Shown here: positions 1 to 64,000 of the stretch, one piece after another
How positions within the stretch are numbered: position 1 is the first letter of the stretch
Layout: every line of letters starts with the position of its first letter
Source: Lytechinus pictus
Lineage: Eukaryota
Length of the DNA: 64,000 nt
NCBI RefSeq assembly: GCF_037042905.1
Contig: NC_087251.1
Span: 21,888,001 to 21,952,000 of the forward strand
Direction: 5' to 3'
Notes under the pieces: generated by a model
Databases searched by the model: none
The model's input: the letters and a program-made list of their open reading frames with translations, nothing else
Told to the model about the DNA's origin: nothing
Position numbers and translations under genes: made by a program

Positions 1-529
1 CACCATCCTTAGGCTCCTCTGCTCATCAGCATTTCAGAACGTCGTGACATTTTGATACATCCACAAGAGGAGTTGGAGTCCTGATTGATTTGTCGTAGAA
101 TGTCGGGAAGAGATTGATTCATGAGAGTTTGAAATACAGAGAACTGATTGATTCTATAGAGAAATATGTGATATATGTCATTCAGCTTAATGCAATGTAG
201 AATGAGCCAAACATTTTCAGAGGGCTAAACATGGCGTATCGAGCAAAATTTTTTAAAAGCTACGAGCAAGTAAAAAACTTGACCTTTTTCATAAAAAACA
301 TGAATTTTGTGATAGATTGTGACATAATAATATAACAATTAACATATACCATATTTTACCCTTTTTCCCTTTTCCTACTGTGCATATGAAAGAAAACGTA
401 ATGCTTGAATATTGTCCCATAATGTGTTCAGAATCATGAAATACAGGACAAAATGGCATCCCTGACATGGTCGTGGGACACGGGACAAATTGCTGAAATA
501 CAGAAATGTCTCTTGAAATCTGGGACATA

Positions 530-676
530 TGGGGAGCGTTTCATCAACATTTTTGTCCAACAAGTTGTCAGGTCGGACAACTTTCCTTGGTGTTGATTGG
601 CTAAGACGCTCTGTTACCCTGGATGGGACTTGTCGGATAAAACATCTGACAAGTCCTTTCATGAAACGTTCCCCTG
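530..676. mobile_element. Short MITE with GGGGAGCGTTTCAT-type TIRs
   Basis: ggggagcgtttcat (531) is inverted to atgaaacgttcccc (661-674); internal gattggct; related copy at 55550-55654. Confidence 0.7.
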
Positions 677-1156
677 GTCAACCTGCTTGAGAGTGACCTT
701 GACATTTGCATGATTTTCAGCTCACATCCTAGGGCTCTTCAGCATTCATGAGATGAAGATTGTAAATGCTGTTTGTAGATTGCATTAGTCCGACCCGCCT
801 CACTTACGCTGCCAGTGACACAAATAAGGTTTGTTCTGCATAATGTAAAAGTGGTAATTTCTTTTAAGTTTGAACTATTGGCTTTTGAAGGTAAGAAAAA
901 AAAAGAAACATAGTAAATAATATTGTTTATCAATATTAGCCCAGACTTATGGATTAGTCTTTGTGTTGGGAGAAGCCACTCATTTATATCAATGTAAAGC
1001 AAATAAATGGCATATGTTGACAGTATGCACGATTGGTGTTTCTGCTCATACTCATAAATAATTCATGCTCTTTTTGTTTTGCCAGAAAACACTCATTCTG
1101 TTTTGTTGGTAGGCAAGTTTGCTCTTAATCACTCTTCAGAATGGGAAATAACTTTA

Positions 1157-1436
1157 AGGCCTGGTTCCACTGGCCGACAGACACAAAACGTATTCATAAC
1201 AGATACAGCGGACAAGCAAAATTTCAGGATGGCTCTATCCGTTTTCATCCACTCTAGACAATGGACAAAACGGGCGAACAATGAAATCTCAGTGGACGGA
1301 TGCTTGATGGCTATAGAGTGTATGAAACACGTATGCAAAGAGTACACAACGGAAACATAACGTTTTCCAGCGGATGGCAAGATTTCTTTCCGTTTTACAT
1401 CCTCTCTGCATCTGTAAGTGCAGTGGGACCAAGCCT
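1157..1436. mobile_element. PIF/Harbinger-like MITE
   Basis: TIRs aggcctggttccactg / cagtgggaccaagcct, with TTA on both sides (1154-56, 1437-39); internal short acgga/tccgt repeats. Confidence 0.8.
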
Positions 1437-1524
1437 TTACCTTCATCCCATATCCTTGCTGAAATTCTACTTACATGTAACAATTGGGAGTGGATTATAT
1501 GGACAAAGTCGTGATTTCAATATA

Positions 1525-1748
1525 ATGATAATTGTACATTTATGTTGCAGAATTTCTATATGTATATACTCAACTGCGCATTACAATAATATTATTATTA
1601 CCCTGGCTATAGCCGTATTATCTACAGGCGCTCTGGCATTCGAGGATTTGTTTCCTACTGGGTACCCATTCACCTCACCTGGGTTGAGTGCAACACAATG
1701 TGGGTGAATTTCTTGCTGAAGGAAAACATGCGATGGCTGGGGAATCAT
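1525..1748 (-). mobile_element. 5'-truncated tRNA-derived SINE
   Basis: Minus strand reads gattccccagcc (B-box remnant) ...ccttcagcaagaaattcacccacattg...caacccaggtgaggtgaatgggtacc, a core resembling metazoan SINE central domains, then an AT-rich tail. Confidence 0.65.
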
Positions 1749-2068
1749 ATTTAATGTCTCGTATTTCTTTGACTTTGTACACAAAATGTTGCAAACCTTT
1801 GTTGCTCTATTATTGACAATATATTAACACTCTTATCAAGTGTTGGTAGCAAAAAATGTTGATCTGAATCTGATGAAATATAGTGCCATACTGTCTGCCT
1901 TGAATACCAGTGCATGATCATTTCACTCATGATTTCTGGTAAATTGTAACATTTTTCCTGAAATTCAAGTGATTTCTTACCAACATGTCAGTGGGCATGT
2001 GATGTAAAAAAAAACAATTAGATTATGAGTTATTTGGCGAAGACATCTTTCCTTTGTTTTAAAGTTAA

Positions 2069-2914
2069 CTCTGCCCGCCACGGACGACTCGGGGCACATA
2101 CAGCGGACTGCCAACGACGACTCAAGTCACAGTTCGCACACAATGCATATACGGAACGCATTTAATTGTAATTGTGTGCACACACATACAATAGCGACGC
2201 GTGTATTGCATTGTTTATGAATCTAGCTTTCGTGTTATAGCTTTCGCTTACGTTGTTTACATAGAGATTTTTCGCGTAAAATTGGGTTTTTTGAACTGCT
2301 TTAGGATATATTTCGATGAGCTTTCAATAGCTTGCACTGCTTTCCTTGTAATAAAAGAATGATACAAATTGCCACCTCCCTATAACAGTAAGGGGATCAA
2401 AGTATCAATAGACGGGGAGTCTCCCAGGACCGGAAGTCTATTGAGAAGTAGCCAGGGACAATTTCAATAGAAGAGTTTAGTTCATTGTCAGTTTACTCTT
2501 TTTGAATGCCCCATTTCAATCCTAAACTGCTTAGCTCATAATGACCATAAAGACATGGATTTGGTATGTAATGAAAGCTAAAGAACACATCTTTTCAATG
2601 GACTAATTTAGAAATTTAATCTTCATTAGGAAGTATTGAATATAAGAGGTATAAAATCCCCTCCTAAACGAAAAATTTGAAACAGAATGTAAAGTTAAAA
2701 TTCTCAAAGTCTATGATTTTATACATAGCAAAAATGATACCATTGGCAAGAATATTCATTTCTCTAAAACTTTGCTACACAATTTTTTTCAATACGACAA
2801 ACCAGTAAAAAGTTATTGCGAGTTGAATAAGACAGTGCACGCAAACCCCCTCTGAATGTGGCACCCCAAAATTAATGTGGCGCAGGGGGGATAGTGTACG
2901 TGGCGGGCAAAGAG
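2069..2914. mobile_element. Non-autonomous piggyBac-like DNA transposon
   Basis: TTAA at 2065-68 and 2915-18; TIRs ctctgcccgccacg / cgtggcgggcaaagag; no transposase ORF. Confidence 0.8.
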
Positions 2915-4446
2915 TTAAGAAATGAACATGTCATGTCTATATCAATTGAGATACATGTGATTTTTTTTTCCACCTCTCATCAATTGATGCAAAAAAAATC
3001 ACAAGATCTTTAATTTTAAACTTTGCCCTCAAATGTATCATATATTTCAACCTCTACATCTTTTATTCATGATTAATCTAAAGATGCCTTTCCCTTTGAG
3101 AGTATTCTGAAAATAATATTCATTCAGAATGAATTGGGAGAAACAACAACTAATGGTTGAAATTCCAGTGACGTTAGAGATTTATATTTGATTTTTGCTG
3201 AAAGTGGCTTTATAACTCAGATTATTAGCAAAGAATGCAGTCAATTTACTACATTAATCCACTTGGCTTCTTCATATTTGCAGTGAACTTGTGCCGTAAT
3301 GGTATCCCCCTATCAAAAGGCAGCACTGATGATGGCACAATAAGTATGAGGGAGTATTAATTTTGGGTCATAATACAGTGTAATAGTCTTATTGGGTTTG
3401 AACAGTTTTGGAACCAGGAAGGGGTGGGGGGGGGTCAAAGGGGCCTTATTTACATCCAGTTTAGATGACATTTTCAAAATCATGCTTGTATGATTTTCTT
3501 AATTCATTCAACTCAAGCTCTCCATTTGTTGTTGGCCTAGACTTGACCTTCAAATGAAAAAGATATTTTTGCTTACAAGATTACAAGGAGACATTTGTCA
3601 TTTCATTGAAATAAGGTCCCTAAATTTTATATTGTTTTACTCTATGGTATCCGGTGTGGGTGGCCGCGTATTGACAGCAATGTCAGAAGCTTTCATTCAC
3701 TTATCAACCAATCACGTTTTGTTTGTCTTCCTGTTTCAAGAGCAATGTACTTGACATTCCTCTTCAGTGTCTATCAAAAAAACTTCCCATATTCATACAG
3801 CTGATGTTGTATGATATGACATATGACCTAAAATTCTCTTTTTTTCCATTACAAGGTGTTATATGAATGGTAGTATATTCACTTATATACAGTAGTTATC
3901 TTCTTAGGTTCCATACGATGCATGCAATAATGATTACTTTATTTTGGTAAGTGTGAATGATCAAACCTCAAGGATTAGAGTATCTTTATTTTCAAAAGCA
4001 CTGTACAACTAAAATAACAGAATCCCATCCACACCCTCCACTAATGCTGTAGTTCTCATTTACTTAAGTTGTAGAACTGGTCTGGGATTTTTTTGTTGTT
4101 GCCCAGTATCAGAAATTAATTTGTTTTTTACAAGAAACCTTGATCTTTACTTTTTACATAGAACGTGTCTTTTCTTGTTAGTGTTCTTGATATGTGGTGT
4201 GGGATGATTCTTGGACTAACAAGGAATGAACTTTCCATTTCCTGAATTGCCTTTGAAATAATGTAACTCTTTCTTTTTTAAATATTTTTTTTCTTTATAC
4301 TAATTCCTTTAGCTTAAAATTAACCTTTTCTTTGAGAACATAACCTAGAATAATCGCTAGAGGGTATTCATTTGTCTCGCAATCTACTATGGTCAACAAG
4401 GAAATTCGTGATCACTCTCGCAAAAAGTGTTCACTAGCTTACAAGT

Positions 4447-4487
4447 TCACGAGCTTTCGAGTGCCGCTGCAACTCTTTATCAAGTGA
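4447..4487 (-). ncRNA. Minimal type I hammerhead ribozyme motif in the PLE pseudo-LTR
   Basis: Minus strand: ucac UUGAUAA a gag-u-ugc agcg gca-cuc GAAA gc UC guga; helix I ucac/guga, helix II gag(u)ugc/gcacuc, minimal helix III. Confidence 0.8.
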
Positions 4488-4643
4488 CGAAAATTATCTG
4501 ATACGGTAGTCTATTTATACCAATCCCCAGGACCGAACGCGGGAACAATAGGTGGGCACTGATCCGTTATGTGATTGGTCGGGCGTATATGCAAATAAGC
4601 CGGAGGTATATGCAAATACGCCGCGAGTCGGCAATATGCAAAT
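4482..4643 (-). promoter_or_regulatory. Putative Pol II promoter in the PLE pseudo-LTR
   Basis: Octamers ATGCAAAT at 4589, 4610 and 4636; CCAAT on minus at 4573-78; TATAAATA on minus at 4512-19; Inr-like TCACTT at 4482-87. Confidence 0.55.
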
Positions 4644-4664
4644 AAGACAAAATTGGCGGGCTCG

Positions 4665-5850
4665 CTAGTTTCCCGTGGGTGGGGGTTGACTAGCTGAGCG
4701 GTCCCTCGCTCGGGGCCGGGATCGGTCGGGTCGGCGTGCACTGCCAGGTAAGGGGGTATTGTGCTGTTGGATGGTTCGCATCCAGAAATTGGGGATGTCA
4801 ATCCCGCTGTCTCTGTTGAAGTTGTTAGGACAAAGACGTATACTAATAGCCTCCTTAATCCTGCGTGTATACCAATGTCTTTCTTTGGCAACGCAATGTA
4901 CACCCTTCCAATCTGGGTGGTGTTGCTTCTCCCAAGCATGTTCTGCCACCGCGGATGTGTCGGTTCGCTGTAACCGAACATCGGGCTTGTGTTCAGAAAT
5001 GCGTTCAATTATCGGTCGGGCTGTTTCACCGATGTAAGACCCGTCACATCCCTGGCAAGGAATATTGTATACTACGCCATCACGTCTGTGATCAGGGATG
5101 GGGTCTTTGGGGTGCACAAGCTGTTTGTGTAGGGTGGTGTCCGAGCGGAAAACCGTTCGGATACCGTGACCTTCTAATCGGCGTTTGAGTTGTGGTGAAA
5201 GACCATCTATGTATGGCAAGACTGTGCAAGTCTTGAAAACCTTCTGATCCCTTGGCGGTTGTTTGTTCTTGAAAGTGTTCTCGATAAAACGGCGTGGGTA
5301 GCCGTTGCTGTATAAGGCGCCACGTATGTGTGCTCTTTCTTTCGGGAGTTCAGGTGGGTGAGTTATAAGACGTGCTGCTCTGTCGAACAGGCATTTAACA
5401 AGACCCTTCTTGACTGATTTGTCATGATGAGAATCATATGGAATGTATTGGTCTGTATGAGTGGGCTTGCGGTAGACAGAGGTGGAGAGTTTCCCGCCCT
5501 CATGTCTTTGGACTAGCGTGTCAAGGAATGCTAATTTCCCTCCTTGCTCAGTCTCCAGAGTGAACTGGATGGACGGTTGCTGGCTATTCATGTATGCGAG
5601 TAGGCTGTCCGTTTTGGAACTATTTACAATTATGAAAGTGTCATCGACATATCTCTTCCACACCTGAGGGCGGCATGTGGGAGGACACTTGGGCAAGGCG
5701 TTCTGTTCAAACCTTCCATATATAGGTTAGCCACAACCGCTGAGACTGGGCTACCCATCGCTGCTCCTTCTGTTTGCTCATAGAAAGAGCCTCTGTACAG
5801 AAAATATGTGGATCTGAGGACGAACTCCAGGAGTTCGGCTATTTGTTCGG
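4665..5850 (-). pseudogene. Penelope-like reverse transcriptase (C-terminal half) + GIY-YIG endonuclease, one frameshift
   Basis: Motifs GAAMGSPVSAVVANLYME, WKRYVDDTF, LAFLD, VYRKPTHTDQY and GVVYNIPCQGCDGSYIGET...R..EH; ORFs 5630-5863 and 4665-5696 join if a 1-bp deletion near 5712 is restored (ME-x-FEQNALPKC). Confidence 0.95.
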
Positions 5851-8458
5851 CGAGAGTGATCACGAATTTCCTAGAAAGCTAGTGAACACTTTTTGCGAGA
5901 GTGATCACAAATTTCCTTGTTGACCATAGTAGATTGCGAGACAAATGAATACCCTCTAGCGATTATTTCATTCCGCAATAATGAACCTATTTAGTATAAC
6001 CTAGAATAGTTTATAGAAAATTGCAAGATTTCATTCTTATATGTGGGCCATCCTGGGAAAGTGGGTATTATAGGTGAAATTTTGGATTTTGGTTTTTTTA
6101 TGTTTTCTGGTACATGGACACATGTACAATGTGTATACAAAATATTAGAGTCTAATTCATATTTAAATTAGAGATATGGCCAATTGAATCAGGGGTACCC
6201 CCCCCCCCCCTGCCTGGCTGTGTGGGTCGTCATGGTAGTCGGGCTTATTATTAATCTTTTCATGATAAGGAAATGTTGGTTCTTTTGTAACGCCCAACAT
6301 ACCTGGCATAGGCGAGGTGATCTTTTGTAGTGCAGACATAATTTTTATATATACACAGCTAGGCGAATACAATAAAACAAATTATTCTACATATTCAACC
6401 ACACCCACACTAGAACCCACACCCACACACTCACATTACATGCAAAAAAAAAACCCTTATGGAGACTATTTGTCATACTATATATAGTTCGTCATAGCGC
6501 GTAGTTTTAACATGGGAGGAGGTTCCCAGATCCAATGACCAGGGGCAGATGGTGTTGGGTTATTCATCTGATTTTTTTGTTGTTGGGGGGGGGGGGGGCA
6601 GCTTATCATTTTTTTTTGGGGGGGGTGCCCACCCCCACAGGCGCCGCAGAACATTTTTTTGAAAATGGGAGGGGCTGTCCATGCAAAAGAAAAAAAATCA
6701 CAATCAAATGGTAATTTTTTACATGTTTATACATGCGTTCTGGGGAAAAAAAAGGGGGCCAAAGCCCCTGCCCACCTCCATCCTAGATTTGTCCCTGCCC
6801 TTAACCCCCCCCCAAAAAAAAAGACACCACCTTGCTGTTTGTCCATACTTCACTTTCTCTCAAAGTAAAATCTAAAAAAAAAATCATGCTTAAGCTTTGG
6901 AAAATAACCACAAACAAAATTCAATTTTGCAAAACCAAGTTTTTTTCGGTGGCAATACACAATAGTGAAAAGCTGATGCGAGCTACATTTCATAAAGATT
7001 TAATATGACAGCAACTCTTGATGAAATATCAACTTTCATTGAACTAGCAAATCAGGAAGCAGAAGGTTCACTGTTTTCATGGTAGTTTTCATTCGAGCAA
7101 GGGATCATATCAACATTTAATGAAATGGGCCACATTTGGTTTATTTTTAGGGATGGGGTAGTCATGAAAATATATTTCACAAATTGCTGCCAAATTATCT
7201 GGATCACTGAAGGATTTTTTTTTTGGTGACTTCGTTTGTAAAGAAGAATAAAACTGTGCATAAAAACTTGGCTCCACATATTAATACGACAGGTATTATA
7301 ACTAACAAATACTCACAAATACATAGTCATCTTTTCTCTGCTACACTCTGTACACGTGTGTAATGATATGCGTTGTAAACATCTTATGCTTGAATAAAAA
7401 AATAATATCAGAGTTTAATTCTTGATATGGAAGAGACTACATACATTTACTCTCTTCTATGCAGCAGTATTAGCAAAACTCAGGAATGTGCATTGCTCTC
7501 CACTGTCCAAATTTGCACTAAAAAGGATATAAAACACGATAATCTCTCCTTAGTGTGTGTGTTTAACATTATCACAAACTTCTTAATACAGCAGCAAACT
7601 TACCACATTTCAATTTTCTACAATGACATCCTTCTAATCGGTTAGCAAACGTTACAGATTAAGTTTAATTTTTTTTATCGAAAAACTTCAGAGTTTGTTC
7701 ATTCAAAGTAAAACATTTATTCATTGTTAAATTTCCTCTCCTACCGGGGAGGCCGCTCTATTTGGAAAATCCAGTTGATAGCTTATCTGGGAGTATCTGA
7801 GAGACTATGTCAGCAGGGTTCACCAAAGGGGATAATTTTCTTCCTCTACATTGTGTGCTTTCTTCATGTTCCAGTCTTAAAAATACCACGTTCCGATGAC
7901 TCAAATCTACATGTTTGATGAATGCAATTGAAAAGTTCACCGATATTAATGTGTTATAAAAACAGTCACATTACACTCTCATTTCTTCATGATTCATGGA
8001 CATTTATCAACAACATGATATTTAAAATACATTAACTTTTCACTCTTTGGCTTTGTGTAAATGGTACTTGTATTTCTAATAAAGGTGGAAGTACTCCCTG
8101 ATGTCATATTTTTCTACCAAAAATAATAAGATTTAACTATTGCTGGGTAAAAAAAATCCCTCCAAAATTCATGAGATGTTCATATTTAAATGTTTAATTT
8201 TGATATATCACTTGCAAAAAGCTTTCTCTGCATGAGCCTTTATCCAAATTCTATATATTTTTTTCATTTTTTATTGTTTTTATCATTTTATACTTTTTAT
8301 ATTTTCCATAATTCTAGATTTCATGTACTAATAGTGGTAAAATTAATTTTGAAACAATATCTTATAAAACGGCAATTAATTCGTGAAAAACTGACATGAT
8401 AAAGTCAAAACTGGCACACTATTTCCATATAGAATATGGATAAAGCATGGAAAGCTAC

Positions 8459-8591
8459 CTGAAGCTGTGGTAATGGTGAATCCCATATCAGAGTCTTAAA
8501 GTACTTCTTGAAGGGCTGCTGTCAGCTGTATGTTGGTTCTGAGATGTCTTGTCCTCACTGCACTAATACAGTTGCTCTGTAGATCCCGTGC
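8459..8591 (-). other. Candidate internal (probably 5'UTR) exon of a minus-strand host gene
   Basis: Acceptor ttttctttcgttgtgttaaacatgttaaag|GCACGG, donor TTCAG|gtagct; higher GC than its flanks. Confidence 0.35.
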
Positions 8592-9866
8592 CTTTAACAT
8601 GTTTAACACAACGAAAGAAAACAAGGCCAATTAGTTAACAAATTTTCAGAGTTAAAGTTTATTTAAAAAAAAAACACTACTTAAGAAAAAAAACTATAAA
8701 AAAAAACAATTAAAACTATAATTTTTTTTTTTCTTCAAAAATATGTCTTTTCATTTTTTTTTTAAATATTGAATGATTTTGTGTAGAAAGTTGGCGAACC
8801 TCATGTAATGTAGCTCGACCAGATTGTAGAAAAAAATTAAAAATACCCCCCACACCCGCCCCCAAAATATATTGTTATTTTTTAATAAATTTCTTATAAA
8901 TTGTGACAATCTGTTTTCTAGTTATAATTTCGATATCATTTGCACAGCTTTGGTGAAGCTCATACCAAATAGACCCCACCCCCTCCGAAAAAAAAAAAAA
9001 ATTTGAAATCAGAAGTCCGACAAATAAGAATTTGTTAGGAGAGGGGATTTGAAAAATGTCCATAATTAACCGATTTAAAAGGGTACTCCGAGCTGAAAAT
9101 AATTTCATCAAATGTAAGCAAATGCCGCAAATTTCATCAAAATCTGATAACAACTAGATCTAAAAGGGTTTTTCATGCATTATAAAAACAGTTATATGCA
9201 CGTCTTAATAAATATTCGTTAGATGGGCTGATGATGACACCCCACTTTAACTTTACTTATAACAAAAGATGAAATCATACTTATTTTATTTGGTCATACG
9301 TGTGTGAATGATATGTCACCTTTTTTGCATTAATTAATATCTAGTCTTGGAGGGGGGGGATAGCACAAACATAATTTCATGTAACAAGGTGAGACATCTT
9401 TGCATCAGTTTGTCAAGTAAATTCATAAAAACATGCATAGAACTGTTTCACCGAAATCCATATCTTTAAATTATCATAGCTCTTTTACTCCTTGTCCAAT
9501 TTTGATTTTTTTTAATATACATTTTTTACAAACTTGTTGCATGTGATAGATTTAACTTAAATGGTTACAAGTATGTAACGAAGGCCTATCTAAGTAGGTG
9601 CAGATCTAGATCTAGTTGATAGCCTAGGCATACATAAGTTAGATCTTAAAAAGGCCGTCAAAGTCCCGGACAAATACCGCGAATCGCTGCAGCAGTCGCA
9701 TGTAATTTGACGTTTAAAGTCGTTCCTAAAAAAGCTCTCTCTCGATCGATCCACATAAACACGCAAAACAAAATTCCCATTCACGTGTTTAGTTGCCATG
9801 TTCCTTGCATCGCAATTATCAATGAATTTAACAAAACAACTCAATCTGCAACATAATTTAACTTAC

Positions 9867-10120
9867 CTTCATGGATTTCAGCCAAGGGAATTAAATTCAA
9901 TCAACATGTATCCGAACCTGCCACCAAATATATCAAGCCGATATCCACAGTTCTGAAAAATAAAAATGCGCCTGACATTTTTGTTATTTCCCGCGGGTTG
10001 TTTGTTTTGTTTTTCCTCGCGACGCGCGCCAGACAAAAGTTTGATGACACACGTACTTAAATGACGTCCTAGCGCATTTATTGTCTCTCACCAATAGTCT
10101 GGTTTTTGCGCGACGCCACA
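9867..10120 (-). promoter_or_regulatory. Candidate CpG-rich promoter and first exon of a minus-strand host gene
   Basis: Strong donor AAG|gtaagt at 9867/9866; CpG cluster (cgcggg, cgcgacgcgcgcc, gcgcgacgcc), TGACGT and CCAAT at 9990-10120. Confidence 0.45.
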
Positions 10121-10164
10121 CATATGGTTTCCCTTTGTCAAGACTTCTAATTTATTCTTCTTAC

Positions 10165-10677
10165 AGTCTGTCCTTTTACTATCAATCCGTGATGATCTAG
10201 GCAGCCTGGATGGCACTGGGCGCTGGGTCTTTATATGGACTTTCATGGTGACTTATGTTCACTACAAGGATACCTCTAGGGCATTGGCCAAGATTGAGGT
10301 TTCTTTCCGTTTTGCGTGATCTGAAGCATATATGTATATTTCCATGAACACAGGCTATTGTTCATGCACGCACACATCAGAAAATTGTCGACCCAAGACA
10401 TAGCCGGTATTAATGGGGACCTCATGGTTCTTACATGGAGCCTCTCAGATGCATTTGGTAGCTACATGGATGTACAAAGGTGAACACAGATACATCCATG
10501 TACTCCGGAATGACAAATTGAATAGGTTCAATTTTTCTCCTGGATATGCTGGTACATTAAGGATGGCACAAGATGAATAGCCGATATGAACAAGGTAATC
10601 CCGGACTGTACACGGATTAATCCGGATTGACAGTCCAAGATGATACGTGTCGCATCCGTGAAGGTGTAAAAGGGGCT
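10165..10677. mobile_element. Degraded Harbinger-like MITE
   Basis: Right end ggtgtaaaaggggct followed by TTA; internal ccggat/cacgga/tccgtg repeats; left TIR unclear. Confidence 0.4.
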
Positions 10678-11411
10678 TTAGGATTATTAAACATGTGGGA
10701 TGTTTTTTAATTCACATTTAAGACAGTAAGATTCTGGCCATGATATTCAATTGTAGAAAAAGGCTCGCTCACGCTTTTAATGTTGCTGGTGATAAATATT
10801 ATGAATATCTGAATCACCAAAGTCATAGTAGAGTGACAAACCTCAGCTGAGAGAGGTATGCAATTTAACACAGTACCACATATAAATGATTCATTCAATT
10901 TCATTTATTCATTTTCCAGTAGTGATGAAATCTTCAAAAAAAAAATACAGTCACAAGTACATTGCAAAATATTATACGAAACATACAAAAGAGCAAACAT
11001 CAAAGGAAAAATGTAAATTTATGTGATAATGAAAGTATAATGTACCTATATTTGCCTGGGTCATCCTCTTTATAATTTTTAATATACTGTTATTTTTTGG
11101 ATGAATGGCTAACCAAACCAATTATGTAATGTTTTGTTTTAGAATTGTGTTTTATAGTTATAATCATGTAATGGGAGTTAAATATTTTATGATCTACCTA
11201 AAATCTTGAAAAGAGGAGTAATATCTAACATGAAAGGTATAAAAAGCAGAGTTTTCTGTTTATTCAAATGCATATGTTTAATTTATCTTCCCAATGTGTA
11301 AATTACAACATAATCCATCTATGACTACACCACATTTGTACTTAATCATAAGTACAGAGTACATTTAAGTACATTTACTTCTCCCTTTTATTAAGTATGT
11401 TTGATTGTTAA

Positions 11412-12013
11412 AGGTCAAGTCCACCCCAGAAAAATGTTGATTGGAATAAATAGAGAAAAATCAAACTAGCATAACACTGAAAATTGCATCAAAATCGGAT
11501 GTAAAATAAGAAAGTTATGGCATTTTAAAGTTTCGCTTATTTTTCACAAAATAGTGATATGCACAACTCAGTGACATGCAAATGAGTCATTCGATGATGT
11601 CCATCACTCACTATTTCTTTTGTTTTTTATTGTTTGAATTATACAATATTTCATTTTTACAGATTTGACCATAGGGACCGACTCAACTGAACCATATAAT
11701 ATTAAACAATGCTAATTCTACATGTTCGGCGAGGAATTAATCACTGTTTCACTTGACCATGAGGAGAAAATTAGAATATATCATATTTCATATAATAAAA
11801 TTCAAAAGAAATAGTGAGTGGATGACGTCATCATTCTCCTCATTTGCATACCAACCAGGATGTGCATATAAATGTTTTGTGAAATTAATCGAAATTTTAA
11901 AATGTCATAACTTTCTTATTTTACATCCGATTTTGATGAAATTTTTAGTGTTATGCTTGTAGGATTTTTCTCTTTTTATTCAAATCAATTTTTTGTTGGG
12001 GTGGACTTGTCCT
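11412..12013. mobile_element. Kolobok-like MITE with long TIRs
   Basis: TTAA at 11408-11 and 12014-17; termini aggtcaagtccacccca / tggggtggacttgtcct; inverted similarity extends about 200 bp. Confidence 0.9.
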
Positions 12014-12170
12014 TTAAAACATTTATTTTTTTTACTGCCTCTTGGAGGCACTCATCAGTGATTTTAGGCAAGAGAAAATACATTCTTTTGAATTATTTAC
12101 ATCCTGTGCATGCAAGAATGATAAAAAAAAACATGTGTACCCCCTTCGCCTTCTACTGGGGTTGGGCTTT

Positions 12171-12308
12171 TAATAATAATAATAATAATAATAATAGGCA
12201 TTTATATAGCACCATCTATCTAGATATATTCTATTCCAAGGCGCATTGTTTATTATTACCCCGGCTTTAGCTCGAGCTACCTTTCAGCGCTCAGTTCATT
12301 CAAGGAAT
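12171..12308 (-). mobile_element. 3' fragment of a SINE with L2-type tail and (TAT)n end
   Basis: Body attaccccggctttagc...cagcgctcag...attcaaggaat resembles the SINE at about 1600-1650; the tail closely matches the LINE 3' end at 17047-17106. Confidence 0.75.
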
Positions 12309-13829
12309 CATTATCATTATCTTTGGCTCTCAGCAAATTTCTCTGGTATTTCATGAAGTCTTTTGGATGTCATCCACTTTTAGGTTCATTCAAATAAGGC
12401 ATGACTAACCTTGCTCAGCAAAATTTTAGTGCCTAAGTCAATGAGGTGTAATCTAATTAATGCTCCAGCAGCAAGTGGCTTTTATTTTTGCCTCAAGCTT
12501 ACCAAAAAATGCACAAAATGAATTCTTTGAAAAAAATGTCCTTCCAAAATAATCTGCCCAGAATTGCATTGGCAAGCTCCTGACAATATTCAACATTGTC
12601 ATGGGTCATGATGTAATAATGACAAAAAAAGTGACATCATATGGCATGAAGTCATGACATCACAATATGGGGTTTGTTTCACCATACAAACAATAAGGAT
12701 AAAATGTTATTGCGCTATGTGATATCATATCTGAGTGAGGCTTAAATAATGAGATTAATGGTGATTGTGAGCTTGTTTGCCTATATATAAATATATTAAT
12801 GGAGTAATGAAGTAGGATAGTGGTTATTAGATGATAGATTATTGACATTATTTCGTCTGGGGATCTTTGATGCTGCAACTTTTTAAAAGTTGGTTCTGCA
12901 TGTATATGGTGAGAAAAAAATAGTAATCATCGCTCTCACAATATTGACAAGTCTTGACCTTCTAGTACTTGTCTGATACCAGACTACGTTAAGCCATGGT
13001 TTGAGATATTAAAGATATTTTTTAAATGGACCGTTTAATTATTTGAATAGACCGAGCCTAACCCGCACAACACTGAAAATTTCAACCAAACCAGATGAAA
13101 AGTATGCCATAAGTAAATTGTTTGAGTACAGCTGGTTTATTTATCATCTATGGTTCAATATTTCTCTGTCATTTTGGCTGTTCATCATTAGATCTTTCAA
13201 TTAGATACAATCAAATTTGTGCAGATATGATACCTTACAACTTTCTTCCTGAGTAAAGCTAGCTCTTACGGGGTCTATTTCCAAGGACAAGCTTCTCTGG
13301 AAGAAGGTTTTCTTTGGGGACAGTTCTTTTAAGGGCAACTCTCCCAAGAGGAAAGGTAGTTGTTCCTGAACCACTTTCTTTTTATTTTTTATTTAATAAT
13401 ATTTTTATCTGTATATGATGAAGGTTAACCGTTATTGCCAGAATAGGGGCTATTGGAATTCAATTTCTCTTTTAAATGAATGATTAATAAAGAAGATTTG
13501 TGTTTTAAAATGATTGGTTTAAGGATGTTTAGAAATAATATAATCAAGGCATTGTTACAAAAGTGCCTTTTTGCTTTTAATTCTCCCATGGGAGCATACA
13601 CATGAAATAGAAAATGCAAGAATGTTGCTGCAAAAGACACTGTGCTGGATTCCTGCTAAATGGTGCTGCATTGGTATCAGGTAAAGATGGTGTATCTATC
13701 CGGTCTTTCCAGTGACAGTCATACTATAGAAATAAATGAAAACACATGTTTGATTTGGTGTTTTTCATGTGCAATATCTAAAATGGTTACTTTGCTGTAA
13801 GAAATTAATCATTAGTATACCCCAGTAGA

Positions 13830-14220
13830 TCATGATCATCACCATCACGAGCATAATCTTCATTGTCTTCCCTATCATCATCACCATCACCAGCATCATC
13901 TTCACCAACTTCATCATCATGATCATCTTCATTCTCTTCCCTTCTTTTTTTCCTTCTTATTCCTTTTCTTCTTCTTCTTCTTCTTCTTCCTTTTCTTCTT
14001 CCTTTTCTTCTTCTTCTCCATGATCATCTTCTACTTCTTATCCATCATCTTCTTCTTCTCCTTCCTTTTTTCTTCTTCTTCTCCTCCATGATCATCACCT
14101 TCTTCTACTTCTTATCCATCATCATCTTTTTCTTCTTCTTCTTTTTCTTATCCATCATCATCTTCTTCTTCTTTTTCCTCTCCATCTTCATGGTGATCAT
14201 CATCATCATAATCATCACCT
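13830..14220. repeat. Compound (ATC)n/(TTC)n low-complexity tract with internal duplications
   Basis: Repeated catcatc/ttcttc units; ctccatgatcatc...ttctacttcttatccatcatc occurs twice. Confidence 0.9.
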
Positions 14221-16589
14221 TTATGAGGAATGTGTTCATATCTTCTCTAGATCTGCATAACCTGCTGCATCCATCTATATTGAAGCAATTATTATTGTTA
14301 TTGTTAATCTGCAGTTTGTTTTTCTTAATTCAATTTCATTGTCAGTTACCATGCCAAATTATGATTTCAGGATGGGACAGAAAAGGGGAATTAAAGTCTG
14401 ATAAAAATAGACCCCCCCCCCCCCAAGAACAAAAAGGTCCAGGACTTTTTTGCATGAATTGACAAAATCATCACTATACTTTTCTAATTCTGATTGTTGG
14501 AATGATAGGTCAATGGTGTTCATGTTGTTGAATTGTTATTAAAAGTTTTTACATTCTTTCATTGAGTTATGCTAATTTTCCTGTAAACGAGATATCAAGG
14601 TTTACTCGCTGCTTGGAGATTATTGGGTTTTTTCTTTTATCTTCAAAACTTAATAACATAATATCTAGTTAGTTAGTGTCCATTTGCCCTCAAATGGATC
14701 TCTTGATGGTTCCATTACAATTCAGTTGACCTGTGTTCGTTTTTCAACTCCTCACAAGGTATTTCAGAAGTGAGTTTAGACAGAATTGACCATATCAAAC
14801 ACTTTAGATGAATAAGAAGGAACAGCTAATGCAACAGAGATGTACATAAAGAATGGTAAGATTGGAAGAATTTAAAAGAGAGCAGGAAAGAAAAGATTTA
14901 TTAGTTTTGTTGGTGGTGAGTCATGTTGGCAAGTGAAGAGATAGCAAATGGTGGACAAACTTCCGACAAACGAGGGAAGAATTCTGTCATTTCTGTTTAA
15001 TAAAGAGAAGATAAGGAATCATCAAATATTCATTTAATCTAGTTGGATATTGAATAGCCTGGTTGGTATTGACAATAAAGTGCTTCCCTTTTCTTTCTAC
15101 AAGTGAGTCCGCAGGTCACCATGGTACAGGAGATATTGTTATTCTGTGTGTTCCTGTGCAGTATAGCAAATGTGATTGTAACCGTACTTTGTTTTACTTA
15201 AAACTTGTATCAGGAGCTACGTCATAGCTATGAATGAAAATGCACTTAACTTAAAAAATGCCCCGGTGAAGGTCGATTCAATCCTGTTTCTGCAAGATTG
15301 TTTTGTCCATTTGGACGAATTACCAGTGATCTTACCAGAGGTAGGATTGGAACATGAATGCAATATTGATGATGTGCCGTTAATGAGCAGTTTGCTCTTT
15401 GGAAGCATTTTGTGCAGCGTTTTTCTTTGTTGTAAATTTTCACTGTCTGTTCGTGGCCAATCATATGTAAGGATTTCTGTAGCTTATAACAGTGTGTGTG
15501 TATGTGTGTGTGAAAATCACCCCCAAGCTTTGCCAATTCAACCTTCACCTACAGTTTCTCTTTCTTTTCTCTATTCTATTTTTTTTACCGGATTTGTGTT
15601 TTAATCTTGTCATACTTTGTGTTTCTTTATCGTGGATTCTTTATTTGTTTTTCTTTAGTTATCCATTATTTTTATAACAAATGTCCTCTGTCGCATTCTA
15701 TTTTTTACTGATGCAATTTTGTAAAAAAAATATTTTCTCTCTTTTTTTCCCCTTGCATTCTTGCTTTCATCACTCTCTTTTCTTTTCACTGTAATTTTCC
15801 TCCCTCTGTCACCGCTACTATATCAACTTCCAATGCATTTCTTTCTGCTTCTCTTGCATATCTCTGTCTCTCTCCACCCTCATAACCTTTCTACAACAAA
15901 CTTTTCACCAACCCCCCTCTCTCTCTCTTACCTTTAGTGAGGCTAGTTTCCTATCAAATAATGTAAAAAATAATCTACCCGGTCAAAGTATGCTCATCTC
16001 ATTGTGATGCTAAACTTGATTTGTTTGTACCAATCAACCAGCCTTAATTGTCGGTGAGAGCAAATGGGCCAAAACTGATGTTACCAAAGCGTAACATTGT
16101 GGGAGTGTCATGTATCAAAAGATAATTAACCACAGAATTAACTTAATTGATTTTTATTTATTGCAAGGAATTCATGTTGAATATTGCATAGCAATAAATT
16201 CATAACCTTTTCCATGGAAAACAAGTTTTTTTTTTAATTCACTTTCAAGTTGATAGACACCAGGAGTGGTATTCTGAACGCTGTCTTTTCTCAATATTTT
16301 ATCTTTTCTCAGAGACATGACAGAATCTGTATTCTTGTGGATGTTCTACTTTTTGTCTCTTCTCTTTAGCGCACATAACAAATATGTGGTTTCATAAATG
16401 TGCATAATCCCTATACATGTATGCAAAATATTAGTTATGACAGGGTCTAGCAGTCATAAGTTTTGTACCATAATATCATAATACCATGCCAAATTTATGT
16501 CAAGCACACAGTGATATCATTTAGATTAAGCTTATACACTCATTTTTACTATCTCGATTAGATGTTGGAAATGCTCTTTTTTTTAACAT

Positions 16590-17106
16590 AACCTCACGCA
16601 ATGTCAATAAGTTTCAGTATGCTCAGAATACAGCTGCCAGGGTTTTAACTGGTACATCAAAATATGAACACATTTCACCAATTCTCCAAAAGTTACATTG
16701 GTTGCCAATCCGGAAGCGTATAGAATTTAAAATACTTCTTCTCACTTGGAAAGTGTTAAATGGTTTGGCACCAACATATCTACAAGACCTTGTCATGCCT
16801 TATACACCAGCTCGTAGCCTAAGATCATCACACCAGCAACTGCTTAAGACTCCCAAGATACGTGTAGCATATGGTGCGCGAGCTTTCTCTGCCTCAGCAC
16901 CTTTTCTTTGGAGTAATTTGCCGTTATATTTAAGAATGATACCATCACTGGAGACCTTCAAATCTAAACTGAAGTCTTATCTTTTCTAACAGTATTAGTT
17001 ATTGGCACTTTGACACTCATCCAAACCTTCTTTCTTTCTTTTCTTGTGCGCCTCGGAATAGAATATTTCTAGATAGATAGCGCTATATAAATGCCTATTA
17101 TTATTA
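16590..17106 (+). mobile_element. 3' end of an L2/CR1-group LINE (ORF2 C-terminus + 3'UTR)
   Basis: Translation QYAQNTAARVLTGTSKYEHISPILQKLHWLPIRKRIEFKILLLTWKVLNGLAPTYL...RAFSASAPFLWSNLP...FKSKLKSYLF*; tail ends gcgctatataaatgcc(tat)n. Confidence 0.92.
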
Positions 17107-17864
17107 GGGAGCTTGTCAAAAGTCCATGCACTGTTCTATACCGTCTTTACTGCATCCGGGTTTTCGCTTCGGCTTTCCTGCCCAACGTTCCCTTCTCTTC
17201 AAAGGAACGGCCGCCATCAAAGGCCCATTGATGCCACCGTTCTTTTGTTCGTCTTTCCTGCAAGTCTTAATTTCTGTCGAAATACCAAAGAATCTATTCT
17301 AAATAGCTCCCTCTACGACCAAAACAAATGCGTGCTTTCATATTGACTGTCGGATCGGAGAGTTCGGGTCACTGTTCTGAACTGTGGTTCGCATCTATCA
17401 TGTCTGTAATGGAAGTTCGGGTGCATTCATAAAGCCACAGTAGCTTAATAAAAAATCACGCACGTTTCATAAATCGTTACGGATCTTTCGAATTTGCTGC
17501 AATAACCATGAAAACCTCTTTTTTTTTTGCAATTGGAAGAGAGTCAATTCATGATGTTTTAGGTGGGAAAATAAGATTCCGCACATTCTCGTTTCGTAGG
17601 CCCAAGCCATTCGTAGAATTCACGTCAATTTGTAATGTTCATTATAACTCGCATCTGAAACAAATGTCGGGAGCCCCCCCCCCCCAAAAAAAAAAGAAGG
17701 AAATAGAATGATAAAATAAATATGACCGGAACAGCTTGACACTATTACGCATAGATATATCAAAGATTTATTAGAAACTGTTTTTAATAGTTTGTTCAAT
17801 TTTTGGACGGGCAACCATTTCCCTGGGATAATTTCTATATCTCCTTGTTTTAAAGAAGCGGGAC

Positions 17865-18200
17865 CAAAAGGGAAGGTGAAAAGAGGAAGAAGAAAACTAA
17901 CAAGTCATAGGGAAAGAAAATGAAGGGGAAACAGAGAGAAATAGGAAAATAATATTGGGATGGAAGAAGAGGAAGGGTGAACAAAAATAGGGAGGAAAAC
18001 AGTTGAAAGAGACAAAAAAAAGGAAATTTGAAAGGGGAAGAAATTTAGGATCGAGAATCAACGGGAGAGGGGGGGACAAAATAATATGGAAATGGATAGA
18101 GACAGAAAATAAGGGGAAAGAAGTAGAGAGAGCTGGTGGACGATGGGGAGAAATAAAGGGGGGAAGGGAAAGAGTGAAAGGGGAACAGAGGGGAATTAGA
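17865..18200. repeat. Purine-rich low-complexity tract
   Basis: Almost pure A/G on the + strand; similar tracts at 18340-18470 and 18970-19140. Confidence 0.8.
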
Positions 18201-18913
18201 CATGGAGTGGCTATGCTGAAACGGTTCTTTATTCTTTGTTCATTCAGGTAACAAGAAGAGAATGAAGGAAAATGAAGCCTAAAAGCTCGGAGTTAAATTG
18301 GCCGCAACTTTAATCTGATTGCGAACCCCTTCTAGCAATATTTCATGAAAAGGTATACAGAGCAAAATAAGTGAATAAAAAAGGAAAATGAGTGAAAAGA
18401 TATTGAGAGAAGAAAAAAAAAATAACTACTTAAGATTTAAGAAAAACATGAGAAAGAGAAAGGGAAAATCGTGTACCGAAGAAATATAGTTATCGAATTG
18501 CTAATGTAGGAACCTAAAGCACTTATACCACATCAGTAATTATCAGGATAGGAAAGATAACAAAAGCAACATGATTATAGGGGTTGAAGCGGGCTCCTAT
18601 TTGCGGCGACGGGAAAAATGGATTAAAGATTCAAAGATAAAAGGAAGAAGAATTAATGCAAGGAAACATGACAAGGGGAAGGGATAAAGAAATGAGGAGG
18701 TAAAAAGATTAATAAGAAATACAAGTGACAAAAATGGAGTGGGAGAATTGCAAACAGGAAACCCTCTTACATCTGCAGATCGCTTCCCTAGCTCTGCCAT
18801 TGCCCATGAGTTCTTGGACCTATGATAATTACCCGTTCCGCCCGATTGGAATGACTGTGGGGGAACCAACCCGTCGATTTAATTTCACATGAATCAGAAG
18901 ACCATGCCGTAGC

Positions 18914-19615
18914 CAGTGGCGTAACAGGCGGGGGGGGGCAAGTTGACCCCCCCCTGGCGGATTTCACCGGGAAAATAAAAGAAAAACGGGAAAAAGAAAA
19001 AAGGGAGGTAGAAAGAAAGGGAAAGGGGAAGGAAAGGGGAAAAGGAAAGGAGGAAAAGGAAAGGGAAAGGGAAAAGAAAACGAAGAAAAAAACATTTTTA
19101 ATGGAAAAGGAAGGAAAGCGGGAAAATGTACGAAAGAAGAACATTTGAGAAAGAACAAATAATTCCGAACTAGGCCTATGTAATGCAAAAGCACGGTGGG
19201 AAATAAATTAAAAGATGACAAAATGGTAACAATAGCGGGAAACGAAGGTAAAATTTAATTAATAAAAAGCTTAATTGGAAAACGAAGAAAAAGGACAAGA
19301 AAAAAAAAACACGACCGGGCTGCCGATGATTGAAATTAAAGAGCGGAAAAAAGATGGACTGCATACAACATTTATTAAAATAGCGGCAATCTGCGAGGTT
19401 TAAATGACTTTGATATCAAGAAGTTTCGGGGGCTCTGCCCCGGACCCCAACCGCTCAGCACTGTGTATGGAAGGATGGGGCCATGACTCCCAAAAGTTCT
19501 ATAAATAAGAACAAAAAACGGAGGAAAGAAAAGCAAAGGAAAAGTGTAGGATATGATTTTATTTACTGAATATGTCAAAAATAGCTCAAAGTTAGATTCT
19601 CATGAAAAGGTGATT
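18914..19615. mobile_element. hAT-like non-autonomous element fragment (CAGTGGCGTA / poly-G end)
   Basis: Starts cagtggcgtaacaggcgggggggggg; internal ggggctctgcccggacccc hairpin; similar ends at 24690 (cagtggcgcacctagg) and 22030-22041 (tggatccgccctg). Confidence 0.45.
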
Positions 19616-19749
19616 ATCGATCCCCTTTCAGGGTATGAGAGTACAACATATAAACAACATAATTATAACAGACTAAAGTATAACTTCATATAAGTTATAC
19701 TTTAGTCTGATACTTGGTTTAACGTATTAAACGTAATGTTCGGAATTGA

Positions 19750-20080
19750 AGATAAATACCAATTGTGGTAACGATCTGAAAGTTTGTTCGATCAGAATCA
19801 AATGAAATTTACCAACGCAGTGTTTGTTTGTGTAAATGAAAAATATTTGCCTAATAGCCCTGTGAAAGAAAATCTTAAATGTGCTGAGAAATGAGCTATA
19901 GAAGCACGGAATTCCATCAAATGTCCGGTATTTTTCGAGGCAATATTATAATACACTGTTCCACGTATGCTTTTCTGTTTTAGTGATCATCAGAATCATC
20001 GATATTGAGCGGCAATTTCATAATTCTACAAAGATAAGTGTATATTAATGTACTAGATCTAGATTTATGATAAATATTTC
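19750..20080. mobile_element. Degraded Kolobok-like MITE, same family as 34323-34630
   Basis: Colinear similarity: agataaata..ttgtggtaacga..tgttcga.cagaatc..tgctgagaaatgagc..agatctagat. Confidence 0.7.
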
Positions 20081-20140
20081 GCATCGAAATCGTCAAGTAA
20101 TCATATTTGAAATTGCGTCTGATACTTTGTGCTGTACATG

Positions 20141-20247
20141 CATGGCCGTCAGCGCAGGAGATTATCTTTTGTGTTTAGGGGGGACGCAACATTAGATGTC
20201 CCCCCCCCCCTATGAACAAAAGATAATCCTTTGCGCTGACGCATATG
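20141..20247. mobile_element. 107-bp hAT-like MITE
   Basis: Near-palindromic (gtcagcgca..gattatctttt / aaaagataatc..tgcgctgac) with 8-bp TSD tgtacatg at 20133-40 and 20248-55. Confidence 0.85.
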
Positions 20248-21159
20248 TGTACATGGTCTATGACCTCCCATAGTTATCAATATCGTCGCCCAGGCCTATG
20301 ATCATGAAAAAGCAAGATCACTCACCCGTATAGTAGAGAATCATTGACAATAGCATGCTCAGCGGGTTCGCCACAGAAAACAATGGGAGACGCTCACAGA
20401 CTTTAATTCCCTATATCCGCTGTCGTGATTAGATGAACCTACTTCAAAAGACCGTTGGCCCGTCCGATGGGGAATCTTTTGTAATAATATAGTGTATTTA
20501 AGTACGTGTAGTAACTACCGTCCCGACTTCTTTTGTGCTATTTAAAAGATTTCTTTCACCATCATGGAGTAGCGATTAGCGTGTAAAATCGCATAAATTA
20601 TCTCACGTAACGGATCTAATATTCATGATTACCAGCATCACCATAGTCATTACCATTATCTTTCATATATTTTAAATTATATAAAATATAAAATTGATAT
20701 TGGAGAACGATTGGAAATAGATAATGAATGAATGATGATGGTGATGATGATGATAACAGTGATGATGATGGTGATAATCATAGCTTTGAAGTGATATTAA
20801 CGGACATGATAATGCGAATAATAATATCAGTGATAATGTTGATGATTGAATATTAACAAATGAAGATGATTGGTATATTATGCAGCAATGAACCATGTAC
20901 AACTTGAGACGCGTTTTTCCTTTATCATTTTTGTTATAAAAGGTTTTCATAATCATGATCCTGAAATACATAGATTATATTTCGATTAAAGAGAGAGAGA
21001 ATGGATGGCCATCTAATTTTCACCAAAAATTAAAGTAATTGCACAGTTCACAGTAGGCTGAAAACCGTAGAGGGGCTTCAAATGCGGCGGGAAGTTTTAA
21101 CACGGATTTTAATTTCTCTTTTGAATCTGCCTGTTTATAACTTTCTGGTAGATTTTTCC

Positions 21160-22041
21160 AGAGTTGTATCCTGGGGGGCAAGGGGCCCGCCCCCTCCCTC
21201 CTTCCTCTATTGGCGGAGCAAAAAAGCCGGGGGAAAGAAAGAAAAAAAAAAAAAGGAAAAAAAAGGGAAATGAGAGGAGAGGAGAGAAAAAAAACATAGG
21301 AGGAGGAAAACTATTGAATAAATAAGATGAGGGAAAGACTTCGAAAACAATTTTTAAAAATTCTTTCATGTCATTATATAACATTTTCGCTCAAGCTTCG
21401 CGCTCGCATTGCCTTTTAGGTGATTTACACATATGGAACTTAAAATATCAAATTTTGAAGTCAATACACATAACATATTTCAGCTCGGAAATTGAAATCA
21501 TTTTTAAAAAAGTGTTCTGTAAAGATTTATTTTTTTATTGTCTGATTATGAACATTTTGTGCTCCCGCTGCGCAAAATTTGGTGTATCAGGTACCTATTA
21601 TTTTCCTGTATTCCATTTTAGCTATCAAAATATCCCTATTCATGTCAGATTGTATAAACGTATTAGCTAGCACTGCATGCTCGCATTTTGATTGGTGAGT
21701 TATGAAAATTTCAATATTAATTATATTACAAACTAATCAATATCTCCATTTTATTACAGTTTATCGACAATTTTCAGCTGGCAATTTGCGTGCACATTGA
21801 TTGTTGAAAAAATATTACTCATGCATCTTATTCATAATTACAAAAGTGCCTTAAATATATTATATATAATATTGACAGATTTCGTGCTCTGATTAGGCTT
21901 ATTAGATGAATAAATTAATTTAATTTTCACTGTTTGGACTCCCCCTTGAAAGAAACCAACAAAATTAAGCTTTGCGCTGTAGGGGGGGGGGGGGACATTT
22001 TGCGTACTCTCTCTGTATTGACGAAAGCTGGATCCGCCCTG
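21160..22041. mobile_element. Degraded hAT-like non-autonomous element
   Basis: Poly-G/C subterminal blocks, recurring gcttcgcgctcgcat-like motifs, right end ctggatccgccctg. Confidence 0.45.
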
Positions 22042-23383
22042 ATAAAATGATCCCTTTTCAAGCTCGCAATTCACGCTTGAATTATTTAGTCTGATACTTA
22101 CCCTCTCGATGACTTTGAAATATTTTGGCTGTAACTAAATCGAGTATAACATTTGTTCTATGAAACTTGATTTTGTAACATTTATTATAAAGATGCTTAT
22201 GAACAATTCACATTTGGTTTACATATCATAAAGCGCCTTCTCATATTCCAATTTTACCTAAAACGTAAGTATTTTATTTTCAAACGAAATCTATGAAAAG
22301 GGTGCAGTGAGGCTTTCATTTTGATGCCAAATAGTCTCATAATTAGGATTAGCAGCAAACACGGTTTTCGAGTAGAAGACACATCGGGGAACATCAAAGT
22401 ATCAAGACAGTCACCCGCGCTGACAAAGTGATAATCTCCTATTGAAATACCCCAACCAATCAAGAGGTCATCTTTCTATTAAAATTCGCCACCAGTCGGA
22501 CCACCTCTGTGTTCAAGAATATAGGATAGTCTCCCCAATCAAGAATGGGGTAATTTAAATCTACCTCGACAATGGGGTAAGCCGTTAAATACAGCTTGCA
22601 ATACGCTGACCCATTTTATTTTCAACGTCCGGCTTTCGGGGAATTAAAATGAGCATCAAATGGGTAGTTTTCTTGTGCTCGTTTTGTCCCCATACTAGAA
22701 CCTTGATTTTGTTTCTTTTCGTAATGTGCATTTTAATATTGTTTCCATTATGTTTCTCAACATTTCGACATTTAATGTAGTTTAATACTTGCCTTTATAA
22801 AGAGCAATATTACATATTAAAAAACCTGTTTGGCTAAGCAGATTATAACATAACTTCCGACTGATATTTTATCAACACATTTTTAATTAAGCATGTAACT
22901 TCCCTCTTTATAGGTATACGCTTAATATGAACATTCGAGTTATATTCTTTGCCTACCATCTCTCTGTGTATTTTAATAACCAAATATATTTGGAAAATGG
23001 GTGTTTACCAGGCAAAAGTGAACGTCATTACTTGTGTATGAACGACATATTCTCATTAAAATACATGCGGTGAGTTTCAAAGGGGGCACACTTGTATAGA
23101 AATGGCATATTTATATTAACAAAATTGATAATGGCTTTCAAATGGGGGGGGGGGGCGCACCGGCCGGATGCCCCCCCCCCCCCCCGGATTCACTACATAA
23201 CTGTACCCTCCAGGTGCAGAATATAGACCCACTGACTTCTTTTATAGAGGTCAAAAAATAGACCACAATACTTTTGACAGCCCAACTATTGTTTATACGA
23301 CGCCTATTGGATTGTATTGTGTTACTCCGGCAGGATCCGCACCCGCATGCACTCCATCCTTGCATGTTGACCTAGTATGCTAA

Positions 23384-23513
23384 ATACCTCGGTCACATTT
23401 GTTCTAAGGCGAGTCGAAAACAGTCGTTTTAAGTTTTTGTACCAGCTAAATATAGGAGGTTTCTGTTTTCGACTCGCCGTATGGCCGCCGTAGAGCAAAT
23501 GTGACCGAGGTAT
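23384..23513. mobile_element. Harbinger-like MITE, copy 1
   Basis: TIRs atacctcggtcacatttg / caaatgtgaccgaggtat. Confidence 0.85.
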
Positions 23514-25694
23514 TACCATTTCCTGTACGTTTATTGATTTTTATTTTGTATATTTAAATATACAAGCTATACAGAATGCAGCTATACGATTAAGAGGTGA
23601 AATAAAAAGTTGGAAGGAAAACTATAGGCCAAAGAGGCTTTCGTATTACTACATTTACGTCGGTAAATTATGTTTACCTTAGACACTGGGAATCTAATTT
23701 GCAATATTTGACACACACACATTGCAGATTAATTTTGATAGGAAGAAGAAATCAACGGCAATATACACGTATTGTACAAGTCAAACGTGAAGGTTAAAAA
23801 AATAATAGGTATAGAAAAGATTTTAAAAAATTCAAAGGAAGAAATGAAGTTGGATGAAAAAAGGAACCATTAGAATTAAGTTGACAAAATAGAATATTGT
23901 AAGTAGAACATCAAAATTGAAAGAAATAATTAAGTCACCCCCCCTCCCAGCGGACTGGTTTGAATGGGTGGGGTCACCATGCATAGAATCATGGTACTTG
24001 TGGATGCCTCAGCCTCAGACCCCCTTCGGTTCTGTGGCTCCTGGATGGTAATCAAGAACACTATAGTCTCAGAGCACTCTAGATCACAGGGGAAATTTAT
24101 ATAAGAGAATAAAAACGGATCCCAGGTATAATGATAATATAGATTTTCCTGTCCAATATCATGTCGGAGTCACTTAAATGTGTTCATTTGCATTTTAATT
24201 CACGCGATATTTTTCATCGGTCATTCATATTTATATTTATATTGTCTGATGTTATGTTTTATATATTGTAATTATTGCATTACAAATTTGTTGGAAAAAT
24301 TAATAAATAAATGAATGAATGAATTCAAAGTTTAGAATGGGATTAATAGAACACGCTATAATTCCTTTATAAACACTCAACTCGATTCATGGTGAATACT
24401 ACCTCAACTTTGATAATTTCAATATTTATTTTTAAGTGCTTTTGATTTCGTTCGAAGGTAAAGATGTTTGTAATGCCCTTACAAAGTAACGAAAGTACTT
24501 TTTGTTCTGAATTTCGGGCAATGAAATTCAAGAATTGTGCATTTAAGCTACAATTACCGATATGACTGCTTGAGCATCCAATTTATTTTTTAAAGTTCAA
24601 ATTAATGATATTTTATTCGTTTGTTTTGCATGGCATCTGTATTATGTGTGTATAAATAAGTTTCTAGAATTTAAATGTTTAAACAAATACAGTGGCGCAC
24701 CTAGGATTTTCCACAGGAGGGGGGGGGGGGAGAATCGCCCCAAAAAGTCCTCAACAGGATATAAAGGACATTTTACAGCAAAAACTAATTGACAAGCAAA
24801 AAAAAAAAAGGTCTTCAACTTCTCGTCAGGGGGAGGGGGGGGGGGGATTTCAACGATGCTCTTAGTTTTCAGCCTTTTTTCCACAAAAAACGTTTGCATT
24901 TTATGTTTTTTTTTTTTGTCACAGTAGCGTTTCAATGTATTAATTTAAATGCCGTCATTTTTGGACCCAGGTATGATTTATATTGTATCTTTTGCGAGGG
25001 TTTTTGCATTTCGTTTACAAAGATGTTAAGGACAATTCCATATTTTTCCTTTTCACCCGACAATGCTGACTGTGTGGGCTCAGTGTGATGAAAAAAATCT
25101 TACCCACGCCTGAACACTTACTTTCAGAAATTCAATATCTTAACGTTATGTTCTTCAAAATAAAACAACATGCTCGTGCTGAAAGGCTAAATCTTAATTG
25201 TTCTATTAAAGAAATGAAATCTAAATCTAATTGAACTTTGTCATATACTGAAACCCGATACGAAAAATTATCAAAAGAAATTGTGAAAGCGTAACTTTGG
25301 AAAATATACCCCACTGGACTAGGCACACCGATACAAGGACACAACGATATTCAGATCAGTGACTTATCGGAGAGCCAACCGGGAGTGTCAAAAGAAAAGA
25401 TAAAAGCGCACGCTTCCGTTTTCGCTGCAAAAGGGCACGCTGGCGTCTTGAATGGCAAGAGCACTGACCCGTAGGTAAGGAAAATGGACAATGGCACGTT
25501 CAACGGGTTCGCCGTAGAATATAAAGGAAAATACGCACGCACACCTTTGACAAGACGCCTTATTATTATTATATTGTTATGTTTGCTTCACTGATCATCG
25601 ATGAATATATTCGTAGAGATTTTCCATGCTATTGTAGTTAACCCTGCACATTAATTCCCCTTTTTTCTCTCTCTTTTTTTCTTAAAAGGTCTTA

Positions 25695-25880
25695 GGGCCT
25701 TTTCACACGTGAATCTTGAATCATCATTGTAATGATGATTGCTATTGTAATCGTGACTGTGATTAGCGGTTGTGATTCTAATCATGTTCTAGTTTGGCTC
25801 ACACATGCTTAATATTTGTCATTAGCCTTATTTTTCACTGGAATCATTCAAATTATGATTTTTTAGAGTGTGAAAGGGCG
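25695..25880. mobile_element. Harbinger-like MITE
   Basis: gccttttcacac / gtgtgaaagggc inverted; internal aatcatgatt-like repeats; TSD not clear. Confidence 0.55.
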
Positions 25881-28800
25881 GTTTGTCTCTCTGTATAATT
25901 AAGCGGATTAGTACATGTAGTCATGCAATGCCAACTGTTGTATTGAGGATGCCCCCACGTGTCCTCCTTGGGCCTTCCTATTGGTTAGAAAGGCTTTCAC
26001 TTGGAACTACTAGTAACACTTACTTTGATTGGTTTGTCTGTGAAAAGATGGGCATGTAGTAATAATCTATGTGATACAGAAAAGACAATATTCAGGATAC
26101 CAATATGTGACAGTCATAGTGGCCCCTTATCTTGGAAGTTTATGACGTATGAAATGACAAAATATGACAGCTCTCCAAAATACCACCCCTGATTGCTTAA
26201 TGTAAGATCATGGAATGTCCTTGCCAATTATATGGCCAGAATCAAAATTAGATCTCCCAACTTAAAATTACAAATTTTATAAAGGTGAAAGATGCTACAT
26301 GATTTTTTTTTGTGGTAAAATTTTAGGTGTATTGACTTAAATGATTCACATCATGAGTGATTACATACCCGGAAATGAAAATACATTTTCTTTCTCCATT
26401 CTCATAGCCAGATTTTTTTTTCTTACAGAAGTAAACCATATTGACAGAATTTAGGCTCATAATGGCAAAATGAAGGCTCTAAATTACCTTTTATGCAGTT
26501 TGACAGGGGTGATGATAATGCTTGTTTTTCAGATATTTGCTTATTTTTTCCCCAGTGTTGTGCAAGTACCTTTCTTTCTACTTGAATATAGATTAAAGTG
26601 TCCAGCTTGCCAAATTAAAGAAACAGAGACTTTTATGGAATCCAGAGTTTCATGATGTAATAAATTATTTCTGCAAAGGCAAAACAAACAAATCTGTCCT
26701 TCAGTGGAATTCATGTTCAACTTTTTATGCAGCGTTGCAGTGTGTGCATTTCATATTTAGCATGGTTTCAAAGTTTCTAGCTTTAAATCGGCCACTTTGG
26801 ACATCGCTATATTTTCCAAATTATAGGCCCTAAAGATTTTTAACATTTGCAATTGATTTTGTCAGATGATATTTAGTTTTACCAGAAAACATCAAAGATT
26901 TATATTCAGAATGAAGAAGAACACAGAATAGATGATTTCAGGTGGGGTAGCAATGTAGTAATATAATCTTTATTCTATAGATAATCAAGTTATATTGGCA
27001 TAGTGATAAGGGCTATGAATGGTTCCTGTAGGCATCTGTATCACATCATAAATTGTTAGGCTGCAAAATCGTTTTCTATACCGTAATATCATTTGAAAAG
27101 CCCTAAATTGGTTTATCATAAATACATTTGATGACTCCTGCTCCAAGTTTTCTATAATTCAAGATGGTTTTGCACTGTGTCTGACAGTTTGGCAATAACA
27201 GGACTACTTTTATTATATAATATGGTCTCTATATTTGCTCTACAGCATATTTTTTTTCATTTTCCTTTCCCCTTTATTGTACCTAAAAACTGAATTTACG
27301 ATTTCCACATGTCTTATGGTTATTAATGTCCTCATGCTTTTAGATGGGTTTTTTGGCACTTTGAGGTGTCATAAATATCTCGAAATATCAATACAATGTA
27401 TCAACCCATTCATGTCATTTTGCATCTATCTCACTTTTTATCAAGTTAAGAATTTGCATTCAGAATTGTATGTTAGCAAACAAAACTCTTTATGATTTAT
27501 CACATGAATGTATATTTGTCATTATAAAAACAGAAAATAAATCATCTGTACCTATGTAGAACAGTTTTACAGTACAGATCAGGAATTTCCATTGTGAGCT
27601 TTTCGCTCTCCCCCCCCCCCTCTCGTTCTTCCTCTCTTCATCACTCTGTTTACAAGTTTTGAAGTATATTTTTTTCACTTGCAATTTAACCAAAAAGTGG
27701 AGGGAAATTGAAATTGCTGTGTTTTCATATACCTATGTACCATGAGCAAATGCTAATATCAAAAAAGGAAAAAAAATTGCATTAATTAATGGACAGTTTA
27801 GATTAAGAAACAAAATTGTATCCATGCATTCACTTAACTTATGTGATTTTTTTTTTACTTGTGACACTAATTTGCTTTACATGTTGTGCAAATTTCATAA
27901 GTATATTAACAGTGATTCAAACAAAAAAAACCACAGAGACGTTGAATTAATAGTTATTACTTTATTGTGCCCCAAAGCGCATCCTCCAGAATCTGACTAC
28001 ACCGGATCATACAAAAAACAATGATTGAAGACTGCGTTTATTCAATCAGCCCTCGATGATTCAATTCATGTCCAAACCAATAAACTTCCAAACACTTACT
28101 GCAGTGCCTTGAGATTGTTCTGGAAGACTTATCGGTTCAGAGGTAATGAAAATATGGAAGAGGAGGGAAAGATGACTGATTTACCGAGGCCGATTAAAAT
28201 CTTGTCATGTGTTTTTCTTGGTGGGACGTGGTTCATGATGAATGTCGGCTTTCCGAGCGATTCTTCCCAAGTTGTCCATTTGCATTATGACATCAATCAA
28301 TGTTGTCATCTGAAGAGATTCGGGCGATGATTTTCTAGAAAATGGTGATCATCCTAAACCCTTATAGCACTCATCAATATTTTTTGCCCCAAAACAAACT
28401 TGCAGCATTGAAGATGCTTTTATCTCCATCATGTTTGTTCACAGCAAAAGGAGACAATTCAGCTCTCTACCCCAATGAAGATTTTTTTTTCGATATAAAT
28501 GATAAATTAATTACCAGTGTTAATGTACAGATACAAGATATTCATTTGTGCTTTATTAATGCCCACCAAATATCCTGGCATGTTTAAAGATTTCAATATG
28601 ATGTTTGGCAATTTAAAAACTTGAACATTCTACAATAGGTAATTGAACATTTTGTGTTGATTAAGACATGGTTGATACTGCATACCCAATGGTGTAATGA
28701 AGAGTCCGTAGCCAATCTTTCAATCGGATGTATTCTGATTCTTAATAGACTACAATCCTTGGTGTGTGATTGAAAGCGATGAATTTTTAAAGTCTATCTC

Positions 28801-29728
28801 TCACAATAGGTATTTAGAATTCTTCTCTTGTATTGGATGTCGTTTGATTAATCTATTAAGCCTAACACACATTTATCTGATCCTCCATTTGCAAGTCTTA
28901 ATGTTCTCTGCATACACAATTTAGCATCAGATGTGCATTTTGTTAAAATGAGCAGTAAAATGCAATTAAAGGAACACATGGAATCACTCAGCGTGATGAC
29001 ACTTACTTGAGAATCGAGGTTCCAACTGCAATTTGCATACATTATTAAAAAAAAACTTTTTTAAAGTATGCACAGACTAAAGTTAGCAATTTCCATTATT
29101 AATGTCTCCAGCCTTGCGTATCACTCTGTTCATTTCTGGTTATTTCAGGATGATCGAATCTCTTACCGCAATCGGTTTTTCCCTTTTTTTTGCTCTGATT
29201 CACCTGAAGATATTCTGGGGAACAGAGATGAAAGAGAAGATGCGAAGGATATGGAAGGCTTAGCAGGAAATGTGATGGACTTGCGCAATAATGTTGTGGC
29301 TTCGCATCAATCTGTATGCACATTTTTATTGACTGTTACCATGCATAGAAATCAACTTAAAGAATTGATAGCAAACCACCATCAGTCTATGACATACACT
29401 GACTGATGATATTCATTATAACAATATCACTTGTGGAGAGCGGGAAAAGTGCTTGTAATTTATGTAAATAGACATGTTTCTAACCGCTTTAGCTGTCACT
29501 GGTTTCACGTCATTGGGTAATTGTCGTTTGATTTCGCCAATCCATTTAGGAAAAGCACACCTTTTGCTGGAAATCAAGCAGATATTCCTAAAAGTTTTAC
29601 ACCTCCCCAATCAGAAAAAACTGATATCTTCTCTTTGGCGGTTGTATTTTTTATCATGATCAGATAATATCGTGATCAGATAATACCCATTTTTATCTTT
29701 ATAGTAAGGGGTGTTTTAACGGTGCATT

Positions 29729-29880
29729 ATACCTCGGTCACATTTCCTCTACAGCGAGTCAAAAACAGCCGTTTTATTCATTTTTATTCAAACCACCTAT
29801 ATGTAGCTGGTACAATAAATGTTAAACGGCTGTTTTCAACTCGCCGTACGGCCGCCGTAGAGCAAATGTGACCGAGGTAT
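29729..29880. mobile_element. Harbinger-like MITE, copy 2 (family of 23384-23513)
   Basis: Same TIRs atacctcggtcacattt / aaatgtgaccgaggtat; the central segment is inverted relative to copy 1. Confidence 0.85.
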
Positions 29881-30164
29881 TAGAAACACATATTTTGTTG
29901 CGCAAGATTTGCCTATGCAGTATGAGATGGTATTGCACAAAGCAGCGAAATCTAACAAATATCTAATAGACTACTGTATAGAACTTGCTGTTCAATGTAC
30001 CAAAGTACCATAAAGAAAAGTTTAATGGTATGAGAAAATGTGCGAAATATATAATGCGCACAATAATCAAAGCAATGTAATTTGGAACAGAGACCAGAGA
30101 TACTATCATAAAGAGCTGCATGTAAGTCGTACATCTGTGATCATACTGATCTTGTGATATAAGA

Positions 30165-30448
30165 CTGGGGTCCTGTCTTACAAAGAGTTGCGATTGATTC
30201 AATCAACCTCAGTTATATGGAAATCCATCATTGTCATAATTTTTCCTACCAAATTTTGCACAAAGTTCTTTTGTAAACCAAGAGGAGCACATCAAATTGT
30301 CAAGTCAGCAATGAATGTGTGTGTATACATCATAATCATATCTAGAAAACATTTTGAAACAAACATACATTTCAGATGTTGATATGACTGGCTTTCCATA
30401 GTTGTGGTTGATCGGATCAGTCGCAACTCTTTGTAAGACGGGACCCAG
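30165..30448. mobile_element. MITE with about 45-bp TIRs
   Basis: ctggggtcctgtcttacaaagagttgcgattgat / atcagtcgcaactctttgtaagacgggacccag. Confidence 0.85.
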
Positions 30449-33400
30449 ATCAACTATTTGTATAAGTGACATAATTTTGCTTAATCACTTTTTTGTGGGG
30501 GGGGGGGATAATGAGTAATTTATATCGGATGGCTTTATTTCATGGAATACCAGAATAATTCCACTGGTTAGGTTTATGCTGTATTGACCATAACTCTTTG
30601 AATATTTCTGGTATTCTATTCTGAGCCATCCAGTATGAATATGATTATTTTCCTAGTGTAAATGCAATGTAATATATTAGTGAAGAAAATACCCATTCAT
30701 TTTGCAAGAACTTTTGCAAGTATATGATTTTTTTTTCAGCCCACCAAATTTTGGAGCATGGAGAATGCAGATTCTGCTCTATTAAATGCAAATTTGCTTT
30801 AAATAGTAAAGAACTTGCTGTGGAAACTTTTGTTTCCCTGATCTTGTTCATCACTGGATTTTGTGGCCAACAAGTTATGTTGAGTTTGGGGACAGATAGC
30901 AGGACCAGCTCATCAGGTCTTCTCAAGGTCTAAGTCAAACCTTACTCTTTATGAAATACCCTCCGATTTTATAGATCAATTGGACATTAATAGTTCCTTG
31001 GTAGTGAGAAGGAAAGAATGCTTCCTATTACTATTACAAAGCAGGCCATCAAGTCTTCTTACAGGAAGAACTAAATTGTATATTTTCCAAGAATGGAAAA
31101 CATGTATCCTAAATATATTCAATGAAATAGGATTAAGGTATTGGATTCCATGACATTTGTCCTGGCAGCAGTTTCTCCGTGTAAAATTCACCACACAATG
31201 CAAATGATTAACTTCAACCCTAGATTTAACATTATACCCTATCCTAAACCTAACCCTATTACGACCCTATGCTATCCTACAGCTTAGACGAGAAAGGCCT
31301 GGAACAAGTGTTGCAGTAGCAAACGTCAAGTCGCCAGGCATTGATGTAATAAACGATTGATATAAAGAAAGCTCTACAGTAAGCCTACAGGAAACTGAAT
31401 ATTTTCTTGAATTCTAATGAAATGTAAATGTTTGCAGTGTGCGACAGCATTTCTTATTTCATACAGAACAAAGAGAAATATCTCTTTGATTTGATAAATG
31501 TCACTGTTCTGTCGAAGGAAATGCTCTACAGATGAGCAGGAAGTTTAGTATTGTAATGGCAATTAGCATGGATGAGGTGATGTCGTCACCACCGGTAGAG
31601 AATACTTTCCCTTTCCCCAGAGCCTAGTATTGATGTTATAGAGTATTTTGGCATCTTCTGCAGATTTTTTGTCTTTTCTATCATTTCAAAGAGCAATTAA
31701 TGGGTATTGAAGAAAGGGGGGGGGGGGGAAATAAATATTTCTGAATTTAATATAGTATTTTTTCTTGAAAGAGAATTAAGTAAGAGAAAACAGAGTGGAA
31801 TACAATGTGAAAAGGTCCTTTTGTTTGTCTAGGCAAATGACAAAATGAAATGGAAATAGAATTAAAAGGCTTGTTTGCATTTTATGGTGATAGTGAATTG
31901 ATAAAGGTTAGTAAAGGGTAATAAAAATACTATTTAAAAAGATGTGAATGGGAAAGACAGAAGTCTGCTACAAAGCTCACCTCAATTTCAGAATAGTATT
32001 GAAGTTTTATCATGCAAGGATCGTGTTTTGAAGTCTATTTACTACATCAATTACACTGTAAAAACGCTGTTTAAAATTTTAAGCATGTTGTTTAAGCCCT
32101 TCACTGTAATAACTATTTTTTAAACTTTTAAAACAAGTTGTTTAAAAAGTGTCTCTATGCGCTTCCAAAGGATTTTAAAATCGATATATGATCAATTTTT
32201 GATCAGTTTTAGTATTAGTTTTAAAAACCCATTCACATTTTTACTGATGCTGATGAGAAGTTAGTTTGGTTGTCAGAGCATTATTTGTCCTGCGTTTAAA
32301 CTGTGTCCGAGGGACTGTTTTAATTTTGGAAGGTAGGAGAGACAGAGAGAAAGACTCCCCGTTCAGCTCAACGTACGTTTCGCACGCGAGCACAAAGAAG
32401 ATCAATCAAGCACATCACCTATTCAATGTCTCGAGAATTTAGGTAGGGAATTTTTTAGGTCTCCAGTTACTTAAAACACGATATGGCCCTTTTATCTATA
32501 AAATAAGACCAATTTTATGAGAAATGGACAATTCTAAGAGCAAAATTTTAGAACTCCGATCGGATAGATCATCTTCACAGGTCATTACGTATATGCATTA
32601 AACCATGGATGGCTATGCATACCGCTGAATAAAATACTTTCGGACGGGCTGCGGACTGACTGGCACTGTAACGTTGGATCTACCTCGGCTCGACTCATGT
32701 TAGCTTGCTCCATGCTACCGATACACGTCGTGTCCAACCGCGGCCGGGTCCCGCCTTGGGGCCATTGCATGCAGGCATGTCCGCATATGGGAATGATGCG
32801 ATGTAATATCGATGTGGCAGATATGGCAAGTTCCGACTCGGAGTCCTCATATAAGACACAGTAGAAGCCCGGATCTATTCACAGTTAGTTGAGCGACATG
32901 GCTGATTTGCTTGTTTGTTATGTTAAAACAGTTGTCCAGTACATTTTATTTAATTAAGGCACTTGCCGGCTTAAAACGAAACTCGATTTTCAATTTCATT
33001 TTATTTTCCCAGCGTGTTTGTCCCATTGAAGACACTGTTAGAAAAAAAATTGCATCGAAATCAAAAAAATCACCAAAAATCCAAAACCAAAGTGATTTCG
33101 CTCGCACGCACACGCGACCCGAGTGATCAGTTAAGCCCTGTTATTTGCCATATTTTGGATATGCTTTTTCTTAAGTACCTGTTTTGACATTCTAATCTTT
33201 AAGATGATTTTAAAACATGGACAGAATTTGAACTGTCATATTTCTGATTTGTTCACTCAATTTGAATTCACATTCTTAAGTTTAAAAAAATATATCTATC
33301 AGGAGAAATTTGTAGAACATAAGAGTCCTCAGATAGATTAGTTCCAATATAGATTCAGGAACTGCTGGAGATATTTCACTTTATCCACAGTGGGTTTAAT

Positions 33401-34322
33401 AATCAAACAAATATACATATATTTACTGGACAATATCCTTTAATCGTGTGTAAATGCTCTCTACAGTTAAGACATTGATAATTTCAGGAATAGCAATTTC
33501 TGAGCCCCAGAGGCTTGTTCATGCCTTTCCCAGAGTATTGGAAACACATCTTGAATAATCACCTCTCTAAGGTGTCATGTTTCACCAACCATTTTTTGCT
33601 AAACATCTGTAACATTCAAGCTTCTCACCATTTTTTGTTGTTGATAAAACATATGAGGCATCCAGGCTTTTCTTGATTAAAATTCCCCATATTCTGATTT
33701 TCCTGTCTTTTTTGTTGAGGGCCAGCTGCTAATTTGAAAGTCATTGATTTTCCTCAAGTAATCTTGCCTGTCAGATAGCTATGCCGTAAGAAGTCAACCG
33801 TAGCTGTGCGTGGGTCTAATTGCAAGGAGTAGTATTTTTTTCTTTAGAAATTTCTCCCCTAATATCTAACAGTGAACTTGCTTGTCATATTACTCTGCTG
33901 AGATAGGATACATTCTAGATTTATGATTTCAAACTTCCAGTCCCATATCAAATAGATAATGGGGGGGGGGGGGAGTGAAATTCCTTTTTCACCACTCTAA
34001 AAGAAAGTGAAATTACTAGAAATCTAAATTAGATAAAGGGTGCAGAGAAAGAACAAGACCCCCCTCCACATACCTATAACATTTATTTGAAGGTTCATTA
34101 ATATCCCAAATTAAACTTCAATTTAATTTAGAATCAAATCCTTAATCATAGTATCTTAGGTTTTATTTCAAAAGTTAAAAATCTAAAGTTATCCATGATT
34201 ATAGAAGACTGAGAAGCTGGATATGCTTTTAATTTGCTGTTCATTTTTTAAAGAAAAAATAAGGAAATTGTATGGACAGTACATCATGAGGCCATAAGAT
34301 GTGTCCTACAGATACAAATTAA

Positions 34323-34630
34323 AGATAAATATTAGTTGTGGTAACGAGCTAAAAATGTGTTCGAACAGAATCCAATTAAATTACCACCGAACAGTTTTTA
34401 TGTATAAATAAGAAATATGTGTTAAATAGCTCTGGAAGAAAATGCGTATTTGCTGAGAAATGAGCAAAATACGCAAAGAATTTCATAAAATGTCAGATTT
34501 CATGATTTTGCAAAGATAAGTTTACATTAATGTATCAGATCTAGATGGAGAGTAATATTTTGACAATTAACCTTGATTAAAAAAACTTTCTCATTAAACA
34601 ATTGTTGGCTGCAACTACTTTCTTTTACCT
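34323..34630. mobile_element. Kolobok-like MITE
   Basis: TTAA at 34319-22 and 34631-34; imperfect TIRs; paralog at 19750-20080. Confidence 0.7.
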
Positions 34631-35685
34631 TTAATTTTTTTTTCCTTCTGTGAAGTGATATGAGGTCTTGTGTGAATGAAACTTAGCAAAGGAGGGCAAG
34701 GCCGGAGGAATCCATTTTGATTATATACCGATGATGTTTGTATATCTCGGGTCTTCATATCCACCCGTCACTGGCCATACACTCACAGACTAGTAATACC
34801 AAATATCAATCACAAATACCAGAACACTGTGACAGGAGGATGATATAACCTCTCTATTCTATTTTGAGTTATGAAAGGAGTGAAAGGAGATATTCATTGA
34901 GAGAAAGAGAGATGTAGGTTTGGTAGGGGTGGCATATAGACTCTAAAATTACAGGGATTATAAATAAATCCAAGTCATCTGTGGATTGGTGATTGATTAA
35001 TTGAACCTTTGATTAAGATTTAAAACCCCCCAAATTTCTTTATTAATCTAAAACGATTTAAAATATAATCTTTAAGAATTTTAATTTAAATCCAGAGGTC
35101 ATTTTGTCATTATATTCACAGCCAGTTATATTCAAGTGTAGGTTATGGTGTAGATACAGTGTCATGTATTATGCTGAAATCCATTGCAAATTGACAAACA
35201 AAGTTGACTTTTTAAGACCAAATATTTTTTGTCTTCCCATTGAGATGAAGATCAAGATGCAGGAACTTGTTGATTTGTCTTTTCTTTGAGCATTCTCATT
35301 ATACTGTATTTGACTGGTTTTCACTTAACTAGTTTAAGAAAGTAGATGACATCAGGGTCTAAGTTATCATTTTGATGCAATTTTTATATTACATTTATAT
35401 GTATTTTTGATTGAAAAGAGAAAGAGATGACAGGGATAATAGAGGAAAAAAAATCAAGAGAAAAAAAAATGAATTCCCAGAAAATGTGTGATAGGGAGAG
35501 AGAGAGATAGGGGTGGTGATGAAGAGAGAGAAAGAGAGAAGTTGGGTCAAGGAAAATAAGGTCAAGATCTGTATAAATTGCTTTGCTACCAGAGAAACTC
35601 AAAGAACTTGAGAACAGGGGTGTGGAAGAATAAAAAAAGAAGAGATTGACCCAACCTTGATTGATCCCGGTATGATTGAAAAGTA

Positions 35686-35929
35686 CACTGCAAAAACTCT
35701 GGTGTTGATTTAACACCAGCCCGGAATCTATATATGTCCACACCAGAGAAGCGTTAAACAACACCGGTTTGGGTATTAGTCTAACACCAGATAGGTGTTT
35801 ATTTAAAAAAAAATTAGTTTTAAAACAGCATTGGTTTGATTCCAAAATGGTGTTGTTTCAATACTTCTCTGGTGTGGACATATATAGATTCCGGGCTGTT
35901 GTTAAATCAACACCTGAGTTTTTGCAGTG
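35686..35929. mobile_element. Palindromic CACTG-terminated MITE (CMC/EnSpm-like)
   Basis: About 80-bp near-perfect TIRs cactgcaaaaactc...ccggaatctatatatgtccacaccagagaag; TA on both sides. Confidence 0.9.
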
Positions 35930-36767
35930 TAATTATGATTAGAAAGAAACTGCCTCAGATGCATTTGTTGTTACTCATCTATATTGCTGTTACATATTAT
36001 TTGCGACTAGAAAAATACAAACACATTGTAAAAAGGGTAGTTTTGCCAGTAGAGATGTGACGCACACGTAATGCATTCAAAGGGTTAAAGAAAGCAGGAA
36101 AAGGATTGTTTCTGTAGTAGCAAGCCAACGTATAACAATGATGTCAGCCTACTAAAGTTTGTCAAGATTGAATAATTAAGAAAAGTAAGTTAATTCTCAC
36201 ATGTGCATATCACCAGTGTTGTGTATATACATGTATAACTGTTCCATGAAATTAAGTGATTTTGAGAAGTGTATCTGATTTTTATAAAATTTCCAGGGTA
36301 ATTTCCCCCTCTCATATGCATATTACCTTGTTGTTGAGTTGGACTTGGTCTTCAATGGTTACATGATTGCATGTACATTTTGATATTCTACAAGTGTTTT
36401 TTTGTTTGTTATTTATCCTGTTTAATGTGGCAATAATACTGAAGCCTAATATTTTTTTCTTCTCCCATCTCTCCGCTTCTCCCCTCCTCTCTCTCTCTCT
36501 CTTTCCTTCCCTCCTTCTCCTTTCTTTTTCTGCTCTTCTGTGTTTTCATTCATGTACCTGTCACTGACTGGTCCAACTTTACTCATCAGGTAAGTGGTTA
36601 CAATTTTTCTATATATATATTAATTCAAATGTGTGTCAGAGCCTATTAGTAGGATGCGTGACAGAAGGGTGTGGTTGCCTTAGATGAGGAATCACTGAAA
36701 GGGTAAACTCTTGGGATAAGTTATGCCTCTTTTTTTTCTCACCACCAATTGAATACTTCTAGAGTAA

Positions 36768-37171
36768 GGCTTCAGTCACGACTCAGAGCAGTGACCGACC
36801 GATAAGTAGCCTGCTTGGGTGCCGCTGGAATTTAGGCATTGCCCTATGGTTTTTGTAGAAGTTGAGCGGGCTGTAAAATGACTTATTGGTGCCCGAGCAG
36901 TGCCCTGTCGATTACCCATTACTTAAGGCCAAATATCTGGGTTAAATCAGAGAACTTTCCTGTTTGGCATCCAAGCAGTGATCTGCTAACGACCCACTGA
37001 TTCCCGGGCTTTCTCCCACTTCCACCAGCCTGTACTTAAGAAATTGTCAGGCTGATCTTGAATTTGCCGCGAGATCATCAACTGATCTCTGAGCGGGCTG
37101 CAGCCGGTGACCGGCTAAAAACTCACCGCCCGGTCGCAGAGCAGGCTTATTTTTGGGGTGTGACCTTAGCC
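36768..37171. mobile_element. Harbinger-like MITE
   Basis: TAA on both sides; imperfect TIRs ggcttcagtcacgac / ggtgtgaccttagcc; GC-rich interior. Confidence 0.7.
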
Positions 37172-38489
37172 TAATGCATGTCTTTTCAGCAGTGTTGTGC
37201 ATCAAAAGAGAGCACCAAGTTCCCCCCTTAACTCCTCCCTAGAAAAGATATGTAACATCTATATTACTGCTATCTAAGGAACAAAAGAAATATGACCTGT
37301 AAATACACAAAATGTTTAAAACAAGTATCATTCAGAGAAAACCAATTGACGTGATAAGGAGAATTGTTGACTTTATTAAATAAGAACAATGTCAACATTG
37401 GGACTTCAAATAGAAATATGACTGATTTTTTTTTTAACATAATAGTACATTTATTTTGTTTGGTTTGGTCAATTGCATAAAATGATGAACCTTTTTGCTC
37501 CCAATCCCCATTTTTCTCAAGGCTTACTTCACTTTATGATCTGACCAAGTCATGGTCCTTTGAGAACATTACAGACTGTCAAAAGAACAAGAAATCAGAG
37601 ACAGAAAATTTCATGAAGGTCCCATTATAGTGGGTCGGACGTACATATTTTATGAAATTGCCCTTTTGTTTATCAGAATCATTCAAAGCTTAAAATCACA
37701 TTGTGGGTGTCAATTATAATGTTATCCAAGGGCAGACTAGCCCTCCTTTTCCTTATACTAACTGGAAAAGGAGAAGTATCGCCAACAATTCATATTGCAC
37801 TTTGTACTATTTTATTCTTGAAATGAGGATAAAAATCAATTTACATTTGAGAGTTATAAAATGCTCTCAAGACATTTGATATTTTATAGCATCATTTTTA
37901 TAGATTTATGATGATTGATGTGGAATGGTAAGAAAAGCAATGTGAAATTCTCTATTCTCTCATTTGGAACATGGACCTGACTGCTGGAAAACAATCTCTT
38001 CCTCTTTGCGGACTCTCCTCTCTAGCTCTAATGAGTTGCCTCACACCTGCTGAGGACTTAAGAATTCAATTTTAGTAATGGAATTTACCATGTACACCTT
38101 TGTGCTTACAATTGCCATGTTCTCACTGCCCATATTTTGGATAAGCACAATGTCTCACCTTGTGCACAGCCCCTTTGATACCAATTTCACTACACCTCTT
38201 ATGTACCACCAATGATCTCATTGCCCATTTTCCAATAGATAATGTTTTGGTAAGTGAAAAGAACATTAAGTACTACTTTAGCAGGGAGGGGAGGGGGGTG
38301 ATTGAATTATATGTTTAAGCCAATATATGGAAGATTCACATTGCTTTTATCTTATGAAGATGCTGGCTGATGTATAGCCTCATGGATACTATGTTTCGCA
38401 GTGCGACATGGACCAACATATTTTAATAATAATTGAAAAAATTAATAAAAATAAAAAAAGAAATTATGTAATTAAAATGACATGATCTC

Positions 38490-39165
38490 TTTTTGTCTCG
38501 CCCACCAGAGGTGAAGGCAAGACTTGGGGATCCAATTGTTGTCTGTCGTCCGTCCGTCACAAACCTTATGACACATAACTCCACAACCGTAAGTCACTTT
38601 TCAACCAAACTTGGATGGTAGATGGACTTAGGGGACCTGCATGTTATGCTGCAGTCGGAGGTCACATGGTAAGGTCAAAGGTCATTTTCAGGCCAACGTT
38701 AAGCTTACATGCAAGACTCTTATGACACCTAACTCCGCAACCGTAAGTCACTTTTCACCAAAACTTGGATTGTCGATGTAGTGATGAGACTTGCATGTCA
38801 TGCTGCAGTCAGAGGTCACATGGTAAGGTCAAAGGTCATTTTCAGTTCAACATTAAAGTTTTCATGCAAGACTCTCTTATGACACATAACTCTGCAACCG
38901 TAAATCACTTTTCAACCAAACTTGGATGGTAGATGTACTTAGGGGACCTGCATGCTATTGTGTTGGGAGGTCACATGGTGGGGTCAAAGTTCATTTTAAG
39001 GTCAACATTACAGTTTACGTGCAAGAATCTTATGACAAGTGTTAGTCCATCCCAATCATTTCATTATGAAGTTTCGATACAATTCTGTTGCGTGCCCTCG
39101 CAAATCACGATATTTCTGGTTATTTACATAAGTGGGCGAGACAGAAAATCGCTTTTGCCTTGTTT
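38490..39165 (+). mobile_element. Tsp/pearl/HINE-like (Helentron-associated) element with three ~154-bp internal repeats
   Basis: Subterminal IRs tgtctcgcccac (38494) / gtgggcgagaca (39132); 5' hairpin; (CGTC)n microsatellite; tandem core; ends cttgttt; T-rich insertion site. Confidence 0.88.
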
Positions 39166-39299
39166 CAATTTTCATTTTGAGTTTAATTAATTTTTCCACT
39201 CTTGTTTTCATTTACAATTCATAATCATACATACATGATATTTAATTCATAATGATACATATAAACCAAGAATAATTTGATTATAATATAAAGTTGAAA

Positions 39300-40030
39300 A
39301 GTGAACATGTATATAAAACCAACAAAGTATTCAATAGGTAAGTACAATGAGTTGGAGAAGAGGTTTCTGCAAAAATTAAATTAAGATTAAAAGTTATATT
39401 ATAATTATACCATAACAGAGAACAAAAATAAGAATAGAAAGCTGATGTGAAAGACTCAGAGAAAGATAGGTGAGAGAAAGGGGGGAGAACTGAAACATGT
39501 CAGTCAGTGTTGAGGTGAAAGCTTTGGGGTACGTTTAAGCTTTCATCTAATGAATTCTAGAATTTAGTGCCAATAAACATAAATATCTTATTTTAAAAAA
39601 CGTTGTCTGTCAATTGAATGTAAAAAGAGTGTGAAAGTCTTGTTGGGTGCCTATGCATGGAGCTGTTTTTAGTGAATAGATTGGAACAAAATTTGGCGAT
39701 TCTTTTGTGTTGTATTTAAACATAAATTGTCCTAAATGAAAGTAAAAAAAGATTGTTCACTTTCAATATTTTATTGACATAGGAAAAAGGGTTAGTGTGA
39801 GAATAGCAACCTTCTTTTGATATTATACAGACAATATTCTTTTGAAGCAAGTAAAAAGTCTGTCAAGGTGAACTTTGGAAGCATTTCCCCAAGCAAGGAT
39901 ACCATAATTAAGACAGGGTAGAATTAAAGTAGAATATAACTTTACGAGATTTGAAGAAGGGAAAACATATTTTGATTTGTTAATTGATCCAATATTTCTG
40001 GAAATAGTTTAACATGCTGTCAGTGAGAAA
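39300..40030 (-). mobile_element. Degraded CR1/L2-group (Crack-like) LINE 3' fragment
   Basis: Manual minus-strand translation: ISRNIGSINKSKYVFPSSNLVKLYSTLILPCLNYGILAWGNASK...YSHTNPF...KILKVNN...HLGQFMFKY, with frameshifts and stops. Confidence 0.85.
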
Positions 40031-40510
40031 TTTGATACACTTGCTATGACAACTGGGGCTCTGTCCCTTGAACAACACTTTCCATGACTAAGCATATGCT
40101 CTAGAAATAAAAGTAAAAAACTTTTATGCCCTGTGGCATGCATTTGAGAATAGAATGAATATATTGTGAATTAAAGTGAAAGTATACATTTTCACTAATT
40201 TTGGATTGAGCTCAGATGATCCAAGAGTGATATGAGCAGTGTAATCATGCCAACTATTAGCATGAAGGAGTATATGGAGTTCAAATTGATATCCAAGGAG
40301 ACCTCAAATAAAGCAATGAAAAAAAATATATTTACTTTAAAGATGGCAATAATCTTATTATCCATAAATGTTTCTAATAGAACAACATTTCATATACTTT
40401 AAAGACTTTAAGGCACTTCATGTGCATTGTCTTTTATCAGGAATCTCACTAAGCATCTTTCACACACAGTGGCACTCTTCATGTTATGCATGTTGAAATT
40501 AAATGGTTTG

Positions 40511-40962
40511 AGGCCGTTCTCATTACGCTTTCTAAAGCTAGTTTACTGGAAACCATTTCAGGAAACCAGTTTGGAAGATCGCTTTGCTAGCGTTCCCACG
40601 TGATCACACGAAAGTGGTTTTCAAAATAACTTCATGTAAAGCGATCTTTTTGCTATGGAAACGCTCTCAGTGGGGTGACACATTTTGCGCAAAATTCGAA
40701 ACCGCAGCGTAGGCATTCTACACACACCTGTTGTGTGGAGTAGAGCGCTCAAAATGTTCGAAGATCACTTCCCAAAAAACGGTTGTGCCTCACTTACGCT
40801 AAAACTAGTTTAACGAGGCAAAGCGATCTTGTAAACTACATCACAAGGTAGTTTTTTTAACCGGTTTGGAAGATCACTTTCAATATCGCTTTGACCGTTC
40901 TCACTACACTTTAGACTAGTTTCCACTAAACTAATGTTAGGAAGGTAGTGAGAACAGTGTCT
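40511..40962. mobile_element. Harbinger-like MITE with internal aaactagttt repeats
   Basis: Imperfect TIRs aggccgttctcattac / gtagtgagaacagtgtct; central actacatcacaaggtagt motif; end homologous to 63130-63173. Confidence 0.75.
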
Positions 40963-43900
40963 TAGAAATAAGATGCTGAGTTAGTTAGATCCCAACTTAC
41001 AAATAGCCAAATACTGCTCGTCACAAAGATTGACATCAATAATTGAACTTAGGGATAAAGATCAGGGAACATATTTTTAGATGTTGTTTTCCCTGAATAT
41101 CATAAAAGACCAATATGAAAATAAAAGTTATAAAATATGTTTTGCATTGATTTGCTTCCTGTTATTTGACAAATTGTTATATCAAATGTCATACCACCTC
41201 CATTTATAAAATAGTTGGGGAAAATAATGAACTTTTTCAAATAAAATGAAGTTTCAGCTTGCATGGTTTCTTTGAAGGTAACATCATACGTGAATTCAAT
41301 TTTTATTTACTTGTTTACTTCATTTACCAGTCTATTATAGGGATTCCTTTATTGGATGACTGTGAGCTACGTGACACAACACTGCCCATGTTTACCAAAC
41401 TGAAATCAAGAGGTTACATGAAGGAGAAAGGAAACTATTATTTTAATCACTTTTTTATTGAAAAACAACCCTCTAAAATCAAGTATTTGGTGCATAAAGC
41501 AAATGCTAGTCCAAGTTCTAGTTTAAAAAAAATATCACTCAAATCACAAAATGGGATGTAATATAACTTGACTTCTAAATATGTTTTGGAAGACAGGGCT
41601 AGTGACCTTCCAACCACTCTACAAGACAAACAATATGAGGCCTGTGTTATCTACCTGCAATATATCCAATCCAGTCCAGTAGACATAGGCCTAGTGCCTT
41701 TTCTTTTAGGTTACAAAGCGCCGCAGACACACTACTCCATGTTTGGGAAAATAAAGCAATAATTCAACACCACCACAGAATGATCAGCTTAGTAATTGCA
41801 ACACATTGAAGTTGTTTTCTTTTTCTCGAGTCACATAACTTTTTTTAATGCATGGAAAAGAATTGACATGAAGCAGGTCTTGGTAATATTTGCACCTATG
41901 GGAGATTATTTTAAGAGAGAAAAATACTTTTAGAAATCATTATTATATATCCTGGTTGCATATTGGCAATTCAATCTGTCAGTCTGCATGAATTGTGAGT
42001 TGATTATATGAATAATTAATTTAATCAAATCAAAATGTTGATCGATCTAGAGGAAGTAGCTTTACTCATGCATGTGCACTAGACTATATTAAAAAAAGTA
42101 TAGAATATAGAATTCATAATGCCATTATACTGTATTCCACAGAATCTTATACTACCAGATGGTTTTAGAGATATGCATCACTGTAGCACATATCCCATCT
42201 AGTGCATTAGTGCTTACCAATAATTCATACCAAGAAAACTTTTTATCACATACCCCCATCACATAGTCACAAGGAATCTATGTCCATATTGTGATTAAAA
42301 TACATAAGAATTCATGCATTAGTAAGCAATATTTTAAAAGGGATAGTAGATAAAATGAATTTTTAAGAGTTTCATCAAAATCAGCACCAAAATGAAATAT
42401 GAAGTGTAGAGGCTTGAAAAGTCTCATTTTACTTTTCAGTGGCATTCCTCACAAAGAGGCAACATTGCTTCGAAAGTGAATAACATTTGTGAATTTCTTC
42501 TTTTTATCAAGTAACCGTTGGTCTATTACAACGTTCAACTAATTGACTGAGTAGGTATTGAAACATTACTGACACAGCTTGTCGAGAATGCGTTAGGTGG
42601 CAATTAGACCAGATGCCCCGGTTGCAATGAAAATATCTATTACGGTAAATTTGCTATCAACTCCCATTGTTACAGGTACCGATAGCCAATCACTATTAAA
42701 GTGTCATTTTACAGCAAGGTTAATATAATATAAATATTTTACACAAAGAATAAGGCATTGTTGGCTGAGACGTGACTTTATTTCACTCAATAAAGTTTAC
42801 TATATGAACTGATCAGTTGTTTCAAAGGTAGAACATAAATTTTTTTATTCAGAAATGTTTGAATTATTAAACAAATAGTAAATAAATGAAAAGTGCTGTT
42901 TGAATTTTAAAATGTTTGTTCAAGCTTTTATACAACACCTGATGGTTTCATCTTGTAAACAGGTTGAATATTAAAGCAGTGTATAGACCAAGAGAAATTA
43001 GACTGAGTGTAGTCCAACCTCTATCCATCTGTTGCTTTTTTCTTTTAACTTTAGATGGCATATTTTAGATCAGAGCATAGCACACCGTTATCTCGCCTGC
43101 CATTTCTTATGTCTTGTTTTCCTTGGGTTTGTTTGTAAAGTGTCGCCTTCCATTGAATTCCTGGTAGGAAGCAGCTGCGCTCTTCAGGGGAGAACAAATG
43201 TTCAAAGTGCTTCGCAAATACAGAACAAACATCTTAAGAGAATCTTGAACCTGGTAGAAAGTATTTTAATGTGAAACATTCAAGTTTACACTTAACAAAC
43301 AGAGCTATTAACACTGGAGAATGGAAATCAGTGGTTGAGGGGTTTGTGTGGATTGAAACAAATTGAGCATCTTTGCTTTCAATCTTTGACATCCATTCCT
43401 TTGTATCAAATGTCACATGTTCGGACTGACCCTGCCTTAACTTTCAAGATTTGACATCATCGTTTCAGCATGAAATGAAAACCACTTTATCTCTATGTTT
43501 TAACAATATAAACACAGAACACTTAACATGTAAACAGTATGGATCTTTCATTGTATGTTACCATGTTCAACTATGTTTCAGACATTCATATTCTTTCCCA
43601 ATACTTTATCTCATAAAACTCATCCCTGATTTATAAGGGCTTGATATTGCAGCATATTAAAGATGCAGGTTTCTTTGATGTTCTGGATACATAAGGTTGA
43701 GATTAGTTGCTTTATGATAAAGAGAGCACAAACCAACAGATGTTTAACCCTTAATTTAGGACAACTACATTCATTACATAAAGGTAGGCCTAAAAAAAAA
43801 CCTCTTGTTGTGCATTCCAATGAAGATTTTTAGTAGATAGCAAGTTATGGGCACCTTTTTGCATCTAACAAGTGTTATTTTGAACATCTCAGTGGTCCTT

Positions 43901-43963
43901 TGATTTAGGCCTTAGTGTATATTCTCCATTGCTTAATGCATTAACTTCAAAAATACAAATTTC

Positions 43964-43994
<31 letters not shown>

Positions 43995-44117
43995 GTTATT
44001 CATTTAATTATTCAAAATCATGATGTAAATGTTTATTCTTCCTCAACAACTCTCCTATCTTTCACTCTATAACATGGGGAACGATATGCCAAAGGCTTCA
44101 TTCCCTTTTGCCCTTAA

Positions 44118-44702
44118 AGGAGAATGAAACCTTTGGAAGAAGATAGCTTGTGTGAAAAACAGAAAAATCAAAGAAACAGATCAACGAAAGTTTCAGAAAA
44201 ATCGGACAAATAATGAGAAAGTTATGAGCATTTGAATATTGCGATCGCTAATGCCATGGAGATCCTCACATTGGCAATGCGACAAAGATGTGTGATGTCA
44301 CTTGTGAACAACTCTCCCCATTACTTTAGTATATATTTCACTTAAACTGCCTCTTTTATCACATCTATCAGTAGATCATGTGTTCTTTCTATAGGAGGGC
44401 GTGTAATACAGACTTTTAAAGAATACATCATGGATAAAGAGTTTGTATCACCATAAGAAAAATCAAAAAGAGACATTTTGGGGGTATTTTATAGTCCAAC
44501 AAAGGGAAAGTTGTTCACATGTGACATCACACATCCTTGTCGCATTGCCATTGGGAAGATCTCCATGGCATTAGTGATTGCAATATTCAAAGGCTCAAAA
44601 CTTTCTCATTATTTGTCAGATTTTTATCAAACTTTATTTGTTCTTATTCTTTGATTTTTCTCTTTTGACACAAGCCTACTTGTTCCAAGGTTTCATTCCC
44701 CT
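44118..44702. mobile_element. Kolobok-like MITE with about 200-bp TIRs
   Basis: TTAA at 44114-17 and 44703-06; termini aggagaatgaaacct / aggtttcattcccct; inner arms ggcaatgcgacaaagatgtgtgatgtcac / gtgacatcacacatccttgtcgcattgcc. Confidence 0.9.
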
Positions 44703-45499
44703 TTAAGTTACTGCTCTACCAACAAGATCGATAGAGAATTTTGAGATGAATTGAATGCTGGCTCATGCTGATTATAGATCTATTGGAATTTGTCCTTGAT
44801 ACTGATGAAGATGCTGAAGATAATGACCCCTTTTTTAAACGATAAGTGAAAATGAAATTTAATATGAGGCAAAGAACTAGAATTTCCCATTCAAGCATTA
44901 AGGAAAAATTAAATTTAAACGTAGAAAAAGCCAAATATAACTTGGATCAAACCATTTCCTCGCTCAAAACATATTTTTTTTATAGAGTATGCAGTAGGAA
45001 CAAGTACGATTGATGATCAAACACTGCACCATTAAACACAAAGCATGGTGGGGGATCGTAGGAAGAGAGTACGTTGAATTTGTCACATAACCAGATTATT
45101 AATCGTTTGTAAATATTTCAGGAGACAAAGCTTTTAATAATTCACGGTTAATCAGATCTGTCTCTGATTTTTATTCATGGCAAATTAAATTCAGTGCATC
45201 TAAAAACGCATTTGGGAGTTGGGGATATCTTTCCCCATGAAAATGTGACGTTCTTCTCTGCCTAATGTGGGCCTTTTTTTTTGTCAGTATACTCGCCTCT
45301 TTAGAAATGACTGGGGTAGAGTGACGTTAGAGTGTCTCATTCAACCACGATAGCTATTATTTCCAACTTATTCATCACAGATGAGTTCATTCAGCAGGTT
45401 GGTCAAGGAGGAAAGCTGTTAAGATATTTTTTCATCTGGTCATCTGATAATATCTTTGTTCCATGGCCAAAGCCTATAATCTTATATCACGACTTTCGT

Positions 45500-45555
45500 G
45501 AAAGCGCTAAGATTAATAATGGAATAAGAAAGCGCTAAGATTAATAATGGAATAA
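45500..45555. repeat. Perfect 28-bp tandem duplication
   Basis: gaaagcgctaagattaataatggaataa occurs twice in tandem. Confidence 0.95.
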
Positions 45556-47852
45556 GTCATGCTCTTTCTCTTTCCCTCCCTATTTCCCCTCTGTACCTCC
45601 TTTCTCTGTCCAATTTCTCTCCCTCTCTCTCTTTCTCTCGCTCTGTCTATCTCATTCACCACCCTCTTGTTATCCTATTTGTTCTCTTCCCTTGTTATTT
45701 TTTCTTTCTCTCAATCCAGTCTCCTTTTCTCCCCCCCTTAATCCCCACCCCGTGCCCCCTCCCCTCCATCTCTCCCTTGATCTATATATATGCTCTTTGT
45801 TCCATTTACTCCATTGTAGCACAACTTCTTTCCTGATTTACCTAAATATATCATACCAGAAAATAAACCCTTGCAATAAGTCTTCCTATTGAAAGAAATT
45901 TTTCATTTGCAATACCTCATTTTACGTTTTACGTGAAACATTGTTGCCAGTTTGATTTTTTTTTCTGCTGATACCAGGAGGTTACTATGGATTTTTTAAA
46001 ATCTCTGATTTCATCTGGCCTGGATGGTAGTAAATAAGATATATATTTGGTAATGTTTAGATAGGAATTTAAAGATTGCTACAATGATAAAAGTAGAAGA
46101 ATAACAGAACAACCATGAAGGTTTTGTTAAAATCTATCCAAGTATTCTACACTTATCATTATTTTGATTTTTTACATCACATGCTTACATCACCCCCTTG
46201 TGTCATTTACTATCAAGTTTATAAATTGTCAAAATTTATTGTACATGAACATTTGATATATCATCAGGCACATTATTAATTCATACACACTTCCAGGAGA
46301 ACAATTATTCAGCCTCAAGGAATCATTAGAAAATTCAGATTCATAGAATTTGTATTACAATCCTTCGGGGAGCCGCTTGCATCTGAGAACACAAAATTAA
46401 CATTATCATAAACTAGTATGTAATTCTTTAATGGATTTCCTTCAAACTCTTGATATTTTCCTCTCACTTTTGTACTTTTCTTAAAATCAACTTGACAACA
46501 GGTTGAAATTGTTCTCCATAAATGGAATTTTGTTAGAAAGAGTGAAAAAAAAAATCCGCCAGTAATACTTCTTAACGCGCGAAGCGAGTTAATGAGAGGT
46601 TATCTCAGGTCAGACTAGCTGGACAACAACATATCCTGCCAGCGGTACGTAACAGGTGGTTTACAAGGAAGGGGCCTGGTCAGGCGAATTCCTTTGCCCT
46701 GGCGGAGATATTTGCGATGCCAAATATGGTATTTTGTCGGTCTTCATGAGGAGGCGTGGCCAAAAAATGTTGCGTTGCGAATTTTGGTATTTTTCGGACA
46801 TTACAAGGAGGCGTGGCTAAAAATGCTACGTCGCGTTAGCTGACGTGGTAATTTCGGGAGGGGGCAAAAGCCAATTTCTAACAAGTTAGCATTCTTCTTC
46901 GTGGAGTCGATTGGAAAGCATCTTTCATCTCAATTCACCTGTCTTGTGCAACATACTTCCTGTATTTTTCCCTCCTCCATCCCCTTGTCACCCCCACTAA
47001 TTTTCAACGTCAAGATGTTTTGTTTCATGTTATTCATTCTAACCTGAATGTGAGCTTCGGGCCTGGTCGCACACCCAAAGTGGGCCGCAAGGTAATTCCA
47101 TCCAACCTGTTCACCTACTTTTGGATACCTTTTTGTATTTTACTTTGGTTTACCAGTTAGTTTAGTTCATTTATCATCAGGTGTTCAGGGGGGTGTTTTC
47201 GCCCTTGCTGGAGCTCGGCCTTTTCCTATCACATTATGATTCTTCACTTATTTTGGGCTTCCTGAGATAATATTTTTCATTTATTTAGACCAATTTCGTA
47301 TATTCCACTCCTCAGGTTATAATGTGAACGGGGCTTGGTTCGTCACCCGATTTGGATGAGGCCACCAGCGAATTCCATTTCGGACCGAACATTAACGTTG
47401 CCTCGTTCACATTCTAGTTCAGGGCCGTTGGTGGGGCTTCTGAGCACTAGTTTCTGTTCTAAAAGTTTTCCTGCATAAGCTCGTGTTGCAAACGGGAATC
47501 TTTGCTTCGTAGCTTTGCAGATGGAATTTTACGTTGCCCACATTTGGCCAACATGACAAACTGGTGTCTTTGTCATGAATGTGGATGGACTGTTTTAATT
47601 GTCAATTGAGGAGATTGGTTTAATAACTTTAATTTTTCGCATATGACACATCTCAGGAGGCTTTACGTGTATATTATTATGTTTTGATTGTTGCATTATA
47701 TTATGTTGGCTTTATTTGACAACACATCATTTTACATTTCGGTATACATCATTTGGAAGATGCTTTTCAGAAACAATTTTTATTAAACTCCACGGAAACT
47801 GCATTTACTCGCCTCTCGTGTATTTTGTCTGGGTTGAGATAATTGATATTAA

Positions 47853-48099
47853 CTCTTTGCATGCTGAATTGAGTTTGGGGGGATAATAGTGACAATTGTT
47901 TCCATGATATTTTTTTTAGTTCAAGATATCCATATTGCACCATTGATAATTATTATTACATGTATTATATAGATGTCATCCAAGAACTGTTCGTTTTTAT
48001 TAGCTTATCTAATTTGAAGGTAGGGGAGAAAACTAATTATTACTATTGTCAAATTTAATTGTACGAATGTGCAAAATTGCAACATCAGCGTGCAAAGGG
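47853..48099. mobile_element. piggyBac-like MITE
   Basis: TTAA at 47849-52 and 48100-03; TIRs ctctttgcatgctga / tcagcgtgcaaaggg. Confidence 0.8.
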
Positions 48100-48111
48100 T
48101 TAAATAATGTA

Positions 48112-48322
48112 TATCACTGTAAATAAGTTAAGTGGTCAGTTTTTAGTTTGAAAGAGTTGTATTTTTACTAAATGTTATTGTAGAAATGTGAAGTGTAAAG
48201 ATTGAACAAAATCAGCCAATAATTTATATATTTTGTGATATCACTGTAAATAAGTCAATTGATCAGTTTTCAGTTTGAAAAAGGATGTATTTTCACTAAA
48301 TGATAATGTAAAAAGTGGGAAG
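48112..48322. repeat. Diverged direct repeat, two copies about 127 bp apart
   Basis: tatcactgtaaataagt...cagttt..agtttgaaa...tgtattt..actaaatg at 48112 and about 48239. Confidence 0.8.
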
Positions 48323-49914
48323 CAATGTGAACTACACCTGGTTCATGAAAATGACACCAGAAATTTTGTTGTGTTGGTGCAGAAATGCCCTTAGCACCAC
48401 ACATACACACATCGTATGCGCGCAGAAACACCCTTAGTAGCGCGCATTAGGGCATTGCATAGGGGCGTTTCTGCACCAACACGACGATTTTTACTTCACT
48501 CCTTTCCACTTCAGTGCCAGTTTTAATTCAATGGCAGAATCCATTCCCAATAACAAAATCTTCTGAAAAGCATTTTGAAGAGAACATACTCTATTTGACT
48601 TGGATGTTGCATCTCTCCATATTTCCATTTCTCTCTTTCCCCTCTCCCCCTCACCCCCTCCCTCTTCTCTCTCTCTCTCTCTCTTTCTCTCACCACACAT
48701 TTAAAGCTTCTAGTTTAGTGAAATCCTCAGACTTATCACATTGTGATTTACATATGGTGTGGTAGAATCTGAGTGTTGAGAAACCGAATCAATTTCCCAA
48801 ACCATATGCACTAATTTCATTCATCTTTTGAGAGCTCAGTACAAGCAGGAGATCTTAGGATTTGAGGAGAAGCTGCCTAAAACATGACTGCTTAGGATAG
48901 CTTCTCAATCTGAAAAAAAATATCCTCTGATATTTCTATTGTATATTTCTTGGTTGTAGAGTTGCATTTTGTGTTGTGGAATAGAGTGATTCTCAATCGA
49001 CTTGCATTAATTTATTTCAATATTATGAAAGTATAGCCAGTTCGGATTTCCATTTTGTGCATGTTCAGTAGAAGGTCATTTGTACTAAAGTGTCATGGTG
49101 GTTTGTTATTCATATATTCTTTTGAATTGTGTTTTTGCTAGATCCACAAAAAACAAAAACAATGCACCCACTTGCAACTGGTATTTAACAGTTTGCCAAG
49201 TACATTGTCATAATGACATGCTAATGCATTCAAAGTAGAAATGCAACAAATACCTTCATAGAGTGTTTATTGGTGTGCTATTCTGGTCACCTGTTCTATT
49301 CCATGTCTGCCTCCTGCTATGTAAGGCATGCTTCGTAATATCTTGCTTTGAAATTTTCCTATCATAATAAAAGAAATGAAAGGTCATCTGAACAAACTTG
49401 CCCATGAGCTAACTTTTGAGAAGCTGCTTTGAATATCATTGAATACTTTTACTCTTGAAAGCTTCTCGATCAGCTAAATCACGAGATCTGATTTACAAAA
49501 TTCTAACTGGATGCTTTCCAAGCTGTGTGAGTTAGCAGCTTAAATCTAGTCGTGCCAATCCCCCCTTTAATATTTCAACTTTATTTACCCATTCCAATCA
49601 TAGATCAAAATCAACCAAACCCAAACGGGACCTGAAGAATCAATACAATAAAAATATCCTCAACCCTCTTTACAGAAAACTTAGAAAAGAAGTATGGCAC
49701 CCTCATTCAAGGATCATATTCCCACGTCTTTGAATTTACTCAGTGAAGAAGAACTGGGGGTTATAATTGATCACAATTTTTTTATTGCTATAGACTTTTG
49801 ATTACAATTAATTGTATAATTGTATAATTTTTGGGTGATGGATGGTTGTGAACAATGCCAATAGTACAGTGTAATAGAAGAATGCATTGTATCTTAATAG
49901 GAACAAAAAACACT

Positions 49915-50172
49915 GTACTTTAAAAAAAATGCATTGTGCTTTTTGTACACGCTAGATTTCAGAGATTGAAAAATAAATCCAGATCAGATGTTGATAGTGA
50001 CAAGTCAAATTTTGGATTGGCATTTTCAGATCTTTAAGATTCTTTTTTTAAGATTTAAATCTGATTTGAGAGTTCGACTTGTCATTATTCACTGCTGATC
50101 TGGATATATACTTTTAAATACCAGAAATCTAGTGTGTGCAAACAATACGAGGCATTCTTTTTTAAAAGTGCA
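49915..50172. mobile_element. Palindromic MITE remnant
   Basis: Arms cacgctagatttc..atccagatcag..gtgacaagtc / gacttgtca..ctgatctggat..gaaatctagtgtg; interior resembles 51277-51502. Confidence 0.7.
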
Positions 50173-51276
50173 CTATCTTGAATAATGATTTTCATTCAGT
50201 ATGATGTGTACTAGAATGGGGCATGGACAATGTTTGATGTGCAGTGGCCTTAAAACATATCAAACACCCATTTCAGACAAGAAGTTATATAAAGTTATCT
50301 GGTCTTTAAAATTCATGACTTATGCTTTATATATTGACATACAGAGCAGAATTATTTTTAATGGGTGTACTGATATGTTTGAAATCATAATGGAGGTAGA
50401 ACCTTTTTGTATTTTTTCTCTCAAAACCATTTTTAGTGGAGTATGAGTTATGCCATATTGTTGAATGGAGCATTTTGAGATTATGGGCATTAAAGTTGTT
50501 AAAATTGTTGCTTGCTAGAAGCAGAATTTATTTTATCCACTTGCCATACCCAAGCTTTCATCATGGTTAGCCATGAGTGCTATTCGAAACCATTCTAACC
50601 GTTGGAAAGATTCCTTTTGGAGTAATTGTTATTTTTAAAAACTTTAATCATATGTGACCTTTGAATTTAGTATGTTTTTAAGATTAAATTTTTATTTCAT
50701 ACCCTGACATTATGAGAAACCTTACAAAAAATACTTCTTTTTAAGTAAAATGTCATGCTATTTGGTATTTCAGTCTGGTTTTGCACGCAAGTTTGATGAC
50801 GCGCAGGAAGCCTGATATCAGACTCCTGTTTTTGCCGTAATTTGTCAACATATAATGCTCACAAACAATCTTCTTTATAAATGAGTTGTGATTGACAGTT
50901 GACTGGCTTGGGGTCATCAGATGTTGAAGTGACCTTTGCGATCACTTGCCGTCTTCCCGGTTAAAGTTGTATGATCCAGGCCTCTTTAGCCATTAGTTCC
51001 AAATCAGCGAATTTCTTTACACTTTACGGTAGGTTTCCGTAACAATGAAAGAAAACGGCGCCAACGTCTCTGGCGTACTCTGATGATATTATTCATTCTG
51101 TTTTTATGAGTACAATCAATGAAGGAAAACTACTCTCCATTCCTCAGTCATCGATATCTCTGTCTTCATCCTTCCTTACTACTTTTCTCAATCTTCTCTT
51201 GCATATTTCTTTATTAACTACATTTTCTCTATATGATAATTATTTTCATCAATTTCTTTTATTCTTTTCCTCCCTG

Positions 51277-51502
51277 CACTCTAAATTCCAAGGATTTAGA
51301 ATAAATCCAGATCGGCTGTGAATAGTGACCAGCCGAATATTAGATTTAGATCTTGTTGATTTAAATATAAATCTAAAAGATTTGAATTTAAATCTTTTGA
51401 GATTTAAAAGTTAATCCTTAAGATTTAAAATAAATTAAAAATTCGGCTGGTCACGATTCACTGTCAATTTGGAGTTATTTTAAATCCTTGGAGTTTAGAG
51501 TG
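51277..51502. mobile_element. Palindromic CACT-terminated MITE
   Basis: cactctaaattccaaggattta..gtgaccagccgaat / attcggctggtcac..taaatccttggagtttagagtg. Confidence 0.85.
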
Positions 51503-54500
51503 TATCTTTCTGTATTTTCTTTGTCTATGTTTACCATATCCTCTATTTGTGCCCATGTTTAATCTTTTTGTGTTTTTGTCATTTCTTTGTTTCTAAATTG
51601 CTCCACTCTCTCTCTTTGTTTCTTTCTTTATTTATGTATTATTATCAATTTCTGTCTATCTGACTCTCCCTCTCACCCACCCACCCCCCTCCCCCCCCGT
51701 CTCTCTCTCTCTCCCTATTTACATTCCTCATTACTCCTCCCCTGTTACCTATTCTCTCCTCTCTTAAATCTGTTATATCATTTTTTGATAATTTGGCACC
51801 TGCTGCAAGGTCCATTTGTTACTTTTGACACATTCTTTCCCGTTTTCCCTTACTTTTCATTCCCAAATTATCTACATCTCCAACTTTCTATCCCCGTCTT
51901 TCTTTGTATGGGATTCTTTTTCTTCTTCACCGTTCCCCTTCCTTCGCTCATTCCTTTCAACTTGGTATGCATTTGTCATTTTAGTTGTGTTGTAATTATC
52001 CCCTTGATATTCCATATGGAGTATCTCTCCATATTTCTTTATCTCACACTCTTTTTTTTCATTCCTATTGTCCCCTTTCTGGCCTTCATTTACTCCTGAT
52101 TATAAATATGATCCCTGTGAGATTAGTTGTGTATCACATTAATATTTTGTTATATGAAATATATCTTTTTAACTTTAATCTCTTTCTCCTCTGCCATTGC
52201 CCTCCTCTCCCTCCCGCTTTGATGTTGGTGGCTGATATGTTGTACCAATATTCCTCCGTTACTTCTGAAGGTTTCCTCTGTAACTTCTAAGACCTGCTTT
52301 TACAAATCTTCCTTCCGTATATCCCTCTTCTACGTCTCACCATCCCCTCCCCTTGTTCAATCTGCTATCTACTTCTGATATGAATATACTCATGCTAATT
52401 TTAATTATCTTTCACATTCTTCTTTTTTGTTATCTTGAAGAGTGTCACTGCATCTTTAGTTCCCCTTTTCATTTAATCCTCTCTCCCCAGTGTCTTCCAC
52501 CCCCGTCCTCTTCCTCTGCTTCTTAACATTCTCTGATCTACTCCTGATATGAATATACTCAAGATCATCTTTCATTCTCTCTTCATGTGTTCCCTTCATT
52601 TTTATCTCCTTTTCTACTTGATCACTGCGGTTGCTTCTATCCCCACCCTCCTCTTCAACTTCTTCATTTTCTTTTATCAACTTCTGTTATGAATATATAA
52701 TCACTCTTCTTCATTCTCTATAAATCCTCTCTCATTCCCTCTTCTTCTTCCTCTTCCTATCCCTCCTCTTCTCCTTTCATTTCCTTGTCTTCTTGTTCTC
52801 CTTTCTCCCCTTTATTCTCTTCTCCTTCTTCTCCTCCTTCTTCTTTCCACCTTTCTTTTTATTCCACCCCCTCCCAACCTCACTAACTCCCTTTCGCCCT
52901 TCACCCTATTCTCAATATCCCTCTGTACCCCCTCTCACCTACACCTGATCTGAACTCAAACTCATTTTAGTTATCTTTTGCATTCTTCTTTCATTATTTA
53001 AAATTATTTAACTTTATATTTATTTTCTCTTTTCACTTATCCCTCTCTTGTCCTGCAACCCTATTCTCCTCCTTCTCTTTCTCGTGTCCTGTTATGAAAT
53101 TTCTCCCATTTACTTTAGTTGTCTATCACATATCTTTTCCATTCTCTGTTAACCATTTTTTTTCTCACTTGCTGTAACTCTTTCCTGGCTCCCGCCCCTT
53201 TTGTACCCCCAACGATGTTCTGATATTCCTTGTTAGGTAACTCGTCATTTTTTTCTCCCCTTTTAAAAACTATATCCATCCTTTCTTTTTTTCTGATGAT
53301 GATTCATTTCCTGTCACTAGTTGTCTATCAGAATATCCCACCTATTCTGTTCTCTGTAAAGAATCTTTCTTCATATTTCTAGTTGACCTATCAGATTTAT
53401 CTTGAATTCTATATAATATTTCTTTTCATCTTTCATCTCTTTTTCCATCTATCCCTACTCTTCCCTTCAACCACCACATCTCTCTTTATCTCTCCTCTAT
53501 CTTTTCTCCTTGATGCTCTCCATTTATTTATTTATAACACTTCCGACCCATTCATACCGTTTGAAAGTTTGTAATGCAGCGGCATCTCATGACACAATTG
53601 ATTATACTAAGACATGCAACAGGGCCAATCATAAAAAAGTAGCAGGTTTGTGAGGCAGCTCAGAAACAATGTTTTCTTGAAAACTTTCAATATGTTGCCA
53701 ATTTAAAATCAGTGATTGTTATGGAATACATATTTTGAAAAAAAAATTGTTCTTAACATGTTTCTTTAACACATATTTGACCTTGATTATTCAACAGGCT
53801 TGCAAGGCAGTTTATTAACAATGTTTTGTAATGAAAGGTTACATCTGGTTGCCAATTTGCAACTTGTTACCAAACAAAATAGCTATCAAGCTAGTGTGTT
53901 AAACGTAGAATGGCAAGGTGTTGAAAACCCATGCTCTACTAATCTGATGAATCCAAAGGTCCTCCCATGGAGACATGTTTTTAGTTCTTCCCTTTTGCAT
54001 TTTTCACCAAATGGCAAAGTAGCATGACAGATCATAGTAGGGGAGTAAACTTTGCAAGATGTTTTTTTCAGCCTCTATACCATACCATGCGTGAAGTGGA
54101 TAAAAGGTCACTGCCTTGGATGATAAATGTGCTGTATTCCTTTATTCTATCTTGTTTTCCCCTCTGCAAATGATTCTGAATGATAGGTGAAGTAAAATGG
54201 TAATTTTGTCACTATTTCTGGCATGTTTCTTGCATTTGAAGCTTTATGGTAAACCATCATTATGAAAGGTTTAAATTACGGTTTCTCATGAAGAGAATGA
54301 AAAGAAATATAGGAAAAATAATATGTTTTCTGACTGATTGATTGGGGCTTGGTAGCAAACAACAAAGACAGGAGATGATGGGGAGTGGGGGGGGGGGGGG
54401 GGAGAGGGATGGGAATGAGGTAGAAAAAGCAAGGAGAAAGATATTCTGCTGAATATTTTGTCACATTACAAAACCAAATAGCAGTTGCAACAACCATGTC

Positions 54501-55089
54501 CAAATCTCCATTAAAAGTTACTTTTAAGAACAAGAATCCCTGATCCTTCTTTAATTGTATCCATCCCCCACTAATTGAATTGGGTTCATAGGGGCATCTG
54601 TGGACACTCTCTTAGACATGCACCATCATGTAGGTGGTTTTGGACCATGCACTCAGGAGGGATTCGTCATGTGGGCCATGACATCCATCAGAAGGCAATA
54701 TGATGACATTCATTTCAAGTCATGTTCTTCTTCAAGGGGATGATGTAAATGCGGTTTTCTCGATTAAAAGAAAAAGCTGGAACATCCATCAAGCGCTTTG
54801 GATACTGATTCCTTTCTAACGGATCAATCCATTGACTTCTAAAGCCGCAATAACGTTGGAGAGCATGGGTGTCTTTAATCATCCTGATGAAGAGATTTTT
54901 CAGTATATGTTTTAAACTCTCTTTTCTTAGATTGAAGACAAGATGATCTATTCCGTTTGAAGGTCTTGTCTGATTCCAGTGATATATCATTACTATAGTT
55001 TAATTTCTTGGAAAGTAAAAGTCATCATCTTTGCTCTTTCATTCACTGCATTCTTCACTGCATCACCTTTATAATATTCCATTCATATA

Positions 55090-55444
55090 TTATCACCTCC
55101 AGGTCTAATTTTCTCATTGTAATGTGAAACAATATTTTGTTCATCCCTGAACATGTGGAATTACCATTATTTTAGCAATTTATGGTTAGGTCAAGTTGGT
55201 CCTTATTGTCAAATATGTAAAATTGAAATATTGTATAATTCAAACAATAAAAAAAGTGAGTGAGGGACATAACTCTCTCATTTGCATATCACTGAGTTTT
55301 ACATATGTTTTGTGAAAAATAAGCGAAACTTTAAAATGTTGTAACATTCTTTTACATCTGATTTTGATAAAATTTTCAGCGTTATGCTTGTTTTATTTTT
55401 CTCTATCAATTCATATCAACAATTTTCTGGGATGGACTTGACCT
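55090..55444. mobile_element. Partial inverted copy of the 11412-12013 Kolobok-like family
   Basis: Ends ttttctgggatggacttgacct; colinear with the reverse complement of 11412-11760. Confidence 0.8.
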
Positions 55445-55549
55445 TTGAAATAGACTTCAGATATTTGGTAAAACGTACTTGTGTCTAAAAAGAGACAATA
55501 TCTCTCATTTTCCCCGTCTCTTCCATTACGTCTTTAGTTTTACAAGAGA

Positions 55550-55654
55550 CTGGGGGAGCATTTCATGAATTATCTACCAAAATCCTTGGTTCTGATTGGC
55601 TCAGAGCAAACTTGACAATGAAAATCACTTATTGTTTCATGAAACAATCCCCAG
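55550..55654. mobile_element. Short MITE, family of 530-676
   Basis: ctgggggagcatttcatgaa / ttcatgaaacaatccccag with GA on both sides. Confidence 0.7.
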
Positions 55655-57068
55655 GAGTGCTGCTGGACAATTTGCATATGACATACTTACTACTCTCTGT
55701 AAAATGAGTATAATGTAAATCCAGTGTTTATCCTATGACATTTGGTATGTTATGCAAGTCATCCATGATATCACATAACAATACAGATAATGCATAATGA
55801 GTACAAACTCTTTCTCGGATATTTGCTTATTTCTTAACTGACTTATTCATTCATTATGTTTTGCCCCCTTTGAGTTTATCATGTAAAACCCCATGTTTAT
55901 AGATTTTCTTGTATGGTTTTGTCTCTTAAATGTTGTTAGGGCTTCAGTCTTCATCCAAACCGCATTATGTTTATCATTTTCACATAGGGCCTACATTCTC
56001 TTGAGTGCAAAGGGTTCTTTGTCCATACGTTGCCAATAAAGTAAAAGTACCAGATATTTTGTTGCGGTCTTACAACGAGGTCACTGGAGGTCAGTTCTGA
56101 AGTCATGTTTTCGTAATTGAAACGTTAATTGCTTCAGATGACACACTAGGTACGCACAGCAATCATCCCGCGTCATCATTTGCCTTCATCTATTGTTTTA
56201 TAGGTGACTTGAATCTTCATCAAAGAATCGAGATCACGCGATGCCTGCAGCTTATAAAAGGGGAAAATTGTAGTGAAAGATGCATATTGCATTTCACTGT
56301 AGTGATTTTATCAAGGATAATGCCAAATTTTACCATTTTTCATTATGATGTCTGTTTGTTCTAGGCATGAACACATCTCACACAAAAACAATACAATTGA
56401 AAGAAGGTGTAATGATTATTCCTTTTTTTAATTTTGCATTTACCCTAGATTTTTTGTTATTGAAATTCAACTTTTTTTTCAAATAATACAGTGATTATGG
56501 CTTTCTTACTTTTTTCATATTCTCTCAAATTTTCAACAATTTCTTATTTTTTAATCTTTCTTTCAGAACAACCGCCATTAGGTGTAAATTTCTCCTTAAT
56601 TAATGCAACACAAAATATTAACCAGAGGGTTAGTACAAGACATTTTAAGTGATATCTATTGTCTTCTAACACAAAATGCGGTTTCCCCCATAGCTCGAAA
56701 GTCATTTGAATAATGATCTTGCTACTTTCTGAATGGAACCTTCCATTAGCATTGCTTTCATGTTCAGCAGCCCCAGGAAGTTTACTTTGCCCCGGATGGT
56801 TGGGCGACGGAGTGAAGTGACGGTAGGATGCTGATCGTCATATCCTCCCGTTTCCGTTGGGTTAAATGCTTTAGTAAATGAGTGCTGCATCTTAAGTAGT
56901 TTTAAAATCTTCGATAGAACGAAAGAAGATGTGCTCTGGTCCTGATGCATATGAAATTGATTGTTAAACCTGTCTGAACTTTGATAAAGATTCAATAATG
57001 TGAAATGTAATACATTGGACTATCATCCGAGCATCCCAATCTTAAAAAGTGATGCGACCATTAAATCA

Positions 57069-57124
57069 TTTTTGTCTCACCTGCATAGCAGAGTGAGACT
57101 ATAGGCGCCGCTTTTCCGACGGCG

Positions 57125-57158
<34 letters not shown>

Positions 57159-58053
57159 CGGCGGCGTCAACACCAAATCTTAACCTGAGGTTAAGTTTTT
57201 GAAATGACAGCATAACTTAGAAAGTATATGGACCTAGTTCATGAAACTTGGCCATAAGGTTAATCAAGTATTACTGAACATCCTGCCTGAGTTTCATGTC
57301 ACATGACCAAGGTCAAAGGTCATTTAGGGTCAATGAACTTAGACCATGTTGGGGGAATCAACATCAAAATCTTAACCTAAGGTTAAGTTTTTGAAATGTC
57401 ATCATAACTTAGAAAATATATGGACCTAGTTCATGAAACTTATACATAAGGTTAATCAAGTATCACTGAACATCCTGCATGAGTTTCACGTCACATGACC
57501 AAGGTCAAAGGTCATTTAGGGTCAATGAACTTTGGCCGAATTGGGGGTATCTGTTGAATTACCATCATAACTTTGAAAGTTTATGGATCTGATTCATGAA
57601 ACTTAGACATAATAGTAATCAAGTATTACTGAACATCCTGTGCAAGTTTCAGGTCACATGATCAAGGTCAAAGGTCATTTAGGGTCAATGAACTTTGGCC
57701 AAATTGGGGTATTTGTTGAATTACAGCCATAAATTTGAAAGTGTGTTGGTCTAGTTCATAAAACTTGGACATAATAGTAATCAAGTATCACTGAACATCC
57801 TGTGCGAGTTTCAGGTCACATGATCAAGGTCAAAGGTCATGTAAGGTCAAAGAACTTTGGCCACGTTGGGGGTATTTGTTGAATAGCCATCATATCTCTA
57901 TAAGTGTATTGTTTTAGTTCATAAAACGTGGAAATAAGAGTAACCAAGTATCACTGAACATCTTGTGCGAGTTATAGTAGTTTTCAAAATCAGCACTGCT
58001 GCTATATTGAATCGCGTGATGCAGGTGAGACGGCCAGAGGCATTCCACTTGTT
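57069..58053 (+). mobile_element. Tsp/HINE-like element with (GGC)n microsatellite and about 4.7 internal repeats of 162-192 bp
   Basis: Subterminal IRs gtctcacctgcat (57074) / atgcaggtgagac (58019); 5' hairpin gtctcac..gtgagac; GGC run 57118-57166; ends cttgtt; T-rich site. Confidence 0.9.
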
Positions 58054-60785
58054 CATTGATCAATTCTCTATTATTTTTGCTACATGCATGTAAGTTCTAT
58101 TTATTAAAGCTCTTTGAACACTTGTTAGTTATTGTATACCAGAAAGCAAAGTTTCTGTCCTGATATATTTATCCACGGACCTTTGTGTACTAGGTCCATG
58201 ATCTATCCATTCCATACTTGAGAAGTGTTTTCATACTAAAAAAAAAAGAAAGAAAACAATTGTAAACATAGGGACCAAACAATTTTCTTTTGAAAGCATT
58301 TTGGTTGTAAATTCATTCCCAAATTTTAGATATTATATCACAATTTTCACATTACATGTATTTTATATATACATAATTCTGTTATATATATGTTGATGTA
58401 TATTAAGAAAGTGTCTTAACATTTTCAACTTGGAGTCACTATACGTGACCTATATTAAACATTGTATTTCACCTCTTTGTATATTAGGAAGTGGAGGTAG
58501 AGCAGACATCCGACTGAGAACCTTCCTCGAGATTAAAAGCCATGTTGAATTCAGATTATTTGCATGGCTAAAAGCATAGTCTGTTGAAAGCATTGTGTAG
58601 AAGCTTTTTGTTTGGCCCCTATTTGAAGAAGATTTCCTGGATTTGACATTTATCAAACACATTCTTCACCTCTGGTATAAAGTTGATGCAAGTTTGTTTT
58701 CTGCAAGACAGTGATGTTGATATAAGATGCTTTCAAGCTGGACATTGTTCTCAAGTCCCCAACTTTCCCAAGTACCTTGAAAGTATGAACAATCCTAATA
58801 AACACTGATTAAATTATTTTTTTCAGGGTGTTATGATTGTGTAGTGACACTAAAACAATAGTGAAAATGTTGTATGAAAACAAATGCATTAATACCCAAT
58901 TTTAGTGATGTTTGGTAGGTGACATTAATTTTTTTTTTATTCTTGTGACCACCGCCATTCTGTGTCAATGCTTGGTGTGAACAGTAATACATTTTTGTAT
59001 AAGAATATTAAAACCTGTTCCATTTATTCAGAAGGATTGCCAATTTGAATGCCATTGTTCCACAAAATTAAAAAAAAATGCATTCCAGATTCCCCTCATT
59101 TCTGATTTCTTTGAGATTCTTGTGATATAGAGCACAAGTAAGTCATTGGGTCCTAAATTATTTTTATTGGGTCAAAATTATTTTTTTGTTTGAAGTTGCA
59201 GTTGATGTCTATAGTTGTCATTAGTTGCAGTGTTTTATGCAATATACCTGTTGTCTAATCAATGAAAAGTACTTATGGATATCAAGGCACCCTACCATAT
59301 CTATTCTTTTTTTTACTTACTGACTATCAGGACATAGCAAACTAGTCAAACTTAAAAAAAAAATGTTTCAAATGGAAGGTTGGGATGGGTAGAATTACCC
59401 CTCGATACGGTAGAGGAGTGACATAAATTTTAAAAAAGTTTGGAAAATGCTGCAACTCCTCAAACCTTTTCTGCTTTTTACCCTTTATGTTTTTAGAGCT
59501 TACTTTCTGGCGGAGCTTACGTTCAATTCTCGTTCACTCCATTTATCAGTTGAGGGCAGTGTTCCTTGTTAGAATAAAAGTTCAGGTGGATGGTGGGTTC
59601 TGGCTAACACCAACTCAGTTGGTTGGGGGAAATGAGTAGCGAGAACTATCGTTCACTTCTTATCTCAAGAGGGCAGCCTTTTACATTGTATACCAGTGCT
59701 GATTAAGTTTGTTTAATGATGCAGCAGATACTTTTATTTTGCATCATGCAAAAGAGATATGCAACCAAGTATTGGATCGCATTGTAGGGAGATGAGTATG
59801 TATTGAAAGAAAACAGAAGGACAGAAAGAAGATCTATACTAATCAAGAAGCAATCATGTAGAATATGCTATTTGGTCTTATTCCACCTTGTCTAAAACCT
59901 TTTTGGTCTAATTCCATTTTGTCTATATGACCATTTTATTTGAATAATGTGTTCAAATATGGAATTAACTCCTGTTTATATTAATCTGATTTACAGTTAG
60001 GTGTTGCCTCTTTTTGTCTTTGGCACCATAACTAAAACCCTTTGCATTTTAGCAGGAATCTTGCTTGCCATCCTACACAGCAGCTTTCTCACATTCCTCA
60101 TGGTTATTCTTTGCTGAAATAGACATGCCTTCATTTTTTTTGGTGGTACCTTATATACCCAAGTGTTCTAAAACCAAGTTTGTGTAAAATTTATTGATAA
60201 TTAGTAATTCATAGGCCAAGTGGTCATTAGATAGGAAAAGCTATAGATTAAATGGCAATTAGACTATTTGATAATAAGACCAGTTGGGCAATGGACCAAA
60301 ATAATGACCAGACCAAATTAATAGTAAACCAAGTGGAATTTGACAAAGCTTGTTAACCTACCTATGAATGATACCATATAGCTATAAACCACTGCAATCA
60401 ATAGTGTGCTGTTGCTAATCATGATTGCTGCCCTCTACTGTGCATGTATGAAAGGTAATGAGCTCGTGCATTCTGATTGGATGAAAGTTTTTTTTTCCTC
60501 ATTTGTCTATTAAAATCACAGGATGTTTTAGACCTCAATTTTCCCTCCTCCAACCTTCATTAAAAAAGAGAACATATTATAGCTCTTACATAATTCCCCA
60601 TCAATTATTTTATTGTTTTCATATTAATTTTGAAGAACTACCATCAATGTGTCATGATATAAATATATGCAATCTAGTTGTAATTCTTTATTACATAGTT
60701 TAATATGAACTTTAGACTAATGTCAATAATAATATTTTTTTAATTTATTTTTTTAATATGTGAGATGACACTGAATTGACCCAGG

Positions 60786-60826
<41 letters not shown>

Positions 60827-60829
60827 GTA

Positions 60830-61284
60830 TTTGTGATACTTTATGTATTTTTTGTTTGATTCATTTTACCTTTTGTTCTATTATTTGTCCTTGTATGCTA
60901 CCTGCTTTATGCCATTTTATATCAATAATTTTCAAAGTTTTTTAAATTGTCAATTTTATAACTTATTTATAAATTTTACTTAGTTTAATTTTAGTCACAC
61001 GTTTTTAAAGTAATTTCCTTTATTTCTATGATTTTGTTCGTCTTTTATTCTGTCTTGATTTTAATCTAGGTTTTTAATTTTTGTTTTGATTCATTTAATG
61101 TGATATCATTGATATGTCATGTAATTTTGATTGTGTATTGTATTTTACTTTATATTAATTGTATTTCATTTATTTTGTTAATTTTTCTATGTCTACAGGG
61201 CTCTTTTGTAAAGCAGGCCTTTGGGCTCTGAAAGGACTACCCTGTTTTTAAATAAAACTGAATAAATAAATAAATAAATAAATT
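60830..61284 (+). mobile_element. Probable LINE 3'UTR remnant
   Basis: Long T-rich region, then stem-forming acagggctc..ccctgt and an (AATA)n tail. Confidence 0.5.
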
Positions 61285-63173
61285 CCTTAAAAGGCTAGAG
61301 TGTAGAATAGAATGTTGTTATTAGCATTATTATTTACATTTATTTGACTATCAAAAATATACATACAGAATACAAAGGTATAGGATAAAGAAAAATGGGA
61401 TGTGGGTCAGGTTTCACAGAAGATTAATTCTTCCTTGTTGAGCAGAGGTCAGGTATGTGGAACCTTATGTGCCTCTCCGGGTGATAACAGAGAGTAAGAA
61501 ATGGCATCATGATGATCATGATGCCAATTCAATATCACCCTATGAAAATGGTTAAATGTAGAAAATTAATGTTGCAAAAATAGTCCATTCAGAATCTGTT
61601 TGCCAGATTAAAACAAACGCCCCACCCCCCCCCCCCCCCTCTCTCCGGCTCTTGATGTAGGATACCACATAAGGAGGAGTACTATTGACTCCAGCAGTTT
61701 GAAATCGTTTGAAATTTATTTCCGATTGATGAAAAAAAAACTTTTAATGAAAAAAAAACAGGCCTGTTAAAAGCATTCTCTTGCTGCACTTTCACTTTAC
61801 ACACCAACTGACTTTCAGATTGGAATTTTTAGACTGCATCTAATCACACAATATACTTTCTTCAAGTATCAAAAGTTCAATGTTTGGTTTTTATAATCTT
61901 GAAATATTGACTAATAATTTCAATTGTGATTTCACAATAAGTTTGATGAGTTTGTCTACTCCCAAGATAGTGAACTTAGCTTTGGTTTTACATATGCTTA
62001 CTTTGCAGAGTTTCAAATTACCATATAAATTTCAATCATAAAATCACTTCTGAAGGTAAGATTGTTTTCTAAAAGTAAGTGTGGAAACAGCTTTAGTAAA
62101 TAGCAAGAGTAAATTTGGATCAGCCAAAACAGTCTAAAGATTTCCATCCCTGTTATTTCATAACTGTCTTTTTCAAGATCCTCTTAAAAAAGAATGTGGG
62201 TCAGGTGACACCATTATTGCTCACCTTATGCATTAACCATGAAAAACAAGCCCTTTTATATACTGTCCCATTTATTAAAGGTATGAAATTTAGAGTTTCC
62301 CATATTTGTTCTGCATGCACTATATCTTTGATCTACAGGTAAGTGCTTTACCCCCACAAAGAGAACAACAGAAGCTAAATGTATATTAAAGCCAAATTTA
62401 CAATTCATCAAGAGTTTTTTTTTCAAGTTTGTACAATATTTTTTTCAGGTTTTGTACATTTGATTTTCCAATCTGTGACATTGCTGTGTGATGGCAAAAA
62501 GAAGAGCAATCCTTTTCTTTGTAATGCACTGTTTGATCTCATTGCAAAGGCATGAAAGTGTACCATTTAGTCAAGAAAAAAAAAATCAGTATGTGAACAG
62601 ATCATAATTTTGTTCTCTGGATTAAGTTCAGCCTTTTTCTCTGGAATTTGTATTTGTTTGTTCGTACTGCGTATCTTTCCTGATTTAGGCACTGGTATGT
62701 TTTCTTAAATTTATGAGAGATTAATGGCCAATTGTGCTGATAATCTAGATATTTAATTGCTGAATATTTATGTCAAATTTGCCTACCCATTGTTAAAATA
62801 TTTAAACCACAATCTGAATTAAACTAGACTTCACTCTATACTATAAATGTATTTACTAAAAGAAAAAAAAAATCTCAGGAATTATTTATAGATAATGAAA
62901 TTAAGCAAGGCATGATTTTAATGCAAACTACATTTATGATGGGGAAACTAAACAATATGACAAAATTGAAATGCTTATTCCTCAAAATGCCCAATTGACT
63001 TGATCATTATTAAAGGAATAATTATTAAGGATCCCATACCATATGAATGTAAGAAAGATGATTGGATAGATTGATTTGTGATACTTGACTACAGCTCTGG
63101 AACTTCAAGGAAAATCTGTAACTATCTTGGACACCGTCTCACTACCGTTCTAAAACTAGTTTAGTGGAAACTA

Positions 63174-64000
63174 AGACCCCTGTTACATCTGAGAGATTCT
63201 CTACCTTGGGCGGGCCCGGGGCCTACCTCGGGTCGGAAAGAAATCAGATGTAAACATCCCAAACCTACCTCGGGCCACCTTTTAGCGAACCTATACCCGA
63301 GACCACATCCAGAGGTAGTCTTGGATAGGTATCGGGCCGGTCCCGGTCCACCGATTCGTAGATGTAAACGCGCACAAGCTTTCGAACCTATCTCGGTCCG
63401 TTCGCCAGCTGTCAAATTACGTCATAGCGCGCGCTATCCCCTCCCCAGCCCCGTTGTTCTTCGAATGTTTTGCGGCATGCGACATGTGAATTGTGATTGA
63501 TAAAGTCTTTGATTTGAGTGGAAAGAAGGAATCTTCAGCTGCAAACTCCTCGTTCACCACTCGTTGCCAGAAATGCCCCGATCGGTACTTGCTCCAGAGT
63601 ACCCTGTCGCTTGTGCAGCCGTAGCTCATCGCCATTATCAACATCATCGCCATCCTTATTCTCTGCCGACGCCTTTCCTCAAACCTTCTCACTCTGATTG
63701 CCCTTTCCCGAAGAAATTGCTTACGACTTTCCCGAATCAGGGAATACACATTAATATTCTTCATAATGTATTCGAGGGTCTGTACTTTTCGGGGTTTTAA
63801 ATATCTAGAAATAACAACTAACGTACACTATCCGATCGTAACCAAATGGCGAGCTAGCAGCCGACAAGTGTAACGAAATGTAAACAACTTCAATTAGCGC
63901 CCGCAAATTATTCAGAGCCTAGATCAAAAGCGCCCTTTGGTGTCAGCAATCGGATACCGCTCGAAACCGTACCGATAGGGAAGGAAATGAACGATGTGAT
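63174..64000 (-). mobile_element. Internally deleted PIF/Harbinger transposon running off the window edge
   Basis: Terminal gacccctgttacatctg with subterminal gatgtaaac and ctcggg repeats; carries a transposase N-terminus. Confidence 0.7.
63530..63764 (-). pseudogene. N-terminal fragment of a Harbinger (HARBI1-like) DDE transposase
   Basis: Arg-rich helix, hydrophobic stretch, then RVLWSKYRSGHFWQRVVNEEFAAED, resembling the R..W...RS..W motif that precedes NFRM in Harbinger transposases; similarity stops there. Confidence 0.7.

Follow-up and report, generated by a model that had tools for sequence, protein, structure and literature searches.

A Penelope-like element on the minus strand of the Lytechinus pictus DNA analyzed here (the window, 64,000 nucleotides in all) probably carries its own upstream, U3-like RNA polymerase II (Pol II) promoter. 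This promoter would consist of an ancestral CCAAT/TATA core that directs a start at helix I of a hammerhead ribozyme, with three octamers taking the place of an upstream CCAAT array. The first-pass annotation had proposed a minus-strand Pol II promoter starting at the hammerhead, and the clade-wide positions of TATA and CCAAT in related elements support this proposal. All the annotated motifs were found, in minus-strand order three octamers, a CCAAT box, a TATA box, and the hexamer TCACTT (Table 1), together with a further, weak CCAAT at 4656-4652 on the same strand. From these motifs and their spacing, we infer transcription, its exact start, factor binding, and stage specificity. Among Penelope-like elements, only the Drosophila promoter has been dissected; TATA and CCAAT held at a fixed distance from the ribozyme across a clade would predict the exact 5' end of the RNA.

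A Young, Truncated Penelope-like Element

The element that bears the motifs lies on the minus strand and is recognizable from its sequence as a Penelope-like element, young and truncated at its 5' end. Its 3' pseudo-LTR contains the motifs, immediately ahead of the hammerhead. It has the pseudo-LTR, the 5' truncation accompanied by an inverted copy, and the target-site duplication of canonical endonuclease-bearing members, a standard arrangement (PMC8557442 and PMC3846280). Its ORF is open from 5726 to a stop at 4665, with a single frameshift near 5720, and contains YVDD and VYNIPC...SYIGET motifs, i.e., a reverse transcriptase (RT) followed by a C-terminal GIY-YIG endonuclease in one frame. 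The product is 50–73% identical to full-length homologs bearing PF00078, and a Pfam scan of the element's own protein fragment scored nothing. Its nearest named proteins are Lytechinus gene models (89–94% identity over 186–231 aa), and it is 71% identical to an S. purpuratus protein.

The insertion looks young, since the leader and its inverted copy are 98.9% identical across 92 bp and the target duplication is perfect. The leader resembles that of a related locus, L081, and, by eye, that of the full-length L001; both relatives read ACG at the site of the short upstream ORF. The inverted piece contains neither the promoter nor the hammerhead core, and the N-terminus read from its ATG resembles those of L001 and of protein P0006. 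The inverted junction (5850-5875, plus strand) is composite, with a 23-nt match to 4421-4399, three unmatched bases, and then the main inverted copy, and looks like the product of a template jump. The promoter region (4484-4664) is CpG-rich, with an observed/expected ratio of 1.5 versus 0.55 window-wide, which fits young or unmethylated sequence.

Table 1. Features of the element and its flanks (window positions; nt before the core are counted along the minus strand).
Feature	Position	Strand	Remark
Target-site duplication, left copy	4340..4352	+	13 bp, identical to 5996-6008
Element 5' UTR portion of pseudo-LTR	4349..4450	-	past first hammerhead cut site
Upstream ORF in leader, 4 codons	4371-4357	-	from ATG map
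Duplicate of hammerhead 3' half	4429..4439	-	16 nt downstream
Minimal type I hammerhead, U3-A8 core variant	4447..4488	-	motif finder
Inr-like TCACTT	4487-4482	-	helix I 5' strand (TCAC) and core U3-U4
TATA box TATAAATA	4519-4512	-	first T 36 nt before hammerhead core
Reverse-oriented CCAAT adjoining TATA box	4520..4524	+	role doubtful
CCAAT box, NF-Y-type flanks (GACCAATCAC)	4571..4580 (CCAAT 4578-4574)	-	95 nt before hammerhead core
Octamer 3 (proximal)	4589..4596	-	within 13-nt unit 4599-4587
Octamer 2	4610..4617	-	within 13-nt unit 4620-4608
Octamer 1 (distal)	4636..4643	-	within 13-nt unit 4646-4634
5'-truncated Penelope-like ORF	4665..5849	-	C-terminal RT and GIY-YIG endonuclease
Inverted pseudo-LTR piece at truncated 5' end	5850..5998	+	reaches ORF start, ATG at 5981 (MNLFSI)
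Target-site duplication, right copy	5996..6008	+	perfect match of left copy

Promoter Motifs in Related Elements

We compared the promoter region with 86 related loci, namely the best 80 of 567 confirmed metagenome stretches and six from genome bins. The end of the endonuclease is reached in 67 loci, and in 57 the sequence continues for 120 nt or more past that end. Searched with an HMM made from the hammerhead motifs, 45 of these 57 gave a match and 12 did not. With a threshold of at least 7 of 8 matching positions, a TATA-like box starts 34–38 nt before the core in 27 of the 45 relatives with a hammerhead match. The split follows the tree, as the box is present in 26 of 32 members of this element's clade (46–78% identity, support 99/95) versus one of 13 outside it, the latter being distant, short-UTR elements; six clade members have no good TATA at 34–38 nt. 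Many TATA-positive rows are near-copies, and the clade's DNA set comprises about three deep lineages. Counted by sequence cluster, with this element included, TATA is found in 7 of 13 versus 0.08 expected, for a position window chosen post hoc. The 20-nt spacer between TATA and ribozyme has only 4–8 of 20 bases common to this element and eight other family representatives, and spacer identity between lineages is at chance level. Thus, the spacer sequence has diverged and the TATA position has not, which argues that the distance, rather than the sequence, has been kept.

CCAAT boxes go with the TATA. Of the 32 clade members, 27 have one within 200 nt, mostly between ACCAATCA flanks, compared with 27 of 122 control windows in their ORFs. 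The context of the CCAAT box described here, with flanks of the NF-Y consensus type, is the same or nearly the same in relatives. A pyrimidine-purine step at TATA+30/+31, the first base of helix I, is present in 27/27 clade rows with TATA; it is not independent evidence, because it belongs to the conserved helix I. Ten homologous proteins read through to the core, with a Tyr placed 12 codons before it in five and 11 codons before it in two, which would give, by back-translation and not from DNA, a match to TAT at about -37/-34. Among the matches listed, the expected conservation of the motifs across Penelope-like relatives was thus borne out within the clade for TATA and CCAAT and not for the octamers or the Inr.

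Several loci deserve separate mention. In the relatives P0003, P0006, P0125, P0127, and P0158, the reading frame continues across the entire promoter and terminates within the hammerhead core, which would put the promoter inside coding sequence. L085 and L086 are an exception to the fixed TATA distance; their TATA-like box lies at -23 and their CCAAT at -46, in each case 13 nt nearer than in sister families. In the full-length L001 (300-460, 2830-3071), the 5' copy begins ~17 nt before the core (by eye), a point that differs from the predicted transcription start, and is therefore without TATA and CCAAT, which are present at the 3' end only. L081 (3001-3775) and L082-L086 are Penelope-like elements within bacterial genome-bin contigs, and their sequence is probably animal DNA in bacterial bins. 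Viral contigs yielded 45 pattern matches, with no relative among them.

The octamers (ATGCAAAT on the plus strand, ATTTGCAT on the transcribed minus strand) are, as annotated, spaced 21 and 26 nt start-to-start. An exact octamer was found within 260 nt upstream of the core in 0/45 relatives (best 80 of 567 plus six), and octamer-compatible tripeptides in just 3 of 68 protein tails, in one frame only. In the same zone, the two closest relatives among the matches listed have CCAAT arrays instead, at -144, -118, and -94 in L001 and at -133, -108, -99, and -83 in L081, the octamers lying at -160, -134, and -113. TATA and CCAAT therefore appear ancestral and the octamer triplet, a 13-nt triplication, appears to have been added in this family or copy. 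The simplest reading of these sequences is a module swap in the family, from a CCAAT array to a triplicated POU site, which would make it a clean example of a transposon switching the host factors that serve as its input. The Lytechinus gene models of the family (P0123, P0124, P0131, P0134) end before the 3' UTR and are uninformative on the octamers.

A possible, though not probable, alternative is that only TATA and CCAAT form the promoter and that the three octamers arose by neutral local triplication, perhaps in a few copies alone, and play no part in stage specificity. The triplet consists of three copies of one 13-nt unit, 92–100% identical, so its octamers are not independent. Three octamers within 55 bp have a Poisson P of ~2e-7 if counted as independent, and the fairer figure, the triplet being duplicates, is P ~0.03 for one octamer in 175 bp; the whole window has 15 exact octamers on either strand, 12 of them outside the cluster. 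The absence of octamers from the 45 relatives and the scarcity of compatible tripeptides point the same way. However, not one of the 24 octamer positions has changed, and the spacers between the octamers vary in length and sequence, which hints at selection, as far as one copy can, and the triplet occupies the zone filled, at similar spacing, by the CCAAT arrays of L001 and L081. The embryo/germline tuning put forward in the first-pass annotation would depend on these octamers, absent from 45/45 relatives among the matches listed, and is plausible by analogy. In particular, early H2B expression in sea urchins requires an octamer (Bell 1992, cited in PMC2794192), so an early-embryo input through the octamers is plausible in this animal, if somewhat short of probable.

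It is unlikely that the AT-rich box, held at its fixed distance from the hammerhead, serves as a site at which the element's own endonuclease acts in building tandem copies and is not a promoter element. Anolis PAc does nick AT-rich DNA just downstream of where its ORF joins the pLTR (PMC11167929), but such a role leaves the CCAAT boxes with consensus flanks unexplained, and the 5' ends of extra hammerhead-bearing copies in related loci look scattered (by eye, at ~-17, -24, -39, -64, and beyond -100). It is very improbable that the motifs all arose by chance within a GC-rich 3' UTR, and for TATA and CCAAT this is largely refuted: each short motif is common in the window (71/69 CCAAT and 71/76 TATAWAW per strand), but their positions are conserved across lineages with unrelated spacers, and when the 181-nt region was dinucleotide-shuffled 20,000 times, no shuffle combined an octamer, an NF-Y-like CCAAT, and a TATA so positioned.

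The Hammerhead and the Predicted Start

The usual distance from TATA to +1 is 30–31 nt, which, counted from the TATA at 4519, places the predicted start at G4488, the first base of helix I and within the range of 4485-4490 given in the first-pass annotation. The sequence has both hallmarks of a TATA-dependent Pol II promoter, i.e., a TATA 30–31 nt before a pyrimidine-purine step and activator sites upstream. With this geometry, the RNA would have the whole ribozyme at its very start, preceded by hardly any additional leader. The hexamer TCACTT, annotated as Inr-like, begins 32 nt after the first T of TATA, and a start at its A (+34) would leave just two helix I bases. As an independent Inr it was rejected, being hammerhead helix I and core sequence that is not kept in relatives, which, among the matches listed, mostly have C3 and read TCGCCT, TCACCT, or ACACCT at this site.

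Helix I is formed by 4487-4484/4450-4447, the core runs from 4483, and the predicted cut falls at 4451/4450. The segment 4488-4447 shows U3-A8 core covariation and one extra base before helix II. Judged by the criteria of PMC4209133, it has the core boxes, helices I and II, the G10.1-C11.1 pair, and the palindromic 15.2-16.2 helix III stub. Rfam gave no match at gathering score for a hammerhead, and no convincing second hammerhead was found in the 64-kb window. The fold of the region is about as stable as that of shuffled sequences (z -0.04 to 0.62), as expected for a minimal motif. Apparent U3-A8 cores are also seen in other families (L042 1580-1680, L047 1488-1600, and the tail of protein P0006).

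Cleavage by this lone copy is doubtful, and so is the annotated loss of the first ~35 nt of the transcript. The most stable predicted fold is inactive, at -14.2 kcal/mol versus -9.2 and -8.6 kcal/mol for two near-equal active conformers, a gap of ~5 kcal/mol. A single minimal hammerhead was inactive in vitro (PMC4209133). The related Anolis hammerhead needed protein, was dispensable for in vitro insertion, and had no RNA-seq ends at its site (PMC11167929). If the RNA is cut, the effect on translation could go in either direction (PMC12029980, PMC13725137).

The duplicate of the hammerhead 3' half is absent from the relatives compared, among the matches listed. As a lead only, an intramolecular helix III of 4 bp could form between the two palindromic stubs, with a second cut at 4435/4434; in the predicted ensemble, the second repeat is the pairing partner in helix I (probability 0.997), and helices II and III are unformed. 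The inverted 5' piece starts 6 nt upstream of this putative second cut site.

Known Systems and the Expected Target

H2B promoters are laid out as CCAAT, a single octamer close to TATA, and TATA. The annotated H2B-type layout holds for the parts, octamer, CCAAT, and TATA all being present, and not for their order, because three octamers stand upstream of CCAAT, 70–124 nt upstream of TATA, in place of one between CCAAT and TATA. Newt satellite 2 is also a hammerhead-bearing repeat with an octamer-containing promoter, but the promoter is of the snRNA type and the satellite a non-coding tandem repeat.

The sole Penelope promoter tested so far, in the D. virilis pseudo-LTR, is internal and TATA-less, with an Inr, a DPE, an intron, and ovary elements downstream of the start (PMC2377424). 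In the Lytechinus element, by contrast, CCAAT, TATA, and octamers all lie upstream of the predicted start, and a TATA that is present and conserved does not fit an internal promoter of the D. virilis type; neither the L001 leader nor that of L081 has the donor-like GT seen here at 4442. The pseudo-LTR of Adineta vaga Pen2a has a putative TATA followed by an Inr-like TCACT, and the insert has an inverted pseudo-LTR and a target duplication (PMC3846280). It is, however, a single element with a 20-bp spacing, putative only, and its description, in the part available, includes no hammerhead link and no CCAAT or octamer. The minimal hammerheads of metazoan Penelope-like elements share the U3-A8 core, the extra base before helix II, the G10.1-C11.1 pair, the palindromic helix III stub, and the pseudo-LTR location, with no upstream promoter geometry described in the available part of the source (PMC4209133). 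The LTR of the plant retrozyme NbRZ1 similarly has a Pol II promoter upstream of a hammerhead that cuts off the capped 5' part, and its start could be mapped only with a dead ribozyme. NbRZ1 differs in being a non-autonomous plant LTR element with an efficient ribozyme (PMC12029980).

Promoters in pseudo-LTRs and hammerheads of the minimal type are already known, as is a single rotifer element with a putative TATA plus Inr (PMC3846280). In the open-licence literature, we found no description of an upstream TATA/CCAAT promoter that a whole clade keeps at a fixed distance from a hammerhead or of an octamer module in a Penelope-like element; the nearest accounts found are PMC3846280 and PMC2377424.

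On the preferred reading of an element-borne upstream promoter, the motifs would be carried in the 3' UTR half of the pseudo-LTR, where NF-Y (at CCAAT), a POU factor, and TBP would start Pol II at the hammerhead. In a head-to-tail tandem, the promoter would drive the next, full-length copy, and the RNA would pass through that copy's leader and ORF up to the next hammerhead. With TATA placed for a start at the first base of helix I, this RNA would begin with a complete ribozyme, and in this family or copy a triplicated POU-type octamer would have supplanted the CCAAT array that sister families have upstream. An upstream promoter would explain why a partial tandem is needed for activity, and it would make the role of cleavage testable in sea-urchin embryos, into which reporters are routinely injected. 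This tandem logic agrees with the finding that pseudo-LTR promoters drive the downstream copy, though the promoter described there is internal and TATA-less (PMC2377424).

A further, rather improbable extension is that a clade of marine-invertebrate Penelope-like elements fixes TATA so that the cap falls on the first base of the hammerhead as a cap-removal switch. Uncut, capped RNA would be translated, and cutting, which would remove 38 nt, or 54 nt at the second site, would commit the RNA to circularization and reverse transcription. The sea-urchin family would have added a triple octamer that taps a POU-driven early-embryo program and a duplicated 3' half through which a ribozyme that normally depends on a dimer could form helix III in a single copy.

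Such a promoter ordinarily acts on the element's next copy in the tandem. At this truncated copy, no ORF follows, and any transcript would be short and non-coding, running out into the flanking DNA; the biological consequence of this single copy is probably nil. It is most unlikely that its promoter gives an embryo or germline start to a minus-strand host gene, as had been suggested. The promoter points into flanking DNA, the donor-like GT lies at 4442, and 3' pseudo-LTRs can drive downstream genes (PMC2377424). However, neither Pfam nor a splice-site scan gave credible exon evidence for a host gene in the 4.3 kb that the window covers downstream, both being weak tests. Outside the element, no open frame of at least 55 aa matched Pfam among the 141/141 minus-strand and 150/160 plus-strand frames scanned, a weak test in that the element's own protein is also blank. 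Shorter exons were covered by the splice-site scan only, which gave one splice-bounded minus-strand candidate, 57 nt at 1659-1715, that is unconvincing. The first AATAAA lies at 3990, ~500 nt past the start, and no frame beginning with ATG within the first 600 nt is longer than 36 codons. The insertion's apparent youth also speaks against an adopted host role.

Elsewhere, the window contains long imperfect palindromes, fold-back or MITE-like in character, at 11408-12017, 29729-29882, 35681-35934, 44113-44707, 49919-50166, and 51277-51502, as well as tandem arrays at 38565-39037 and 57167-57973.

What the first reader, a model, noticed from the sequence alone, without database searches (positions are those of the whole stretch)
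4447..4487. Minimal hammerhead ribozyme with compensatory C3U/G8A core in the Penelope pseudo-LTR
Seen: the minus strand reads ucac-UUGAUAA-a-gagUugc(agcg)gcacuc-GAAA-gc-UC-guga. Helices I and II pair, the CUGAnGA box is replaced by UUGAUAA (3-8 pair kept as U-A), one extra A precedes helix II, and helix III is reduced to the palindrome AGCU. Established: PLE pseudo-LTRs carry minimal type I hammerheads thought to cleave efficiently as dimers. Inference: cleavage after the C at + coordinate 4451 defines an RNA end of the element. A standard CUGAnGA search would miss this motif.
Basis: partly seen in the sequence, partly recalled or inferred. Interest (0 to 1): 0.8.

Follow-up and report, generated by a model that had tools for sequence, protein, structure and literature searches.

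The report
Known hammerhead variant in Penelope retrotransposon
This is a real but already described kind of tiny self-cleaving RNA motif, carried by hundreds of copies of a Penelope-type jumping gene, and its cut site does not mark the ends of the inserted copies.

Summary
The motif is real: a minimal type I hammerhead with a U3-A8 core pair, minus strand 4487-4447, in the 3' pseudo-LTR of a 5'-truncated Penelope/Poseidon-type element. U3-A8 is family-wide (520 genome matches, 0 in the control; 70 of 70 copies inspected; no C3-G8 copy). Two more U3-A8 families and 1,045 canonical matches lie in the same genome, and eight families co-vary at the 3:8 pair and in all helices. The variant is published: Cervera & de la Pena 2014 report U3-A8 minimal hammerheads in Schistosoma PLEs, Perreault 2011 natural U3-A8 cores. 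Extra: three related families have a TATA box 35-37 nt before nucleotide 3, so the ribozyme probably opens the mRNA and cleavage would remove the cap (inferred, untested). The scan found PLE hammerheads before on other DNA of this genome.

The parts
4447..4487 (-). Minimal type I hammerhead motif with U3-A8 core pair; predicted scissile bond between C17 (4451) and G1.1 (4450)
   Evidence: family-wide; cross-family covariation. Cleavage itself is not shown.
4452..4455 (-). Palindrome AGCU (positions 15.1, 15.2, 16.2, 16.1): too short to close helix III in one molecule, pairs with a second molecule in the dimer model
   Evidence: GC/CG swap at the two middle positions across families (GC 6, CG 2 of 8)
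4513..4519 (-). TATA box (TATAAAT), first T 36 nt before U3; predicts a transcription start at about 4488, one base before helix I
   Evidence: TATA at -36, -37, -35 in families A, B, C; the 30-31 nt TATA-to-start distance is recalled textbook knowledge; start not mapped
4589..4643 (+). Three octamer motifs (ATGCAAAT) at 4589, 4610, 4636, in the pseudo-LTR upstream of the TATA box
   Evidence: 3 of the window's 15 matches lie within these 55 nt; 7.7 expected in 64 kb; the name 'octamer/POU site' is recalled
4349..4446 (-). Rest of the pseudo-LTR and short tail end; lacks one unit of the 45-nt tandem duplication that most copies carry; ends at the first of the family's two 3' end clusters
4665..5850 (-). 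3' half of the PLE ORF (end of RT, GIY-YIG endonuclease with CCHH residues); open for 353 codons 5726-4665, homology to the family continues to 5850; 5'-truncated, 94% identical to an intact 823-aa copy
5850..5995 (+). Inverted short copy of the pseudo-LTR end with the long tail (+62 to +209 from U3), without the hammerhead, including the family's ATG
4340..4352 (+). Left copy of an 11-13 bp target-site duplication
   Evidence: (family D3)
5996..6008 (+). Right copy of the 11-13 bp target-site duplication
   Evidence: (family D3)

Best explanation
An ordinary PLE minimal hammerhead (min-HHR) of the published U3-A8 type, inherited by every copy of a young Penelope/Poseidon-type family. In tandem, expressed copies the upstream pseudo-LTR is the promoter (octamers, TATA) and the ribozyme lies at or very near the 5' end of the element's RNA, 160 nt before the ATG. 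It cannot close helix III alone, so it cleaves after C17 slowly and only when two RNAs pair through their AGCU palindromes and/or the element's protein helps folding. New genomic copies are made from uncleaved RNA: their 3' ends are set by internal reverse-transcription starts in the tail, their 5' ends by truncation. The copy in this window is a dead, 5'-truncated passenger with a single hammerhead. Shown: anatomy, family-wide U3-A8, covariation, positions of genomic ends, sense RNA over the pseudo-LTR. Inferred: transcription start, dimer or protein dependence, cleavage itself.
For: Anatomy equals the published min-HHR consensus: extra base between 9 and 10.1, G10.1-C11.1, palindromic 15.2-16.2, long or bulged helix II, U3-A8 variant (PMC4209133). 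U3 and A8 in 70 of 70 distinct copies in loci L001-L060; 0 exact C3-G8 copies and one single revertant at <= 1 mismatch. Eight families: 93% of cells paired, 9 of 11 pairs with changes on both sides, 3:8 pair CG in 5 and UA in 3, 0 of 500 shuffles reach the covariation score, slid controls 25-50% paired. Non-CpG variation among copies: 0.28% in the motif against 1.0% at the ORF end, 1.3% in the tail and about 6% in the adjacent promoter (loci partly chosen by likeness to this region). 77 of 87 alignment 3' ends at +172..184 or +208..211 from U3, none at the cut (+32), RNA reads run into foreign sequence at the same two places (2930/2931 and 2961-2965 of L043); this is the two-start tail of the anole PLE, whose hammerhead was dispensable for insertion and needed protein to cleave (PMC11167929). 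U3-A8 cores are natural and active in vitro in other hammerheads (PMC3088659 passage).
Against: No cleavage assay and no RNA end at the cut site. The nearest-neighbour model does not favour the active double hammerhead (-17.5 kcal/mol) over a helix II-swapped duplex (-25.5) or two monomers, and in RNAs starting at the predicted start helix I has only 0-35% pairing probability (the model ignores tertiary contacts and protein). The transcription start is predicted, not mapped; D. virilis Penelope has a TATA-less internal promoter (PMC2377424 abstract). The 8-family alignment was picked by a pattern that already demanded the boxes and, for the 3:8 pair, either CG or UA, so 100% pairing at that pair is partly built in; helices I and II were not in the pattern.
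Confidence: 0.62

Rival explanations
1. One reading: cleavage at successive hammerheads cuts unit-length RNA out of read-through transcripts (perhaps circularised), and the cut defines the RNA end used in transposition.
For: Full-length tandem copies have two hammerheads 2,867 nt apart, so unit-length products are possible; proposed in PMC4209133; 5 sense reads cross the tail-to-ORF junction, so RNA spanning pseudo-LTR and ORF exists. Sense depth rises about 7-fold in the 100-nt bin that holds both the predicted start and the cut, and the bins cannot tell the two apart.
Against: 0 of 87 3' ends at the cut; 1 of 28 copies whose homology breaks within 12 nt before the cut starts exactly at G1.1 (rows read by eye), 0 such copies in sister family B; no pile of read starts or ends at L043:2785/2786. 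A linear RNA ending at the cut would lack the tail from which the copies start. A circular template is not excluded by these data. In the anole PLE catalytic mutants insert normally in vitro.
Confidence: 0.15
2. The motif is kept as a non-catalytic element (protein-binding or dimerisation structure, or DNA start-site element overlapping the promoter); U3-A8 is tolerated because cleavage no longer matters.
For: Predicted start overlaps helix I; the 48 nt downstream are nearly as conserved (0.48%); low in vitro activity of min-HHRs, whose authors do not rule out other functions; Naiad PLEs proliferate without hammerheads (PMC8557442 passages); active dimer not favoured in the folding model.
Against: Both partners of the 3:8 pair changed together in three families while G5, A6, A9, G12, A13, A14, A15.1 and U16.1 are invariant in 8 of 8 (partly demanded by the search pattern) and N17 is never G; the 3:8 pair matters for catalysis (double change rescues).
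Confidence: 0.2
3. Chance look-alike or a decayed C3-G8 hammerhead with two private mutations.
For: Fold not better than shuffles; a loose descriptor gave one AT-rich false hit in the window at 60194; this copy is 5-6% diverged from young copies.
Against: Identical core in 70 of 70 copies and in intact 830-codon copies; no C3-G8 copy in the family; two more U3-A8 families (21 and 28 of 66 matches).
Confidence: 0.01

Closest known systems
Minimal hammerheads (min-HHR) of metazoan Penelope-like elements, including the U3-A8 variant of Schistosoma mansoni Cercyon elements (Cervera & de la Pena 2014, PMC4209133; read parts 1-2 of 4 and passages of supplement file 2; file 1 not available)
   Same: Type I topology, 4-bp helix I, extra base after A9, G10.1-C11.1, long bulged helix II, palindromic 15.2-16.2, position in the pseudo-LTR, U3-A8 core (about 1,300 hits in S. 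mansoni). Their Strongylocentrotus purpuratus(1) PLE motif has the same helix I (UCAC/GUGA) and a similar GC-AGNA-GC helix II tip with a C3-G8 core.
   Different: Other host; here U3-A8 is fixed in a young, homogeneous family with intact ORFs, whereas the Schistosoma hits were heterogeneous. The passages seen list U3-A8 only for S. mansoni. The TATA box 35-37 nt upstream is not mentioned in the parts read.
PAc (Poseidon of Anolis carolinensis) hammerhead and tail (Frangieh et al. 2024, PMC11167929; read parts 1-2 of 4)
   Same: Two clustered 3' ends about 30 nt apart downstream of the hammerhead; tandem and inverted copies; no RNA-seq ends at the cut site.
   Different: [quoted passage not shown]
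Natural U3-A8 hammerheads (Perreault et al. 2011, PMC3088659; passages)
   Same: Same compensatory core pair, stated to be active in vitro (citing Przybilski & Hammann 2007, which was not held).
   Different: Those are not described as PLE minimal motifs in the passages seen.
Small PLE hammerheads that cleave as dimers (Lunse, Weinberg & Breaker, RNA Biol 14:1499; not held; title and summary seen only in the review PMC6765202)
   Same: Diminished stem III, dimer cleavage, PLE association.
   Different: Could not check whether it lists U3-A8 or sea-urchin examples.
Type I hammerheads in 5' UTRs of chrysoviruses that drive cap-independent translation (PMC13725137; abstract only)
   Same: Type I hammerhead upstream of an ORF near the RNA 5' end.
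   Different: Viral, monomer-active, shown in fungi and plants; here only an analogy for what cleavage might do.

Membership tests
Hammerhead ribozyme (type I) | Core boxes N3-UGA-N7-N8-A9 and G12-A13-A14, A15.1-U16.1, H17, with a Watson-Crick 3:8 pair | tested here: met
   U3-A8 accepted as natural variant
Hammerhead ribozyme (type I) | Helices I and II with compensatory changes | tested here: met
   4 of 4 helix I pairs and 3 of 4 helix II pairs change on both sides across 8 families; helix I 81% paired
Hammerhead ribozyme (type I) | Intramolecular helix III | tested here: not met
   only 2 nt between 15.1 and 16.1; this absence is what defines the min-HHR subclass
Hammerhead ribozyme (type I) | Self-cleavage after H17 | not testable with these tools
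   no assay possible; RNA-seq shows no pile at the cut but the libraries are fragmented
Rfam hammerhead families | Covariance-model match | tested here: not met
   no hammerhead match at E <= 10 in window 1-12000
PLE min-HHR (Cervera & de la Pena 2014) | Extra base between 9 and 10.1, G10.1-C11.1, palindromic 15.2-16.2 | tested here: met
   (G-C in 8 of 8)
PLE min-HHR (Cervera & de la Pena 2014) | Located in the pseudo-LTR, twice in tandem copies about 3 kb apart | tested here: met
   two motifs 2,867 nt apart around an 823-aa ORF at G000:C3
PLE min-HHR (Cervera & de la Pena 2014) | Cleavage only as dimer or multimer | tested here: inconclusive
   active dimer can be drawn (-17.5 kcal/mol) but is not the predicted minimum (-25.5)
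Penelope/Poseidon clade of PLEs | One ORF with RT and C-terminal GIY-YIG endonuclease bearing CCHH | tested here: met
   RVT_1 hit E 7e-8; atlas neighbours with RVT_1, HTH_animal, GIY-YIG at score 0.97; CxxC between the GIY and YIG strands and two later His read from the translation. Pfam itself gave no GIY-YIG hit.
Penelope/Poseidon clade of PLEs | No CX2-5CxxC zinc-finger linker between RT and EN (PMC8557442 passage) | tested here: met
   no such motif in the translation between RT thumb and GIY-YIG (read by eye)
Penelope/Poseidon clade of PLEs | Partial tandems, inverted 5'-truncated copies and a 30-40 bp tail at one end | tested here: met
Penelope/Poseidon clade of PLEs | RT phylogeny with named reference elements | not tested
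   no named PLE proteins were fetched; the tree holds only families of this genome and is unresolved

The most novel reading that the evidence does not exclude
In these PLE families the hammerhead is a 5'-cap switch. A TATA promoter starts the mRNA on the first base of the ribozyme, so cleavage clips off a capped 38-nt leader 160 nt before the ATG. Because cleavage needs a second RNA (or the element's own protein), it would sense the element's own expression and either shut down cap-dependent translation and destine the RNA for decay (copy-number feedback) or switch it to cap-independent translation as in chrysovirus 5' UTRs, while uncleaved RNA remains the template for new copies. The 3:8 pair toggling between C-G and U-A among sister families would tune that rate. 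Hints: TATA at -35 to -37 in 3 of 3 related families; 11 of 47 copies with broken upstream homology start exactly at the predicted start base against 1-5 at neighbouring positions (by eye); 19 reads of a second species run into foreign sequence at the same base (L043:2748); sense-strand depth steps up 7-fold there against 2-fold for antisense. Against: the pile is weak in family B (4 of 18 rows, two independent), position 0 is also enriched (9 of 32 rows, 7 loci), and no start or cut was mapped.
Probability: 0.22. Interest if true: 0.62.

Novelty: new member of a known kind. Interest (0 to 1): 0.24.

Why it matters
As a motif it adds a further host and three families to a published variant, and it reminds annotators that CUGANGA descriptors and Rfam miss about a third of the pattern-matched minimal hammerheads in this genome (520 + 49 U3-A8 against 1,045 C3-G8 matches, different patterns). 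What PLE hammerheads do is an open question (PMC8557442). This young family with intact ORFs, natural C3-G8 and U3-A8 sister ribozymes and a clear TATA promoter directly in front of the motif is a convenient system to test it: the data already argue that the cut does not set the ends of inserted copies.

Tried and rejected
Rfam search: no hammerhead. Folding z-score: uninformative. Pfam on the window's ORF remnant: no family. PDB sequence search: nothing relevant. Related loci in metagenome contigs: none confirmed, so no cross-species DNA loci were obtained. No indexed RNA holder was listed (no evidence either way); four raw-read runs were laid instead. Tree of RT/EN fragments from five families to count origins of U3-A8: no inner branch supported; holding the U3-A8 families A and C together is not rejected (p-AU 0.22; family D, H and I left out for lack of ORF sequence), so the number of C-G/U-A switches is unknown. 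The control pattern was misplaced by two bases and returned nearly all copies (338); its first 100 rows were used only as a rough background (4-6 truncated in 12 positions). The sigma-70 promoter scan does not apply to a eukaryote. Considered and rejected: an alternative register using the G-A of 'AGAG' as G8-A9 (absent in families C and D); private double mutation; cleavage-defined genomic ends. Literature searches: 'hammerhead + Penelope + G8A' 0 papers; 'hammerhead + U3-A8' 1 paper; 'hammerhead + C3U + G8A' 1 paper, not relevant; 'Penelope + hammerhead + TATA box + transcription start' 0 papers; the 2026 retrozyme preprint has no 'TATA', 'promoter' or 'sea urchin'. The library lacks most subscription papers and two key papers were not held, so absence from print is not shown.

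Full report
Observation. Numbered as a hammerhead: helix I 5' arm 4487-4484, U3 4483 to A9 4477 with A8 at 4478, one extra A, helix II 4475-4459 (four pairs, a bulged U, two G-C pairs, loop AGCG), G12-A13-A14, the palindrome AGCU at 4455-4452, C17 at 4451 and the helix I 3' arm 4450-4447. All ten named pairs are Watson-Crick. The fold is not more stable than shuffles (z -0.45) and Rfam does not see it, so the case rests on context and comparison.

Context. The motif lies about 180 nt behind the stop of a 353-codon frame (5726-4665, minus) that is 95% identical to many genomic copies, several with about 830 open codons. One intact copy has two hammerheads 2,867 nt apart around an 823-aa ORF whose ATG is 193 nt after U3; it has an RT domain, atlas neighbours with RT, HTH_animal and GIY-YIG, CCHH residues and no zinc-finger linker (read; criteria from PMC8557442 passages), so it is a Penelope/Poseidon-type PLE by anatomy; no tree with named elements was made. 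The window's insertion is a 5'-truncated copy (4349-5850) joined to a short inverted copy without the hammerhead (5850-5995), within an 11-13 bp target-site duplication. The host is an animal with an 812-Mb genome; earlier notes call it a sea urchin, and its hammerhead families resemble the Strongylocentrotus motifs in Cervera's supplement.

Is U3-A8 a family trait? Yes. A 22-base pattern allowing either core has 520 matches (control 0); the first 100 listed are all U3-A8. In loci L001-L060, 70 of 70 distinct copies have U3 and A8. A C3-G8 version has no exact match and one single revertant at one mismatch. Among copies the motif varies at 0.28% of non-CpG positions against 1.0% at the ORF end and about 6% in the adjacent promoter (half of the loci were chosen by likeness to this region). 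Reads of a second species (run X23) show fixed differences in the ORF and tail but none in the motif among the 40 best-supported rows shown (257 more not shown).

Covariation. A generic U3-A8 pattern that excludes this family gave 66 matches (control 43): 21 belong to a family C, 28 to a family D, 1 is a double variant of a canonical family and 16 look like chance (sorted by eye). The canonical pattern gave 1,045 (control 10). One representative each of 8 families was aligned (several other canonical families listed were not fetched): 93% of cells pair, 9 of 11 pairs change on both sides, the 3:8 pair is CG in 5 and UA in 3, and the middle of the palindrome is GC in 6 and CG in 2; no shuffle of 500 reaches the score and slid controls pair 25-50%. 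The boxes and the 3:8 state were demanded by the patterns, helices I and II were not. Family B (63% protein identity to this family) is C3-G8, family C (59%) is U3-A8; the tree cannot order them.

What is known. Cervera & de la Pena 2014 (PMC4209133, parts 1-2 of 4) define the min-HHR, list every feature seen here, report U3-A8 in Schistosoma Cercyon PLEs (about 1,300 hits) and find no monomer activity and low dimer activity. Perreault 2011 (PMC3088659, passages) report natural U3-A8 cores and cite in vitro activity. Frangieh 2024 (PMC11167929, parts 1-2 of 4) show for the anole PLE that copies end at two internal RT start sites (the tail), that the hammerhead needs the protein to cleave, that a double 3/8 change partly rescues, and that cleavage is not needed for insertion in vitro. 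Lunse 2017 and Przybilski & Hammann 2007 were not held and may hold more on U3-A8. So the variant is not new.

Does the cut define an end? Of 87 alignment 3' ends inside 58 loci, 34 lie at +172..184 and 43 at +208..211 from U3 (the last class includes copies that run on into the ORF), 7 at +84 reflect the 45-nt deletion variant, 3 lie elsewhere, and none lies at the cut (+32). RNA reads leave the element at the same two places. For 5' junctions, of 28 copies whose homology breaks within 12 nt before the cut, 1 starts exactly at G1.1, 14 start 4-7 nt upstream, 3 are internal rearrangements, 9 are point or small indel variants and 1 is unclear (by eye); family B has none. Four RNA runs (6-25% of each read) show no pile of starts or ends at the cut, though fragmented libraries are a weak test.

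Where the RNA probably starts. Families A, B and C have a TATA box 36, 37 and 35 nt before nucleotide 3, and this family has three octamer motifs further upstream. With the recalled 30-31 nt spacing the start falls on a purine five bases before nucleotide 3 (window 4488). I made this prediction before testing junctions. Of 47 copies with broken homology in the 11 nt upstream, 11 begin exactly there against 1-5 at neighbouring positions, about 16 rows being variants or unclear (by eye); background further upstream is 4-6 of 100 copies over 12 positions. But position 0 is also rich (9 of 32 rows, 7 loci) and family B gives only 4 of 18 rows, two independent. In stranded runs the presumed sense depth rises about 7-fold (13 to 96, 8 to 60, 21 to 151) in the bin holding both start and cut, antisense about 2-fold; 19 reads of run X23 have foreign sequence before the predicted start base; 5 sense reads cross the tail-to-ORF junction. 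More than half of the laid reads run on into unrelated sequence, so much of this RNA is read-through of short copies. The start is thus suggested, not shown. D. virilis Penelope has a TATA-less promoter (PMC2377424, abstract and one section), and one search found no paper with TATA box, start, hammerhead and Penelope together.

Mechanism and verdict. Most likely (0.62) a conserved, slow, partner- or protein-dependent ribozyme at the 5' end of the PLE RNA, not used to set the ends of new copies; the folding model does not favour the active dimer unaided. Rivals: non-catalytic element (0.2), end-defining or circle-forming cleavage (0.15), chance (0.01). The window's own copy has one hammerhead and half an ORF and is a passenger. 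The boldest reading left open is a cap-removing switch (0.22), by analogy with viral 5' UTR hammerheads (PMC13725137, abstract only). Novelty: new member of a known kind; interest 0.24.

Noticed in passing
G000 copies listed (motif positions A13 to G15.2; window 4457-4454): 14 of 28 nearby 5' junctions start 4-7 nt before the cut, at the foot of helix II and in the palindrome, many with 1-4 nt microhomology to an inverted partner; possibly reverse transcriptase pausing at folded or dimerised RNA. Unexplained.
   Followed up: partly
G000:C11:295380-295412: A single copy of an otherwise C3-G8 family carries both U3 and A8: a possible nascent switch or a double mutation.
   Followed up: no
L070, L077, L078 (family D): Third U3-A8 family with a 6-bp helix II and AGGA loop, 28 matches; only a weak endonuclease remnant (E 3e-4) ties it to a PLE.
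   Followed up: partly
window 4464-4471 (minus strand), L062, L065: Families A, B and C share a helix II of four pairs, one bulge and GC-AGC(N)-GC tip; in family A this stretch is self-complementary and drives the predicted helix II-swapped dimer.
   Followed up: partly
window 4349-4445 against 5850-5995: The two ends of one insertion differ: the main copy has one unit of a 45-nt tandem duplication, the inverted copy one and a part; reads show both forms (joint 2800-2846).
   Followed up: partly
window 4580-4643: Three octamer motifs in 21-26 nt spacing plus a CCAAT box in the pseudo-LTR; family B has repeated CCAAT/ATTGG boxes instead.
   Followed up: no
window 16525-16989 (+): 154-codon frame that looks like the C-terminal end of a LINE (L2/CR1-like) protein; label recalled, no Pfam hit.
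   Followed up: no
window 63417-63827 (-): 136-codon frame resembling the N-terminus of a PIF/Harbinger transposase; label recalled, no Pfam hit.
   Followed up: no
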